DNA from: a virus
Taxonomy: Duplodnaviria; Caudoviricetes
DNA length: 64,000 nucleotides
Strand: one strand, 5' to 3'
IMG/VR virus record: IMGVR_UViG_3300025809_001850
Part shown: positions 1 through 64,000 of the stretch, in pieces
How positions within the stretch are numbered: the first letter of the stretch is position 1
Layout: every line of letters begins with the position of its first letter
Translations under genes and position numbers: made by a program
Notes under the pieces: generated by a model
The model's input: the letters and a program-made list of their open reading frames with translations, nothing else
Told to the model about the DNA's origin: nothing
Database searches by the model: none

Positions 1-41
1 AATGGAAACCATTTCTTTTTAAAAATTCTTCTTTTTAATTG

Positions 42-70
42 TTGACATTTCTTATAAAAACAAGTATAGT
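42..70 (+). promoter_or_regulatory. sigma70-type promoter upstream of tRNA cluster
   Basis: TTGACA (42-47), 17 bp, TATAGT (65-70). Confidence 0.75.
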
Positions 71-170
71 AAAATCATAGTTAAAACTTCCTGTGTAGTT
101 AACATAGGCACAACGTCCAATTAGGGGTGTCCAAACCATTTTAATGAGAGGGGCAAATGTTTTATTTCAC

Positions 171-246
171 GCATCGGTGGCTCGAATGGCTAGGCAAGGG
201 ACTGCAAATCCCTATCATGCAGGTTCGAGTCCTGTCCGATGCTCCA
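171..246 (+). tRNA. trnC: tRNA-Cys(GCA)
   Basis: Acceptor GCATCGG/CCGATGC, anticodon arm AGGGA-CTGCAAA-TCCCT, T-loop GTTCGAGT, U73, encoded CCA. Confidence 0.96.
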
Positions 247-258
247 TATCAATTTTAT

Positions 259-334
259 GCCACTTTAGCTCAGATGGTAGAGCACCTCACTTGTAATGAG
301 GATGTCGTCAGTTCGATCCTGACAAGTGGCTCCA
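259..334 (+). tRNA. trnT: tRNA-Thr(TGT)
   Basis: Acceptor GCCACTT/AAGTGGC, anticodon arm CCTCA-CTTGTAA-TGAGG, GTTCGATC, encoded CCA. Confidence 0.96.
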
Positions 335-340
335 CCTTTT

Positions 341-417
341 CTCCTCATCGTCTAGCCAGGTTAGGACACATGGTTTTCATCCATGCAACCGGAGTTCGAA
401 TCTCCGTGAGGAGGCCA
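341..417 (+). tRNA. trnE: tRNA-Glu(TTC)
   Basis: Acceptor CTCCTCA/TGAGGAG, anticodon arm CATGG-TTTTCAT-CCATG, T arm CGGAG-TTCGAAT-CTCCG, encoded CCA. Confidence 0.94.
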
Positions 418-422
418 GTTTG

Positions 423-511
423 GGAGAGGTGACAGAGTGGTTTAATGTGCAACATTGGAAATGTTGTGTTGTGTAATGCAACCTCAGGTTCGAATTCTGT
501 CCTCTCCTCCA
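423..511 (+). tRNA. trnS: tRNA-Ser(GGA), long variable arm
   Basis: Acceptor GGAGAGG/CCTCTCC, anticodon arm CAACA-TTGGAAA-TGTTG, long variable arm, GTTCGAAT, encoded CCA. Confidence 0.93.
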
Positions 512-544
512 GTTTTTATCATATAGTTATATTTATATATTCAC

Positions 545-1276
545 ATGGAAATACCACAACTAAAAAAACTCATTCAAACTTGTATATCTGAACTTCTTTC
601 GGAAGAGGGTGGTTTTAAATATAATGTTGCAAGTTTGAGTCTAGATAAAGCACGAGATTATGCTGAATCTGAATTTACTAACGCAGGTAAAACGTTAAAT
701 GAAGTTATTCCCGAGTTTGATAAAAACTATATGAATCTTCAAAGGGCGTGTAAATCTGCATTAGATATTCCACGAATTGATATGCCCGTGATAGAACCAA
801 CCGATATGAAAATGTTTACCAAAAAACTTGCTCTTGGTCATATTGATATTTTCAAACCATATAAAGTAGATAACTTTATTTCAAGGTTTCCAAAGGCATT
901 AAATAAAAAGAACGGAAAGCAGTGGGTAAAACTTGGAATGCAAGATGGTGATCCAACGGATGATGTTATTAAAGGTAAATGGACAAAGTTTCCTGCAAAG
1001 AATCTCAAACCCACTCAAAGTCAGATTTGGTTGGAAAAACTAGTAGGTAATATTATTCAGTTTGGTGTACCAGAAGACGGATCACCACTCACCAAGGCAT
1101 CTGTTATTGCTTCGCAGGAAGGTTATATATTAGATGGTCACCACAGGTACGGACAAGCAATGCTTGCTAATCCACCATTAAAGCTGTCGGCACTTTATAT
1201 ACCATTAGATATCAAAACACTACTGGCAATGGGTAGATCATATGGCAATGCCATCGGCAATAAACAAAAAGGTTAA
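545..1276 (+). CDS. ParB/sulfiredoxin-like domain protein
   Basis: 243 aa; LKPTQSQIWLEK and YILDGHHRY match the ParB/Srx core. Confidence 0.7.
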   Translation: MEIPQLKKLIQTCISELLSEEGGFKYNVASLSLDKARDYAESEFTNAGKTLNEVIPEFDKNYMNLQRACKSALDIPRIDMPVIEPTDMKMFTKKLALGHIDIFKPYKVDNFISRFPKALNKKNGKQWVKLGMQDGDPTDDVIKGKWTKFPAKNLKPTQSQIWLEKLVGNIIQFGVPEDGSPLTKASVIASQEGYILDGHHRYGQAMLANPPLKLSALYIPLDIKTLLAMGRSYGNAIGNKQKG

Positions 1277-1290
1277 CTTAATAAACTTTA

Positions 1291-1366
1291 GGGGATGTAG
1301 CTCAGTTGGAAGAGCATCTGATTTGCATTCAGAAGGTCATCGGTTCGATCCCGTTCATCTCCACCA
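1291..1366 (+). tRNA. trnA: tRNA-Ala(TGC)
   Basis: Acceptor GGGGATG/CATCTCC with G3:U70 alanine determinant, anticodon arm TCTGA-TTTGCAT-TCAGA, A73, encoded CCA. Confidence 0.96.
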
Positions 1367-1384
1367 CTTTAGCAAAGAAATAAT

Positions 1385-1570
1385 ATGAAAGTAGAAATAG
1401 ATAAAGAAACCAACGAGGTAATTATTCGTTTACCAATAGAAAAAGAACCAAAGAGCTCTGCAAGTGGAAAAACAAAAATCATCGCATCGTCAAGTGGACG
1501 AAACGTTACAACCGAATCTTATGATGGTAAGCAACTGATGGTAACTGCAAGTGTTTATTATAAACCCTAA
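1385..1570 (+). CDS. small hypothetical protein
   Basis: 61 aa ORF with ATG filling the gap after tRNA-Ala; SSASGKTKIIASSSG segment. Confidence 0.7.
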   Translation: MKVEIDKETNEVIIRLPIEKEPKSSASGKTKIIASSSGRNVTTESYDGKQLMVTASVYYKP

Positions 1571-1602
1571 GTTTTTTTGTAAAAGATATATATTTATTGT
1601 TT

Positions 1603-2526
1603 ATGAAGTCCGAAAATATTATTTGTGAAGAGTGGAGAGGGTATAAACCCAATATGTCTGTCCAAGTCGTTGGTGTTAAAAATGGAAAAATTACGTCCAA
1701 TGGTGGTGGAGTTGAGGTGTTCAGAAATCTTAAAGATGCACAAACGGCATTTCCTGACATTGATCCCGGGGAAAACACAAAGAGGTTTACATGGGTAACC
1801 CGTGGTCAAGTTAAAGGAAAGGATGCAGGACGGTTTGAAACATGGCAAGCAGAAAGAATGTATTCAATGGAAGAAGAAGTTCTACACAAAGCAGTTGTTG
1901 AAACAAAATTTAATTCAAGAATTCTACCTGCTAATGTAGAAGACATTGAAATGAAAACTTTAATTGTTGCAATCGGAAGTGCAGTTGTTGGTTTATTGGA
2001 CAAAATTAAAAAGAACACCGGTTCAAATGCAAATCCTGTTAGTTTACAGATTATTAAAGGTGGTGATGCAATTAAGAATGCACTTAAAAGTCATCTTGAT
2101 TTAAAAGGAAAGGAGGCACTTGTGGCATTCTTCAAAGAAACAAACAAACACTTCGATGCGTCTGCTCCCGTTATATCAAGTATAGTAAGGAAATATAAAT
2201 TGAAATCAGATAAATATAGTGGTAAAGTATTTGCAGAACAAGAAACAAAATTACGTGAACTTGTTCGTGGTTATTTAAAAAATAAACTTAATGTAAACGA
2301 AGCAAAGAAAAGCAAAATGATTCCTATGGAAAAATATGGAGCTGCTTATATGGTAGACAACGGAACTCTTATGTCAGTTGCTATGTTGCGTGATGGTAGT
2401 TTTGAAACATTTGACGGAGATTTAGATTGGGGTGAAGTTACTGCTCCTGAAGATCAAAAGTTTCTTGATGATATCAACAAAAAATTTAAGACGAAGTTCA
2501 AACTAGATGACTTCGCAGGCAGATAA
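1603..2526 (+). CDS. hypothetical protein (possible virion cargo)
   Basis: Long ORF; ATG at 1603 lies 5 nt after an ATATTTAT motif (preferred over TTG 1597). Confidence 0.8.
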   Translation: MKSENIICEEWRGYKPNMSVQVVGVKNGKITSNGGGVEVFRNLKDAQTAFPDIDPGENTKRFTWVTRGQVKGKDAGRFETWQAERMYSMEEEVLHKAVVETKFNSRILPANVEDIEMKTLIVAIGSAVVGLLDKIKKNTGSNANPVSLQIIKGGDAIKNALKSHLDLKGKEALVAFFKETNKHFDASAPVISSIVRKYKLKSDKYSGKVFAEQETKLRELVRGYLKNKLNVNEAKKSKMIPMEKYGAAYMVDNGTLMSVAMLRDGSFETFDGDLDWGEVTAPEDQKFLDDINKKFKTKFKLDDFAGR

Positions 2527-2607
2527 ATGGAACTCTTAATCTGTGTTGGTGCTTCTGCTTTGGTAGTGTGCTTTCTTTACGGAACGATTTTGTTATTATC
2601 AAATTAA
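2527..2607 (+). CDS. 26-aa single-helix membrane peptide (not in ORF track)
   Basis: ATG directly after previous TAA; MELLICVGASALVVCFLYGTILLLSN is almost entirely hydrophobic. Confidence 0.5.
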   Translation: MELLICVGASALVVCFLYGTILLLSN

Positions 2608-2646
2608 TCCACACAAAATTCATTTATTATAATATTTATAGATGTT

Positions 2647-2973
2647 ATGAGTAATAAAGACGAATTTAAAGGAAAACCGTTTACGAAAGATAATCGTGAA
2701 CACGCATTAAAAGATATCACCCCGCTCAACATGGATGATAAAAGAACTGTATGTAATGTAATTCGTCTTATATACCAAAACGCAGATGATGAAGCATTTA
2801 ATTTAGGTGCTATCCGTGAACTTGCCTTGGAAGCAATGTGGATGGGTAAACGAATGAACAACAAGTTAACCGAACACCGAAGAGCAGAGTTGAAGACTGA
2901 ATATATAAAACAATCCGACAGTTATTTAAATTGTAACTATGATATGTATCCTGCCCAAGGAAATTGGGATTGA
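2647..2973 (+). CDS. hypothetical protein
   Basis: 108 aa ORF preceded by ATATTTAT (2632-2639). Confidence 0.75.
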   Translation: MSNKDEFKGKPFTKDNREHALKDITPLNMDDKRTVCNVIRLIYQNADDEAFNLGAIRELALEAMWMGKRMNNKLTEHRRAELKTEYIKQSDSYLNCNYDMYPAQGNWD

Positions 2974-3004
2974 TTTTCACGTCATCTAATATATATATAT
3001 TGGG

Positions 3005-4558
3005 ATGACTAAACTCAAGTGCATAAAAACATCATGCTCATATCCAGAAACGTGTGACTGGAATAATATGTGTATGCTAGAACAACTTGAAATAAGTAAT
3101 TCTGCAAGAGCAAACAAAACCTCAGTTGATACAATTGGGGTTCTTTTGTGTCATGGGTTTCTAAGCAAACATGAACAAATGGTCCCATTAAGCAATTATA
3201 TATACGAAACGCTTGGGTGGGAAACAAGTTTAGTGGAATTAACTGGACACGGATATGATCAAGAAAATATTGCAACTGCAACTTGGAACAACTGGGTTGA
3301 TGATGTAAAAGAAAAGTATTTAAATTTAAAACAAAGGTGCAATAAAGTTTATATGATTGGGTTTTCTTTGGGTGGTTGTATATCTGCATATGTTGCTAGT
3401 TTAAAAAGCATAAGACCTGAAGGATTAATTATTGTAAATGGTGTATTTGGTGTTAAGAACGTTTTCAACAAACTTCTTCCTGGTGTGATGGTATACAACA
3501 AAATATGCAATAAACTAAATTTACAAAAGATAATGTTAGAATCAATTACTAATGATAGTGAGGATCCTGATCTAAATCAACCTCTTGTTAATTTGTCGGC
3601 AACAAACGAACTACGTAAAATGTCTAAAATAGCAGGTACTATATTACAAGATGTGAAGTGTCCTACCTTTTTAATTCAAGAATACAATGATCCAACTGTA
3701 TTTTATGGAAGTGGAAAACGAGCATTTAAAAAACTTGGTGCTACTTTCAAACGATTTTATACAACCAAGTTAAATACTCATCTTACAATTCACGACAAAG
3801 GACTTGAGTGTAGTGTGTTTTGTAAGATATTGGAATTTCTAAAAGATGTAGAAAAAGATGATTTTGTTAATATTGCTCATCGTGGAGCAAGTGGTGATTT
3901 TACTGAAAATACATTGCAAGCATTTGAAGAAGCAATTGATCGTGGGTGTGATGCGATTGAATTTGATGTGCAAAGTATAGGAAATCGTTTTAGAATTTTT
4001 CACGACTGTAACTTTAATAGAATGTTTGGTGTTGATTTAAAAACCAACGAAGCATCTGAAGCAGATGTAAATAAACTAATATATCCTAATCTTGAGAAAC
4101 TTCCTACATTACAACAAACACTTGATTGTATAAATGGTCGTGTTGATGTTAATGTAGAAATCAAAAGCAATCAAGCAGCCTTAAATATTGCTAATATAGC
4201 AGAATCATATTTAGAAAAACCAGAGTGGAAAAACAAAAGCATTACTTTATCTTGTTTTAGTCTTGCTACTATAAACACTATACATAGATTTAAAAAGAAA
4301 ATAAAACTTTCATATTTGTTGTACGATCAGTATTGTAATTTAGAAGAAATCAAACGACTTAAAGATGATTACATTAAGTATAATATTCATTCTTTGAATC
4401 TTCCACTTGAAAGTATTTCCGAGAAAATTATCGAGTATTGCGTAAACAACAACATACGAATATATGTATATACCGTAAATGAAATCAAACAAATTCGGTA
4501 TTTACGAGAGTTGGGTGTTAATGGTGTATTTACCGACTTTCCCAAATTGATACGATAA
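3005..4558 (+). CDS. alpha/beta-hydrolase (carboxylesterase/lipase) fused to glycerophosphodiester phosphodiesterase (GDPD)
   Basis: N-half: LCHGF, LTGHG, nucleophile elbow GFSLGG; C-half: IAHRGASGDFTENTLQAF, IEFDVQ, NVEIK, YTVN...GVNGVFTDFP. Confidence 0.9.
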   Translation: MTKLKCIKTSCSYPETCDWNNMCMLEQLEISNSARANKTSVDTIGVLLCHGFLSKHEQMVPLSNYIYETLGWETSLVELTGHGYDQENIATATWNNWVDDVKEKYLNLKQRCNKVYMIGFSLGGCISAYVASLKSIRPEGLIIVNGVFGVKNVFNKLLPGVMVYNKICNKLNLQKIMLESITNDSEDPDLNQPLVNLSATNELRKMSKIAGTILQDVKCPTFLIQEYNDPTVFYGSGKRAFKKLGATFKRFYTTKLNTHLTIHDKGLECSVFCKILEFLKDVEKDDFVNIAHRGASGDFTENTLQAFEEAIDRGCDAIEFDVQSIGNRFRIFHDCNFNRMFGVDLKTNEASEADVNKLIYPNLEKLPTLQQTLDCINGRVDVNVEIKSNQAALNIANIAESYLEKPEWKNKSITLSCFSLATINTIHRFKKKIKLSYLLYDQYCNLEEIKRLKDDYIKYNIHSLNLPLESISEKIIEYCVNNNIRIYVYTVNEIKQIRYLRELGVNGVFTDFPKLIR

Positions 4559-4572
4559 AATTGTTTTAATAT

Positions 4573-4580
4573 ATATTTAT
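4573..4580 (+). promoter_or_regulatory. ATATTTAT upstream motif (representative copy; putative phage late promoter)
   Basis: Same 8-mer at 16 gene boundaries in sense orientation (see findings). Confidence 0.55.
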
Positions 4581-4585
4581 TCATC

Positions 4586-6142
4586 ATGGATGTTGTTGAA
4601 CATTATCTATCGGAGATTGATTTAACCGATGTTTCTTCTGAGTTAAGAACTTTGATGCGTGAAGCTGCCACTACAAATGCCTCGGATGCCGAAGTTGCTA
4701 TATGTGTTGCGTATAACATCAAACAAGGTAAGAAGGAAGCAGATGCTCTTAAATCGGCAGGTGTAGACAAAGCAACTTGGAAAAAGATTAAAGCAAACAA
4801 ATTAGTGTATAATGCAGGTAAAAAAGTTGCGAAAGGATTAAAGAACATCGGTGGTACTTTATTGTGGTCAGGAAAAACATCTGCATCTACATTTTACAAA
4901 AACGGAAAAAAAGAAGCATCAAAAGCAGACTTGGTTGGAAACAATCGGAATCGGTTGTCTGTAAAGCAAGCAAGTAGTTCTGCAAAAAGTGCTCAACTTG
5001 TAAGTGGAACTTCCGGTGAAGCAAGTGGAGTATTTGAATTTGCCGTTAAACATTTAGAAGCAAGTGGTGGAAAACTGACATCTGATTCTGAGATAAAAGA
5101 GTTGTTTGATATTTTTGAAAAAGAAATGTCAAAAGCAATTCGCACGGATATAAATGTAGAAGTTGGTAAAGGTAAAAAAGATTTTCGTGATTGGGTTATA
5201 TCCGACAGTGGTCGTTATGATGTTGTTAAGTCAAAAGCAAAACAAGCAACGGACGATGAAATTAAACGACACATTCGTGCAGAGTTGGCAGTTAATAATG
5301 CTATATCAAATGCAGATGCTCCTAAACTTCAAGGAGATTACATCAAAGGAGTTAAACCACTAACTGCAAAACAAATCAGCAAAATGCGTTCTGATTATAT
5401 TTCATCGGATATGAAAATCGGTGATGTTACAATTGCAAAGGATTATCTTGAAAAAGCAGATGTTCCTTCTGATTTATTAACCAAAGAAGCACTTAGAACT
5501 CAAATAATGGATTTGATTGATGTGGCATTAAAAGCAGATACTTGGAAAACTCGTATTCGTGAGATTATGCAAAACAACGCAGAACTTAAAAAGTGGATTG
5601 TGTATGAAGCTGCAAGTGGTCTTGGTAAGTTTACTGGTAAAGCATCTAAAGGAGGAAACTACTTTGGTGATAATACTGCGGTTGCTAACAAGATATTGGT
5701 ATTTGATTCTAACGGTGTAAAGAAAGTACACGATTTATTCAAGTGGTCACAAAGCAATGGTAATCTTTGTAATAATGTTGATATTAGTTTCAAAGGAAGT
5801 GGTCGCAGAAAATTCATTAAGTTTGGATTGGCTGCTGAGTCTATTAATAGCAACATAGAAAATATCATAACCGAGGAATACAATAAACTTGAAGATCAAT
5901 TGAAACTACTCAACGAAGGTAAAATTTGGGACACCATAAAAAGTGGATTTGATTCTGCGTCAACTTGGGTTAAAGCATCATATGATAAAATTGAAGTTTT
6001 ACTTTTGCAGTTTTATGAAAATGCTATAAAGAAGGTTCTTGATTACTTTTGGGAACTATTTCAAAAAGGATTAAGTCCCGTACTTGAAAAAATGGGATTT
6101 ATTATGGAGGGTGTTTGTTCGTTATCTGTTCCTGTTTGGTAA
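4586..6142 (+). CDS. hypothetical protein with PD-(D/E)xK-like motifs, paralog 1
   Basis: 518 aa; DAEVAI...KADLVG...LSVKQ...QLVSG...E pattern; amphipathic C-terminus; paralogous to 6172-7800. Confidence 0.6.
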   Translation: MDVVEHYLSEIDLTDVSSELRTLMREAATTNASDAEVAICVAYNIKQGKKEADALKSAGVDKATWKKIKANKLVYNAGKKVAKGLKNIGGTLLWSGKTSASTFYKNGKKEASKADLVGNNRNRLSVKQASSSAKSAQLVSGTSGEASGVFEFAVKHLEASGGKLTSDSEIKELFDIFEKEMSKAIRTDINVEVGKGKKDFRDWVISDSGRYDVVKSKAKQATDDEIKRHIRAELAVNNAISNADAPKLQGDYIKGVKPLTAKQISKMRSDYISSDMKIGDVTIAKDYLEKADVPSDLLTKEALRTQIMDLIDVALKADTWKTRIREIMQNNAELKKWIVYEAASGLGKFTGKASKGGNYFGDNTAVANKILVFDSNGVKKVHDLFKWSQSNGNLCNNVDISFKGSGRRKFIKFGLAAESINSNIENIITEEYNKLEDQLKLLNEGKIWDTIKSGFDSASTWVKASYDKIEVLLLQFYENAIKKVLDYFWELFQKGLSPVLEKMGFIMEGVCSLSVPVW

Positions 6143-6171
6143 TAAAATATCTTTGATATATATTTATTGTC

Positions 6172-7800
6172 GTGGATATTGTAGAACATTATTTGAATAA
6201 GTCTCTGATTACATCTATTGCGTATGAAGATGTTTTGTGTGAACTTGCTTTACACGATTTGTTTAAACGTGACAACAAGCAAAGGTTCATTGACAAAGTT
6301 GATAGCAACGAAGTTCTTGATGATAAAAATAATCCTCTTAAAATAAAAAGTGGTACTACTGCTTTGTGGAAAGATATGAAGAAGCAACTTTTATCTGCAA
6401 CAGACAAAGATGGAATTTCTGATTGGGGTGGTCGTGGTGAAACCAAGATAAAGCAACTATTTGGTGTTCCTATTAGTAAAATAGGTAAATCACAAAATGA
6501 TATGAGTGGTGGTGCGAGTAGTGGTAATCCAAGTGGAGAAGATTGGGAGGCAATGATTGCTATTGGTCTTGCTACTATTGAAAAGAAAGACCCATCAAAA
6601 GAAGTACCTGACGAATGGTCTAGGATAGAAAGAAAAGGTTTTTGGGATAGTGAATTTAATCGTGACATTGCAGAAAAGATTGCAAGTGCATTTAAGAAAA
6701 ACGGATATGCACCCATTTCACAAACTGGTAGTGGAAAGGGTGGTGCAGGGGTATCAAGTGAATGGGGAGAGATATTTAAAGAATACGGAAGTGGTAGTAT
6801 GAACAAAACTCCAAAGACTGATATCAAGGGTGGTTCAAAGAAAATTTCATTAAAGAAAGCAGGTGGTTCTCAAGCAATGAGTGCCAAGCAAGCAGAAGCA
6901 GCTTCTACATTCGGAGCAGCTGTTAGTATGTATGGCAAGAATTATCCGAGCAGTGTAAATAAAATCTTAGATTCATTTAAAAGTTCAATTCTTGATTTAT
7001 CTGAAAGTGGTTATCGTGGTAGTATATCTGCTCTTGAAAAAGACATCAAAGCAAGTGAGGGTGATCCAAAGAAAATGAAGAAACTTAAACCCGTGGTTGA
7101 TAATTTGAAGCAAGCAAGAGATGATGGTAAGTTTATTACATCGGAAATGAATCGTTTGTTTTTAAGTGATTCAAAATTTAAAGACTTGTTTGTATTTGAA
7201 GCAGCTACCGGTTCTGTTAAGTTTGGAGATTCATCGGAAAGTCGTGCTGATACTATGGTGGAAATTGATACTGATAGTGGTAAAATTACATCACAATACA
7301 AAATGAATTCTCCAAGTGATATTTCTTCGTTGGCAAGTCAATATAAATTTTATTTGTCATTCAAAACAAGTGGTAATAGCACTCCTTATATGGCACTCCG
7401 AGGAAATATGGAACAAGACCCAAAGAAGGTTACTGCGTGGATGAAGAAGCAGGTTGTAGAAAATAAAAACTTTTCAACGATATGTCCAACATTTTCTACT
7501 ATTATTCAAGAAGGTTTCAAACAAGACGAATTTGGAAAAAGATTATTAACTGAATCGAGTTATCAAAATCTCAATGAATGGCAATTACTTAAAAAAGTTC
7601 GTGACGGAATAACATCTGTTAGCAACAAAGTAAAAGACCGTTTTGTTAAAATATGGAATTGGATTTCCGAACGAGTTTCAATTGCATTTGATTGGTTAAA
7701 GAAACAAGGAGCAAAAGCACTTGTTTATCTTCAAAAGTTTTTTGGAGTGAAACTTGACAAGTGTGGAATAAACGGAAAAATAGAACTTTTCTCTGCGTAA
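6172..7800 (+). CDS. hypothetical protein with PD-(D/E)xK-like motifs, paralog 2
   Basis: 542 aa, GTG start; DWEAMI...TPKTDIK...ISLKK...QAMS...E pattern; shares FEAAxG..KF and SFKxSG with paralog 1. Confidence 0.6.
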   Translation: MDIVEHYLNKSLITSIAYEDVLCELALHDLFKRDNKQRFIDKVDSNEVLDDKNNPLKIKSGTTALWKDMKKQLLSATDKDGISDWGGRGETKIKQLFGVPISKIGKSQNDMSGGASSGNPSGEDWEAMIAIGLATIEKKDPSKEVPDEWSRIERKGFWDSEFNRDIAEKIASAFKKNGYAPISQTGSGKGGAGVSSEWGEIFKEYGSGSMNKTPKTDIKGGSKKISLKKAGGSQAMSAKQAEAASTFGAAVSMYGKNYPSSVNKILDSFKSSILDLSESGYRGSISALEKDIKASEGDPKKMKKLKPVVDNLKQARDDGKFITSEMNRLFLSDSKFKDLFVFEAATGSVKFGDSSESRADTMVEIDTDSGKITSQYKMNSPSDISSLASQYKFYLSFKTSGNSTPYMALRGNMEQDPKKVTAWMKKQVVENKNFSTICPTFSTIIQEGFKQDEFGKRLLTESSYQNLNEWQLLKKVRDGITSVSNKVKDRFVKIWNWISERVSIAFDWLKKQGAKALVYLQKFFGVKLDKCGINGKIELFSA

Positions 7801-7805
7801 GAATA

Positions 7806-7976
7806 TTAAGAAGTTTGAGTTTCTAATTGAACTCTGACATACGGTTCACTCGTTTCGTCTTCATCTATATCGGCAATGTTACAATTTACCAACTTTAAAG
7901 GTAATTTATCAACCGACCCGTCTACATCAAACGAACACAAGTCGTTTCCAAAGTAATCTTCTATTTTAATTTTCAT
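7806..7976 (-). CDS. 56-aa acidic protein (not in ORF track)
   Basis: ATG 7976 to TAA 7806: MKIKIEDYFGNDLCSFDVDGSVDKLPLKLVNCNIADIDEDETSEPYVRVQLETQTS; own promoter upstream. Confidence 0.65.
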   Translation of the reverse strand: MKIKIEDYFGNDLCSFDVDGSVDKLPLKLVNCNIADIDEDETSEPYVRVQLETQTS

Positions 7977-7982
7977 ATATAT

Positions 7983-8011
7983 AATATAATATTATTATTA
8001 TAATAAGTCAA
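7983..8011 (-). promoter_or_regulatory. sigma70-type promoter
   Basis: TTGACT, 17 bp, TATATT on minus strand; ATG 6 nt downstream. Confidence 0.6.
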
Positions 8012-8021
8012 GGTATTTATA

Positions 8022-9599
8022 TTATTTTTTGTAAAACACAAAGATTGGTTCGTACTTGTGCAACTCTCCGTTTATTTGACAACAATTTTTGATTGTGGTT
8101 CTATCTCCACGCATTGTTGCCATAAGCATTTTAAGAGTTTCAACATACTCAAGACCATATTCTTGTAAAATGTTTTTGCTATCTTCTTCAAGTGGTATAT
8201 ATCCACCACCGTGAGTGATGTCCGCGATATTCCACAATAAATACCTGTCGTGTCTTAAATACTGAGATGCAGTTCTTAATGTGGGACGAAGAAAGTTTTC
8301 TTTCCAATCTTCATACGATGGAAACTTCTTGAAACTTTGTGTGTCATCTGATGAGTATTGTTCACGATTAAAATATGGTGGACTGGTAAATACTAAATCA
8401 AATGTTCCTTTATATTTTTCAAATTCTTTGTTTTGGTGAATGACTTCACTTCCATCTTGAAACAACTGATATGTATTACGGTGTCCAAAAAATGGATTAC
8501 CACCATTTGTTTTGTCGTTGAAAAAATCTGCTACATATTCGTATCTTGATTTATTGAGTTCACTAATATAGTTGTCTGTATTTGGGTCTGTTCCGACATA
8601 ATGTATCTGACGATCATCTATGCTCATAGCACCAAGGATGCGACCACCCCAACCTGCACTTGGATCATATACGGTTAGATCATTTTTGTTTTCAATGTGG
8701 TCTGTATATTTTTGATAAACGAACTTTGCAGTCAATGGTGGAAAGTTTACGGCAGGATGTCTTCCAAGTCCAAGACGAAGTGCTTCCATTGCTGATGGAA
8801 AGATGGTTGATGTTTTGTTGTAGTAACGAATACTAAATTTATATTGAGTTTCATCAAGTGTATCAAGTTTATCAAAGTCTGTGTTAAAGTCTGTTGTTCT
8901 TTCTAAATTGCTGATATTGTTTTGTTCAAGCAAGCCCTCTTTATACAACCTAAGTATTTGTTGAGCAGATAACAATAAATGATTTTCTTCATAGTCTTCA
9001 AACTTTCTTTCTGTGAAAAGTTCAATAATCCAAAAGTCATTGTCGGGATGTAAATGTTTTTCTGCTATAAAGTTTCTAATCCAAGTTTCTCCATCGTTTG
9101 TTGGGTATGGTACTTCATCATCGTTTTTTCTGATTGTTTTTCCGTGAGCAAAAAAAGCATCTCGTCTAATTGTTCTTCTCATCGTGACGTGGAAACTATC
9201 TCTTTTATCGGGATCAACAAAATAGTCGTAAATGCTTTCTGAATGAGTACCTGTTTGCAATGCCATTTTCGTTTTAAGCATTGTTGGAAAAAACTGATCA
9301 ATTACAGTTGCGAACTTGTTAAAGTTTTTTACAATGGTGTTTGATTTATCAAGTTCATCAAGATGTAAAAACTTGCTAACATCATATCTTTGTAGTTTAT
9401 TAAATTGTGCAATAATATCTTTTTCTATTTTACCACTTCTCGGTGGAATTCCTTTTTCATTCCAAGTGGTAACAATATAATATCTTAAATCATCCAACCA
9501 AATTTCAAGTTCCTCTTTGCTTTTTAAAAGTAACTGATGGAAGGTTATGTTTTGCTCCCAATCTACGAGGTTGTTTTTCTCGTAAAAATATTTCTTCAT
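8022..9599 (-). CDS. SAM-dependent DNA amino-methyltransferase-fold protein (SPPY, N4-mC type), paralog B
   Basis: Motif I YDPSAGWGGRILG, motif IV DLVFTSPPYF; start moved to MKKYFYEK (ATGA overlap with upstream stop). Confidence 0.85.
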   Translation of the reverse strand: MKKYFYEKNNLVDWEQNITFHQLLLKSKEELEIWLDDLRYYIVTTWNEKGIPPRSGKIEKDIIAQFNKLQRYDVSKFLHLDELDKSNTIVKNFNKFATVIDQFFPTMLKTKMALQTGTHSESIYDYFVDPDKRDSFHVTMRRTIRRDAFFAHGKTIRKNDDEVPYPTNDGETWIRNFIAEKHLHPDNDFWIIELFTERKFEDYEENHLLLSAQQILRLYKEGLLEQNNISNLERTTDFNTDFDKLDTLDETQYKFSIRYYNKTSTIFPSAMEALRLGLGRHPAVNFPPLTAKFVYQKYTDHIENKNDLTVYDPSAGWGGRILGAMSIDDRQIHYVGTDPNTDNYISELNKSRYEYVADFFNDKTNGGNPFFGHRNTYQLFQDGSEVIHQNKEFEKYKGTFDLVFTSPPYFNREQYSSDDTQSFKKFPSYEDWKENFLRPTLRTASQYLRHDRYLLWNIADITHGGGYIPLEEDSKNILQEYGLEYVETLKMLMATMRGDRTTIKNCCQINGELHKYEPIFVFYKK

Positions 9600-11185
9600 T
9601 TCTTGTAAAACACAAAGATAGGTTCGTACTTTTGTAACTCTCCGTTTATCTTGCAACAATTCTTAACCGTTTCTGCTTTAACACCACGCATTGTTGTCAT
9701 AAGCATTTTAAGAGTTTCAACATACTCAAGTCCGTATTCCGCAAGAATATCACGACTATCTTTTTCTAATGGCATAAATCCATCTCCGTCTGCGATGTCT
9801 GCGATATTCCAAAGCAAGTATCTATCGTTCTTTAAATACTCTGCCGCCGTTTTCAAAGTAGGACGAAGAAAATTGTCTCTCCAATCTGCATACTCTGGAA
9901 ACTTTTTGAAACTCTGAGATTCATCTGCTGAATATTGCTCACGATTAAAATATGGTGGACTTGTAAAAACCAAATCAAGTTTGCCTTTATATTTTTGGAA
10001 ACTTGGGTTATTGTGAATTTCTTCACTTCCATTTTGATAAACATCATATGTGTTGCGATGACCAAAGAATGGATTACCTCCATTTGTTTTATCATTAAAA
10101 AAGTCTGCAAGATATTCGTAACGACTTTTGCCAAGTTCATCAATATAATTGTCGGTGTTTGGATCAGTTCCGATATAATGAATTTGACGATCATGTACTG
10201 ACATAGCACCAAGAATGCGACCACCCCATCCTGCACTTGGATCATATATATGAAGATCACTTTTATCTTGAATGTGGTCTGTGTACTTCTGATAAATGTA
10301 CTTTGCAGTCAACGGAGGAAAGTTTACTGCTGGTTGACTAAGACCCAACTTGAATGCTTCCATTGCTGATGGAAATATTCTTGAGTTTTTGTCGTAATAT
10401 CTAATGCTAAAACGAAACTCTACTTCTTTGTCATCTTCAATAACGACATCATTTATATTTTCAATATCGTCACCGAAGTTTGCAGTTCTTTCTAAATTTC
10501 TGATGTTGTTTATTTCAAGCAAACCTTCTTTGTGTAATTTTCTTATTTGCTTTGCAGTAAGCATCAAACTACTTTCTTCGTATGAATCAAACTTCTTTTC
10601 GGTGAACAACTCAATAATCCAAAAGTCGTTGTGTGGATGAAGATGTTTCTCTTTGACAAAATTACGAACCCACTCTTCTGCGTTTTCAGTTGGACACGGA
10701 ACATCATAATCATTTTTCTTGATTGTTCTTCCATGAGCATAAAATGAATCTCTTCGCACGGTTCGTCTCATGCAAGTGTGAAAACTTTCTCGTTTCTCTG
10801 GATTAGCAAAGCAATCATAAACACTCCAAGATGTATGCTTACTTGAACCTATTTTAGTTTTAAGCATTGTTGGAAAAAACTGATCAACTACGGTTGCGAA
10901 CTTGTTAAAGTTTTTGACGATGGTATTTGTTCCGTCCATTTCGTCTTTGTGCTGAAACTTATATACATTGTATCCTGATAACTTGTTTAAGTTGGCAATA
11001 ATATCTTTTTCGTTTTTACCAGTTCTCGGAGGAAGACCCTCATTATCCCAAGTGTCTACAATATAAGTTCTAAGTTCGTCTATCCACTTGGTTAACTCTG
11101 TACCATTCTTTTGTAATAGTTCATGGAATGTAATATTAACCCTACATTCTGCAAGATTGTTTTTTTCGTAAAAGTATTTTTTCAT
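9596..11185 (-). CDS. SAM-dependent DNA amino-methyltransferase-fold protein (SPPY, N4-mC type), paralog A
   Basis: QPAVNFPPLTAK, YDPSAGWGGRILG, DLVFTSPPYF; colinear with paralog B over the full length. Confidence 0.85.
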   Translation of the reverse strand: MKKYFYEKNNLAECRVNITFHELLQKNGTELTKWIDELRTYIVDTWDNEGLPPRTGKNEKDIIANLNKLSGYNVYKFQHKDEMDGTNTIVKNFNKFATVVDQFFPTMLKTKIGSSKHTSWSVYDCFANPEKRESFHTCMRRTVRRDSFYAHGRTIKKNDYDVPCPTENAEEWVRNFVKEKHLHPHNDFWIIELFTEKKFDSYEESSLMLTAKQIRKLHKEGLLEINNIRNLERTANFGDDIENINDVVIEDDKEVEFRFSIRYYDKNSRIFPSAMEAFKLGLSQPAVNFPPLTAKYIYQKYTDHIQDKSDLHIYDPSAGWGGRILGAMSVHDRQIHYIGTDPNTDNYIDELGKSRYEYLADFFNDKTNGGNPFFGHRNTYDVYQNGSEEIHNNPSFQKYKGKLDLVFTSPPYFNREQYSADESQSFKKFPEYADWRDNFLRPTLKTAAEYLKNDRYLLWNIADIADGDGFMPLEKDSRDILAEYGLEYVETLKMLMTTMRGVKAETVKNCCKINGELQKYEPIFVFYKK

Positions 11186-11186
11186 A

Positions 11187-12008
11187 TTATGCACCTACAT
11201 TCCAAAACAACGCACCTTCTTTTGCGTGTTCTTTAACAAACTTCCATGCTTTAGCATCATAAGTCGGAGCAGATGGAAATGGTGGCATTTCACTTTCTTT
11301 TATTGCTTTATCAAACTGATACTCTGATCTATAATATTTTGCTCGTCCTATTTCTCGTTCATTCATTTTATGTCCAACAGATACTACATTAACAGGTATC
11401 TCAGGAAACGCAAGTTGTAAACCACGACTAATAGTTCCACTTGATCCAACACTCCATATCTCACTTGGTAATTTTTTGGACAACGCATTTCGTGCAACCT
11501 TTATTATACTTGCCACAACCGTTGGATGTTCAAGACCAATTGGAAATTCCATTCTATTTTCAGGGTCTTCTGCAACATATTTTTTTGCTCTTGATTTGGT
11601 TACCGATAGCATTCCCATATTAACCCATTCGTATATAGCACCCAAACCCATTCCTCTTTTTTGATATTCGTGGTAATTCTCAGGATTTCGTTTTGCCATA
11701 AACAGAATTACTTTTTTTCCGTATTTCTCTGCAACGACCGGTAAAGATATTTGTGCATATCCTGTTGCAGGACAACAACCAAATACAATTTCGTTTGCCG
11801 TTGTTTCTTGTATAAACTTATCAACAAACCTAATCTTACTTCCGTAGTTTAATAAATCATCACGCACTACATCAATACCTTCATAATTGATAATAACCGG
11901 ATCAGGATTTGGGTCTTCCCAATCTTTCACCAGACCAAGTAGTTGATCTTCACTCCACACATTACCTGTGTTGTCTTCATATACTGATTCTATAAATTGT
12001 GATAACAT
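11187..12008 (-). CDS. PLP-dependent enzyme, fold type II (D-cysteine desulfhydrase/ACC deaminase/TrpB-like)
   Basis: VRDDLL..GSKIR (Schiff-base Lys), SVGSSGTISRGL phosphate loop, PTYDAKAW; start 12008 gives a TAATG overlap. Confidence 0.8.
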   Translation of the reverse strand: MLSQFIESVYEDNTGNVWSEDQLLGLVKDWEDPNPDPVIINYEGIDVVRDDLLNYGSKIRFVDKFIQETTANEIVFGCCPATGYAQISLPVVAEKYGKKVILFMAKRNPENYHEYQKRGMGLGAIYEWVNMGMLSVTKSRAKKYVAEDPENRMEFPIGLEHPTVVASIIKVARNALSKKLPSEIWSVGSSGTISRGLQLAFPEIPVNVVSVGHKMNEREIGRAKYYRSEYQFDKAIKESEMPPFPSAPTYDAKAWKFVKEHAKEGALFWNVGA

Positions 12009-12478
12009 TACCATTCCTTTGTGTTTACTTTGTTTGCTCGGTCTTTTGATAGATTACATCCCATGAGTTCACCCAATATACGCGTTCTATTGGAAGGTCC
12101 TGGTCTGCCAACCGTATTATACATGAAATAACACTTTTTTGCTTTCGTGTAATCCACATCTTCAAAATTAGAAAATTGATCAACTGCCAAATCAACTATT
12201 GAATAATCTGGCCACATAATAAAACGATGAAGTCCATCGTCTCCTGGTATACCAGGTAGTTTATATGGTTTAGAACCACGTGGTGATAAATAGTAATATA
12301 CAAACTCTGCAATTACATAACAATAGTTTTTGGTTGGATTATCTTCTGACCAACCCTCTCGCATTAACTTTGTTTTAAGATGTTGTATTCCCATGATTCT
12401 AAGTGAGTTGTGTAACTTGTCTTTAGTTACACCTGCAATATCGTACATTTTTTGAAGTCGATCTTCTGAGATTTTCAT
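12008..12478 (-). CDS. hypothetical protein with possible Cys-His-Asp (transglutaminase/papain-like) triad
   Basis: 156 aa; NYCYVIAE...LHRFIM...IVDLAVDQF spacing. Confidence 0.55.
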   Translation of the reverse strand: MKISEDRLQKMYDIAGVTKDKLHNSLRIMGIQHLKTKLMREGWSEDNPTKNYCYVIAEFVYYYLSPRGSKPYKLPGIPGDDGLHRFIMWPDYSIVDLAVDQFSNFEDVDYTKAKKCYFMYNTVGRPGPSNRTRILGELMGCNLSKDRANKVNTKEW

Positions 12479-13761
12479 TCAATGTAATCGTCTGCTTCTT
12501 TCGTAGGTGGGTATAGTTTACTGCTTTCTACCATCCAATCTCTAAAGTTTTTATTTGCTTTTAAATCAACCACCAAGTGGTATCTGTCTTCTGTTCCACC
12601 GTTGAATGCGGTATGAGGTTTTCTCATATCAAGATACCACAATTCTCCTTGTTTCATTTTGTCTACCGTTTTTGATCCGTCTGTGTTCCACAACGTAAAC
12701 TGAACCTTTGGGTTAGTTCTAATTGGAAAGTGAACTCTTGCCCATTGATTGTCTGATATACCTGCTTCTTTGTCTTGTCTGTCGGTGTGTCTTTGTAACT
12801 CACCCTCACCCCCGGATAACTTTAATATCCGAATTCTTTCAAATTCGTATGGAAGTAATTTAAGATATTCTTCAACCGCCGGAAGTTTTTCACGAAGTGG
12901 GGTATCTTCAACTTTCCATTTTAGTTTTTCTGGATTTTCTTTTTTCCACTTGTTACCCATTTCACTTGGTTTGATAATAAAGTCCCAATCACCTCCATAT
13001 CCAGAAACTGTAATACCCGACCACGAATCACTTTTGTTGTAGTTAGAGTAGTGATTAGAGAAATCTGAATTTACCTTATCAAGTTGTTCCATTATTTTTT
13101 TAGGATTGGGTATGTTGGGCATGGCAAGTCGTTGCAACGCAATTTCTTGGGCAGGATCAATCTGCGTATGCTCACCACCCTTAAACCAAAATCCGTACAT
13201 ATCTGCAAAACTTGATATTAAATTGTCTTTGCGAGTATATCCAATTGATGCAAGAAGATCACGAATTCGTTTCAATTGCATATCACACTCAACTACTGTA
13301 GTTCCTGATTCAAAAAAGTTTCCTTTTGCTTCATGCTTTTGAATGAGATTTCCTAACCACTCTTCGTATCCAGGATAGCAGGCCACTTCCTGTATGTATG
13401 AGTCATTGCTACTTAGTGTTATTTCTCTACCAGTAAAACTGACTATTTTCTTTTTCTTGGAATGCATTTTCGGAATAACGAAATATAAAATACACGCACG
13501 AATAACTCCACCTTCGTCTTCAACCCAATCTACTTTTTCGTAAGTATCTTCTTTATGACCAAGCAGTTTTTGGTTGGTCATGTTGTTTATTTTCCTAAAT
13601 GGGTCACGTAGTCTTGGAGAATCTTTAAATGAATCTTCTGGATGTTGTGTATTCCAAAAGCAACTCAACAAATTCTCATATATTGGACTATCTTCATAGA
13701 CCCACTTTTTTCCATTGTGAAATGGTTTGGGGTAATCTAGCTTTAAATTCCTAAAATTCAT
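12475..13761 (-). CDS. 2OG-Fe(II) dioxygenase (AspH/Asp-Arg beta-hydroxylase-like) with N-terminal possibly GNAT-like domain
   Basis: C-terminal RIRILKL...LQRHTD...RVHFPIRTN...GELWYLDMRKPHTAFNGGTEDRYHLVVD (HxD...H, R); N-terminal ~200 aa alpha/beta domain, GNAT call weak. Confidence 0.75.
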   Translation of the reverse strand: MNFRNLKLDYPKPFHNGKKWVYEDSPIYENLLSCFWNTQHPEDSFKDSPRLRDPFRKINNMTNQKLLGHKEDTYEKVDWVEDEGGVIRACILYFVIPKMHSKKKKIVSFTGREITLSSNDSYIQEVACYPGYEEWLGNLIQKHEAKGNFFESGTTVVECDMQLKRIRDLLASIGYTRKDNLISSFADMYGFWFKGGEHTQIDPAQEIALQRLAMPNIPNPKKIMEQLDKVNSDFSNHYSNYNKSDSWSGITVSGYGGDWDFIIKPSEMGNKWKKENPEKLKWKVEDTPLREKLPAVEEYLKLLPYEFERIRILKLSGGEGELQRHTDRQDKEAGISDNQWARVHFPIRTNPKVQFTLWNTDGSKTVDKMKQGELWYLDMRKPHTAFNGGTEDRYHLVVDLKANKNFRDWMVESSKLYPPTKEADDYIE

Positions 13762-13767
13762 ATATAT

Positions 13768-13796
13768 ATTATATGAATTATTTTACTTTGCGTCAA
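13768..13796 (-). promoter_or_regulatory. near-consensus sigma70 promoter driving the five-gene operon
   Basis: TTGACG (13796-13791), 17 bp, TATAAT (13773-13768); ATG 6 nt downstream at 13761. Confidence 0.8.
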
Positions 13797-14688
13797 CTAT
13801 TTTTTTAATGTAATCTTCAAGTTTTATTTTTGCAACCCAACCTAAGTGTTGGTAAGTTAAAGAAGGAATTGCTTTTCCGTAAAATCTTTCACCCCGTCTT
13901 TCTGGAATCATAATGTGTTTGTGATTAAACATTTTTGCTACATCAATTATTTTATGAGAAATAGAAGTTCCAAGGGGGTATTCATCCTGACGTCCATTCT
14001 CTGCCGCCAGCACCACACCATTCACAATGTCATTAACATGAGTAAAATCTCTTGATTGTTCTCCTGGTTCCACAACCGTGAGTGGTTCTCCTTTAGCATA
14101 TTGCTCTTCAAAGATTCCTATTACGGTTGCATAATCTCCTGTTCTAACTTGTCCAGGTCCGTAAGCATTATAAAAATAGGTTATCTCATATTTCAAATCA
14201 AACCAATCTGCGTAGTTCTTTATGAGTTCAACCATTTTTGCTTTCATCCACGCATACGGAGAAAGATTTTCATCTTTACCATCATTACCAAACTTACTTG
14301 AACTAGCAGAGTAAATTAACTTTGCTTTTTTTGCAACACAATAATCAAGAACCATTTTTGTTCCTTGTATATTATAATCCCAACAACTATCAAATCCATC
14401 AAAACTTGTTACTATTCTTGAAAACTCTCCGAAGTGAAAAACAACATCTGGTTCAAATGAATCGGCAACATCCATTTTGGTATTATTTGCATCAAATTTT
14501 TTCGGAATCAACGTCTGAGTATCCTTATCAAGATAAGTTATTTTTTTGCTTTTGATGTGGTTACTTTCATACCCACTACTATAATTGTCAATAGACACAA
14601 CTTCTATATTCTTATACTTGCGAATAAGTTTGCGTATAAGTGCAGTGCCAACGAATCCCGCACCACCTGTTATTAATACTTTGTTCAC
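13783..14688 (-). CDS. NAD-dependent nucleotide-sugar epimerase/dehydratase (extended SDR)
   Basis: ITGGAGFVG, YSASSS, YAWMK (YxxxK), YFYNAYGP, RDFTHVNDIV; GTG start overlapping upstream TGA. Confidence 0.9.
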   Translation of the reverse strand: MNKVLITGGAGFVGTALIRKLIRKYKNIEVVSIDNYSSGYESNHIKSKKITYLDKDTQTLIPKKFDANNTKMDVADSFEPDVVFHFGEFSRIVTSFDGFDSCWDYNIQGTKMVLDYCVAKKAKLIYSASSSKFGNDGKDENLSPYAWMKAKMVELIKNYADWFDLKYEITYFYNAYGPGQVRTGDYATVIGIFEEQYAKGEPLTVVEPGEQSRDFTHVNDIVNGVVLAAENGRQDEYPLGTSISHKIIDVAKMFNHKHIMIPERRGERFYGKAIPSLTYQHLGWVAKIKLEDYIKKIVDAK

Positions 14689-15092
14689 TTTTGTTCTTTT
14701 AACCCGGTTAAATCACTTGAACTTCGTATTTTGTCGCCGAGACCATCAACCATTTCAATGTTATGATTTTTACAAACAACACTTTCAGGAACTTCACCCG
14801 TACTTCTATCTCCACCATTTGCAAAGATGTCGGGTTTAATTGCATCTAGAGAAGCACATACACTTTTGTCTTGATCAATGCTGAGAAACACTTCATCAAC
14901 AATTTTAAGTGCTTCTACGATTTTTACTCTATCTGCTTCATCCATGAATGGTTTGCCTTTTTTAAGAACACATTGATGATTGTTGTTTACAATAACAACA
15001 AGACGATCACCAAGTTGTTTTGCCATTTCTAAATACTCTAAATGTCCTACATGAATAGGATCAAAGTATCCACTAACTGCTACTGTTTTCAT
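14685..15092 (-). CDS. cytidylyl/adenylyltransferase family (G3P-cytidylyltransferase / HldE-II like)
   Basis: SGYFDPIHVGHLEYL (HxGH), KPDIFANGGDR, KIRSSS; start at MKTVAV. Confidence 0.9.
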   Translation of the reverse strand: MKTVAVSGYFDPIHVGHLEYLEMAKQLGDRLVVIVNNNHQCVLKKGKPFMDEADRVKIVEALKIVDEVFLSIDQDKSVCASLDAIKPDIFANGGDRSTGEVPESVVCKNHNIEMVDGLGDKIRSSSDLTGLKEQK

Positions 15093-15096
15093 TTTA

Positions 15097-15468
15097 CTAT
15101 TCCGATTTATGTTTTTCTGGACGATCATAATCATCCTGAACACGAACAATGTCATCTTCACCAAAATAAGTTCCTGTTTGAACTTCCACTAAAATCATAT
15201 CTCCTGTGGCACTTGGATTTGCCATTCTATGTTTTGCTCCGAGTGGAATCAACACGGTTTCACCTGCTTTGTAATCTTCCGTAACATCATCTAAAGTTAT
15301 TCTCGCAATCCCACTAACGACTGTCCATGCTTCTTGTCGTTTGTGATGATACTGATAACTTAATCTTTGTCCCGGTTTCACGAAGATGCGTTTAACTTTG
15401 CAGTAATCTGCGTCTAGAAGAATTTCATAATTTCCCCAAGGTCTAATACTTTCGTCTGTTTCACTCAT
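15097..15468 (-). CDS. cupin, mannose-6-phosphate isomerase type II C-terminal-like
   Basis: RPWGNYEIL, VKRIFVKPGQRLSYQYHHKRQEAW, HRMANP, EVQTGTYFGEDDIVR. Confidence 0.9.
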   Translation of the reverse strand: MSETDESIRPWGNYEILLDADYCKVKRIFVKPGQRLSYQYHHKRQEAWTVVSGIARITLDDVTEDYKAGETVLIPLGAKHRMANPSATGDMILVEVQTGTYFGEDDIVRVQDDYDRPEKHKSE

Positions 15469-15552
15469 AATTTTTATCCCCATCTATCTGCTAGATCTTG
15501 TGCAGATATCTGATTGTTGTTTTTTATATTTTTTACTTTATTCGGTAAAATT

Positions 15553-15581
15553 ACTATACTATTTTTTATGATGTTAGTAAA
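15553..15581 (-). promoter_or_regulatory. sigma70-type promoter
   Basis: TTTACT, 17 bp, TATAGT on minus strand. Confidence 0.55.
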
Positions 15582-15589
15582 GTTAATTT

Positions 15590-16543
15590 TCATTGACCAT
15601 ACACTCCTTCAAACTTTTCAATAAAGTTATTCAATTCTGACTTTGGCAGCTCATTAACACCCGCTGCTTTCTCACGACCACCACCAGTTGGAAATTGTAA
15701 GGCAAGTTTGCTTGCTCCGTATGGATTTGTTTTTGGTGAACGGATGCTTACACGATAAGTTTCTTCGTCTATCAATGTTAAAATTGCAAATGCTTTGTTT
15801 GGGGTATCTGTTGTTTGTTGATTGCTATATATACCCGAATACCGAACGGATGCTTTTGTGTTCGGAAGTAGAATTACCTTACCTGTATCTGTGTCGTGTA
15901 AAATTTCTGATGAACTTAATTCTGCTTTATCTGAAATCATCTGTGTATGAATTTTGTTGTAGATTTCCGATTTTTTTCTGTATTGAAACGGAGATACATA
16001 TTGATGTAAATCAAGATACACTTCTTTTGGATCAACTGTTAAGTCTGATAATTCGTTTCCGTATCCATTATAGTTTAATGTTTCACCAATTTCTTTAAGT
16101 TCCGACATTATCGTTTCATTGAAGTTAGGATTAAGTTTTTCTGCTTGTTCGTGTAAATTATCTCCGTATGCTCCACATATAGTCCAAGGTCTGTGTAATC
16201 CGTCTATATATTTATCAACTAAAATGTTTGTGCAACAATTTGGGTCTGCATCTACTTTTATTGAAAAGTTTTCACCTAGATCAGTTTCACCTGGTTCGTG
16301 GTGATCAAACCAAGTTACACGATTGTTGTTATTTAGTACCTCACCTATATAGTCTTTATTAGACAACAATGAAATATCAAAAACAGTAAGTGTTGATTTT
16401 TTAATATCAACTGCGTGTCTTAAAAGTTTTACATCACGTTTGACTCCTGTAAAAACTTCACTTTTTTGTGGAAATTGTAAACGATATTGATGTAGACTTA
16501 TAATGCCATCTGCATCTCCGTTAAAAAAATCATAATACTTCAT
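15590..16543 (-). CDS. DHH-family phosphoesterase
   Basis: NGDADG, FDIS, WFDHH, DHHA1-like GGGREKAAG; start at MKYYDFF. Confidence 0.85.
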   Translation of the reverse strand: MKYYDFFNGDADGIISLHQYRLQFPQKSEVFTGVKRDVKLLRHAVDIKKSTLTVFDISLLSNKDYIGEVLNNNNRVTWFDHHEPGETDLGENFSIKVDADPNCCTNILVDKYIDGLHRPWTICGAYGDNLHEQAEKLNPNFNETIMSELKEIGETLNYNGYGNELSDLTVDPKEVYLDLHQYVSPFQYRKKSEIYNKIHTQMISDKAELSSSEILHDTDTGKVILLPNTKASVRYSGIYSNQQTTDTPNKAFAILTLIDEETYRVSIRSPKTNPYGASKLALQFPTGGGREKAAGVNELPKSELNNFIEKFEGVYGQ

Positions 16544-16544
16544 T

Positions 16545-17387
16545 TTATTCCTCGGCAACTGCACGACCTTTATCTGCTTTCCAGTCCTGTTCTGATCGGT
16601 CTATTTCTTCGTTTCTTTTAATTACCGCATCTAAAATGGGTGATTCAACTTTATTTTCTTTTGCAAAGTTTGCTAATGCGTTTGTGTCTTTCGGAAAACA
16701 AGTTCCTCCGAATCCACGTTTACCATCGTGTCCTGGTACTTTTGTATGACCCGTTCCTATTCTTTTATCTTGTGTTGCAATACAACGAACGTTTTCGTAA
16801 TCAATACCGACTTCTGAACAAATGCTTTCAAGTTCGTTAAAGAATCCAACCTTAACACTTAAAAACACATTCTTTAAATACTTGATCATTTCTGCTTCAC
16901 CTGGTTTGCATTGAATTACTTGCTTGTTAACAACAGAACCCGTTCCTCCGTTGTAAGCCAACTCAAACATACGTTTCATTTTTTCGTATAAAAAAGGATC
17001 AGTAGAACCAAGTATCCATTGATCGCAGTTCTTAAAATCTTCTTCCCAATTTTTCTCGGTAAGAAATTCCGGCATAAAGTTAACATCAAGTTCTTCACTT
17101 GTTCCCGGTGGAACTGTAGACCTCAACACAATATACTTGCTATCATCTATTTCTTGTATTTCTTCGCATACTGAACGAACAATATCAAGATTTGCACTTC
17201 CATCTGAATTCATTGGTGTAGGAACGGCAACGAAAATAATTTCGGACTCTTCTACAAATGTTTCAATATCCAATGTTTTAGGATCTCTTTTTTCGGGAAC
17301 TACATCCCATACCAAAACTTCTACGTGTGGTCTAAGCAATGTCATTGCATGACCCACGAAACCATTACCAACCACTCCAATCTTCAT
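16545..17387 (-). CDS. ugd: UDP-glucose/GDP-mannose 6-dehydrogenase family
   Basis: IGVVGNGFVG, VAVPTP, RSTVPPGT, PEFLTE, AEMIKY..N.FL..K, GFGGTCFPKD; short form without the C-terminal domain. Confidence 0.9.
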   Translation of the reverse strand: MKIGVVGNGFVGHAMTLLRPHVEVLVWDVVPEKRDPKTLDIETFVEESEIIFVAVPTPMNSDGSANLDIVRSVCEEIQEIDDSKYIVLRSTVPPGTSEELDVNFMPEFLTEKNWEEDFKNCDQWILGSTDPFLYEKMKRMFELAYNGGTGSVVNKQVIQCKPGEAEMIKYLKNVFLSVKVGFFNELESICSEVGIDYENVRCIATQDKRIGTGHTKVPGHDGKRGFGGTCFPKDTNALANFAKENKVESPILDAVIKRNEEIDRSEQDWKADKGRAVAEE

Positions 17388-17452
17388 ATAACACAATCTC
17401 CATTAAATTAATGCGATATAACCTTTTATTATAAATATAATAAAACGAAGTA

Positions 17453-18268
17453 TTACTTGAATTTTCTTTTAATTCTATCGATTGCGTTTTTGTCGGAAAC
17501 ATTAGTTGAGTTTCCAAGTGAAGAGCCGAATATGTTTAATATCTCATTCTTACTTAATTTTTTATCATCGTCAACAGAACGTATTTTTTCTTTAGCATCG
17601 TGTACACCCTTAATGATGTTGCTTGTCATCTGACTACTTGTTATTCCGAACCATGTAATTAGTGCAGGTATTTTTCCCACCAACCAACCAAATAGTTGAG
17701 TGATCACAGGAAGAAGAGCAGGTCCTGCTATAACACAAACTGCGATTGCACCAAGTAAACCGAATGTTCCTGTTAACCATGCCCACAAAGAAGAAAAGAA
17801 TCCATCTTTGTTTTCTTGTGCTTTTAATTCTCCTAAACTAATTAGTTTTTCCTCGGTATCTTTTAAGTCGTGTCCAAGAATTTCTTTTCGTCTGCTTAAG
17901 TCTATAACATCACTATCTCTGTCTGCGAGATTTTCTATTGCCAGTTCGTTGTTGTTTATTACATCTTCCACATAAATTTTATCACCTGGTTGTGGAAGAC
18001 CCACAATTTCTTGTGCCTTTTGTGCGAAACCGAGTGCTACCAGGTCTTCTTTAGATTTGTCTTCTGATAAAGATAGGGCATCTACTGCCCCCGATACAAA
18101 TGCACGTGTGTGCCTACTCAACTCTCCTTCTTTGCGAGTTATTTCTCCTGCAATTTCTTGTCGGTCTTTTTTTAAACCCCAAGTGGGCAAACTTATGCAT
18201 CCTGATGTGAATATCAGTATCATTGCGACCAAACTTGGTATAAGTATTCCACGAATCCTCATACTCAT
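17453..18268 (-). CDS. lipoprotein with C-terminal transmembrane segment
   Basis: Signal peptide and lipobox FTSG|C (Cys24); hydrophobic stretch GFFSSLWAWLTGTFGLLGAIAVCVIAGPALLPVITQLFGWLVG. Confidence 0.7.
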   Translation of the reverse strand: MSMRIRGILIPSLVAMILIFTSGCISLPTWGLKKDRQEIAGEITRKEGELSRHTRAFVSGAVDALSLSEDKSKEDLVALGFAQKAQEIVGLPQPGDKIYVEDVINNNELAIENLADRDSDVIDLSRRKEILGHDLKDTEEKLISLGELKAQENKDGFFSSLWAWLTGTFGLLGAIAVCVIAGPALLPVITQLFGWLVGKIPALITWFGITSSQMTSNIIKGVHDAKEKIRSVDDDKKLSKNEILNIFGSSLGNSTNVSDKNAIDRIKRKFK

Positions 18269-18281
18269 ATATATGCAGTTT

Positions 18282-19139
18282 TTATAGTTTTTTAGAAAAT
18301 TTGTTTACTTCGGTATGAAAATACTTATTTGATTCGTCTCTAAAGTTTGGTATATCTGATCGCAACATTGGATTGTTTTTTACAGGTGACGGTGACTCAC
18401 ATACTATCATGTTTTTTAAAACATATTGTTGAACATCGTAGTTTTTTGCTTTCATTATTTTACAACACTGCATTGCGAATGTATCATCTGGTCCGTAACC
18501 CTTAAATGTAGTTGGTATTCTTATTTTCTTAAGTAAACTTGCATTGATGCAATTAAACCACCCACCTCCCCACTTGAATGTGTTAATAGGAACTAGTTGT
18601 ACACGGCCGAAGTTGTGATTTTCAATCAAGTCACAATTTACACTTTTGTAGAAATTGTGTGACTTATCCTTGAATACTTCGTGTACGATACAATCCCAGG
18701 TAGTATCCCACAACCTAACAACATTGGGTGTTATTATATAATGATCGTGTTTGTTTGATAAAACAACATCTGCGCTTTCATGGTGTGCTAAAATTTTTGA
18801 ATTAAAGTGCATATCCGAATCTAGGAATATTATGGAATCTGATGTTGTGCTGTAATTTATCGTGAGATTTCTATGTTCATTTACTCCTAAAAAGTTTTTG
18901 TCTGATGTTATTGTTTCATCATACCCAAACTTACTTTCTTCATTTATTTTTCTAAACGAATTTATTATGTTTGGTGTGTGGTTTTCCAACTTGGTTAGTG
19001 ATTCGTTGATATTTAATGTCGTGAGTATTTTAAATTGAGATGAATCTTTTACATGAGCAGCTGCCATGTTCAACGAATGCATGAGTCTTTTATACTCGGT
19101 TAATTCTTGTGGGAATATGTGAATTGATAGTATGATCAC
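18282..19139 (-). CDS. GT-A-like glycosyltransferase
   Basis: IIFLDSDMHF (DxD), GGGWFN, GYGPDDTF; probable GTG start overlapping upstream TGA. Confidence 0.6.
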   Translation of the reverse strand: MIILSIHIFPQELTEYKRLMHSLNMAAAHVKDSSQFKILTTLNINESLTKLENHTPNIINSFRKINEESKFGYDETITSDKNFLGVNEHRNLTINYSTTSDSIIFLDSDMHFNSKILAHHESADVVLSNKHDHYIITPNVVRLWDTTWDCIVHEVFKDKSHNFYKSVNCDLIENHNFGRVQLVPINTFKWGGGWFNCINASLLKKIRIPTTFKGYGPDDTFAMQCCKIMKAKNYDVQQYVLKNMIVCESPSPVKNNPMLRSDIPNFRDESNKYFHTEVNKFSKKL

Positions 19140-20830
19140 GACAATAACAGACTCCAACAAAAACTCATGTACACCGACTCTTCACATTTTCCTTCATTTT
19201 TGGTGACTGATGTACGAAGGGACTTATATACAGTAAGTGGGTGTTTCCGTATATATGACTTGCTTACATAAAAACTGTGCTTGGGATCATATTGCATTGG
19301 ATTGGGACTTGGTGGTTCGTGTAGTGTATATCCATCACGATGACGTTTCAATGTTAATGTATGATTTCCTATATAGCGTTTTTGCCAGGATTCAAATGTA
19401 TAGTTAGAGAACCTAATTTCGTTTTTTCTGATTATGTGTTTGCTTGGATTTAATTGTATAATTTCACGTACAGATTCCAGTGGTGTATAAGGATATTCTT
19501 CAAAACTACCAGCTGTATTAAATATTATATCATTAACATAATAAGTCCAGTTGTTGTGAATATTCTCACTTACAAAGAAGCACATATCTGGTAAATTTTC
19601 ATAATTTTCAATTATATACTGCAAATAATATTGATTGTAATTGTGGTGCTTGGGTGTATTGGTGAAATCCAACAAAACCTTCTCACATTCAATTAATCCT
19701 AAGTTGAATTGTTTTTTGTGAAATTTGACTCCAACCACCACATGATCACCGTATTGCTTTCTGTGATCAACTATTGACTTTGGTTTTATGGTTTTTAGTT
19801 TATTGACAAAATCAAACGAGTTTGTGTTTATCGAAAATGATCTGTTGTGTTTTTTTATCAATCGTGAAATTTTTGTGCGAAGGTGATAACCATCTGTGCT
19901 ATTCGCTAGGTGATCATCCTCTTTTCTTTGAACAAAATAATCGTTTAATAGCACAAGTGCTTTTTTGTTTTTAACTTTATATAAACGAGTTGTTTGTTCT
20001 AGATCCTGATTTGGATTATATTTTGCTAACCTAAGAATGTGTTCTCTGTCTACATATTTTCTGTTCTCTGGTGTTCCGTGGTATGAAACTTCTAATTCTA
20101 TTTTTAATGATTTAATTTCGTTCACTTTTTTGGTTGTGTGTCTCCATTTAATGAAATCTTGTTTGAACTCTCGTAGATCAGAGAAAAATCTATCACTGTT
20201 TATGAAAGAATCAAAATTATCAATTTCAAGAAATCCTATAAAGTTTAGGTAATCTCCGGATCCTGCGATTGCCCTGTCGTATAGTGGTGCGTCCGATGAC
20301 AAAAATGAAACTGGATATACATAACCGTAACCAGGTTCACCCTTTCTGAAGTGTAGCATATCATGGAGTTCAGTTGACTGAGTTTCAATTGCATATGACA
20401 AAGAATCACATTTGTAAAAATCACCAAAGTGGTTTTTGTGTTTTTTGATGGTGGAGCAGATCTGTATAATTGAATTGGGTGACACTTCTTGTGTAAGTTT
20501 ATTATACCATCTTGGATTCGTTGGATTTATGTCACAATCTAACCACCCTATATATTCATATTTACTTTTGATTTTGTTTATCTGAAGATTTAGTAACTGC
20601 TCTTTTTTCCAGTAAGTCTGTTCGCAGTAAATAGATGTAATACGATGGCAGTTTTTATTTATTCTGTATTTTGATTCGTTGTTATACGACTCTATTACAT
20701 AAATCTCGTATAAGGTGTCGTTGTACATTTTATCATAAAACATCAAGAAGTTAATGTATTTTGATAAATAATTACACGGATTAAAATAACAACACACAAA
20801 TGCAATTTTTGGTTTACTTGACACTTCCAT
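19136..20830 (-). CDS. GT-A-like glycosyltransferase with C-terminal DUF3431-like segment
   Basis: YIGWLDCDI (DxD), EPGYGY, IAGSGD; C-terminal YLQYIIENYENLPD. Confidence 0.6.
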   Translation of the reverse strand: MEVSSKPKIAFVCCYFNPCNYLSKYINFLMFYDKMYNDTLYEIYVIESYNNESKYRINKNCHRITSIYCEQTYWKKEQLLNLQINKIKSKYEYIGWLDCDINPTNPRWYNKLTQEVSPNSIIQICSTIKKHKNHFGDFYKCDSLSYAIETQSTELHDMLHFRKGEPGYGYVYPVSFLSSDAPLYDRAIAGSGDYLNFIGFLEIDNFDSFINSDRFFSDLREFKQDFIKWRHTTKKVNEIKSLKIELEVSYHGTPENRKYVDREHILRLAKYNPNQDLEQTTRLYKVKNKKALVLLNDYFVQRKEDDHLANSTDGYHLRTKISRLIKKHNRSFSINTNSFDFVNKLKTIKPKSIVDHRKQYGDHVVVGVKFHKKQFNLGLIECEKVLLDFTNTPKHHNYNQYYLQYIIENYENLPDMCFFVSENIHNNWTYYVNDIIFNTAGSFEEYPYTPLESVREIIQLNPSKHIIRKNEIRFSNYTFESWQKRYIGNHTLTLKRHRDGYTLHEPPSPNPMQYDPKHSFYVSKSYIRKHPLTVYKSLRTSVTKNEGKCEESVYMSFCWSLLLS

Positions 20831-21443
20831 CTGAATTATAATTACTATCGTAGATATTGTTATTTGTTTCTTGCTTGGATATTGATTTTGTGTGTATTAA
20901 ATCTAACGAGTGGTCTTTGGGTAAATTAGACGCAGATGTATGCCCTACAATGTATTCATGTACAGAACGAGTCCAACGAATTGATTTCTTGTTTTTAAAT
21001 ATCCGTGTTTGATAATCTGGATAGTTTATACGAGATTGTGAATCTAATACCCAATTCCACTTCTTTAAATGGGTTGTCTGTATGCCGGTTACGTAGTTTT
21101 CACGTGGTACTCGGAACATCTCGGTTTTTGGGTTTTTCCTTAAAATTGTTTTTATATTCTTGAATAAGGTTCGTGTTGGATATTCATCTGCGTCTATTTG
21201 AAATATATAATCACCCGAACACTTTGTTATTAGTATGTTCTTGTGAGTTGCATAATCTTTATTTAAATTATTGTAATGTACATTGGGTTGAGATTTTAAT
21301 ATATCAAGTGTTTCTTGATTCGTGGAGTAATCGTCAAGAATAACAACTTCATCTTCTGCGTCTTTGTTTATAGTAAGTTCATTGATTAATTTTAATAAAC
21401 AACTCACTTCGTTGTGAGTGCATATAGCATAACTAATTTTCAT
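20814..21443 (-). CDS. glycosyltransferase family 2
   Basis: ISYAICTHNE, LDDYSTN, DYIFQIDADE, YPDYQTRIF, VHE. Confidence 0.9.
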   Translation of the reverse strand: MKISYAICTHNEVSCLLKLINELTINKDAEDEVVILDDYSTNQETLDILKSQPNVHYNNLNKDYATHKNILITKCSGDYIFQIDADEYPTRTLFKNIKTILRKNPKTEMFRVPRENYVTGIQTTHLKKWNWVLDSQSRINYPDYQTRIFKNKKSIRWTRSVHEYIVGHTSASNLPKDHSLDLIHTKSISKQETNNNIYDSNYNSDGSVK

Positions 21444-21446
21444 TTT

Positions 21447-22151
21447 CTATTTCTCGTCAACTGGTGGTTCACTAGAACTTGTCACATCGGTTTCTTTTAC
21501 AAACTTCTCAACTTCACGAAATACACTTAAAAATGTATCAACATCACCAAATCTGTCAATAACAATATTTTTAAATCTTCTGTCTGACAATCCATCTAAC
21601 TTTGTTCCAATCGCATTTTCGACAAGCTTCTTTTCTCTCGATAACTCTGATAGTTTATCGTCTTTTGATATTAAGGTTTTCTTTTGTTCTCGGTGACCGG
21701 TGTAAATTTTTGAGAAATCTATATATGCAAGCTTGAGGGTGCTCATGTTGCTTGTTATGTAGGTTCTATAACAATCACGAAACGAAAGTATCCGTTTGAC
21801 ATGGGTTGCATAAAACGAACGTGGACGATTTACTATTTCCTTCACTGGGGATATTAGTTCATATCTCCGTTTTAAAAGTGATAGTGTATCGGTGACTAAA
21901 ACTACTTTTAAAAATGATTTGAACTCACTCCAAGGCAGAATTTCTAAATTTATTCCATGAAGCTTCAACCCACGAGCATCTCTGAATGTATTTAATACAA
22001 ATACAATACGCATTAATTTTCGTTTTGTTTTCTTGGAGTCATCCGATGGTGCATATGAGAATGTTACGATTTGACCTGGTTTTATACTGCGTATTGGTGT
22101 ATTTTTGAAACCACCGACTAATCTAGATAAATATGCTTTGTAAAAACTCAT
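21447..22151 (-). CDS. hypothetical protein, possibly T4 gp2 (DNA end protector)-like
   Basis: PGQIVTFSY...LHGINLEILP resembles gp2 motifs; start at MSFYKAY. Confidence 0.45.
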   Translation of the reverse strand: MSFYKAYLSRLVGGFKNTPIRSIKPGQIVTFSYAPSDDSKKTKRKLMRIVFVLNTFRDARGLKLHGINLEILPWSEFKSFLKVVLVTDTLSLLKRRYELISPVKEIVNRPRSFYATHVKRILSFRDCYRTYITSNMSTLKLAYIDFSKIYTGHREQKKTLISKDDKLSELSREKKLVENAIGTKLDGLSDRRFKNIVIDRFGDVDTFLSVFREVEKFVKETDVTSSSEPPVDEK

Positions 22152-22171
22152 TGTATATAAATACAAACACA

Positions 22172-23413
22172 CTAGTTTATATCAGGTAAATCAATTGGAA
22201 CTTCTACCGAAACCTGCTCAAACTTTGGAATTAGAGTCTGTGTGTATTTCTTGAACGCAGATTCCTTGGAAAACTCAGTGAGATTAATTTCTTTTAATTT
22301 TACTGCACTCTCTTTGTATCCTTCATATGTTTCATATATAGTCCTAAGTTCTTTTGCTGAATCTGATTCTACCACATCCGCCCACGTTGAGTCTTCACAA
22401 AACAACTCGTTGGTTACCCCTACAAGTTTTGGAACATAATTTAATAAGGTAGAGTGTTCTTCTGATAGAAAGTCTAGATGCCCTGACCAATTAGGTGCTA
22501 CTACAGGTACGGCACACAAAGTTGCTTCTAACAGAGGTCTACCAAAACCCTCACCTCTGGTATGCGTTACAAAGACCTTTACCTTTGTGTGGTTATACAA
22601 CTGATTTAGTTCATTTGAGTCAATTTCACCGTGGAGCAAATAAACGGAAGGTCGGTTTGATTTTGGATAATCAGAAAGAATATCACGTATGCGTTCTTGT
22701 GTATCGTAATAATCAGATGTACTAAAATTAGTTCCGTTTGTTTTTAATATTAACCCAGGTTTGACATCATGTGAATTGAATGCATTTACAAATGTGTTGA
22801 TCAATGAACTTATATTCTTTCTACCCCCGTCATCCGTGGGTGATGCTGTCCATTGACCCATAAACAAATAGCAAAAATCTTCCTGAATTGAATTAAGTTG
22901 GTTTGTGATATCCGAGTTGCATATCTCTTTGGTGTTTTTGTAAAAACAATCGTTTGCATATTCGTGTACAACTTGTATATCAGTTGTTAGTTTAACTGAT
23001 TCGTATATTGAATTTTCAAATGTGAGTTTGGTGAATTCAGATGGCACTATAACGATATCCATTTGATTGCACCCCTGTATAAACGGAACATTTACCTTTG
23101 ATGTCTCGACTCCGGCCGTTATACCTACATTGTATGTACCAAGACGTTTAAATTCAGGTGGTAGTCCCATTTGAACATATATGTCGTAGAAATCATGTAC
23201 ATCATCTTTATCTACAAACATAGGTGATAATTGTTTATGCAATTCGGTGTTGTCTTTTAATCCTGTCTGTGGATTGTGACCCCAAGGTGTTGCTATCAAG
23301 TGTATGTCATATTCAGATGTATGTTCCAATAAAAATTGTGCAAACTCTCTTGCGTGGTCACCATATCCACTACGAGACAATATGGGTGATACATATAGTA
23401 ATTTCTTTTTCAT
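22172..23413 (-). CDS. glycosyltransferase family 4 (GT-B)
   Basis: SRSGYGDHAR, RKNI, RGEGFGRPLLEA (EX7E), WSGHLDF. Confidence 0.9.
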   Translation of the reverse strand: MKKKLLYVSPILSRSGYGDHAREFAQFLLEHTSEYDIHLIATPWGHNPQTGLKDNTELHKQLSPMFVDKDDVHDFYDIYVQMGLPPEFKRLGTYNVGITAGVETSKVNVPFIQGCNQMDIVIVPSEFTKLTFENSIYESVKLTTDIQVVHEYANDCFYKNTKEICNSDITNQLNSIQEDFCYLFMGQWTASPTDDGGRKNISSLINTFVNAFNSHDVKPGLILKTNGTNFSTSDYYDTQERIRDILSDYPKSNRPSVYLLHGEIDSNELNQLYNHTKVKVFVTHTRGEGFGRPLLEATLCAVPVVAPNWSGHLDFLSEEHSTLLNYVPKLVGVTNELFCEDSTWADVVESDSAKELRTIYETYEGYKESAVKLKEINLTEFSKESAFKKYTQTLIPKFEQVSVEVPIDLPDIN

Positions 23414-23414
23414 G

Positions 23415-24674
23415 TTAGAGTTTCTTTATTTTTAACTTAGTACGTGGTTTGAATTTTTTAATACAGGTATCAATTATATCAACTATACCAGATGTCATGT
23501 GTTTCAATGAAAAGTTTTTTTCAATATACTTTCTACCGGACTTTCCCATTTCAAGACGTTGTTTTGGAGTTTTGTTGTATAACTTAATAATTGCCCGAGC
23601 TACATCATCTGAACACACAAAGTCTTCGTATAAATACGGAGTTGTTGCGTCACCTGATAATTTTCTTACTTTGGGGGTTATGCCAACGCCACCTGTATTT
23701 GTTTTGCTTAGTTGATCAGATAGACCTCCTGTTTTATTGCATATTATGGGTGTTCCCGCTGCAAGTGATTCAGCTGTTGATAAACCAAATCCCTCGTTGC
23801 TTGATGCGTTTATTGTTACATCAAATGTATTGTACATTCTGTTGAGGGTAATTTCATCTACCTTGGTGGTGGAAAATATTATATTTCTATTCGGATATAA
23901 TTGATCAGACAATTTAACAATGTCATGCCCACCTTCTCCAATTTGATTGGTGTGGAACATTAATAGTGTTTTTTCTGCTTGTTCAGGTGAAATCATACTG
24001 CAAAATTTATCGTATGCCTCCATTACAACAGGAAGCTGCTTACGTCTCATGTTGGCATTGTTGCAAAACAACGCAAACTCACATCCGTTTTTTAGCAAGT
24101 TGTATTTACTTTCACGAATGTTTGATTCACTTAACTTGTTAAATACGGTTGTATCAACTCCATGTGGAACATAACTACACAATGTGTCAGATCCCTCTGT
24201 TAACGAATTAACGATTGAATATGTCAACTGACTGATACACGCTATTCCGTCACAACTCATATAAACTTTTTTATTAAACTCCGGAATTGGATCGTTGTCC
24301 CATACATGGTAATATATCATGGGACACAATTGACGAATTTGAGTATCTAGTTTAAATAACCATTGATAATAACGTGGATCTGTCATAAACATCACTACAT
24401 CCGGAGTTTCTTCTTCAAGAATTTTATTTAAAATCGTCTCATTTCCATATCCCGAACTGCAATATAGTCGTGCATAGCAATCTTTAACGTCGGTTAGTTT
24501 AGTTATTGACTGAGATATGTCAATAACCGATCCGTGTTCAGGATGCTCTTTTCTGCACGCTATCTGTATCCAGTCGTATTTGTCAATGGTATTTAGAATA
24601 ATATTTTTACATATATTCGATACACCTGTCGGATATCTTATATCGTCACCAATTAGTAGTATTTTAGATTTCAC
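23415..24674 (-). CDS. glycosyltransferase family 4 (GT-B)
   Basis: TGVSNI, VPHGVD, NANMRRKQ, NEGFGLSTAESLAAGTP (EX7E). Confidence 0.9.
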   Translation of the reverse strand: MKSKILLIGDDIRYPTGVSNICKNIILNTIDKYDWIQIACRKEHPEHGSVIDISQSITKLTDVKDCYARLYCSSGYGNETILNKILEEETPDVVMFMTDPRYYQWLFKLDTQIRQLCPMIYYHVWDNDPIPEFNKKVYMSCDGIACISQLTYSIVNSLTEGSDTLCSYVPHGVDTTVFNKLSESNIRESKYNLLKNGCEFALFCNNANMRRKQLPVVMEAYDKFCSMISPEQAEKTLLMFHTNQIGEGGHDIVKLSDQLYPNRNIIFSTTKVDEITLNRMYNTFDVTINASSNEGFGLSTAESLAAGTPIICNKTGGLSDQLSKTNTGGVGITPKVRKLSGDATTPYLYEDFVCSDDVARAIIKLYNKTPKQRLEMGKSGRKYIEKNFSLKHMTSGIVDIIDTCIKKFKPRTKLKIKKL

Positions 24675-24680
24675 TCACTT

Positions 24681-24709
24681 AGTATCATACTATTGAGTGA
24701 AAATGTCAA
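24681..24709 (-). promoter_or_regulatory. possible sigma70-type promoter
   Basis: TTGACA, 17 bp, GATACT; GTG start 6 nt downstream; weak -10. Confidence 0.4.
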
Positions 24710-24710
24710 A

Positions 24711-24908
24711 CTAATATTTTTTGTTGTCTGTGATCGGAGATGACTCGTCAATGGTTTTTTTAAACTTAGAGTCGGTCAAGTACAAATGAATTGCACGATT
24801 TACTAGTTTTTGCAGTGTCATTTCGGAATTTAATGTCTCCATTTTAAATTCCTTGTACTTGTCCGATAAGACCTTTACGGTGGTTAATTTGTAATTAGCA
24901 TCATTCAT
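24711..24908 (-). CDS. small ribbon-helix-helix-like protein
   Basis: 65 aa; beta-strand LTTVKV followed by two helices (TLQKLVNRAIHLY); ATATTTAT 6 nt upstream. Confidence 0.55.
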   Translation of the reverse strand: MNDANYKLTTVKVLSDKYKEFKMETLNSEMTLQKLVNRAIHLYLTDSKFKKTIDESSPITDNKKY

Positions 24909-24962
24909 GTGAATATAAATATATCGTAAATAAGTTTTAATTCTAAAATATTATAAAAACTA

Positions 24963-25595
24963 CTACCATCTTGGTGGATTTAGAGGACATTTACTACTTG
25001 CTAATAATAATTTTCCACTTCCACATCCACATTTTGTACACTTTGCATAGTTGGTTTGCTTATTTTCTGTCCAAAACGAACATGATCTACATATTGAGAT
25101 TCTTTTATTCCATTGATGTGATTCTACCACAGGTCTTCCACTTTTTTTCCACGATACAAGAGAGTGAGCTAAATTTTTTGGAAGATTTTCAAATCCCAAG
25201 TCTCTTGCTTCAACTTCATATTGCTCTTGTGTGGGTTGTTGTGGTTCGTGTGTAGGTGGATTTGGTGAAACTGGTATTGGATTATTTAAGTGAATGTTAG
25301 AATCTTCGGTTTGTGAATTGATGTATTCTGATAAATGTTGTTTGAATTCAGCTGGTATATCAAATGTAGGATTATCTAAATCACCACCCACAGACTGTTT
25401 AACTTCATGTTCATTACTTTTATGTAATTGTGGTTCGTTCCTCCTGGCAACGGATTCAAGTTGCAGTTGGTTGTCGGTGGCGTTAATTGATATTGAATCT
25501 TCTGATTTGGTTTCATCCACTTCTTTATATTTAGCTTCAGTAAACTCACCGACCTGTCGGCCGTTTCTTTTGTATCGTTGATATAGTTTTCCCAT
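24963..25595 (-). CDS. hypothetical protein with C-terminal Cys cluster
   Basis: ICRSC...KCTKCGC...KCP...W at the C-terminus. Confidence 0.7.
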   Translation of the reverse strand: MGKLYQRYKRNGRQVGEFTEAKYKEVDETKSEDSISINATDNQLQLESVARRNEPQLHKSNEHEVKQSVGGDLDNPTFDIPAEFKQHLSEYINSQTEDSNIHLNNPIPVSPNPPTHEPQQPTQEQYEVEARDLGFENLPKNLAHSLVSWKKSGRPVVESHQWNKRISICRSCSFWTENKQTNYAKCTKCGCGSGKLLLASSKCPLNPPRW

Positions 25596-25641
25596 TTTAT
25601 CTTTCTCGAAAATAATTTTACTCTAAATACTTATATAGTAC

Positions 25642-25944
25642 ATGGATTCAAATATTATTACAATTCCAAGCACAAACGATGAACTTGATGCAGACTTATC
25701 CAAAAATAAAGATGAATACATAGATTTCATATACGGAGAGTTTGAAAGATTTAAAACATTAAAGACAATTCCCGAACACGTCAAGATTTTTAATTTTAAA
25801 GAAACTGACCTACAAGTCATTATACGAGAAGCAAATTATATCTCTAATATTGACAACTTACTAAAACACTATATAACAAAGGAGGAATATGAAAAATGTA
25901 ATACGCTTAATAAATTAAAGAATAGAATAATGGATACTAATTAG
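25642..25944 (+). CDS. hypothetical protein with UvrB/UvrC-like C-terminal motif
   Basis: HYITKEEYEKCNTLNKL. Confidence 0.65.
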   Translation: MDSNIITIPSTNDELDADLSKNKDEYIDFIYGEFERFKTLKTIPEHVKIFNFKETDLQVIIREANYISNIDNLLKHYITKEEYEKCNTLNKLKNRIMDTN

Positions 25945-25992
25945 TAGTAGCAGGAAATAGCATTATAAATAATAATAGTAGAGGAAATTAGG

Positions 25993-26736
25993 ATGTCAAG
26001 CAAAAAACAAACAACCACCTCAGATGAAATAAGGTCGGATAGTCAATTACAAGACCAAATCAGAGAAAACGAGAAACCAAGAACATTAAAAATAAAACAC
26101 AAAAAGTTTACAGATAAACAAAAAAACTTTGTAGATATCGGTTTAGCAGATAATACAAACATGATGTTTATCAACGGACCAGCTGGTAGTGCAAAAACAT
26201 ACATCAGCATATATTGTGGATTAAAATTGTTATCGGAACAAAAAGTAGAAGAACTAGTCTACATAAGAAACGCAGTAGAAAGTTCAGATCATAAGTTGGG
26301 ATTTTTACCAGGAGCACAAGATGACAAGATGGCTCCGTATTTAGAACCACTTAAAGATAAACTTGAAGAATTTTTAAGTATCGTAGATATCAAATATTTA
26401 CAAGAAGACAACCGAATCTACGGAGTTCCAGTTGGATTTTTGCGAGGAGCAAGTTGGACAGATAAGTTTGTAATTGTAGATGAAGCTCAGAACATGACAG
26501 AAAAAGAACTAATCACAATCATGACACGAGTCGGTGAAAATACAAGAGTGTTTATATGTGGAGACACAATGCAAAGTGACATCGGCAACAAATCAGGGTT
26601 TGCTAATATTCAAAATCTATTCAATGATGAGTCCTCTAAAGAGCAGGGAATATTCACCTTTGAGTTTGACGAAGACGATATTATTAGGAGTAAACTTGTG
26701 AAATTCATAGTCAGACGAATAAAAAGTTTAAGATAG
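25993..26736 (+). CDS. phoH: PhoH-family ATPase
   Basis: GPAGSAKT Walker A, LGFLPG, P..FLRG, IVDEAQN, TRVGEN, GDTMQSD, DIIRS. Confidence 0.95.
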   Translation: MSSKKQTTTSDEIRSDSQLQDQIRENEKPRTLKIKHKKFTDKQKNFVDIGLADNTNMMFINGPAGSAKTYISIYCGLKLLSEQKVEELVYIRNAVESSDHKLGFLPGAQDDKMAPYLEPLKDKLEEFLSIVDIKYLQEDNRIYGVPVGFLRGASWTDKFVIVDEAQNMTEKELITIMTRVGENTRVFICGDTMQSDIGNKSGFANIQNLFNDESSKEQGIFTFEFDEDDIIRSKLVKFIVRRIKSLR

Positions 26737-26804
26737 GCCATATTTATTGAAATATAAAAAATATACATATATTTATTTATAGACAGACGAATTTAGGTTA
26801 AACA

Positions 26805-28544
26805 ATGGCGAATCAAAAAATAACGGATTTAAACAAACACACCAAGTTGACAGGTGAAGACTTGTTTATTGTGGTTGACAAAGACGAGTACGGTACATCA
26901 CCAACAGGTGAAACTAAAGCAATCACCGCAAAAACACTAGCGGAACAACTTGCAGAAATAAAACACTCGGATGTCGGCATCCGATTCAGTGAACTTGCAG
27001 ACGTACCCAACGAGTATATCGAAAGTGCAGGATCGTTTGTAAAAATAAATGACACAGGTGACGGTGTTGATTTTACCGAGTCACCTGGTCATTCTGAGAT
27101 AACCGTAAAATACGAAGAGTTATTTCAAAGTATTGAAAGCAACCAAGTTATTGTATATCGTGTAGGTGATGTATTGATGCGTGATCCTGCAACCAACACA
27201 TATAAACACGCATCATCAGATAATCCAGATTCAGCTGAAGTTGTAGGAGTTATTCGTAAAATCAAAAAAGATATTGAAGGAGACATCGTTCAAGTTAATA
27301 TCGCATTTGGTGGTCATGTAGTTTTCGAAGAACCGGTTCATGTTGAAAAAAGTCAAATTGACAATACATCAGCCATGGCAACCGAGTCAGTCTTGGTTGG
27401 AGGAAAAACCTACTTTTTGGGAAGAATTGGAAAGTTATCAGATTACGATCCTTCTATACAAGTCAATGATAGTGACCCACATATATCAAAACCACTATTA
27501 GTTGCGACAGGTCCTCAATCGGGTATCTTTGTTAATTATCGTGGTTTGCTTTCTGAAAAAACAGACGAACCTCATAAATTTGTGGTTGAATATAGTGCAA
27601 GTTGTAGCAAAATTAAAGTAGGTGACATAGTGCGAGTACGCAGGCGCATCAAACGTAATGTCAATGGAAATTTCGGTAGTGCTATAGAAAATGCTGATAA
27701 TGCGTTTGACGGAATGCCCGAAAACATACGACCTGCATATCTAGACTTTGAGAGTGGAGAGTCACCCTATGTATTAGCCAACTCAGCATCACAAGATGCA
27801 GAACTTGCACATGAAGATGCGTATGCGTGTGAGTTTATTGGAATTGTGACAATTGCGTCTTCTGATTACTTCCAAATACAAACAAGTGGAATGATAACAT
27901 TTGATATGCCGGCATCCGTTATATCGGATGATAACTCTGCCATTGAGAAATCAAATGCAATATTCAAACGAGGATACACATACTATTTGGAGTCATTTGA
28001 TATAACTTCCGACCAAAACACAAATGTTTACACGAAACGTCTTAGACGAACACTTTACGATTATAGCACAGACGAAATAAATGATTACTATGGAAATTCA
28101 ATTGTTGATTCTAACATTGAAGATGTAGTAACCGGTATATCTCCATTTAGAAACACCACAATAAACAATCCGTTCGCACGTGATCCAGAAACACAGAAAG
28201 TTACATCATATGCCAAACCTGTTTTTTATGCAGTTTCTGAAAATCAAATACTTTTATTGAACCACGCAACATATCCAATGCCGTTTGATGCGTGTAACGC
28301 AGTTAATCCAACTGCAAATCAACCATGTAAAGAATTTACTCAGTCAAAAAGTTTTACAATGAACGAAACACTTGGTGATGTAAATGAATTCTTGGGTGAC
28401 AAGTGGTCAGATGCAAATAAGGGTGATACTGCTGATGTTCAATTAATAAATTTCAGTGAATCAACGATCAAACACCAAGTGTGGAAAAAGGTTGAAGAAA
28501 ATTCAGCTGCAGGTGTTTGGCAAATGCAAGAAGGAGATACATAA
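26805..28544 (+). CDS. putative virion structural/fibre protein
   Basis: 579 aa; KITDL N-terminus typical of fibre proteins; two copies of a module shared with 28908-31070. Confidence 0.6.
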   Translation: MANQKITDLNKHTKLTGEDLFIVVDKDEYGTSPTGETKAITAKTLAEQLAEIKHSDVGIRFSELADVPNEYIESAGSFVKINDTGDGVDFTESPGHSEITVKYEELFQSIESNQVIVYRVGDVLMRDPATNTYKHASSDNPDSAEVVGVIRKIKKDIEGDIVQVNIAFGGHVVFEEPVHVEKSQIDNTSAMATESVLVGGKTYFLGRIGKLSDYDPSIQVNDSDPHISKPLLVATGPQSGIFVNYRGLLSEKTDEPHKFVVEYSASCSKIKVGDIVRVRRRIKRNVNGNFGSAIENADNAFDGMPENIRPAYLDFESGESPYVLANSASQDAELAHEDAYACEFIGIVTIASSDYFQIQTSGMITFDMPASVISDDNSAIEKSNAIFKRGYTYYLESFDITSDQNTNVYTKRLRRTLYDYSTDEINDYYGNSIVDSNIEDVVTGISPFRNTTINNPFARDPETQKVTSYAKPVFYAVSENQILLLNHATYPMPFDACNAVNPTANQPCKEFTQSKSFTMNETLGDVNEFLGDKWSDANKGDTADVQLINFSESTIKHQVWKKVEENSAAGVWQMQEGDT

Positions 28545-28897
28545 TGGGTTCTTTATACGACATAGGAAATTTTAGATACAAACACTTTACTTTTTACTCC
28601 CCGTGTGAAGCTGGAAGAGATTGCTTTCCATACGAAGGACAATCGGCACTTATAGACACGGAAATCAAAAACTTTCTAAATAAAGTATGGCCGTATCGTG
28701 GAGTATTAATCGGTGACTCATCTGAAGGTGATTATGCGTTCGTTACATATGTTCACAACGAACTTGATAATCAACAAACCCCAACACAGATAGTTGACAA
28801 CATATACACATACACCCGTATACAACTTGGAACAGGTGAACCTCAGTGGGTTCAGGCAACAACTCCAAAGAAAACTTTAGAAAGAACAACATCTTAG
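28544..28897 (+). CDS. hypothetical protein
   Basis: TAATG overlap with upstream gene gives start MGSLYD. Confidence 0.7.
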   Translation: MGSLYDIGNFRYKHFTFYSPCEAGRDCFPYEGQSALIDTEIKNFLNKVWPYRGVLIGDSSEGDYAFVTYVHNELDNQQTPTQIVDNIYTYTRIQLGTGEPQWVQATTPKKTLERTTS

Positions 28898-28907
28898 AAA
28901 AATAGTT

Positions 28908-31070
28908 ATGGCAACGTTACAACATAGATCAGCATTCAACCTCAGAGGAAGTCTTCCCTTGGGTGGAAGTGCAGTACAAACAATTGATTCAACTTGTGAT
29001 GGAGTAGTTCTTGACAACATACACGAACAAGTAAGACAGGCTGCAAACGATTATAAATGGGAAACCAACCGAACTGCAATGCGGGCAAACTTAAAATATA
29101 ATTGCCCCAAGGTTGGAGACGCAGTTAGATGGGACCCATCAATAAACGGATTTAATTTATCATATGCGATGTTTGATACAAACAACCCCACCGACCAAGA
29201 ACATATGGTAGAAGTTGTGGGTATAGTTGAAAGTGTCACAGTTGATTGCACAGGTGACGGAATTGATTTCACAAACGATGACACAGAAACCAATGCAGTT
29301 ATTGTACTGAGTGGCCAAGTTTCATTCAACACCTTACCAACCGAATCTAGTTTAAATCCAGGTATGGTATATTATTTATGGGACAAAGGTTCTCCTCAAA
29401 CACTTGCTCTAGCAAATAATGTGGTGGGTGACACACACGAACCTGTAATCAGCAAACCATTATTTTTAGCAACAGGAACAAATTCCGCAATAGTTTTGAC
29501 ATATCGTCCTCTAACAGGATCACCAACAGGTGGTAAACCTAGATCAGAATCATATGAGGTTGATGTTAAAAACATCACAAGTGGGTGGAGAGTCAAAGTA
29601 AAAAATACTTCTGTTGTATCATCAAAACATCCACTCGTTGTGCAACTTGATTACGACAGAGCAGTTGGTCCACGTAGCAACCTAAACGGAAACGAAGTGT
29701 ACTCAATGTTCAAGCACATTGGTATATTACATGACGAAATTGTTGCCAGTACAACTGTAGATGCAAACGGAATGACGACACTATTAAACGAAATAGAATT
29801 TGATGTAGACATAAATTCAGAGTTTGGTATAAGTGGAGGTATTGCCGGTAATGCTGAAAACGGAGTAAATGGTGTTGGTAGATTGACAGTTAGTTTAAAA
29901 TCAAACACAACAGGATCAATGAGTGCAAGTGCATTAAGTTCACTTATACCACTACATACAACTCCGAGATATTTAAGAAAACCATCAGTTCAACTTTTAA
30001 CAAAATGCAACGACACGAATGCATTGGGCAACATAACCACAAACGATCCTAACATTCCGGACTTGAAAGTAACTCAAGACGGAACAACACAGAATGACAT
30101 TCAAGAAGGTATTGTATATGAAATTAAACTACTTGAGGCAGGTGGTGAGTGGGTGCATCGTGGTGGAGAAGACGAAGTTAATTACGTTCCAATGGCAGAC
30201 GAACTACATTTTGAAATCAGTAGTTCTGCACTAGACAAACCAATCAGAAGTTCACTTGAACTGCACCACCCAGACAACAATACAGGAAACGGAGCTTCAG
30301 TTGAAGTTATTCCTGTTAATGATTCTGGAAAAGGACTAACAAAAAGTAAAGTTTATTTCAAATTTATAAACGCAGACGGAACGGATTTACACAAAAACCA
30401 CTGGGCATACTCACTTGGAATTGCAGGACGTTCGTGTGATGATAAAATATGTTGTGATACATCAACACACATAAACATTGATGTAGAGCGTCTTGGATTA
30501 ACAAATGCAGATGCACCTCTTAGTGATTTACTTGATGCAGATGATTCATATATGAACAATAAGGCAGCTGCTAGGTTGTATTCACTTGATCCAAACCAAC
30601 TTCCGTCAATAACTAACTATGGTTCAGGTGATCCACTAATTGCGTCATTTAAGAATGCAAGAGAAGGTACAACACTTTGCTACTCAGGTAATATTCAACC
30701 AGGAAGCGAACCTTCGTTTATGGCATTATACTTTAACGATGCAAAACGGATACCATCAAGTGATCGTACCGCAAAGGCATATGATCCAAGATACATTGCA
30801 ATTGAGATTGGGGCGCAAGACTCACTACAAGACCAAACAATAACAATAACACTAAAACGTGATACAGACGATCAAGTGTGCATTGAACTTGAGTTTGACG
30901 GAAGTGCAACTGGAACTCATTATACATTTGAAGAATTGTACGCAGAGGGTAAGGTAAAAAGTTGGGGAAGTAAACTTGATAGTCATAACTACTTCGGCAA
31001 TATAGCACCCACCTCCACGGTGGATGGATCTTTTGGTAACACAAACGAATCTACAACCACCAATGGATAA
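28908..31070 (+). CDS. putative virion structural protein
   Basis: 720 aa; EVVGIVES...SGQVSF...PGMVYYL...ISKPLFLATG module shared with 26805-28544. Confidence 0.6.
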   Translation: MATLQHRSAFNLRGSLPLGGSAVQTIDSTCDGVVLDNIHEQVRQAANDYKWETNRTAMRANLKYNCPKVGDAVRWDPSINGFNLSYAMFDTNNPTDQEHMVEVVGIVESVTVDCTGDGIDFTNDDTETNAVIVLSGQVSFNTLPTESSLNPGMVYYLWDKGSPQTLALANNVVGDTHEPVISKPLFLATGTNSAIVLTYRPLTGSPTGGKPRSESYEVDVKNITSGWRVKVKNTSVVSSKHPLVVQLDYDRAVGPRSNLNGNEVYSMFKHIGILHDEIVASTTVDANGMTTLLNEIEFDVDINSEFGISGGIAGNAENGVNGVGRLTVSLKSNTTGSMSASALSSLIPLHTTPRYLRKPSVQLLTKCNDTNALGNITTNDPNIPDLKVTQDGTTQNDIQEGIVYEIKLLEAGGEWVHRGGEDEVNYVPMADELHFEISSSALDKPIRSSLELHHPDNNTGNGASVEVIPVNDSGKGLTKSKVYFKFINADGTDLHKNHWAYSLGIAGRSCDDKICCDTSTHINIDVERLGLTNADAPLSDLLDADDSYMNNKAAARLYSLDPNQLPSITNYGSGDPLIASFKNAREGTTLCYSGNIQPGSEPSFMALYFNDAKRIPSSDRTAKAYDPRYIAIEIGAQDSLQDQTITITLKRDTDDQVCIELEFDGSATGTHYTFEELYAEGKVKSWGSKLDSHNYFGNIAPTSTVDGSFGNTNESTTTNG

Positions 31071-32439
31071 GCAAAATATCACAATAGTAGTTCCTATATA
31101 TAACTTAGGATCTTTTAGGTTTAATAATTTTTGCTTTTTGGTAAAAAAATTAAACAATCTCGGTTGTTCTGTTATTGTAGTTGAACAACGATCAGACAGA
31201 ACAGGACCCGTTGAGCAGATAGTTCTTAGTTTAGAAAACGTATCCCACTCACTTGTTGAGGTGGACGGTTTGGATTTCAATAAATCAAAATTAATAAATT
31301 ATGCGTTTAAGAGAGTGTACACTGAGTTCATGTGGGTGGTGGACGGTGACTTTTACACAAACTTTAAAGATGTCATCACCGATGCTGATAGTTCATCTGA
31401 CTTGATAGTACCGTTTAGTGAAGTTTTGTTTTTAAACAAACAAGAATCTAATAATTTACACACATCTGGTAGTGTACTATTAAATCACGATGAAAAATAC
31501 AAAACCAACAATCAAGAAGGTAAATTTTCCTTTATAGTAAGATCGTCCGTATTTTCTAATTGCAAAGGAATGAATGAAGATTTTTACGGATGGGGATTTC
31601 AAGACTTGGATTTCGTGGAAAATAGATTAATGGGTGACGAGTTGAAATCACGTGTGCAAATCAGGGCGTATCATATGTTCCACTTACCTCAATCAAAAGA
31701 CAACATAGAGATAAACCGAAAGTTATATTTAAACTACAAAGAAGTTAATATCAAACAGGTTGTAAAAGATAAATTAAAAGAATATGTGGGTCAGGCAAAT
31801 CAACTAAGTCAAAGCAAAACCGACTTATACACCAAAAAACACAAACCGAAAACCACAGAAACCAACACATCGGTAAAAACAAAAATTACTAAACGTGTAG
31901 TTAACAAGTGGAGTAAACCAACTTTTGGAATTTTGTATTCATGTAATAGCAAAATATACTACCCAACCAACGATGTTATTACAATTCGAGACACTACACT
32001 TGTAGAGTATAAACGAATAAACGGAAAACTTTCAAAGTTGTCCACAAAAAAGCATTTTTTATATTACTACATGGAATACATATGTCATGTATATGGTATG
32101 TTCAGCTCAAACGAATCAGTTTTGTTTGCAAATGATAGTTTTTGTAAATCCCATGAGCAACTTGCTGATTTTTCGGAAAAGTTGAAACATATAAGCAACG
32201 GAAATATCCTTAATTTAGATGATTCTAACTTCATGTTCGTACACGAAGAGCAGAACATAAAACAAGGTGGAACTAGCAAAAAATTCTCTCCACAGGGATG
32301 CTTTTTCGTAAACACGGACTTGATTCTTAAAAAGAAATTTGATTTTTATTACAACCTATATACAAAGTTTGGGAACATGACAAACGAGCAAATTGGAGAG
32401 TATACATCAAAAATTCGTTCTATTTTTCTTGACAATTAA
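31063..32439 (+). CDS. GT2/GT7-like glycosyltransferase
   Basis: ITIVVPI, FNKSKLINY, VVDGDF (DxD), GMNEDFYGWGFQDLDF; start at MDKQNI. Confidence 0.85.
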   Translation: MDKQNITIVVPIYNLGSFRFNNFCFLVKKLNNLGCSVIVVEQRSDRTGPVEQIVLSLENVSHSLVEVDGLDFNKSKLINYAFKRVYTEFMWVVDGDFYTNFKDVITDADSSSDLIVPFSEVLFLNKQESNNLHTSGSVLLNHDEKYKTNNQEGKFSFIVRSSVFSNCKGMNEDFYGWGFQDLDFVENRLMGDELKSRVQIRAYHMFHLPQSKDNIEINRKLYLNYKEVNIKQVVKDKLKEYVGQANQLSQSKTDLYTKKHKPKTTETNTSVKTKITKRVVNKWSKPTFGILYSCNSKIYYPTNDVITIRDTTLVEYKRINGKLSKLSTKKHFLYYYMEYICHVYGMFSSNESVLFANDSFCKSHEQLADFSEKLKHISNGNILNLDDSNFMFVHEEQNIKQGGTSKKFSPQGCFFVNTDLILKKKFDFYYNLYTKFGNMTNEQIGEYTSKIRSIFLDN

Positions 32440-32457
32440 AAAAACGTTTAGTAGTAT
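32429..32457 (+). promoter_or_regulatory. sigma70-type promoter
   Basis: TTGACA, 17 bp, TAGTAT; GTG start 7 nt downstream. Confidence 0.65.
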
Positions 32458-32464
32458 AGGTTCT

Positions 32465-33133
32465 GTGAAAAATTATACAGAAACTGAATTAGAACAAAAC
32501 TACACGGCATTCCTTAAGTTTATTGAAGATACATTTACAGGAGACCGACAGGAAAAGTTGCTATATATGTACGGTACCGATGACAATTGCTTTGGTTTAC
32601 GGGCATTAACTGCTCCTGCAAGTGGAACAATACATTATCACAACGCATATGACGGAGGTTATATTGACCATGTAATGAATGTGTGTCGTGCAGCTAGAGG
32701 ACAAAAAGTTCTACTACAGAGTTTGGGAGCAAGAATTGATTTTACAGATGACGAACTAATGTTTTCGGCACTTAACCATGATTTGGGTAAGTTAGGTTCA
32801 CTTGACGGTGAGCAATACCAACCGAATGATAGTGATTGGCACATCAAAAATCAGGGTAAGTTATATAAAATGAACACAGACATCCAATGGATGAGTGTAA
32901 CAGATCGTTCAGTATTTATATTACAACACTTTGATATCAAGTATACCGAAAAGGAGTTTCTCGCAATAAAATTATCAGACGGAATGTACGATGATTCTAA
33001 CATTCAGTATCTAAAATCCTTTAATCCAGATAACGGACTTAGAACTGAACTTCCACGGGTGCTTCATTGGGCAGATCATATGTCATGTGTATTAGAGAAA
33101 TCACTAACAGACGAAAATTTTAAATTTGAATAG
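32465..33133 (+). CDS. HD-domain phosphohydrolase (YhaM-like HD)
   Basis: HYHNAYDGGYIDH, NHDLGK, LHWADH; GTG start 32465 chosen to avoid overlap. Confidence 0.85.
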   Translation: MKNYTETELEQNYTAFLKFIEDTFTGDRQEKLLYMYGTDDNCFGLRALTAPASGTIHYHNAYDGGYIDHVMNVCRAARGQKVLLQSLGARIDFTDDELMFSALNHDLGKLGSLDGEQYQPNDSDWHIKNQGKLYKMNTDIQWMSVTDRSVFILQHFDIKYTEKEFLAIKLSDGMYDDSNIQYLKSFNPDNGLRTELPRVLHWADHMSCVLEKSLTDENFKFE

Positions 33134-33139
33134 TGATAT

Positions 33140-33168
33140 TTGACAAATTTAACATTTTATAGTATATT
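33140..33168 (+). promoter_or_regulatory. sigma70-type promoter of hsp20, overlapping an ATATTTAT motif
   Basis: TTGACA, 17 bp, TATATT; ATATTTAT at 33164-33171. Confidence 0.7.
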
Positions 33169-33177
33169 TATACCATA

Positions 33178-33224
33178 AGACAATGCTCAACTGAGATTGT
33201 CTAACGAATGCCCACATCGGGATT
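33178..33224 (+). promoter_or_regulatory. structured 5' leader with two bulged-G hairpins
   Basis: AGACAAT-G-CTC-aact-GAG-ATTGTCT and AAT-G-CCC-acatc-GGG-ATT. Confidence 0.5.
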
Positions 33225-33248
33225 TGTAACTAAAATAGGAAACATAAA

Positions 33249-33746
33249 ATGAAAAACTACGGATTACACAAGTCCAACGGAACAGGACTTAATAAACACG
33301 TTCCAACACTAAGAGACGAATTTTTGATACCATTCGACTCGTTGTTTGATAAAGTTGTAGGTCAGGCCTTCCCAAACTTTGGACAAGAGTTTGGAGTAAA
33401 TTTCTTCGGAAATAGTTCATACCCAAGAGTAAATGTCGCGGATCATAAAAAAGAAATTCGCATAGAAGCTGAAATTGCAGGTCTTGCTAAAGATGATGTG
33501 TCGGTTGAGTATGAAGATGGTCTTCTTACCATTGCGGGAGACAAAAAATCAGAAATACTAGATCCAGATGTAACATATGTGTATAAAGAACTTAAACGAT
33601 CTTCGTTCAAACGTTCGTTTAAAGTAGATGAAACCACATTACAGGTAAACAACATATCAGCCAAGTTTGACAACGGAATACTGAATGTTATTATTCCCAA
33701 AAAGGAAGTAGTTGAAACTAAATCAAAGAAAGTCAAAATTCTTTAA
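33249..33746 (+). CDS. small heat-shock protein Hsp20
   Basis: YPRVNV, AEIAGLAKDDVSV, LLTIAG, FKRSF, ISAKFDNGILNVIIPK; AGGA SD upstream. Confidence 0.95.
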   Translation: MKNYGLHKSNGTGLNKHVPTLRDEFLIPFDSLFDKVVGQAFPNFGQEFGVNFFGNSSYPRVNVADHKKEIRIEAEIAGLAKDDVSVEYEDGLLTIAGDKKSEILDPDVTYVYKELKRSSFKRSFKVDETTLQVNNISAKFDNGILNVIIPKKEVVETKSKKVKIL

Positions 33747-33774
33747 TATTTGGTTTAAACTATTGTATTAATTT

Positions 33775-33804
33775 AAGGGGGTAATTTTTTTACCCTCTTT
33801 TTTT
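33775..33804 (+). terminator. intrinsic terminator
   Basis: AAGGGGGTAA / TTACCCTCTT 10-bp stem followed by a T run. Confidence 0.8.
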
Positions 33805-33871
33805 ATAATTATATTATATTTATAGTCATTGAAGACATCACATAAAATGGAACTTGGGGATATATATTAAT

Positions 33872-34966
33872 ATGAAGGTATTTACTGCAATCATAGGAGG
33901 ACTTGCACTGGCAGTAGCAGGAACTGCAGCTTTCTTTTCGGTACGAGGTATTGGTTTATTGTTTGCAGGAGCAGCCATTGCCGTTATGATAATGGCGGGT
34001 GTTCTTGAGGCAGGTAAACTTGCTATGACTTCTTTTTTATATCGTTATTGGGAACGAATTCCGAGATTGTTAAAATGGTACTGCACGATTGCAGTTGTGG
34101 TTTTAATTGGAATAACGTCACTTGGTATTTATGGATTTTTGAGTGATGCATACGATGACACTCGTTCAAGGGTGGAAATGCACGAAAGCAACATTGAAAC
34201 TTTAAACAAAGAAATTGTTGTTATTGAAACTGAGATTAAAACCTTAAAGAACACAGATATCACAGTCGAGGGTAAGAAAACAGAAACAATCGCAGGTTTT
34301 CAAAAAATCTACGATGATTATGTTAGTGATAGAAGAAACAGACAAGAAGCTTTATCTTCACGGAACAAAGGTGATGCAGAAGTAAGAGCTAATCGTAGAC
34401 AACAATTACTTGATCGTCTTTCAACATTAGACTCTTCAAAAACTGCAATAGAGTCTAAGGGTGGTGGGTTATTTTCAAGTAACAAAAAGAAAATAGAAGA
34501 ATTAAAAGTTGCTCAACAACCAGAACGAGATTCCATTGCGTCTTCACTATCATCAATTTCAGAAGAAGAAAGTTCCGCAACAAAATCATACAATTCTGCA
34601 CTTACAAAGATAGATGACGAGATTGCAACAGAATACGATAAATTTGTGGAAAAGGTAAATGGACTTCGTGATACAACAAATGATTTAGATAATGTATCTG
34701 TTATTGAAGACAAATATACCAAGATAAAATCAAATCAAGCAGATATACTTGTAGAAAAAGAAGGAATTCGTGCAACGGATATAGGAAGTTTTCGTTTTAT
34801 TGCAGAATCATTTAATATGCCAGTTGATCAAGTTGTTAAGTGGTTTATTATTGTGATCGTTTTAGTATTCGACCCGGTGGCAGTTGCACTTGTGTTAGCA
34901 TATAACATTATGGTAGGTGGAAAAATGACTCTGGGAGAAGAGTTACCGAAAAAAAAAATTGGATAG
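33872..34966 (+). CDS. multi-pass membrane protein with long coiled coil
   Basis: Three N-terminal hydrophobic segments, coiled coil, C-terminal [20 protein letters not shown]; ends just after an A10 run. Confidence 0.85.
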
Positions 34967-35562
34967 ATAAGTTACCATTCACCGACAAGTTACAAACAGA
35001 CGGTGACTTTGACGAAGAACAGGATGTTATATCAGAAACCCCAACTCCGTCTCCAACTCCAACTGAGACTCCGACTCCCGAGGAAACTCCCACACCAACT
35101 CCGTCACCAACTCCGTCACCAACTCCGTCTCCAACGGAGACTCCGACTCCTGAGGAAACTCCCACACCAACTCCCACACCAACTCCGTCACCAACTCCGT
35201 CTCCAACGGAGACTCCGACTCCTGAGGAAACTCCCACACCAACTCCGTCTCCAACGGAGACTCCGACTCCTGAGGAAACTCCCACACCAACTCCGTCACC
35301 AACTCCGTCTCCAACGGAGACTCCGACTCCGTCTCACATTCCAAGTTTGAAACCAACATCCCAAGAAGATGAAAATGTTATGTCAACACCGATGTATAAC
35401 ACAGATGACCCAAATATAGCAGGACCTTACTATGTTCCGTGGAAAAAAACATCAATGGAGGCACATGACAAATATTTTGCAAAGAAGATATATAGAAAAA
35501 ATTCAGGTGAATATATACCTGATAGCACTCTCGGAAATGTACCTACTAATAATGACGAATAA
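34951..35562 (+). CDS. start-less -1-frame extension encoding a Pro/Thr/Glu-repeat tail (putative frameshift product of 33872-34966)
   Basis: Frame open 34906-35562 with no ATG/GTG/TTG before 35347; [45 protein letters not shown]...NNDE. Confidence 0.65.
35035..35333 (+). repeat. tandem coding repeat (ETPTP/SPTP units)
   Basis: Repeated CCAACTCCGTCTCCAACGGAGACTCCGACTCCTGAGGAAACTCCCACA (48 bp) with 12-bp CCAACTCCGTCA subunits. Confidence 0.95.
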
Positions 35563-35592
35563 AATATATATATACTTATATTTATTAAACAC

Positions 35593-35622
35593 TTGACTTT
35601 TCCCACTATATTCCTATAAACT
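35593..35622 (+). promoter_or_regulatory. possible sigma70-type promoter
   Basis: TTGACT with TATAAA (16 bp) or TAAACT (18 bp); ATG at 35628. Confidence 0.45.
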
Positions 35623-35627
35623 TCATT

Positions 35628-35891
35628 ATGTACATTAACATATATTTAGTTTTTTCTGCCATACTTCTGTTCATTATATTAATTTATATAATAGTAAATT
35701 TGTATAAAAAAAATTCAACATACGAAAATTGGGTATACGAATTAAACGAATCGTTGTCCGACGTTTTACGCAATTGGAATACAATTGACTCCAAGCAGAT
35801 GTTTGAAAAAGATGACGAAGTTGGTGTAGTGTATGAAGGAATTGATGATATCATGAAAGACATAGAAACAAGGACAACCAAAAATGGCTAA
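35628..35891 (+). CDS. small membrane-anchored hypothetical protein
   Basis: N-terminal hydrophobic helix IYLVFSAILLFIILIYIIV. Confidence 0.75.
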   Translation: MYINIYLVFSAILLFIILIYIIVNLYKKNSTYENWVYELNESLSDVLRNWNTIDSKQMFEKDDEVGVVYEGIDDIMKDIETRTTKNG

Positions 35892-36660
35892 CAAACAGAA
35901 ACAAACAGAAACCAAACCAGCAGAGGTTACGGAAGTTAAACGGGTAATAAAACGCAGACGCAGAAAAAAAGGCAAAGGTAAGCAATACTTCACACAAGAA
36001 ACTGAAGATGCAATTGTAGAATACAATGGTTCTGAAGATGTAAAGATTAGAAATGATATATACAACGAACGAATACGATACGCATTTGATAAACTAGCCG
36101 AAAACATTTTAAACACATTTAAATTTTCTTATTTTCAGTGTAGTCACGAAGAAGTACAACAAGAGGTTGTCAGCAACTTGGTTGGCAACATACACAAATA
36201 CAAACAACAAAACGGAAAGGCCTTTTCATACTTTTCAATTATAGCAAAAAATTTCCTAATTTTATACAACAACGGAAACTATAAAAAATTCAAAAGACAC
36301 ATGAGTGTGGACGATGATGAAATTGTATATGAACGAAAAGAATTAACAGTAAATCCAAAAAATGAAGTCAAACTGAAAGAGATAAATGAATTCATCAGAT
36401 TAATGATAGAGTATTATGACACAAATCTGGAAAATATGTTTAAGAAACCACAAGAGTTAAAAATAGCAGCTGCAGTTGTAGAAATATTTAGACGATGTGA
36501 TTCAATTGAAAACTTCAATAAAAAGGCAATATATTTGTATATTCGTGAAATGACAGATTGTAAAACTCAAAACATTACAAAGGTTGTAAATAAAATGCGT
36601 GATGTGCAAAAGACTATAACAAAGTCTTATTTTAAAAACGGATACATTGATAAGAACTGA
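35884..36660 (+). CDS. phage sigma factor, T4 gp55-like (late transcription)
   Basis: YFTQETEDAIVEY, KLAENI, region-2-like NGKAFSYFSIIAKN; sits directly upstream of the structural module. Confidence 0.7.
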   Translation: MANKQKQTETKPAEVTEVKRVIKRRRRKKGKGKQYFTQETEDAIVEYNGSEDVKIRNDIYNERIRYAFDKLAENILNTFKFSYFQCSHEEVQQEVVSNLVGNIHKYKQQNGKAFSYFSIIAKNFLILYNNGNYKKFKRHMSVDDDEIVYERKELTVNPKNEVKLKEINEFIRLMIEYYDTNLENMFKKPQELKIAAAVVEIFRRCDSIENFNKKAIYLYIREMTDCKTQNITKVVNKMRDVQKTITKSYFKNGYIDKN

Positions 36661-36699
36661 AGATTCTAAAAAATATATACATCCATATTTATATTTACT

Positions 36700-37119
36700 A
36701 TGGATTCAGATACAGAAATTTTTAAAGGAAAAACATTTTCCTCTTTGGTAAAGGACATTTATTTCAACTCTAGTCACAAAAAGGAGCAAATAAATCAACT
36801 TATAAAAGACCTAAGAGAAATGGTCAAAGACCTCGGGTCGGCAACAGTTATAGCTCCTATGATAAAAGACTATATTGATGTGGGTATAAAAAACGATGAT
36901 CAACTCGTTAAATTATCCGCGGTTCTACAAAGATTTATAGCTGGAACTTCGGGAGGAGGAGATGACGGAGCAACTGGTGGAGGGCTGTCCGATGCAGAAA
37001 AAGAACAACTACTTTCTACTGTTAAAAAAGAACTAGATGATCTTGAAAAGACCAACTCTGTTGTGGAAAAAACACTCGATAACGCAGACGTACCAAACGA
37101 AGAAAAACTAATTGGATAA
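36700..37119 (+). CDS. conserved helical hypothetical protein (terminase small subunit-like is possible)
   Basis: 139 aa, helical; APMIKDYIDVGIKNDDQLVKL; function unverified. Confidence 0.6.
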   Translation: MDSDTEIFKGKTFSSLVKDIYFNSSHKKEQINQLIKDLREMVKDLGSATVIAPMIKDYIDVGIKNDDQLVKLSAVLQRFIAGTSGGGDDGATGGGLSDAEKEQLLSTVKKELDDLEKTNSVVEKTLDNADVPNEEKLIG

Positions 37120-37128
37120 TAACGATTT

Positions 37129-40100
37129 ATGGCTTATACCAAGTACATAAAAAAATCAGTAACAAAGGAGTTGAATACCAATCATCTGGTAACTCACAGA
37201 CATCTGGTGAGTGGAACTCCTGATAATACTGAGTTTTATGAAATGGAACCTGGAGTGGTTGTGGATGTAATACGAGATGAAAACCATCCCATATTTTCTG
37301 ACGAAGAGTTAAAACCGGAGATTTCTCCTGATGAGTGGCCTGCCGGATTTAATTCCGATGGGCAGGTAGATTATTCATGGATAGGTAGAGTTAAAGTGCG
37401 TTTGTTGTATAGTCAAAACAAAGCACCATTAAACGAACTATCGTGGGCGTTACCTGTGGATGGAACAATAAAAGAATATCCACTATTAAATGAAACTATA
37501 ATTGTCACCAAATATGTAAACAACTTATATTATACACGTAGATTAAATTCAAGAAACTTTTTAAACAACTCAGCTGACTTTAGAACAGAACCAAGATTCG
37601 GTGCAAATAATCGTCTAAATTCTAAAAATTGTCCCAACTTAAAAGGTGCATTGAATTCATCTAATATCAGTAAAGCATCAAATCAATATGGTCAATATCT
37701 TGGCAAGTACTTTAAAGCAAATAACCGAGTTAGACCACTTAAAAACTTTGAAGGGGATACCATTATAGAAAGTCGGTTCGGTTCTAGTATTAGATTTGGT
37801 TGTTATGAAGATAATCCTGAAATTGATGTAGGATCTGCTACTGGTAGTGGAGATGCGTATGATTCCAATTTAGGCAATCCGATGATTATCATTCGCAATA
37901 GGCAACACCCAAGAGGGGGTGACGAGGAAATTTATTCACATACTATGTTAGAAGATATCAATAAAGATGGTTCGTCTATTCACATAACCAGTGGTAAAAC
38001 AATAAGTAAATTTGCTCCTACTTTGTCCGGTCCTTCTGATGACAGTGGTGGAGCAAAACCAAAGGGATTTGGGGGTCTTTCAAAATTAGCAAACTCTTCG
38101 GTTGGTACGGGTATAGATCCTGCCAACATGGTTGCACAGACGGGGGCAATGACATCAGCAGCTGGAGCAGTGGGGCAATCGGGTCTCAATTTAGCAGAAA
38201 CTGCCGGAAATGCATATGTCGACCAACAACTTGCTGGTCCAATGGCAGCTGCTCAGACAGGAGCTAGTGTGGCACAGGGAGCATCTTCGGCATCCGGTAG
38301 TGGAGGGGGTGGAGGAGGAACATCCACCTCGGACAGAACAGGACCAACCGCAGCTGCACAAAAAGCATCGCAGGGAGACTGGTCCGGATCAATTGGTTCA
38401 AGTATGGGAACTGCGGTAGGACAGGAAAACGGTGCAAAAGTGGGTGGTCGTTTGGGAAACATGGGAATTGAAAATGCTTCCAAGTTGGTTAAGGTTGAGG
38501 GTGTGTCAACAGGTGGAGTGGGGGTAGCATCTGCAACAGCTTCAATTGGGGGAAGTGTAGGATCAACCGGAGTTTCCGGAGCCACAACTCATTCTATCGG
38601 AACATCTGCGGGTAAAAAAACCTTTATGAAGGGTGTGGGTCTTGGAAATTTCTCACTAAACTCCACATATGAAAGTGGAATTATAGGTGCAATAAAAACT
38701 GCAAACAAAGTAGGAAAATCTACCTTATTAAAAAAGACAAAGGCAGGACGAGCTTTATCCGCTGCATCTTCCCTCGGAATTGGAATTCCGGGTGCGGGTG
38801 GTCTAGGTATAAACTCAGGTGATAGTTCTATGTTCAAAATTTTCAAATTGGCATCATTTGGTGTTCGTTCCATATGTGCAGGTTTGAAAAATAAAAATGA
38901 TTTTGGATCAGACACAGAAGAATCCCTCGGGTGGTTACTTTCGTTTGGGATCAATCTGGAATTACTTGCTCTACTTATGGCAATTTTTGATAGATTGCGA
39001 AATCTAAAATTTAATTTCGGTTCTATGTTTTCATTTGATTTAGATAGTCTTACATTTGATTTATGTGATTGGATGAATCAAGTTGAGTTCGGTTCGTCAT
39101 TAACTGACACACTAAAAGGAGAAGCAGGAAAAATGCTTGGTGGGGGTTTGACAGGAAGTGGTTCTTCCGGAGCAGGATTGTTGGGAGGAGTCGGTGCAGG
39201 ATTATTAGGAGGACTAACAGGATCAGCTTCAAACAAAGATAAAACAAATGCCCTGGGGAAAGATTTATCTGCCAAAGGAACACTTGGTGCGTTCACAAGC
39301 AGGGATTCTGACTTTGGTCAACAATTTCAATTAATAACAGACGAAGAAAAGGAACAACTAAAGGCATCCGGTATGAACTTTGGGTCAATGGGGTTATCGT
39401 TAAAAAAAGGAAATAGTCAAGTAGCCACGATGGGATTTGATCCGTTAACTGGACTGCTTAGAAAGAAATCTCCCGGAGGAGCAAGTACATTTAGTGCATC
39501 CGTTGATCCAAGTGCAGCTAGTTCATCTAAAGTGGCCAGCAACTTGGGAGCAATAAGTTATATGTCTGGTGGAGGGGGAATACAATATGGATCGTCTGTT
39601 GATGCCATTAACGAACGAGATGCAACCAAAGAAATAAAAGACCCAACAGGAACTTCACCACAAACAACAACGGGTTCAACAGATACAGCCACAGGACCTT
39701 CAACAACAGGCCCGGATTCGTCAACTGAAGAATCTGTACCAGGATCACCAACTCCATCTTTTGGTGGACCCGAATCATCACCAAGTGGAACGTCACCATC
39801 AACCGGTGGAACAACTGGTTCTGTTTCATCTCAACCAACCCAAGGTGGTTCTCAACCATCTAGTTTAGCATCTGATCCATCTACACAATCTTCTCCAGTT
39901 GCACCAACAACAACAAGTCCATCTGCATCAAACGGAGTTCAGGCTGCCCCACCTATGCCAGATTCGGTCAATTCGTTTCACACAGGTGAGAAAATAACAG
40001 CTGCTGACTTAGCAGGAACACCACTCGCAGGTGCTGACTTAAATGCAGTTGCTTGTTTAGCACCCGCTGATCTTGCTATGTTAAAAGATACAAAAGCAGT

Positions 40101-40620
40101 TGCTGATTCTATTCAACAAGCAACTGATGCAGCTAATCAAGCATTTGATGCTAAACTGGAACAAGCAGAAACTGAGGCACTTGCAGAGGGTGGGGGTGAA
40201 CTTATATTTGGTGGCCAACTTCCAAAATTAGACGGAAATCAAATAATACTAAACTCAGACCGGGTTTTAATTTCTTCAAAAGTTGGAGAGATGGTCAGTT
40301 TCTCGAAAGGAAAATACGCAGTAGCTACGGACGGAGAGTTGACAATGAATGCAGTAAGTCGAATAGTAACCGTCACAGCTGAACACACTTCGTTGGTTTC
40401 CCCTACAATTCACCTTGGAGATTATGTTACAACCAGACATCCTGTACTAAAAGGAGACGCTGCGGTTTCTTGGTTGAATTCATTGTGTGGTTGGTTGGGT
40501 TCTCATACCCACCACGATCCATACATATCAACAAGCAGCTCAGCTCAACAAGGACAATTATCCGGATTAAAAGCAACTTTGCCTACATTATTAAGTACAC
40601 GGGTATTTATAGACGGATAA
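37129..40620 (+). CDS. baseplate hub/central spike, gp5/VgrG-like, with large low-complexity insertion
   Basis: N-terminal OB-fold GRVKVRL...YPLLNETI, FEGDTIIESRFGSSIRFG; C-terminal QIILNSDR...SPTIHLG...PVLKGD; upstream of gp25/gp6. Confidence 0.75.
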   Translation: MAYTKYIKKSVTKELNTNHLVTHRHLVSGTPDNTEFYEMEPGVVVDVIRDENHPIFSDEELKPEISPDEWPAGFNSDGQVDYSWIGRVKVRLLYSQNKAPLNELSWALPVDGTIKEYPLLNETIIVTKYVNNLYYTRRLNSRNFLNNSADFRTEPRFGANNRLNSKNCPNLKGALNSSNISKASNQYGQYLGKYFKANNRVRPLKNFEGDTIIESRFGSSIRFGCYEDNPEIDVGSATGSGDAYDSNLGNPMIIIRNRQHPRGGDEEIYSHTMLEDINKDGSSIHITSGKTISKFAPTLSGPSDDSGGAKPKGFGGLSKLANSSVGTGIDPANMVAQTGAMTSAAGAVGQSGLNLAETAGNAYVDQQLAGPMAAAQTGASVAQGASSASGSGGGGGGTSTSDRTGPTAAAQKASQGDWSGSIGSSMGTAVGQENGAKVGGRLGNMGIENASKLVKVEGVSTGGVGVASATASIGGSVGSTGVSGATTHSIGTSAGKKTFMKGVGLGNFSLNSTYESGIIGAIKTANKVGKSTLLKKTKAGRALSAASSLGIGIPGAGGLGINSGDSSMFKIFKLASFGVRSICAGLKNKNDFGSDTEESLGWLLSFGINLELLALLMAIFDRLRNLKFNFGSMFSFDLDSLTFDLCDWMNQVEFGSSLTDTLKGEAGKMLGGGLTGSGSSGAGLLGGVGAGLLGGLTGSASNKDKTNALGKDLSAKGTLGAFTSRDSDFGQQFQLITDEEKEQLKASGMNFGSMGLSLKKGNSQVATMGFDPLTGLLRKKSPGGASTFSASVDPSAASSSKVASNLGAISYMSGGGGIQYGSSVDAINERDATKEIKDPTGTSPQTTTGSTDTATGPSTTGPDSSTEESVPGSPTPSFGGPESSPSGTSPSTGGTTGSVSSQPTQGGSQPSSLASDPSTQSSPVAPTTTSPSASNGVQAAPPMPDSVNSFHTGEKITAADLAGTPLAGADLNAVACLAPADLAMLKDTKAVADSIQQATDAANQAFDAKLEQAETEALAEGGGELIFGGQLPKLDGNQIILNSDRVLISSKVGEMVSFSKGKYAVATDGELTMNAVSRIVTVTAEHTSLVSPTIHLGDYVTTRHPVLKGDAAVSWLNSLCGWLGSHTHHDPYISTSSSAQQGQLSGLKATLPTLLSTRVFIDG

Positions 40621-40645
40621 TATGTATATAGATATATTTATAATT

Positions 40646-41062
40646 ATGAAAAAAGAACAACTAACTAATCTAATAAGAGAAGCGGTGAGAGCAGAATTGA
40701 AATCTTTTCTACCCAATGTGCTGAAAGAACTCAATACACTCACCAAACAACCCAAGAACAATGCTGATTTAGTTGAAGTTACAAGGAAATCACTGAAGAA
40801 AGTTCGTGCAGATAAACCAATTAAATCTAACACAAACTATAAAACATATTCTAAAAACTCTGCTATAAATGATATACTGAATGAAACAGTAGGTGGAATA
40901 CCACAAGAAGGGGGTGTGTCATCTGGAATAAATGAAGTTAAAGATTTTCAAGGTCAGGTCGTTGATGTTGACGCATTACCTGATCATGTTTCCAATGCAC
41001 TAACCCGGGATTATTCGGCAGTATTAAAAGCAGTTGATAAAAAACGAGGAAACATTAAATGA
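40646..41062 (+). CDS. hypothetical virion-associated protein
   Basis: Start MKKEQLTNLIREAV, 4 nt after ATATTTAT. Confidence 0.7.
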   Translation: MKKEQLTNLIREAVRAELKSFLPNVLKELNTLTKQPKNNADLVEVTRKSLKKVRADKPIKSNTNYKTYSKNSAINDILNETVGGIPQEGGVSSGINEVKDFQGQVVDVDALPDHVSNALTRDYSAVLKAVDKKRGNIK

Positions 41063-41451
41063 GTGGAGATGGTTTAGGTATAAAACTACCCTACACACGC
41101 AGTAACAAAGAAGGGTATTTTGCTCAAGTTGAAACTGAACTTGACAAAGCAAGAACCAACTTAACGATGTTGTTGATGACATCAAAGGGTGAGCGACCGA
41201 TGATGCCCACATATGGAAGTGATTTAAAAAAAATACTATTTTCTCAAAACACAGAAGGAGCGGTTGATGTTGAATTTGAAGATGCAGTTGTTGATGCAAC
41301 ATCAACTTGGATGAATAGTGTGGTTATCACGGACGTAAAGATAAACCGAGATCCTATAAACAATCCATATCAAGCAGAAATTAAAGTGACTTTTGAACTA
41401 ACAAATCTACCTGACTCAGAACAAGAGTTGGACTTACAAATAGAGGTTTAA
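41059..41451 (+). CDS. baseplate wedge protein gp25/GPW-like
   Basis: NLTMLLMTSKGERPMMPTYGSDL. Confidence 0.9.
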   Translation: MSGDGLGIKLPYTRSNKEGYFAQVETELDKARTNLTMLLMTSKGERPMMPTYGSDLKKILFSQNTEGAVDVEFEDAVVDATSTWMNSVVITDVKINRDPINNPYQAEIKVTFELTNLPDSEQELDLQIEV

Positions 41452-41453
41452 TT

Positions 41454-43427
41454 ATGACAACCGATATGGACATATTCGCAAATAAAAAAGGTAAAGATAT
41501 AAATTACCTTAGTAGAGACTTCAACTCTTTTAAATCAAGTTTGGTACAATATATAAAATCATACTTTCCTGGATCATACAAAGACTTTAGTGAAAACTCA
41601 ACAGGAATGATGTTTGTAGAATTATCTGCGTATGTTGGTGATGTTTTGTCTTATTATATAGATTATCAATTTAAAGAGGGATTTTTGCAATATGCAAGTG
41701 AACGAAATAACATAATGACACTTGCGGGTTATTTAGGATACAAACCAAAACCATCGGTTCCTGCATCCACAAATATTTCAGTTATGCACATAGTACCATC
41801 AAAACTTGATAGCATGGGAAAGAATATTCCAGACATGAAATATGCATTAAATATTGAAGCTGGTATGGAAGTTAGGTCTGGAGATAATTCTGATATTGTG
41901 TTCAGAACAACCCAACCAGTAATCTTTGCCGAAAATACCCAAGACTCTCCATTAACCATTAAAGTTTTTCAAAGAGATTCTTCTGGTCAACCTGTGTATT
42001 ACTTGCTTAAAAAACTTGCCCATGTATCAAGTGGAACTTTAAAAAGAAAAGTTGTTCAAGTAGGTGAGGCCTCTTCATTTTATGAAATAGAGTTGGGTGA
42101 TACTAATGTGCTGGAGGTGGTTTCTGTAAAGGACTCTGATGAAAATGCTTGGCACGAAGTTCCCTATCTAGCTCAAAGCACGGTGTTGATAGATGAACCA
42201 AACAACTCAAGAAATAGTCCACTTTATTCTAAATACGCAACAACGGTTCCCTATGTATTGCGATACATGAAAACCTCAAAAAGATTTGTGGTACATACAA
42301 ATACAGACAACACAACCACAATTGAGTTTGGAAAGGGTGATGATAAAATTGACGATGAACTTATAGTCCCGAGTATGAGTAATGTGGGTCGTACTATCAA
42401 TACAAATCGTTCTATTTTAGACATGGGTTACGACCCAAGCAACTTTTTGAAAAACGATTCATACGGAGAAGCACCATCCAACACAGAATTGACAATTGAT
42501 TATTATGTGGGAGGTGGTGCGAGCTCCAATGTTGCAAGTAACACACTTAACAACATCAGTCTCGTTTCATATGCCGAGTCAAATGAATTTTTAAATGCAA
42601 ACGAACGATCCACATTAGAAGGAATTAAAAATAGTTTAAAAGTAAACAACGATGAACCTGCACGTGGGGGTAAGGGTGCTGAAAGTGATGAAGAAATAAG
42701 ATTAAAAGGTTTGGCCTCTTTTCCTGCTCAACTTCGTGCAGTTACTAGAGAAGATTATGTTATTCGAGCATATTCTATGCCAGCAAAGTTTGGAAGTGTC
42801 GCGAAGTCGTTTGTAACAAAAGACGGAATTTTAGATACACAATCTCAACTTGATATAATTAAAACAAACGAAACGAACCAAGATATATCACCCGAATCAA
42901 TAAATACCGTATACGGAGAAGTGAATAATCCGTTTGCGATAAATATGTATGTACTTAGTTATGATGAAGATAAGAAACTAACACAACCCAATGAACTTGT
43001 TTTCAAAAATCTAACAAGATACATGACACAATATAGAATGTTAACTGATGGACTAAACATATCCAGTGCGTTTATCATTAACATCGGAATATATTTTGAA
43101 ATCTCTGTTCTTCATAACTTTAATCAAAAAGAGGTTCTTGATAACACTATGGTTGAACTAACAAATTATTTTGAGATAGATAATTGGCAAATTTCACAAC
43201 CAATTGAAATTAGTAGTTTAGAAATAATGATTTCAAAAATAAACGGAGTTCGTACGGTGGGCAACTTGAGGATTGTAAACCTTACATCAAATGATGGAAA
43301 TTATTCCGTAAACGAATATGACATAGAGTCGGCCACCATTGGTAAGATATTATACCCATCAATGGACCCATCAATATTTGAAGTAAAATTTCCTGGTAGA
43401 GATATAGTTGGGAGGGTTGTGTCGTGA
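41454..43427 (+). CDS. baseplate wedge protein gp6/baseplate-J-like
   Basis: YLSRDFNSFK..L, GMMFVELSAYVGDVLSYY, IEFGKG, GGKGAESDEEIR, RAVTREDY. Confidence 0.92.
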   Translation: MTTDMDIFANKKGKDINYLSRDFNSFKSSLVQYIKSYFPGSYKDFSENSTGMMFVELSAYVGDVLSYYIDYQFKEGFLQYASERNNIMTLAGYLGYKPKPSVPASTNISVMHIVPSKLDSMGKNIPDMKYALNIEAGMEVRSGDNSDIVFRTTQPVIFAENTQDSPLTIKVFQRDSSGQPVYYLLKKLAHVSSGTLKRKVVQVGEASSFYEIELGDTNVLEVVSVKDSDENAWHEVPYLAQSTVLIDEPNNSRNSPLYSKYATTVPYVLRYMKTSKRFVVHTNTDNTTTIEFGKGDDKIDDELIVPSMSNVGRTINTNRSILDMGYDPSNFLKNDSYGEAPSNTELTIDYYVGGGASSNVASNTLNNISLVSYAESNEFLNANERSTLEGIKNSLKVNNDEPARGGKGAESDEEIRLKGLASFPAQLRAVTREDYVIRAYSMPAKFGSVAKSFVTKDGILDTQSQLDIIKTNETNQDISPESINTVYGEVNNPFAINMYVLSYDEDKKLTQPNELVFKNLTRYMTQYRMLTDGLNISSAFIINIGIYFEISVLHNFNQKEVLDNTMVELTNYFEIDNWQISQPIEISSLEIMISKINGVRTVGNLRIVNLTSNDGNYSVNEYDIESATIGKILYPSMDPSIFEVKFPGRDIVGRVVS

Positions 43428-44644
43428 ATATATTTTACAACCCAGAAAAAGATTCAACGATTTATAGTCAGTCAGCAATCAGAGAACTAAACTTTGGTAA
43501 GTCCGAGATATTAGAATTAAAAAACTCATGGTCTGTGGGAAGAGGAACGGGTATATCTAGAATTTTGTTGCAATATAACATACCATTCAATTTAGAAAAC
43601 TATCAAGACTTTGAACATCTCAAGTTTTATTTGGAACTGAAAATAACTCAATCTGAAGAATTAACAGATACAACTCAAATATCTGCATTTCCTATATCTG
43701 ATTATTGGCAATCAGGAATTGGAATCGGTTTAGATGCCGATCCTGTTTATCAACCGGTCAACTGGATATACAAAACAGATTCAGAAAAATGGGAGTCTGA
43801 AGATGATGAGGGTGGGGGTTCTTATTACACACACATTGAACGATGTGGTGAAGACAAAATCCCAATTTCATGCACATATACATTTTCACAAAAAACATCG
43901 GACGTTAATTTAGATGTGACATCAATTGTAAAGTGTTGGATGCTAGGTGACATCCCAAATAATGGATTTTTAATAAAATTCACCCAAGAAGGTAGAACCG
44001 AACGAAATCAATCTATAAAGTTTTATTCTAGTGACACCAACACTATATACTCTCCACGACTAAGAGCTGCATATTTTGATTACGTAAGTCAACAACCAAA
44101 CACACCACCTTCAAGTGAATCGGGTAGTTTATCAGGAACACTACAACAACTTAGTATTTCTAACCAACCAACTTCAGAAGTTACTGATTACGATCTTGGT
44201 TGGGAACGGGTTATTGTTGGTTCGTGTGAGACTATATTGGATCATACAAATGTAATCAACAAACCAACTCCATCTTTAACTGGAGATATCGTTGCCAAAA
44301 TAAAAACTATTAGGAAAAAATACTTCAACAACGAGCAAATAAAGTTCAATTTGTCGGTTAGACACAAACACCCAATCAAAACATTTTCTGACAAAGCAAC
44401 ATACTCTGGTAAAAATATAGTAGATGCTGATATGTTTTACAGCATAAGAGATGCAGAAACTCAAGAGGTTATAGTTGGTTTTGATGAATATTCTAGAATA
44501 AGCAACGACTCTGCTGGTCACTTTTTTATACTAGATTTAAGTGGACTTCATGTGGGTAGATACTATGTGTTTCGTTTATTGGTTTCTGGTGAAAATGGAA
44601 ACGAAATTTTTGAAGACACACGAACATTTGAAATCGGAAGTTAA
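43424..44644 (+). CDS. putative baseplate/tail protein (DNRLRE-like N-terminal domain)
   Basis: DSTIYS, NFGKSEIL, SRILLQY, DVTSIVKCW...NNGFLIK, FYSSD...PRL. Confidence 0.65.
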   Translation: MNIFYNPEKDSTIYSQSAIRELNFGKSEILELKNSWSVGRGTGISRILLQYNIPFNLENYQDFEHLKFYLELKITQSEELTDTTQISAFPISDYWQSGIGIGLDADPVYQPVNWIYKTDSEKWESEDDEGGGSYYTHIERCGEDKIPISCTYTFSQKTSDVNLDVTSIVKCWMLGDIPNNGFLIKFTQEGRTERNQSIKFYSSDTNTIYSPRLRAAYFDYVSQQPNTPPSSESGSLSGTLQQLSISNQPTSEVTDYDLGWERVIVGSCETILDHTNVINKPTPSLTGDIVAKIKTIRKKYFNNEQIKFNLSVRHKHPIKTFSDKATYSGKNIVDADMFYSIRDAETQEVIVGFDEYSRISNDSAGHFFILDLSGLHVGRYYVFRLLVSGENGNEIFEDTRTFEIGS

Positions 44645-44646
44645 TA

Positions 44647-45237
44647 GTGAGAAAATTGCCAGAATATTTAAAAGAAGAAGATTTCAACCAAACTGAATTA
44701 CAAAAGTTATTAAATTCGGGTGAACTTGAGAATGATATAGATTCGTTTAATACAATAAGTTTTTCAACGGAAACCACGAACCAGGATTCTAAACTCGAAA
44801 ACTATATAATGCTTATTCCGACAGAAAAACGAAAGGCGATTCCACCACAACTTGAAACTTATGTACCAACTGTTGTAACAGATTTTGCAGGTGATATCGC
44901 ATCTAATCCGGATGAGGATGTACAATTACTTGATGAACTAGAAAACTTAGAAGAAGAAATGGACAACATGATAACATCTGAGCAAATGCTACAAGCACAA
45001 ATTGACGAACTAAGCAACAGACTAGATACAGAAATAAGCAACACTGTTAAAGAAAAAGAAACAGCGGCCGAAACATATTCAGCAGCCAAAGACATTATCG
45101 TATCACAACGAATTGCAGCTGGAGAGGGAAATTCTCCACAAGAGTTTAGTGATGTATTTCCGTTTTTACCAATAACCGCAGAAGAAAAAGCAAACCAAGT
45201 ACCTGACCCTCTTCCATTTATGGGTGGATACGAATAA
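44647..45237 (+). CDS. acidic coiled-coil hypothetical protein
   Basis: 196 aa, GTG start, within the baseplate operon. Confidence 0.7.
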   Translation: MRKLPEYLKEEDFNQTELQKLLNSGELENDIDSFNTISFSTETTNQDSKLENYIMLIPTEKRKAIPPQLETYVPTVVTDFAGDIASNPDEDVQLLDELENLEEEMDNMITSEQMLQAQIDELSNRLDTEISNTVKEKETAAETYSAAKDIIVSQRIAAGEGNSPQEFSDVFPFLPITAEEKANQVPDPLPFMGGYE

Positions 45238-45250
45238 GGATCAATAAAAT

Positions 45251-48200
45251 ATGCCTGATTTTTTACAGTATATACAGGATACTCCTTACGAGAAGAAACG
45301 ACTAACTCGGGGGTATGATGTAGATGAATCTACTTTATCTATCGGATTTGCTGAAGAACCAACTCCTTATGACTTTGGATTATCTCCAAAAGACTCAATA
45401 GAATTTTCAGTTTATTCTTCAGATGGAATAAAACTCGCATGGAAAGTCGTTGATGATGAACCTAACTATGAAATCATAAACTTAGATTACACCAATATGT
45501 CTGATGAACGTGTTGGTGGGCAGGCCAGAATATTTACTAAAAACTATCCTACCATTGACGGAAGTGTTGTAGTTTCACCCAGTATAGATGCCAAATCGGT
45601 TGGAATAGATTCTGGTTATTATTATATGAGGTATTCGTTTGTAAACGATATAATTGGGTCTTCGGCAAATAAAAGTAAGTTGTTGATAAAGGATATATCA
45701 AACTCACGAACTGAAATAAAAGTTATACCTGAGTGTTTAAAAACCTCAAACCGACCCGAGGATATTTCTCTATCATTTGAATACGAAAACTTTTCAAACA
45801 AAAGACTACCGGTTTCTCATTTGTACAACTTTACAGAAAAGTTATTAAAACCAACTAATATAATAGCAAACGAATTTGATGAGAGTTTATCTGAATTACT
45901 CACAGATTATGAAACTTCTATGGAACTGGCCATGGAAATGCTGGGCAACACCGACCGAAAACAAGTGTTTATAGAAATTGAATCGGTTAGAAAACGTGTA
46001 TTTGAACTGTATAAAAACACATTGTTATCAGAATACAATGAAGTATATTCTAGAACAGACTTTTATGTACAATATATAAATTCAATAAACTATGAGATTT
46101 CAAAGCAGAAACGATTAGCAGATTCAGAGGTATCACCACAGATTATTGATTTATATAAATCTGTTTTGATAATTTTATTTGACTCAGATTACTTGAATAC
46201 TCTATTTGTTGACCGATTTGAAATGTATTTTAATAATTACATAAACTTTGGTTCGGCCGAGAGTTACCCCATATTGTCAGTCTCTTCTGCAAATGAAAAC
46301 ATAGGAGATGTTGAAAAACACGTTCCTATGATAATAAAACTATCAGAACCATTGCCACAAACAATAACAACTGGTAATCGTCTTTATATATCAAACAAAC
46401 TATATTCAGATGATGTGGTGCAAAAAGTAAATTATTACCAAGAAATAAAATCTAATTTAACAAAACTAAGAGGACCAAACCGATCACAGGTAGTTTCAAA
46501 TTCTGGTACAAAGGAATATACAAAAGACGAACTACAAACGGAGTCGGGTACATCTGAAATAGATTCCACCACCATCGCGATGTCATCTTATTTTAATTCC
46601 AATATTAATAAAGGAATGACAAAGTTTGATGAGTTTTCCGACTTTGTAAAGTTTTCATCTGCAAAGGGTCAACTTGATGTGTTTATTCAAAAGTTCTCAA
46701 AACTATCTAAGTTGATAAATACAATTACTTCATATGAATATTCAATTGAGGTTATTGATAAAAAAATAGAAGACAACAAATTACCAGATACCCAGTCATC
46801 CCGATCATCTATTTCAATTTTACAAAGAATTGATCTTAAAGAAAAACTTACTGAACTAGACAATGAACTACTTATGTTGTCTGATTACGAACGATTTTTA
46901 TTTTACACAGAATCTGTTCGTGCATATCCACGAAGCACCGATTTATATATATCAAAAATAACAGGATCAAATAGACTTGCCAATGGTCGGTACGTATCGT
47001 ATGGATATTTTAACGATAAAACTTCGTACAAGCACTGGTTGGCTGATTGGTTTTTTTGGTGGGACTCACAAACATATCAATGGGTGTTATCAGACACACA
47101 ATACACAAAGGGTGGTGTATTCTTCGCAGTAAAAAGTGAAACATATTTTTACGAAGCTGAAGCAAAGTGGTCTGATACAAATGAGTTCGAAGATGATGTT
47201 ATTCTCAAGGTTTCAAAAGAAACTATTGAGTATGGTCCTGAAAAAGGAAAACTTGCTCCTGAATATGTAACGGAAGATGTAGCTGATTGGTCTAAAACAA
47301 GTTTGGGTTATAAGTGGTACATAGACATGGCAACCGAGGCAACTTATTACGACAAAAGCAACGATGACTATTTAGCATTAAACATACCAGAGTTTTTAAT
47401 AAGAGATGATTCCAACGAAGATTTCATAAAGTTACTTAGTGCAGTTGGTTTAACATTTGATACAATTGATAACTACATCAAAAATATGGGGAACTCACGC
47501 GAGGTCAGAAACGATCCTAACAAGGGAATTTCCGATGATCTTGTGTATTACTTTTTAAATGCATACGGAATGAGTGTGTCGGGTAAAAACACCCGTGCCG
47601 ATCCAGCTTCAAAGTTAAAACTAAAAGACGAAACCAGTTCCGAGTACAAAAGAACACAGACCTGGAGAAGAATGCTAAATAACTTAGCATACATACTAAA
47701 AACAAAAGGCACACGTGAAGCAGTAGAAGCACTTATCAAGTGCTATGATATACCAGAACAACTTTTCGTTACACGTGAGTATGGTGGCTCTTCATTAGAA
47801 GACTCGTCCACAAAGTTTTCGGAATTTTCATTTGATACATATGATTATAGATTATCAATTCAAGAAGAAGATGAGTATGTACAAGTTCCTTGGAATTACA
47901 ATGATTTAAAACCAAAAGCACTTGAATTAAAATTGCACATACAATCAACTGCATCATTGACACCCAAGTTTTATGAAGTCGAGTTTACACCTATAATTGA
48001 ATGTGGAGATTGGTCGTTTGGAATAAAACGAAACACATCAAATTCTGACGGGTGGTGGAGGTTTTACATAAACTTTGCGGGCAACATTACTTATGGTGCT
48101 GACCAAGATTCACCATTTGACGCAGTAATACCACCAAATGACAAAGACCCGTTGTATATGCACCAGGACGATGGATACGACATACTCATACAAGTTTCTG

Positions 48201-51200
48201 ACAAATACAAAGGCCTTAAAAGAAAAATGTTGTCTGTTTATGTCAAACGGCAGAATGATGGAGACCTAGTTTTAGAGGAAGTGGTGGATGTCTTAATTGA
48301 CGAGACATCATACATTAATTTTTCAAAACCAACCGATCTGTTCATCGGAAATTACACAGGAGGTGCGTTTCAGGGTGAAATCGATAGACTGAGAATTTAT
48401 ACGCACGAAATAGAAGAAGAGGATTTTAATCAGCACATAAAGTTCGGTCAGTCTTATAGTTTACGAGTTACTGATAAGTCACTGGAGGATACTCTCATAT
48501 TTAAAACTAACTTTGATTATCCACACGACGTTTCGTACTCTTCAAACTACCAATATGGGTATGGAATAATTCCCAATTCTTCTTTAAAAGATAGTCACTC
48601 TAAGCATTTAAAATGTTACAACTTTAAGAAAACAGAGTATCCATATAATTTCGTTGGTTCTTACAAAAAAGAGTTCGCAGAACTTCCTGCATTTGGTGCT
48701 CAGGTTTTCAACAACAAAAAAATTCGTATAGAGGAACAAGAAACAACTGCAAATCTAAATCCGTTTAGTCGTGTAACGAAACGTTCACTTGATCGTGTTG
48801 GTATTGATACTAATAAACTTGGTGTGTTTTTTGGAAAAAGTGTTTCATTAAACGAAGAGATTATTAAATTTTTCGGAAAAATAAAACTTGGTGATTTTAT
48901 AGGAAACCCAGAAGACTACAACAAGAAACAATATACAGAACTCACCAAACTTAGAAAGATATTTTTTAAACACGGATTTGGTAAGGTTGATTGGTATGAT
49001 TACATAAACCAACTCAAGGGATATTTTGATGAATCCTTTTTTGAAAATTTAGAAAGATTGGTTCCTGGTAGAACTACATTAACGAGTGGGTTGTTGATTG
49101 AACCACTTTTATTGGAACGACCAAAAATAAAAGGTACGGAAATAAAAACAGACATTGAATCAAATGTTGACAGATATCAAGTAATAGAACCAACTGAAAA
49201 AATAAAACCACTTAGAAATATCAGGTTGTCTGCCAAGTTAAAAAATAAGAATATTGTTCAGTTTTCAAATGCGTCTGTGTACGGAGACCGAAACACAGAC
49301 ACCAATGTTACTTGTTTGAGTTCAAAATTTTTATATAAAAAAATTAAAGGAACGAGTTATTCAACTGACCTCTTTGCTAATGTTGATTATTCTTATTTAA
49401 CTGGAATTTGTTCTAATTTTGGTCATACAACATTTGACGGAATTACATACCGGGTTGAAAACGAAGATTTCAAATTAGCACACAATAATAAGTTTTTAAG
49501 TGGGTTAGTTGATTACACAATAGCTAATAAAGTTAAATTGACTCTGACGTTCGTAGAAACCCGTACCTCAGTCGAAGCTCACTTTTCAACTGCAATGGGT
49601 GAGTATATATCAGATAAAAATGTTAATGGAGCAAGGTTGTTTATAAACTCAGCTCAAACTTGGTTTATATATTATGAACCATATATAACTCGTTGGGTTT
49701 TGGTTGATGTTGACCCACGACAAACCACAGACACCCACGAACTTCTACCAGATGGTTCGGCCAGAAGAATGTATTCAACCACCACTGGTGGAACATTTCC
49801 CACCGAGTTTACTATAAATGCGTATACAGAAGTCAACTCTGTTTTAACAGGAAATTACGAAGGGTGGCACGGGATGTTCCGGTCACAAGGAACAACCGGC
49901 ACAACACCACTTACACGAAACCGAGAATACAAAACATCCTCGGTGGTAGAAATCCTAAATGACAAATTCATTAATATATCAGGGGAAGTTCTTGGTGTAT
50001 TAGAGTGTGAGGTGACAGGAAGTTTTAACGGAAAATATAATGAAGTAACAGACGACGGTACCGTTATCTCTCATAAACATGGCAGTTATTTATTTAGAGG
50101 ATCAAAGAAAACACTAAAATTGGAAGGACACTTCACCGGAACACTTGCACACGGATTTGTTGGTTCTAAAGAAACACGTTCTGAGTTTGTGGTTAAAAAC
50201 GGATATGTAAATGCAGAAAGATTCGGTGGTTGTTATTTTTCAAACAAAAAAATGTACGGTCCGGTCAACGATGTAGTTGAAGATGATCTGCGTTATACTA
50301 ATTTAAATTTAGATATTTTTGATTCAACTAAACTGAATCAAACAACACAGAGTTTTAAAAACATAAAACTGGTACCTGTTCCATCTCGGATTAAATATGA
50401 TATAATAAACGAATCGGTTGAAATAAAGAAAAAAGTAAACATTGAACGAAATTCAACAAATAAAGTTTTTTACGAAAATGGAATACGAACAAGAAAAACC
50501 CTCGGAACATATACAAATTGTTTTTATCAAGAAACTCAAGATGACATAATACCTGCACTGTATCACAATGTTCAACTAAAACTAAAAACAAAACTAAAAA
50601 CAAATCACATCAGGAACATAAAGATTTTGGCATATACATCTGATATGGCCAAACCGAGCACTCAGCAGAACATCTCGTATGTCAGAAAATTTAAAACACA
50701 AGTAATTAAAAACGAAACCTATACTATAAATCTTGGCTTAAATTTCTATTATAAAATGGAAACTGATTCGTATAAGGTAGAACCTGTGATTTACTCACGT
50801 GGCAGAGAGTTAACAGAAAACTCATTTTATAGTATAAAGTATGATCAGTATGGTGATTCAATTTCTGAAAAAGAAAACTTTTGGGATTCTGAGATGTGGA
50901 GTGATCTTGACGATATATACAATAAGTCAGACTATGTGTTTGTTATGACACAAGAAGAAACAAAACAAGAATTCAGAACAACTCGTAGTTCTTTGTTTTC
51001 ACTTGATATAAGTGCATCACACAGAGTTTATTTTGTTGCAAACTTAAATGACCAAGAATCATCTGATATCGGATTTCATTCTCTTGACTATGTAAGTGAT
51101 GCCAAAGAAACAACCCACCGAGGAGAAACAAACACACTCAATGCACAGGACCTGTATAGTCGCATAGACAATTACATATACACAGAACAGGATGAGGGAG

Positions 51201-54200
51201 TAACATATGACAGAATTAAAATAATTCACAACCGACACTATAAAATTCATAATAACATCAAGGTCGGTGATTCAATACGACTTGATGTGTACGGAAAGAA
51301 GAAAACGAAATATTCATTGCAACTAAATCGTGAACTTACTCCCGGTGAATCTGATGATTCAGAGGCCGTCATTTTTACAAAAGAGACACTTGATTGCCAC
51401 ATAACTTATGACATAAAAGAAAAATTTCTGAGATATGAAGCAATCATAGAACCAATTAAATATCACGCATATTACACAACCGAGAGTCCGTCAACATATT
51501 TTCTGATAATGCCCAAGTCAGAGTATGCGGGTTTCTCTCTTGCAGGTTACAATGGTCGTTGGAAATCTGCAAATGGAACATATGCTCAAAGTCATCGGAT
51601 AAACGGAAAGTACACTTATTTAAATGAAAACGGAACTTGGTTGGTATTTTGGACCACCGATACTCCAAAGTGCAACAAAGAAAATTTAAACGGAGCATGG
51701 GTCTTGGTTAAAGTAAATCCTGTGGAATTTCCCTCGTTAATACAAACCGAACTAACAAATCAGACAATATCATTGTGGATGTATGGATTTATTCCAAGTG
51801 AGTTTAATTCAGAAGTTGTGTCTAATTCGAGTACGCAAATGAACGCAACGGTGTTTAGCACAGACTATGGTTCAGGAAAACCTGCAACTGATATCAAATA
51901 TGAGGCAACCGTTTCGTATACCAAAGAGTTGTGTAACGACCAGGATTATGTACAACAACAAATTAAACAAAGAAGTTCAAATTCGATTGATACCTCGTTT
52001 GTTGTAATTCCAAATAAATCTGCATTTGAATTTGCAGAAAAGCACGGTAAAAATACTCTCGGAGTTAAAGATCAAACTTTATCATGGGTATTAAGTATAA
52101 GCAGTGTTGAAAGTAAACTACCTGCCAGAGGATTATATGAAAAAATAAAACCGAGTAAAGATGTAGATGTTCAACTTGAGGTAGATTATATACAAGAGTT
52201 TGACAGAACTACTCCCGTGGTTAGGGTAATTGGTTCTGATGTTAGAACCACGGATTTTCTTATGACAGAGGGTGAATACTACCCAACCTCAGTTGAATCT
52301 AGTGGATTTCCTGTGTATAGAAATAAAAACGGATTTTTGATTCGTCGAGATAAATACATGGATGAAAGTTCCAACATGGGTTATGTTTGGTTGATTGCAC
52401 AAGATTCTCAACCAATTAACACACGAACCGATGACTTGCTAAATAAAAAACGACTGGTATTCGTATCATCTGCGGGTAGTTGTACAAGTGATGACTTTAA
52501 TTTTAGAGTTGGATATGACATGAATCCGAATATAAATACAAACCGAAGTCGGAATGATATGCTTGCAGGTGCATTTGAGGATTCAGTAAAACTAAAAAAC
52601 CCCGACACACAAATTAAATGGGGGTACAATAGAAACGAATCTGCCTGTTCCGTGTGTGAAGATATAACCACACCTGATTTTAACATTGAGATAACTCCTG
52701 ATGATATATACACATCATACGCAGGTAGGCAGAGTTATATAACAACTTATGTGGGTAGTGTTGATGCTAACATTGAATGCAACCAACTATCATGTCCTCC
52801 TGATGTGCTAAAATTCCAAGGAGACTATACAAATGCCGATTCGGTTTATTGTGATAGTTTATTGTGCTATGATCAAGTCGACGGAAACTCCAGATTCAAG
52901 AAAACCGAAGCTGGGTGGGTGATTGAAGCTTCTATGGTAGGAACTGGAGGAGATTTTTCATCTTATGTGTCTAGTAACAACTCTGACATTTCCTCTATCG
53001 GCACACAACATCAACACCCTAAGTATGGAATGTATATATCAGATGAAGGACAACATAGTTTTATTTATTATGAAAAAAATGAATATTCAGAAATTAAAAT
53101 ATGCATAAACTCAGATAACACCAAGTTGCATCCTAAGTTCACAAAAACAAATTACATAAAAAATGGAAGACCGGTTTATGAAAATGAAAACGAGTGGTTC
53201 ATATTTTACAACAAAGAAGAAATTTCAGAAAACGAATATTGGTGTATAAGTGATACCATGTCAGACAGAAATGTAAAATATAAAGCAGACGTTCGGTGGG
53301 CAGATGAAAAAAATCATAAAGAAGGAGACAGACAATTTGATGAAGAATTTGGTGTGTACTATAAAAAGACTGATATCATTGATCTAACAGAAAAAAATGC
53401 AATCGTTGTTAACATGAAAATTAATTTGAATGTTGATAGTGCTCGTAATATATTAGCACTGGACGAATACGATTTATCATCGTTATCATATAAATTAACA
53501 TATGACGGTGTCCGACAGATAGAATCAAACATTCTTGAAATACTTCCGATTATGAGTTCGTCAAAAAATCAAATTATATCAGAAATACCATTGTCAGTTA
53601 ATTACAGACCCGAGATGATGTACGGAGATTATCCTAAATTGCTGGACATCGAATTTGAAACTAAAGGAAATTACGATTACAACTCTACAGACAAAACTCC
53701 CATAACTTTAAAAATAAAGTCTCTTGGCAATGTGAAGTCGTTTAACTTTGATGTTGATCTTAAAAACTCGTACTCTCGTCTTGACAAAGTTACACATCAG
53801 TCATTTAACTTGTTAATTAAAAATAACCCAAGTAATGATGATTTAGATGCAGGATTTCTTGCGATTGATCCTGAGTTTGAAAAATATTATGTAAACGAAT
53901 TAGAATATGAATTGGATGTTGTCGTAAAAACTACACGTGAACCAATTACTGTCATTAAAAATCTAAAAAAAGTTGATCAACAAGTTAGTTTTTGTGAATT
54001 GTTTGAAGATGATGGAGATGAATCTGACCGAGATATAGTAATAAGTTTTTCCGAAAATTTAAATTATACAATTGATAAACAATATTCACTCACGGATGTT
54101 ACTAAAGTAAAAGTAAATAATGATTTAGTTGTACGTGGACGATCAAAGGAACATATATCATACAAAAGAAAAAGAACTAAACGAAACTCGGTAAATACTG

Positions 54201-54571
54201 TGAATTCAACTGTCAACCTTGACGGTGGTGTGCTTGATTTTACGTCACCGGTTGTACGAACAAGAAGTGTACTCCCACGGACAGGATATGACTCTGGTGC
54301 ACCTGATTCTTTTTGGTTTACGGATGAAACTCCAGTAACTAAACTACCGACACAAGAACCCGTTATAGTACGCAATGGTGTATATGATTTACCACACGAT
54401 GTGTTGGATAACTTGGAATTTTATTATTCATTCAACAACGAAGATTCGGAGTTTGTTGGAAATTTAGAAACACCCACCCCATCTCCATCTGCCACAGAAA
54501 CACCCACACCGTCACCCTCCCCAAGTCCATCTACCACAGAAACACACTCACCAACCCCAACCGATGACTAA
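45251..54571 (+). CDS. giant baseplate/tail protein (gp7/P2 gpI-like domain, LamG-like domain, aromatic repeats, PT tail)
   Basis: 3106 aa; WRRMLNNLAYILKTKGTREAVEALIKCY, LFIGNY...FQGEIDRLRIY, six dispersed aromatic modules. Confidence 0.75.
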   Translation: MPDFLQYIQDTPYEKKRLTRGYDVDESTLSIGFAEEPTPYDFGLSPKDSIEFSVYSSDGIKLAWKVVDDEPNYEIINLDYTNMSDERVGGQARIFTKNYPTIDGSVVVSPSIDAKSVGIDSGYYYMRYSFVNDIIGSSANKSKLLIKDISNSRTEIKVIPECLKTSNRPEDISLSFEYENFSNKRLPVSHLYNFTEKLLKPTNIIANEFDESLSELLTDYETSMELAMEMLGNTDRKQVFIEIESVRKRVFELYKNTLLSEYNEVYSRTDFYVQYINSINYEISKQKRLADSEVSPQIIDLYKSVLIILFDSDYLNTLFVDRFEMYFNNYINFGSAESYPILSVSSANENIGDVEKHVPMIIKLSEPLPQTITTGNRLYISNKLYSDDVVQKVNYYQEIKSNLTKLRGPNRSQVVSNSGTKEYTKDELQTESGTSEIDSTTIAMSSYFNSNINKGMTKFDEFSDFVKFSSAKGQLDVFIQKFSKLSKLINTITSYEYSIEVIDKKIEDNKLPDTQSSRSSISILQRIDLKEKLTELDNELLMLSDYERFLFYTESVRAYPRSTDLYISKITGSNRLANGRYVSYGYFNDKTSYKHWLADWFFWWDSQTYQWVLSDTQYTKGGVFFAVKSETYFYEAEAKWSDTNEFEDDVILKVSKETIEYGPEKGKLAPEYVTEDVADWSKTSLGYKWYIDMATEATYYDKSNDDYLALNIPEFLIRDDSNEDFIKLLSAVGLTFDTIDNYIKNMGNSREVRNDPNKGISDDLVYYFLNAYGMSVSGKNTRADPASKLKLKDETSSEYKRTQTWRRMLNNLAYILKTKGTREAVEALIKCYDIPEQLFVTREYGGSSLEDSSTKFSEFSFDTYDYRLSIQEEDEYVQVPWNYNDLKPKALELKLHIQSTASLTPKFYEVEFTPIIECGDWSFGIKRNTSNSDGWWRFYINFAGNITYGADQDSPFDAVIPPNDKDPLYMHQDDGYDILIQVSDKYKGLKRKMLSVYVKRQNDGDLVLEEVVDVLIDETSYINFSKPTDLFIGNYTGGAFQGEIDRLRIYTHEIEEEDFNQHIKFGQSYSLRVTDKSLEDTLIFKTNFDYPHDVSYSSNYQYGYGIIPNSSLKDSHSKHLKCYNFKKTEYPYNFVGSYKKEFAELPAFGAQVFNNKKIRIEEQETTANLNPFSRVTKRSLDRVGIDTNKLGVFFGKSVSLNEEIIKFFGKIKLGDFIGNPEDYNKKQYTELTKLRKIFFKHGFGKVDWYDYINQLKGYFDESFFENLERLVPGRTTLTSGLLIEPLLLERPKIKGTEIKTDIESNVDRYQVIEPTEKIKPLRNIRLSAKLKNKNIVQFSNASVYGDRNTDTNVTCLSSKFLYKKIKGTSYSTDLFANVDYSYLTGICSNFGHTTFDGITYRVENEDFKLAHNNKFLSGLVDYTIANKVKLTLTFVETRTSVEAHFSTAMGEYISDKNVNGARLFINSAQTWFIYYEPYITRWVLVDVDPRQTTDTHELLPDGSARRMYSTTTGGTFPTEFTINAYTEVNSVLTGNYEGWHGMFRSQGTTGTTPLTRNREYKTSSVVEILNDKFINISGEVLGVLECEVTGSFNGKYNEVTDDGTVISHKHGSYLFRGSKKTLKLEGHFTGTLAHGFVGSKETRSEFVVKNGYVNAERFGGCYFSNKKMYGPVNDVVEDDLRYTNLNLDIFDSTKLNQTTQSFKNIKLVPVPSRIKYDIINESVEIKKKVNIERNSTNKVFYENGIRTRKTLGTYTNCFYQETQDDIIPALYHNVQLKLKTKLKTNHIRNIKILAYTSDMAKPSTQQNISYVRKFKTQVIKNETYTINLGLNFYYKMETDSYKVEPVIYSRGRELTENSFYSIKYDQYGDSISEKENFWDSEMWSDLDDIYNKSDYVFVMTQEETKQEFRTTRSSLFSLDISASHRVYFVANLNDQESSDIGFHSLDYVSDAKETTHRGETNTLNAQDLYSRIDNYIYTEQDEGVTYDRIKIIHNRHYKIHNNIKVGDSIRLDVYGKKKTKYSLQLNRELTPGESDDSEAVIFTKETLDCHITYDIKEKFLRYEAIIEPIKYHAYYTTESPSTYFLIMPKSEYAGFSLAGYNGRWKSANGTYAQSHRINGKYTYLNENGTWLVFWTTDTPKCNKENLNGAWVLVKVNPVEFPSLIQTELTNQTISLWMYGFIPSEFNSEVVSNSSTQMNATVFSTDYGSGKPATDIKYEATVSYTKELCNDQDYVQQQIKQRSSNSIDTSFVVIPNKSAFEFAEKHGKNTLGVKDQTLSWVLSISSVESKLPARGLYEKIKPSKDVDVQLEVDYIQEFDRTTPVVRVIGSDVRTTDFLMTEGEYYPTSVESSGFPVYRNKNGFLIRRDKYMDESSNMGYVWLIAQDSQPINTRTDDLLNKKRLVFVSSAGSCTSDDFNFRVGYDMNPNINTNRSRNDMLAGAFEDSVKLKNPDTQIKWGYNRNESACSVCEDITTPDFNIEITPDDIYTSYAGRQSYITTYVGSVDANIECNQLSCPPDVLKFQGDYTNADSVYCDSLLCYDQVDGNSRFKKTEAGWVIEASMVGTGGDFSSYVSSNNSDISSIGTQHQHPKYGMYISDEGQHSFIYYEKNEYSEIKICINSDNTKLHPKFTKTNYIKNGRPVYENENEWFIFYNKEEISENEYWCISDTMSDRNVKYKADVRWADEKNHKEGDRQFDEEFGVYYKKTDIIDLTEKNAIVVNMKINLNVDSARNILALDEYDLSSLSYKLTYDGVRQIESNILEILPIMSSSKNQIISEIPLSVNYRPEMMYGDYPKLLDIEFETKGNYDYNSTDKTPITLKIKSLGNVKSFNFDVDLKNSYSRLDKVTHQSFNLLIKNNPSNDDLDAGFLAIDPEFEKYYVNELEYELDVVVKTTREPITVIKNLKKVDQQVSFCELFEDDGDESDRDIVISFSENLNYTIDKQYSLTDVTKVKVNNDLVVRGRSKEHISYKRKRTKRNSVNTVNSTVNLDGGVLDFTSPVVRTRSVLPRTGYDSGAPDSFWFTDETPVTKLPTQEPVIVRNGVYDLPHDVLDNLEFYYSFNNEDSEFVGNLETPTPSPSATETPTPSPSPSPSTTETHSPTPTDD
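54467..54562 (+). repeat. Pro/Thr/Ser coding repeat at the C-terminus of the giant protein
   Basis: ETPTPSPSATETPTPSPSPSPSTTETHSPTPT. Confidence 0.9.
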
Positions 54572-55559
54572 ATTATATAAAATAAAAGATATAACAGAAA
54601 AGGTTACCGATGCCACATTGTATGGTGATGTAGCGAGTTCAAAAGCAGATGACGCAGATACGAATTTTGCCATTTTAAAAAATCTAAGTGATCAAACCAA
54701 CGACACACCACCAACTGAACGTATGGAAATCAAAAACTCAGATAACTCTGAGTTATTTAATACAAACAATTTAACACTATCATGTTGGATTTATTTAACC
54801 GGTGAATCTGAAGAAAGTTGTGGGGTGATAACAAATGGAGATAATACCAACCGGTGTGGTTTGTTGATAAACGCAAATGCCGGAGTGGGAAACGATGAAG
54901 AATCTGGTATAATTGGATATACATGGAAAAACTCACAAGAGCAAAATTCAGAAGGAGATAGTGTGTGGTCACAAGAAGACAATCCGTTCGGTGAGTTGAC
55001 TATACCAAAAAAGAAGTGGACGCACATAGCAATTATGATTTATTCGTCAGGACGGGCTCGTCTTTTTATAGATAACATATACAAAGCATCTTTTGATGAG
55101 GGGGTTGTTCGTGATAGTGTTTCATTTTCTAAAATAGAACTCGGAAGATTTAATGGATATGCAGATGGATTGATGTGTTTTTCTACTACACTTGATTATG
55201 GAAATGTTGATATAGATCAAGAAGCAACCTCCGATTTCTCTTATTTATATTACACAAGTCGCACAAATCCACGAAGTCCTGTTGTAGAAACACCGATAGT
55301 TACTCCCAAACCAACGGCAGATAATATACCATTTTTTTATATGCAACCAGAAGAATACAATGAAGCAGCTGCTTTGTATGAAGAAAACACTGCTAAAAAA
55401 ATTAAAAGTGGGATGTTTAAAAAAGATGTCCTTGCAGGACAAACACAAGAAGCTTTAATGTTACAGAAACATCCTATCGCAGGTGGTCCTAATGATAAAA
55501 CACGGGTTTATGCAGATAATAAGTTCATGTCGTTCACAGGAGAACTCAGGAAACTGTAA
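54564..55559 (+). CDS. LamG/concanavalin A-like domain protein
   Basis: LTLSCWIY, KWTHIAI, ARLFIDN, IELGRFNGYADGLM. Confidence 0.75.
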   Translation: MTKLYKIKDITEKVTDATLYGDVASSKADDADTNFAILKNLSDQTNDTPPTERMEIKNSDNSELFNTNNLTLSCWIYLTGESEESCGVITNGDNTNRCGLLINANAGVGNDEESGIIGYTWKNSQEQNSEGDSVWSQEDNPFGELTIPKKKWTHIAIMIYSSGRARLFIDNIYKASFDEGVVRDSVSFSKIELGRFNGYADGLMCFSTTLDYGNVDIDQEATSDFSYLYYTSRTNPRSPVVETPIVTPKPTADNIPFFYMQPEEYNEAAALYEENTAKKIKSGMFKKDVLAGQTQEALMLQKHPIAGGPNDKTRVYADNKFMSFTGELRKL

Positions 55560-55635
55560 TTTGTGGGTTTATTAAAGAATAAAAACCTAATATATAAATA
55601 TTTATTAAAAAGGAAATCTAGATATATATATTGTT

Positions 55636-56331
55636 ATGGGTTATTTAAATAATGAAACTATTACGGTCGAGGCAACTTTGACCAAACGAGGCAGAGAATT
55701 ACTTGCATCAGACTCCGGTTTGAATATAACAAGTTTTGCACTGGCAGACGATGAAATTGATTACAAGTTATACGATCCCGAGCATCCAGGTGGTTCTCAG
55801 TATTACGATGCAGCTATAAGAAATATGCCAATATTTGAACCATTGGCAGATGAAACGCAGGCACTTAAGTATAAGTTGGTAACCCTTCCGGCCGGAACTC
55901 AATATATTCCGTTGATTAAGTTGGGTCAACAGAGTATAACATTAGATAAAAACTACAATGGAGTGGTGAGTATATCACCAACTACTGATCCGGTATATAA
56001 TACAACACTTGGATACACGGCTGTTTTATCAGATAAACGAGTGGGATCAATAACAGGATCCGGAGTAGACGGAACTGCAGCTTCTTCCTCTGCTTTATTT
56101 TTGGGAGATACTTCAAGTGATCAAGCACAAACCGTGGTGGGTCTTACATTTACATTTCGTCCTAATTCAACTATTGACAAAGATAGAACTGCAACACTAA
56201 CCATCATCGGTAATGAAAGTGGTGGTTCGGTTACAATCCCGGTGAGAGTGTTCACCGACAACTTGGCAGAAAGTGGACTTTCCGATTCATTGAGTTTAGA
56301 CTCAGGATCACCAGCTAGTTCCAATTACTAA
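55636..56331 (+). CDS. conserved baseplate/tail structural protein
   Basis: MGYLNNETITVEATLTKRGRELLA...FALADDEIDY; Ig-like C-terminus. Confidence 0.7.
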   Translation: MGYLNNETITVEATLTKRGRELLASDSGLNITSFALADDEIDYKLYDPEHPGGSQYYDAAIRNMPIFEPLADETQALKYKLVTLPAGTQYIPLIKLGQQSITLDKNYNGVVSISPTTDPVYNTTLGYTAVLSDKRVGSITGSGVDGTAASSSALFLGDTSSDQAQTVVGLTFTFRPNSTIDKDRTATLTIIGNESGGSVTIPVRVFTDNLAESGLSDSLSLDSGSPASSNY

Positions 56332-56332
56332 A

Positions 56333-57829
56333 ATGATTTACAAACAAATAGAAGATTCCGATAAAGTTTTTGGTCGTTCGTTACGAATTTCCACCGGAAC
56401 TTTCAACGAAGGATTTCAATTAAAAAGTATGCACATTGATGAAGATGAAGTTACTACCAGCATGGCAAAGTATATTCAATCGGGTGCAGGAACCGAGTCA
56501 AATCAAACAGACATAGATTTAACTACCCTTGACGCAGATGAACTTGAAATATTTGCACAGGGAACAAATTATGACTCGTATGAAGATGCGTTCACATTAA
56601 ATGGGTATTCTCCACAAATTACTGCTACGCAAAATTACCAACATGGTCATTGGACAGATGTTAGTTATGGTGATTATTATGCCAATGTTTATGACGAACA
56701 AACCAAGATAGGTGAAATAGAAAATGAAAATGCACAAGTTCAATTTTCGGTTTCATATGGTCATAAAACTGGACAAGGAAGTAGAATAGGAAGTCGTTCA
56801 TCGGCAGTTACGCAGGCAATATACAATCAGTACAGAAATATATTATTAGGTCCTGGTGATGATTCGTTTACATTTACATCTGACAACTCTGCTATGTCGG
56901 GTAAAGATAGAGATTCCTTTTTTGTTATTAACTTTTCAGCAGCTGCATTAAAAGATAGACTTGACGAAGGAAATTTAGAGTTCACTTTGAGTTTAACTGC
57001 ACGATTTGAATACGACATAGACAACAACCGAACTTTCATAGAGCAAACATTTTCACAGACATTTAGAGATGATTCTAGATTTGAAACTGAAGTTCTATCT
57101 GCAACGGGTGAGAAAAAGGTAGGAAAATCATTTAACATAATTAAAGGAACTCTTGCAGATGGAGCCCCACAGACAATAGATAAGTATGCAGTTGGAACAG
57201 GTGAGGGTTCTGGTGAAGGATTTGGTTTGTTGTATCCTGATCTTGGCTTACTTCTTTTGAATCCATATGCTCTTGCGTGTGAGTTTGGTACAAAAATTGA
57301 AACTTGGTATGATGAATGGTACGCAACCAATAAAACAAATATATTCCCTGCCAGAGAAAACAACGTAGGCAGAGCAATCGCATGGCCAGGAAACATAAAT
57401 CCTGATACAAACGATATAACGGTTTCAGATGATCTCAAGATGGGTATCGAACGAAATCACCAAAACTTTTTAAAATTGTTTTATATGCTAAAAAGTGGAG
57501 GGGATTTTAAATCAAGAAGTAGTGAGTTGATTCCTTCAAAGCATTATTTCATCCGAGTTAGAAACACAGATTTTAATTTTAGCAACAATCCAAGTTATAT
57601 AATTCAAAATGCAGAAGCACGATCATTGGCAACATCAACAGGAATGCCACTAGAATACTATACAGGTAGATTAAGGTTTGATTCGTTTTCAAATGACCCA
57701 AAATCATATATCACTACAATTGGTTTGTATAATGAAAATAATGAATTATTGGCAGTTGCAAAGTTGAGTGTTCCTGTTCTAAAAAGTTTTGATAGTGAGA
57801 CTCTCATTAAAGTAAAATTAGATTTCTAA
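56333..57829 (+). CDS. tail-fibre/collar-associated structural protein
   Basis: GLLYPDLGLLLLN; C-terminal YITTIGLYNENNELLAVAKL (P2 gpH N-terminal/DUF3751-like). Confidence 0.7.
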   Translation: MIYKQIEDSDKVFGRSLRISTGTFNEGFQLKSMHIDEDEVTTSMAKYIQSGAGTESNQTDIDLTTLDADELEIFAQGTNYDSYEDAFTLNGYSPQITATQNYQHGHWTDVSYGDYYANVYDEQTKIGEIENENAQVQFSVSYGHKTGQGSRIGSRSSAVTQAIYNQYRNILLGPGDDSFTFTSDNSAMSGKDRDSFFVINFSAAALKDRLDEGNLEFTLSLTARFEYDIDNNRTFIEQTFSQTFRDDSRFETEVLSATGEKKVGKSFNIIKGTLADGAPQTIDKYAVGTGEGSGEGFGLLYPDLGLLLLNPYALACEFGTKIETWYDEWYATNKTNIFPARENNVGRAIAWPGNINPDTNDITVSDDLKMGIERNHQNFLKLFYMLKSGGDFKSRSSELIPSKHYFIRVRNTDFNFSNNPSYIIQNAEARSLATSTGMPLEYYTGRLRFDSFSNDPKSYITTIGLYNENNELLAVAKLSVPVLKSFDSETLIKVKLDF

Positions 57830-57860
57830 GTATTTTTAACAAAAAATATATTTATATTTT

Positions 57861-60800
57861 ATGATAAAGAGTTTACGTGTATCAGATAAAACCGTCAGAA
57901 AATTTAAATCAGTTAAATCATGGAGGTACTCCACAATTGACTCCATGTCTGATTTAATGCTTGAGCAAACACAAACAGACGGAACTAAAATCGCACTGAG
58001 TATAAACACAAATCAATCGATTGCGCTTGAGCAAGCATCAAATACCACAAAAGTAAAAGTAAAATTTGGTAAGAATATGCAAGATAGATTTTATCCAGAT
58101 TCACATGAGTTTCATAATCCAACAACCGAACTAAAAAACACAGACGGGTCTTACTACAGAACAGTTTATTCTTCGGTTAAGCATTTATTCTATAACAAAT
58201 ATGGAATATATGATAACGAAGATGAAATTAAAAACCCGTTGATGGTTTTTGGTTCGGAAACAGGACACTACAAAACAACAGGTGACACAGGTGATGTACT
58301 AAGAGATAGTTCAGACCGATACGAAACCAGACGATTAACTGATAATGTATTGGTAATTGAATTTGCTAAATCTCAGTTTGGTGAAAAAATAAAACCCAAC
58401 AACTTTAAGATTACCGATTATAGTTCCCCATACGGAACTATTGAAATTGTTGATGATGGTTGTACAAACCTAGTCGTTAGTAACTCTTCGTTCAATGAAA
58501 TAACAGAGATATCTCATTCTAATTCCGATAAAATTGAAAATCCTGATAAATCAACAACATTCGATTCAAGTATGTTGTCGTTCGGAAAAAATATATCAGC
58601 TGAAGGTGATTATGTATTATCGGGAAGTCCAATGGATCAAGATTCACCGTCTGACTTTTTGGCAGGAAACGCATCTTTATTCAAGTACGATGTAACACAA
58701 AAACAATTTAGGTTGATTAGAAAGTTTAAGTGTCCATTTACTCAAGAAGGTCTGTTGTATGAATCTAAACAAAACTCTGATGGATTTTTAGTCACCGAGC
58801 TTGGAAATTTGGTAGCATCTGAAGATTACTCAATGAACGATAACTTTGGAGATGCGGTTGAATTACAAAATGGAACGTGTGCAATTGGCAGTTCTCGTTC
58901 CCACATAACATCTGCTTGCAACGAGTCAAGGCAAGGTCATGTATTCATATACGATATAAACAAGGGAGGAACAGAGCATTGGGGCCTTGTAAACATTTTA
59001 GAGGGAACTCCTGCATCAGAATTCGGTGCATCTATATCCGTTAGTGGAAATTTAATGGCAATTGGTGCTCCTGGTATGTACCACTGCGAAGGAGCAATAT
59101 ATATTTTTGAAAAGACAGTTCGTGATAAAACAACCCCTTGGTACAGAATATCAGACTCACATGATGATTTTTGTTTCAATGAACGTTCTGATAATTTTCT
59201 TGGGTTTCCTGTTTGCGACAAACTAGAAGAGTTGAACAAAACGATACACAGATGGAAAGTTGAATCTGCCACACCCGATGAATATCCACTGACTTACTTT
59301 TCTAATGATGAAGATATTTGTGAAGAACAAGAAATTGTTACATTTGACAATGAATCAGTTTCATCTCATGGATACGACACAAAACTACCTGTGTCAACAT
59401 ATCACGAATTTGAAAAGGGTCGTTATAGTCCAAAATATTCAGAGGGTGATGTAACTTGGAAACTCGTTACTATTGTCCGTCTTCCTGGAAGTAATATGCT
59501 TGGTCAAAAGGTTAAACTGAAAGGAAATTTGTTGGTTTCGTCTACACCTGATACAAGAACTCAAGATGTTTATGTATTCAAGAAACGAGTTAGTGAAACA
59601 TCTGGATGTGAAATGTGGGAACATACTCAAAAAATTAATCACGACAAAATTTACAATTATGATAGAAATCAACTATCATTGGGGGATGGAATTGAAAATG
59701 TGGTGTATCAACTAAACAGAAGTTCTATAACACTTCGTGTTGTCAATAAACCAGCAAATACTTCTAGTGTTGGTTTTGTTTGGAACTTAAATAAAGTCTT
59801 CGGCCAAGGTGAGGACATATATCAAACTAAGATTATGCACGGAGGTACTGTAAATGAAACCGATGAGTTAACTTTAAAAGATTTACCTTACGGTGATCAT
59901 GTGCTATACATAGGAAGGTATGACGGTGATATGTTGGTGGGAAACCCAACTGCGTTAAAGTTCTCCATCAATCCCACACTTGTAACTCCTGCATTACGAC
60001 CAACTCAGGTTAAATATCCATTTTCATATAACGAAACTAACTCTAGAAATTTTGGAATATCACTAGACACAAATGGTAGTCACTTATTCATAGGAGATGA
60101 CCGAGACCGAGAATATTCCGATTCGGATTTCAATTCAGTATTTAAAAAGACATTCAACGCAGGTGCTGTATATTTCTATAAAATAGAAGATACTTCGGTT
60201 GAGTTTATTAAAAAAATATATGAAGATGATGACGATGAACGACGTTATTCAAGTGGGTTTGGGTGTAGTTTATCTTTGTTAGGAAAGGATATACTGATAG
60301 GATCACCTTGCATCGAGCAAACTAAAATATCTATAATTGATAACGGAGCAAGTTTTGTTATACCTGACTTTTCATACGGTGTTGACAATAATGAAGAAAC
60401 TACCTTTATAGTTGGTCAATCTTTGTTTACTAAATTTGAACATGAATTTATTGGTGATGGTTACGTTGATTTAAAAATGATAATTGATGTTGCTTCTATT
60501 GATGCATTATCTATTGACTCAATTGATGATTTTGAGGTTAAGGCTTCCTTTTTATCAAAAGAACCAAGTAGAGTAGACGGTAAGTATGGTTCTTTTACCC
60601 GTGGTATTTATCGTGACAAAACTGAATACGATGGTCGCAATATAATATTTCATTTAAAAATTATTGGTCACGACTTTAATCCGGACGAAGAAATTGAGTT
60701 TATATATTACATACACAGAAACAGCATCCAAGGAACTGCAACCTATTGCAAGATAAGTGGTGCTGATGAAATAACTAAAATTAAAAACATCAAAACTATA

Positions 60801-61967
60801 AAACAGAGAAACAATGTTATGGGTAGTTATGGAACATCTGTAGCACTTAGTTCTGAATTTATATATGTGGGAGAACCTGTCGTGGGTGACTGGCCAATTG
60901 ATCAAATTGGTGGATTTGATGCAGAAACATTTGTTTCATTTGATGGATGTTCTCATGTGTTTACCTCGGCAGGTGATATTGCATGGGGAAGTTTAGAAAA
61001 ACAAGATATATTTGTTGAAGGAAGTATCATCAGTTATGACATTCGTACTATTCGTGATAACGTAAGAATCCACGTCGGAAATATATTCTATAAAAACGGA
61101 ATTGCAGTTATCACCGAACTTGGAAATTATTTCAAACAGATGCTTACCAAAGGAGGCAACCGAGGATTTGAGGTTACCTATGATGGTGTAAATTCTATAT
61201 TTGAAAATGAAATAATATGTAAGGTTAATCCCAACGAGTTCAATGTAAGCACAAATCCAACATCAGTTACTTATTCAGATGTGCCATTTGATGTAACGGG
61301 TAGTCAAAGTTTTGATATCATAGATGTATCTTACATTTACCGATATATAATGGGTACATTCCGAAAAGTCGTAATCGAAAAAGATGAAACGGACGAAGTT
61401 TCAAATAGTTTTGTATTGGAGCAGGACTCTCACTGGCCCAATGAAGATGTATTGTTGAGTGAATCTGAAGATGTTATATTAATGAACACACTTTTGAATA
61501 TAACAAAAGACAATACTTTAAATTCTACCGAAGAACTTCAAATTCTTGAAAACATAGATAGACTGTTTAATATGGGTGCAGATGGTCTCGATGTTGATGG
61601 GGATGGTGTGGTTTCTTCAAACGATGCAAAATTACTTGCACGATATTTTGTGGGCAGAAAGGGTAGTGCATTGGTTGATGGTCTAATAAACCCACTAGAT
61701 ATGTCTATAACCCGTGCAAAACCATATGAAATAATTCAATATCTTGATACTAAAACAGGAAAAGACAGAGGCCGACGTATAATGAATGAATTTCTTGAAT
61801 ATGACGAAAAGGACCGAGATGACAAACGAGGTAGTTATCTTGCTCCCTATGTCACCACAATTGGATTATACGACGGACCAGACTTAGTTATGACTGCAAA
61901 ACTTGGTTCAGCTGTCAAAGTTGTTCCTAACTATCCCATAAATTTTTTGATAAAATACGACTCTTAA
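57861..61967 (+). CDS. tail protein with FG-GAP beta-propeller repeats and dockerin-like EF-hand pair
   Basis: FGDAVEL, FGASISVSGNLMAIGAPG, FGISLD, FGCSLSL...IGSP, YGTSVAL; DVDGDGVVSSNDAKLLARY; C-terminal YVTTIGLYDG..LVMTAKL. Confidence 0.75.
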   Translation: MIKSLRVSDKTVRKFKSVKSWRYSTIDSMSDLMLEQTQTDGTKIALSINTNQSIALEQASNTTKVKVKFGKNMQDRFYPDSHEFHNPTTELKNTDGSYYRTVYSSVKHLFYNKYGIYDNEDEIKNPLMVFGSETGHYKTTGDTGDVLRDSSDRYETRRLTDNVLVIEFAKSQFGEKIKPNNFKITDYSSPYGTIEIVDDGCTNLVVSNSSFNEITEISHSNSDKIENPDKSTTFDSSMLSFGKNISAEGDYVLSGSPMDQDSPSDFLAGNASLFKYDVTQKQFRLIRKFKCPFTQEGLLYESKQNSDGFLVTELGNLVASEDYSMNDNFGDAVELQNGTCAIGSSRSHITSACNESRQGHVFIYDINKGGTEHWGLVNILEGTPASEFGASISVSGNLMAIGAPGMYHCEGAIYIFEKTVRDKTTPWYRISDSHDDFCFNERSDNFLGFPVCDKLEELNKTIHRWKVESATPDEYPLTYFSNDEDICEEQEIVTFDNESVSSHGYDTKLPVSTYHEFEKGRYSPKYSEGDVTWKLVTIVRLPGSNMLGQKVKLKGNLLVSSTPDTRTQDVYVFKKRVSETSGCEMWEHTQKINHDKIYNYDRNQLSLGDGIENVVYQLNRSSITLRVVNKPANTSSVGFVWNLNKVFGQGEDIYQTKIMHGGTVNETDELTLKDLPYGDHVLYIGRYDGDMLVGNPTALKFSINPTLVTPALRPTQVKYPFSYNETNSRNFGISLDTNGSHLFIGDDRDREYSDSDFNSVFKKTFNAGAVYFYKIEDTSVEFIKKIYEDDDDERRYSSGFGCSLSLLGKDILIGSPCIEQTKISIIDNGASFVIPDFSYGVDNNEETTFIVGQSLFTKFEHEFIGDGYVDLKMIIDVASIDALSIDSIDDFEVKASFLSKEPSRVDGKYGSFTRGIYRDKTEYDGRNIIFHLKIIGHDFNPDEEIEFIYYIHRNSIQGTATYCKISGADEITKIKNIKTIKQRNNVMGSYGTSVALSSEFIYVGEPVVGDWPIDQIGGFDAETFVSFDGCSHVFTSAGDIAWGSLEKQDIFVEGSIISYDIRTIRDNVRIHVGNIFYKNGIAVITELGNYFKQMLTKGGNRGFEVTYDGVNSIFENEIICKVNPNEFNVSTNPTSVTYSDVPFDVTGSQSFDIIDVSYIYRYIMGTFRKVVIEKDETDEVSNSFVLEQDSHWPNEDVLLSESEDVILMNTLLNITKDNTLNSTEELQILENIDRLFNMGADGLDVDGDGVVSSNDAKLLARYFVGRKGSALVDGLINPLDMSITRAKPYEIIQYLDTKTGKDRGRRIMNEFLEYDEKDRDDKRGSYLAPYVTTIGLYDGPDLVMTAKLGSAVKVVPNYPINFLIKYDS

Positions 61968-62019
61968 ACTTTTTTTTTAATATTTATTAACATACAAACC
62001 TTAAATTGGAGATTTAACT

Positions 62020-62541
62020 ATGATTACAACACCACCACCAACCGGATTCAGAGACTTTAAGACTCAAGAAGATAGAGCATCAAACAAACTTTCTTTAGAA
62101 AAACGACTACTTGATTATGATACAATGTATCGTCAATCAGCACCAAGTCCATCAGGAAAAGGTGCACCTGGTATTGATGATCAAACAAAAGGCGCAGAAG
62201 GAGAAGGAGCAAACTTTTTCGGATATGGTAGTAAAACTACTACAAATCCATTTGGTGGAGGTGACACAGGTAGTTTGGTATCAAATGCTAATGCGACTGG
62301 TTCGGTAAAAATTAAAGGTTTCACTACCAAAAAGAGTGCCGGTAACAAAGTATCTGATTATGGTCACGGAAAACCAGGTGATGCAGCTGATGCCAGTTTT
62401 TATCGTGATGGTAAGATTGATTCATCAAAAGACAAATATTCTAGTTATATATCAGGTTTCACAGGAACCCAACGACAACAAGACGGTGGTGATACTGCCG
62501 GCCGTTCTCGTTCAGGTGTTGGTAACTCCAACTCCAGATAA
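62020..62541 (+). CDS. Gly/Ser-rich hypothetical protein
   Basis: 173 aa; ATATTTAT at 61980 and GGGAG SD-like sequence upstream. Confidence 0.7.
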   Translation: MITTPPPTGFRDFKTQEDRASNKLSLEKRLLDYDTMYRQSAPSPSGKGAPGIDDQTKGAEGEGANFFGYGSKTTTNPFGGGDTGSLVSNANATGSVKIKGFTTKKSAGNKVSDYGHGKPGDAADASFYRDGKIDSSKDKYSSYISGFTGTQRQQDGGDTAGRSRSGVGNSNSR

Positions 62542-62548
62542 ATTAATA

Positions 62549-62577
62549 TTGCTTTTTTTTAATATTTGGTGTACATT
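62549..62577 (+). promoter_or_regulatory. sigma70-type promoter
   Basis: TTGCTT, 17 bp, TACATT; ATG 5 nt downstream. Confidence 0.55.
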
Positions 62578-62582
62578 AGTGT

Positions 62583-63110
62583 ATGTCAAATAATAATATC
62601 TCCCTTGGACTTGATATAAGCTCAACCACTATAGGTTATTGCTTTTCCTCTTCTAAGAACAAAATAAACCAAGCAGGTTTTATAGCCGTTCATAAAGAAA
62701 TATCCATAAGAAGCAAGGCACATAAGGTTGCAGACGAATTGAAACAGATTCAACTGCAACCTTCTGATGTAATTGTAGAAGATTCATTGAGTGGGTTTGG
62801 TGGGGGTCGGACAAGTCAACAGACTATAGTCAAACTTGCCAAGTGCAATGCCATAATAAGTTATGTGGTAGAAGAGATGTATAATCTTGAGGTACAACAC
62901 GTAAATGTGTCTACTATGCGTAAATCTGTGTTTGGTAAAAGCAGAGAAAAAGGATTGGATAGTAAAATATTCGTAAAGAACAACTTAGATAATATGCTTG
63001 ATTTATCTGAATTTACCTTCTATAATAGTAGGCAGAATTATGATAAAAAAAACTATGATATGCTTGATGCCGTGGTGGCATCGTTGCACTATTGGTATTC
63101 GTTAAAGTAG
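62583..63110 (+). CDS. RuvC-like Holliday junction resolvase
   Basis: LGLDISSTTIGY, VIVED, DMLDAVV acidic RNase H-fold residues. Confidence 0.8.
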   Translation: MSNNNISLGLDISSTTIGYCFSSSKNKINQAGFIAVHKEISIRSKAHKVADELKQIQLQPSDVIVEDSLSGFGGGRTSQQTIVKLAKCNAIISYVVEEMYNLEVQHVNVSTMRKSVFGKSREKGLDSKIFVKNNLDNMLDLSEFTFYNSRQNYDKKNYDMLDAVVASLHYWYSLK

Positions 63111-64000
63111 TGGGGGTTTCTGAACAAAAACTTCTTAATCTTTTACAAAAAATATTGGGAAGTGGCAAAGTCGTCTCTAAGGACGAGGTAATGTTTGTGT
63201 GTCCGTTTTCTCATCACAGAAAACCAAAACTGGCAGTAAACCTAACAACTCAACGGTGGCAAAGTTGGATTGATACAAATGCCAAAGGACGAAGTATTTA
63301 TTCATTATTTAAACGTCTGCAAGTTCCTGGTAACTATTTCACAGAACTTTCTAAAATTGTAAAACTTCCCAAGAACATAAAACCAGAAAATGCAGAAGAA
63401 CAATTTGTATCGTTGCCATATGAGTTTAAAAAACTAACCGAAACACATACCGAATTTGCATATAAGCAGGCCTTGGCATATCTTAAAAAAAGAAACATCG
63501 GTTCATATGATATAGAACGATACGACATGGGATATTGTGCAAACGGAGATTATGCAGGAAGAATAATAGTTCCCTCGTATGACGCAGATAATAAGTTGAA
63601 TTATTTTCTTGCTAGAGATTTTACCGGCAATGCGTATTTAAAATACAAAAACCCACCAGTTAGTAAAGATGTGGTTGTGTTTGAAAATCAAATAGATTTT
63701 TCTGAACCACTTGTTTTTTGTGAAGGTGTGTTTGATGCAATGGCCATTCGTAGAAATGCAATTGCACTGTTGGGAAAAAACATACCAAGTAAATTGAAAA
63801 TGCGACTGATAGAACACGGGGTAACTGAAGTTAGCATTGTATTGGATAACGATGCGTATAAAAACGCATTGGCAATGTCCGAGTCGTTGATGAACGATAA
63901 TATTAGAGTTAAGTTGATTAAAATGGGAAACGAAGATGCAGCGGACATTGGGTTTAATAAAATTATTCAAAGAATCAAGAGTGCAACTCTTCTTGATTTT
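63110..64000 (+). CDS. DnaG-type DNA primase (5' part; runs off the window; not in ORF track)
   Basis: GTG at 63110, frame open to the window end; CPFSHHRKPKL, YLKKRNI, GRIIVPSYD, KYKNPP, TOPRIM CEGVFDA and LDND. Confidence 0.9.
   Translation, partial: MGVSEQKLLNLLQKILGSGKVVSKDEVMFVCPFSHHRKPKLAVNLTTQRWQSWIDTNAKGRSIYSLFKRLQVPGNYFTELSKIVKLPKNIKPENAEEQFVSLPYEFKKLTETHTEFAYKQALAYLKKRNIGSYDIERYDMGYCANGDYAGRIIVPSYDADNKLNYFLARDFTGNAYLKYKNPPVSKDVVVFENQIDFSEPLVFCEGVFDAMAIRRNAIALLGKNIPSKLKMRLIEHGVTEVSIVLDNDAYKNALAMSESLMNDNIRVKLIKMGNEDAADIGFNKIIQRIKSATLLDF

Follow-up and report, generated by a model that had tools for sequence, protein, structure and literature searches.

A gene for an inner-membrane protein of a large marine phage most likely gives, through a run of ten adenines (A10) placed just before its stop codon, both a short form and one that exceeds it by about 200 residues and carries a Pro/Thr stalk, as suggested by the sequence of the gene and of its relatives. 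That recoding occurs at the A10 run as such is, in our judgement, very probable, and the more specific reading of a two-isoform gene recoded at this run, with slippage of the RNA polymerase (one A added) as the favoured route, is one that we hold with a confidence modestly above even.

The A10 run and the frame behind it

The gene was found on the plus strand of a stretch of 64,000 nucleotides (hereafter the window), belonging to a viral genome assembled as a single contig of 151.8 kb with 35% G+C. Its frame-0 coding sequence, that of the short isoform, extends from 33872 to 34966 and encodes 364 aa; the listing of open reading frames extends it to a TTG at 33854, and the true start is probably the ATG at 33872, judging from close homologues, which start with MK(V/L/I)F. 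The 3' end reads CCG AAA AAA AAA ATT GGA TAG, where the A10 run occupies positions 34949 to 34958 and provides, in frame 0, Lys-Lys-Lys and the first base of ATT, with an in-phase A_AAA_AAA inside; the TAG stop (34964 to 34966) comes two codons past the run and ends the short isoform with ...LPKKKIG. The ten A's might in part reflect coding constraints, namely Lys-Lys-Lys in frame 0 and Asn in frame -1.

Positions 34906 to 35562 are open in the -1 frame, whose first ATG, GTG or TTG is the TTG at 35347 and whose first ATG lies at 35380. Read in this frame, the first 26 codons after the slip (34957 to 35034) are acidic and conserved, and they overlap the frame-0 stop. They are followed by a linker of 108 aa made of Pro/Thr(/Glu/Ser) repeats of the ETPTP/SPTP type (35035 to 35358), by a C-terminal tail module of 67 aa (35359 to 35559; DENVxSTPMY...) and by a TAA (35560 to 35562), which would end a long isoform of ~563 aa (362 + 201). 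The main features had been described in an earlier account made without database searches (the sequence-only reading): the end of the ORF and its A10 run were confirmed base for base, and the extent of the open -1 frame with no start before 35347, the succession of acidic linker, repeats and C-terminal part, and the junction peptide LPKKKNWIDK all proved correct.

Conservation of the site was studied on related loci fetched from IMG/VR (80 in total), 34 of which, with 64-93% amino acid identity, make up the clade that was analysed. The A10 is exact in all 34 at these levels of protein identity, while flanking synonymous sites vary, and the consensus CC(G/C)-A10-(T/C)TGG(A/G)-TAG, stop codon included, holds for each of them. 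The -1 frame is open in every case, over 150-365 codons wherever the contig continues, which agrees with the claim of the sequence-only reading that only a -1 shift gives access to the tail, with two isoforms, one short and one long, as the outcome. Exact-pattern scans of IMG/VR retrieved the A10 form in 39 contigs and the A9 and A11 forms in none. A scan of metagenome contigs in which A9 to A11 were allowed gave 44 stretches, of which ~32 belong to the family and all carry A10, the A9 and A11 stretches being unrelated DNA. One of the A10 metagenome contigs is a Sanger-era AACY record, and a platform-specific homopolymer error is therefore excluded. The A10 is also the sole run of at least ten A's in the 151.8-kb genome, where runs of at least nine number 2 against ~16 expected from p(A|AAA); long A-runs, depleted ~8-fold genome-wide, therefore appear costly in this genome. 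The A10 run is not a chance feature.

Downstream of the run, the -1 products align in all loci from the first post-run codon, with the pattern NW(I/V)D(N/D)LPF(A/T)(D/E)..Q..G(D/E)F, and the alignment of the tail module contains 14 invariant columns (N, T, GPY.VPWK, M, Y, S and GN). Column entropies locate the change of frame: in the 150 nt upstream of the run they are 0.08/0.06/0.74 for the three codon positions of frame 0, and in the 66 nt downstream 0.34/0.24/0.73 for those of the -1 frame. The wobble periodicity thus shifts from frame 0 to frame -1 at the run, and selection therefore changes frame exactly there. For the tail, the median dN/dS is 0.30 over the whole module and 0.17 in its core block, with values above 1.7 in the other two frames; by this measure the tail is under purifying selection. 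The linker is more variable, its length (roughly 55 to 190 aa) and its repeat unit differing widely between relatives. In the window its tandem repeats, as found by TRF, have periods of 12-72 nt, the 72-nt unit at 94% matches; the linkers of loci L033 and L034 also hold a Cys/Trp-rich insert of ~120 aa, and that of locus L026 shows a frame break within its Pro/Thr repeat. Pro/Thr repeats of this kind are without stops in several frames, and the openness of the linker by itself proves little.

In most loci the first canonical start of the -1 frame is found 300-600 nt past the run, and in 10 loci a -1-frame stop precedes the run by just 10-16 nt, leaving no start codon between; the post-slip segment therefore cannot initiate alone. 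The in-frame fused form was absent both from an exhaustive search of 1.84 billion representative proteins with the tail profile and from a search for homologues of the membrane protein among 5.8 billion proteins, whose length window would admit fused forms of up to 648 aa. The tail profile matched only 18 proteins of 37-251 aa, none in another context, and these all look like gene-caller fragments of the same ORF; a tblastn search for the tail in cultured phages gave no match. The close homologues of the membrane protein (65-92% identity, 359-379 aa, the longest thus 379 aa) end with PKKK(I/T)G at one column, so the expectation that homologues keep the split at the same place was borne out. 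At the level of assembled contigs, we found neither A11 in the DNA nor unsplit homologues within the clade, either of which would have spoken against recoding. With a conserved -1 peptide, a switch of codon periodicity, purifying selection and no fused form, the two-isoform reading proposed from the sequence is upheld.

The membrane protein, its tail and their relatives

More than 2,791 proteins homologous to the membrane protein were retrieved from the 5.8 billion searched, nearly all of them from viral or metagenome contigs. The AlphaFold2 (AF2) model of the short form has a pLDDT of 82 and helices at residues 71-201, 210-306 and 324-354. In this model the protein is predicted to start with two transmembrane (TM) helices, followed by a TM3 that runs on into a 130-residue helix. 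The chain would then turn at a conserved GGGLFS and come back through return helices and a short amphipathic helix to TM4 and the tail, and the predicted coiled-coil hairpin between TM3 and TM4 comprises ~230 aa. Counts of Lys + Arg in the family alignment are 1.9 for the N-terminus, 4.9 for the TM2-TM3 loop, 4.3 for the C-terminal tail and 0.9 for the TM1-TM2 loop. Applying the positive-inside rule to these counts, we infer that the N-terminus and the TM2-TM3 loop, together with the tail and its extension, are cytoplasmic and that the acidic hairpin is periplasmic. For the tail module, AF2 gave a pLDDT of 56; instead of folding as a domain, the module probably consists of short binding or linear motifs carried by a flexible stalk.

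Neither the membrane protein nor the tail matched any Pfam family; PHROGs returned weak coiled-coil or low-complexity matches only, and the ESM Atlas only clusters of viral 'hypothetical proteins'. Foldseek with the short-form model gave generic coiled-coil or ABC-exporter-like matches, none of them with E <= 0.001. As a speculative working model, we picture a membrane anchor whose long form, the less abundant one, displays spacer-borne binding motifs, and which would in this way tether a partner to the membrane via the motifs of the tail.

The genome carries baseplate-wedge and tail-fibre genes as well as five tRNA genes, and an Hsp20 gene lies just 5' of the membrane-protein gene. The baseplate wedge and a downstream gene of 258 aa have their best cultured matches in Flavobacterium phage immuto and Microcystis phage Mel-JY01, and a 484-kb metagenomic phage matches them equally well. 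The 258-aa neighbour, which looks gp55-like, had no match in Pfam, PHROG or PDB. The baseplate and tail genes and the relatives of the phage therefore designate it as a large marine myovirus, for which the label 'T4-like' fits only loosely. Among relatives of the membrane protein, the one in immuto adjoins a holin and a chitinase and the one in Mosig a glucosaminidase; two other metagenomic relatives and the window itself present unrelated neighbourhoods. Synteny is not kept across the family, and since the neighbourhoods differ we do not claim a role in lysis from it. An overlapped two-component spanin of the Rz/Rz1 type was also considered and rejected: the overlap has no start codon, and the post-slip segment has no signal peptide, lipobox or Cys.

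Other clades of the family have their tails in frame, where a linker of repeats (for example EKIVEVEKPVEV) leads to a brief motif at the terminus, for example RGLFSF. In the cultured relatives, immuto gp85 and Mosig gp157, the tail is charged and in frame, and the A-run is missing. Two further groups present a slip layout of their own. Loci L068, L069 and L071 end with ATA AAA AAA AAG TAA (A9); in their -1 frame, 137-140 codons long, an acidic segment leads through a Pro/Thr/Val linker to a conserved end. The closest relatives of this second slip clade, at 39-42% identity, lack the run and carry short tails in frame, which leaves the clade with three loci, of which two are distinct. Locus L079 ends with TTA AAA AAA AAT TAA (A9) and is followed by a -1 frame of 92 codons. 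In a maximum-likelihood tree of 75 rows (a quick, unrooted tree with long branches), the clade of the window forms one group of 35 rows with full support, and the slip label needs three changes. Since the tree is unrooted and its branches are long, gains are indistinguishable from losses; on this tree the A9/A10, -1 layout either originated or persisted on at least three occasions in the family. The 'short' relatives L040, L044 and L045 were rejected as split-tail cases, their downstream ORFs being unrelated enzymes.

Polymerase or ribosome, and the rival explanations

In the favoured scheme, standard decoding would produce the 364-aa inner-membrane protein ending with ...LPKKKIG, and a fraction of the expression events would slip into the -1 frame inside the A10, giving ...LPKKK-NWIDK... 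and a protein of ~563 aa composed of the same membrane part, a short acidic segment, the variable Pro/Thr linker and the conserved 67-aa tail. The RNA polymerase would add one A to some of the transcripts, and the resulting A11 mRNA would be translated normally; the ribosome may add to this by a -1 shift or by sliding on A_AAA_AAA. From A9 transcripts a third and trivial product, ...KKKLDR, would result. By analogy with tssM1, the isoform ratio would perhaps be 10-30%.

One A added by the polymerase and a slip of one base by the ribosome give the same product, and the sequence alone therefore cannot decide between them. Of the two, the polymerase is nonetheless the main route that we favour, the ribosome keeping a substantial share of our expectation. 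This preference follows from the lack of any conserved RNA structure on the flanks of the run. Downstream, the clade alignment contains no conserved stimulatory RNA (consensus energy of -1.7 kcal/mol, essentially no covariation), and upstream, the alignment (24 references, 2 disregarded) contains no conserved hairpin. The sequence-only reading had pointed to a weak stem, TCACCG/CGGTGA, as a possible stimulator: the 6-bp stem is indeed present, but such a role is not borne out, the fold having a z of -0.14 against shuffles and the stem being unconserved among relatives. All three separate slip clades carry at least nine A's and none a bare heptamer, which also counts toward the polymerase, as does the ~8-fold shortage of runs of at least nine A's in the genome. 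Bacterial RNA polymerases are known to slip once a run reaches about nine A/T (PMC5009743), and the A11 of Citrobacter tssM1 gives ~20-25% of frameshifted product through transcriptional slippage (PMC4256274). The in-phase A_AAA_AAA is automatic in any run of at least nine A's and does not discriminate. Transcription would be by the host RNA polymerase, judging only from the myovirus type of the phage; a search with the PF00940 profile of phage-type RNA polymerases had no match in the genome and gave none in control genomes either. Metatranscriptome contigs of the gene, from four runs, are 139-267 nt long and end at or before 34910, so that none spans the A10.

The rival to be taken most seriously keeps the same two isoforms and attributes them mainly to the ribosome, which would read an mRNA uniformly A10 and undergo -1 programmed frameshifting, or sliding, on A_AAA_AAA; we see it as possible, though doubtful. 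In all three slip clades a heptamer of the X_XXY_YYZ type is in phase and the frame-0 stop comes 0-2 codons past the site, the second clade even possesses A_AAA_AAG, the heptamer of E. coli dnaX, and sliding on lysine poly-A is documented (PMC4363877). It is weakened by the failure to find a conserved downstream stem-loop or pseudoknot, the stem of the window being unconserved, by the presence of 9-10 A's rather than a bare 7-nt heptamer at every site of the family, and by the distribution of a GGAG located 15 nt upstream of the run, which is restricted to the close subclade and missing from the 65% subclade. A quite different proposal, that the tail is a separate, unfused product, started internally (the STPMY Met and TTG 35347 being examples) or made by ribosomes that reinitiate past the TAG, is improbable. 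Gene callers do predict ORFs of 51-93 aa from the STPMY Met, several matches begin at profile position 12, and the Pro/Thr repeats would be open in several frames regardless; yet the 20-26 codons right after the run are conserved with the wobble periodicity of the -1 frame, 300-600 nt before the canonical starts, the 10 loci that open this frame only 10-16 nt before the run do so without a start codon, and the internal Met is a Leu in several loci (STPLY/STPLH).

The two remaining explanations place the change in the DNA or in the data. Homopolymers of this length are hypermutable in replication, and the sequence-only reading had considered a phase-variable switch, in which replication slippage toggles A10 and A11 and each genome makes either the short or the long form. 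This idea is not supported: A9 and A11 occur in no assembled contig, be it the 39 contigs from IMG/VR or the ~32 metagenome family loci (consensus contigs, in which minority alleles are invisible), and the in-frame fused protein that an A11 genome would encode is absent from every database searched, which makes such a switch very improbable. Least probable of all is a decaying gene with a recent frameshift or an error of homopolymer sequencing or assembly. Miscalled homopolymers and frameshift pseudogenes are common in metagenome assemblies, and relative L026 does have its frame break inside the Pro/Thr repeat, but the A10 is identical down to 64% identity in many independent assemblies, among them the Sanger-era contig, and the pattern of substitutions in the tail speaks for purifying selection. 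Recoding at the A10, preferably by polymerase slippage, thus keeps its place ahead of these alternatives.

Precedents and significance for the phage family

The closest known case is tssM1 of Citrobacter rodentium, whose A11, like tssM of Yersinia pseudotuberculosis (T6SS-3), was reported to undergo transcriptional frameshifting (Gueguen et al. 2014, PMC4256274). As in our phage, the poly-A is found just before the stop of an inner-membrane gene, the C-terminal part lies in another frame, the products have two lengths and no stimulatory structure is known. The differences are that tssM has an A11, a +1 target frame and usually unsplit orthologues, whereas the phage gene has an A10, a -1 target frame and a split that is fixed clade-wide (64-93% identity), and that the slip is here a prediction from sequence. 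The dnaX gene offers both mechanisms: in E. coli it is recoded by -1 programmed ribosomal frameshifting on A_AAA_AAG, with an upstream Shine-Dalgarno-like element and a downstream stem-loop, and in Thermus thermophilus by transcriptional slippage on an A9. The phage gene shares with it A-runs in lysine codons and, in the favoured scheme, two products with a common N-terminus, and the clade of L068 also shares the A_AAA_AAG; in dnaX, however, the shifted product is the shorter one, and the E. coli gene needs conserved flanking stimulators, which we did not find here.

Among phages, the classical -1 frameshifts are those of the lambda G/GT tail-assembly chaperone and of T7 gene 10A/10B (PMC5009743). 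They resemble the scheme proposed here by a minor, C-terminally extended isoform, a fixed ratio and a -1 shift late in the ORF, but they are ribosomal, use heptamers of the G_GGA_AAG type and concern virion-assembly or capsid genes, whereas here an A10 is found in a polytopic membrane protein which, unlike lambda G/GT, sits outside the chaperone/tape-measure position. Productive slippage has further been described for spa13, mxiE and other type III secretion genes of Shigella and for IS elements such as the Roseiflexus IS630, with 25-30% of extended product for spa13 (PMC5009743). These cases have in common with ours that slippage of a bacterial RNA polymerase on runs of at least nine A/T would be put to use; the gene families are unrelated, and the nascent-RNA hairpin that stimulates slippage in the Roseiflexus IS630 has no conserved counterpart here. 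Slippage is a known trick as such, but our literature search found no description of this gene family or of its site.

One may ask whether the ratio of short to long form, set by the poly-A, is itself the functional point of this widespread family of phage membrane proteins. We consider this unlikely; if true, it would fit a dosage-controlled membrane tether or a timing device such as a regulator of lysis or assembly, its logic would be comparable to that of holin/antiholin isoform pairs, and the ratio could track the state of the infected cell via polymerase slippage. Two observations touch on it, namely that the tree calls for the layout three times or more and that other members have equivalent linker-plus-motif tails in frame.

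Gene callers see in this gene a 364-aa protein and an orphan fragment, and a predicted, conserved isoform of ~560 aa from an abundant group of marine phages is consequently missing from all the protein databases that we searched. With this gene, a poly-A recoding site of deep conservation joins the tail chaperones and capsid proteins that are the usual examples in dsDNA phages, and the gene offers a clean natural system in which the slippage of polymerase and ribosome could be measured in marine bacteria. Finally, because the layout is found at least three times in one family, our analysis suggests that recoding sites repeatedly take their start from lysine-rich stop-transfer sequences with AAA codons.

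Genome record and homopolymer runs

The genome record G000, in which the window occupies positions 22466-86465 of contig G000:C1, is classed as a 'provirus' with an estimated completeness of 75%. This class contrasts with the content of the record, which is a single 151.8-kb contig rich in myovirus structural, tRNA and DNA-modification genes; no host flanks were seen within the 64-kb window. Over the whole of G000:C1, runs of at least nine A are depleted about 8-fold, with 2 observed against ~16 expected. The sole T11 of the genome (G000:C1:117373-117383) looks like a bidirectional intrinsic terminator, because a GC-rich hairpin precedes it and an A8 faces it. A T9 is also present at window position 61970, just past the stop of a 1368-aa gene.

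Neighborhood of the membrane-protein gene

After hsp20 lies a terminator-like hairpin with a T-run (window 33775-33799), which is followed, within 33775-33850, by an AT-rich stretch carrying promoter-like hexamers and the motif ATATTTAT. Given this succession of elements, the membrane-protein gene probably has its own promoter. On the other side, the recoded tail is adjoined downstream by a gene on the plus strand (35628-35891) for a small protein of 87 aa with a single N-terminal TM helix, whose only match, to Tetraspanin, was weak and sub-threshold. A further gene on the same strand (35884-36660) encodes a protein of 258 aa whose N-terminus is very basic and which looks similar to late sigma factors of the T4 gp55 type. 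This protein is conserved in three phages, namely Flavobacterium phage immuto, Microcystis phage Mel-JY01 and a metagenomic phage of 484 kb (40-44% identity), and gave no match in Pfam, PHROG or PDB. In another phage (L086), a 244-aa gene located in the same stretch as a member of the membrane-protein family showed a faint match to Sigma70_r2.

Tails of the relatives

In the relatives whose C-terminal tail is encoded in frame (loci L036-L039 and L054-L066), the tails consist of repeats of the (E/D)K(I/P)VEV type. Each tail terminates in a short conserved motif, which is RG(L/M)FSF, forming the extreme C-terminus, or else YWK(K/Q)R... One of these relatives, L038, contains an in-frame A9 (CAT AAA AAA AAA GTA), and slippage at this run would be expected to yield truncated forms.

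At L026:5102-5502 the -1-frame tail shifts frame within the Pro/Thr repeat and stops early, without the C-terminal module; its sister locus L027 is intact. Either the repeat was misassembled at this locus or the tail is truncated in nature. The -1-frame tails of two other relatives (L033:5111-5982 and L034:5114-6180) carry an extra Cys/Trp-rich module of ~120 aa, reading ...ICVSKT..WQGKPAWVKRCEGSCSDEY..WHK..., which is placed after the post-slip segment and before the Pro/Thr linker. Thus, further domains can be accommodated in the recoded tail.
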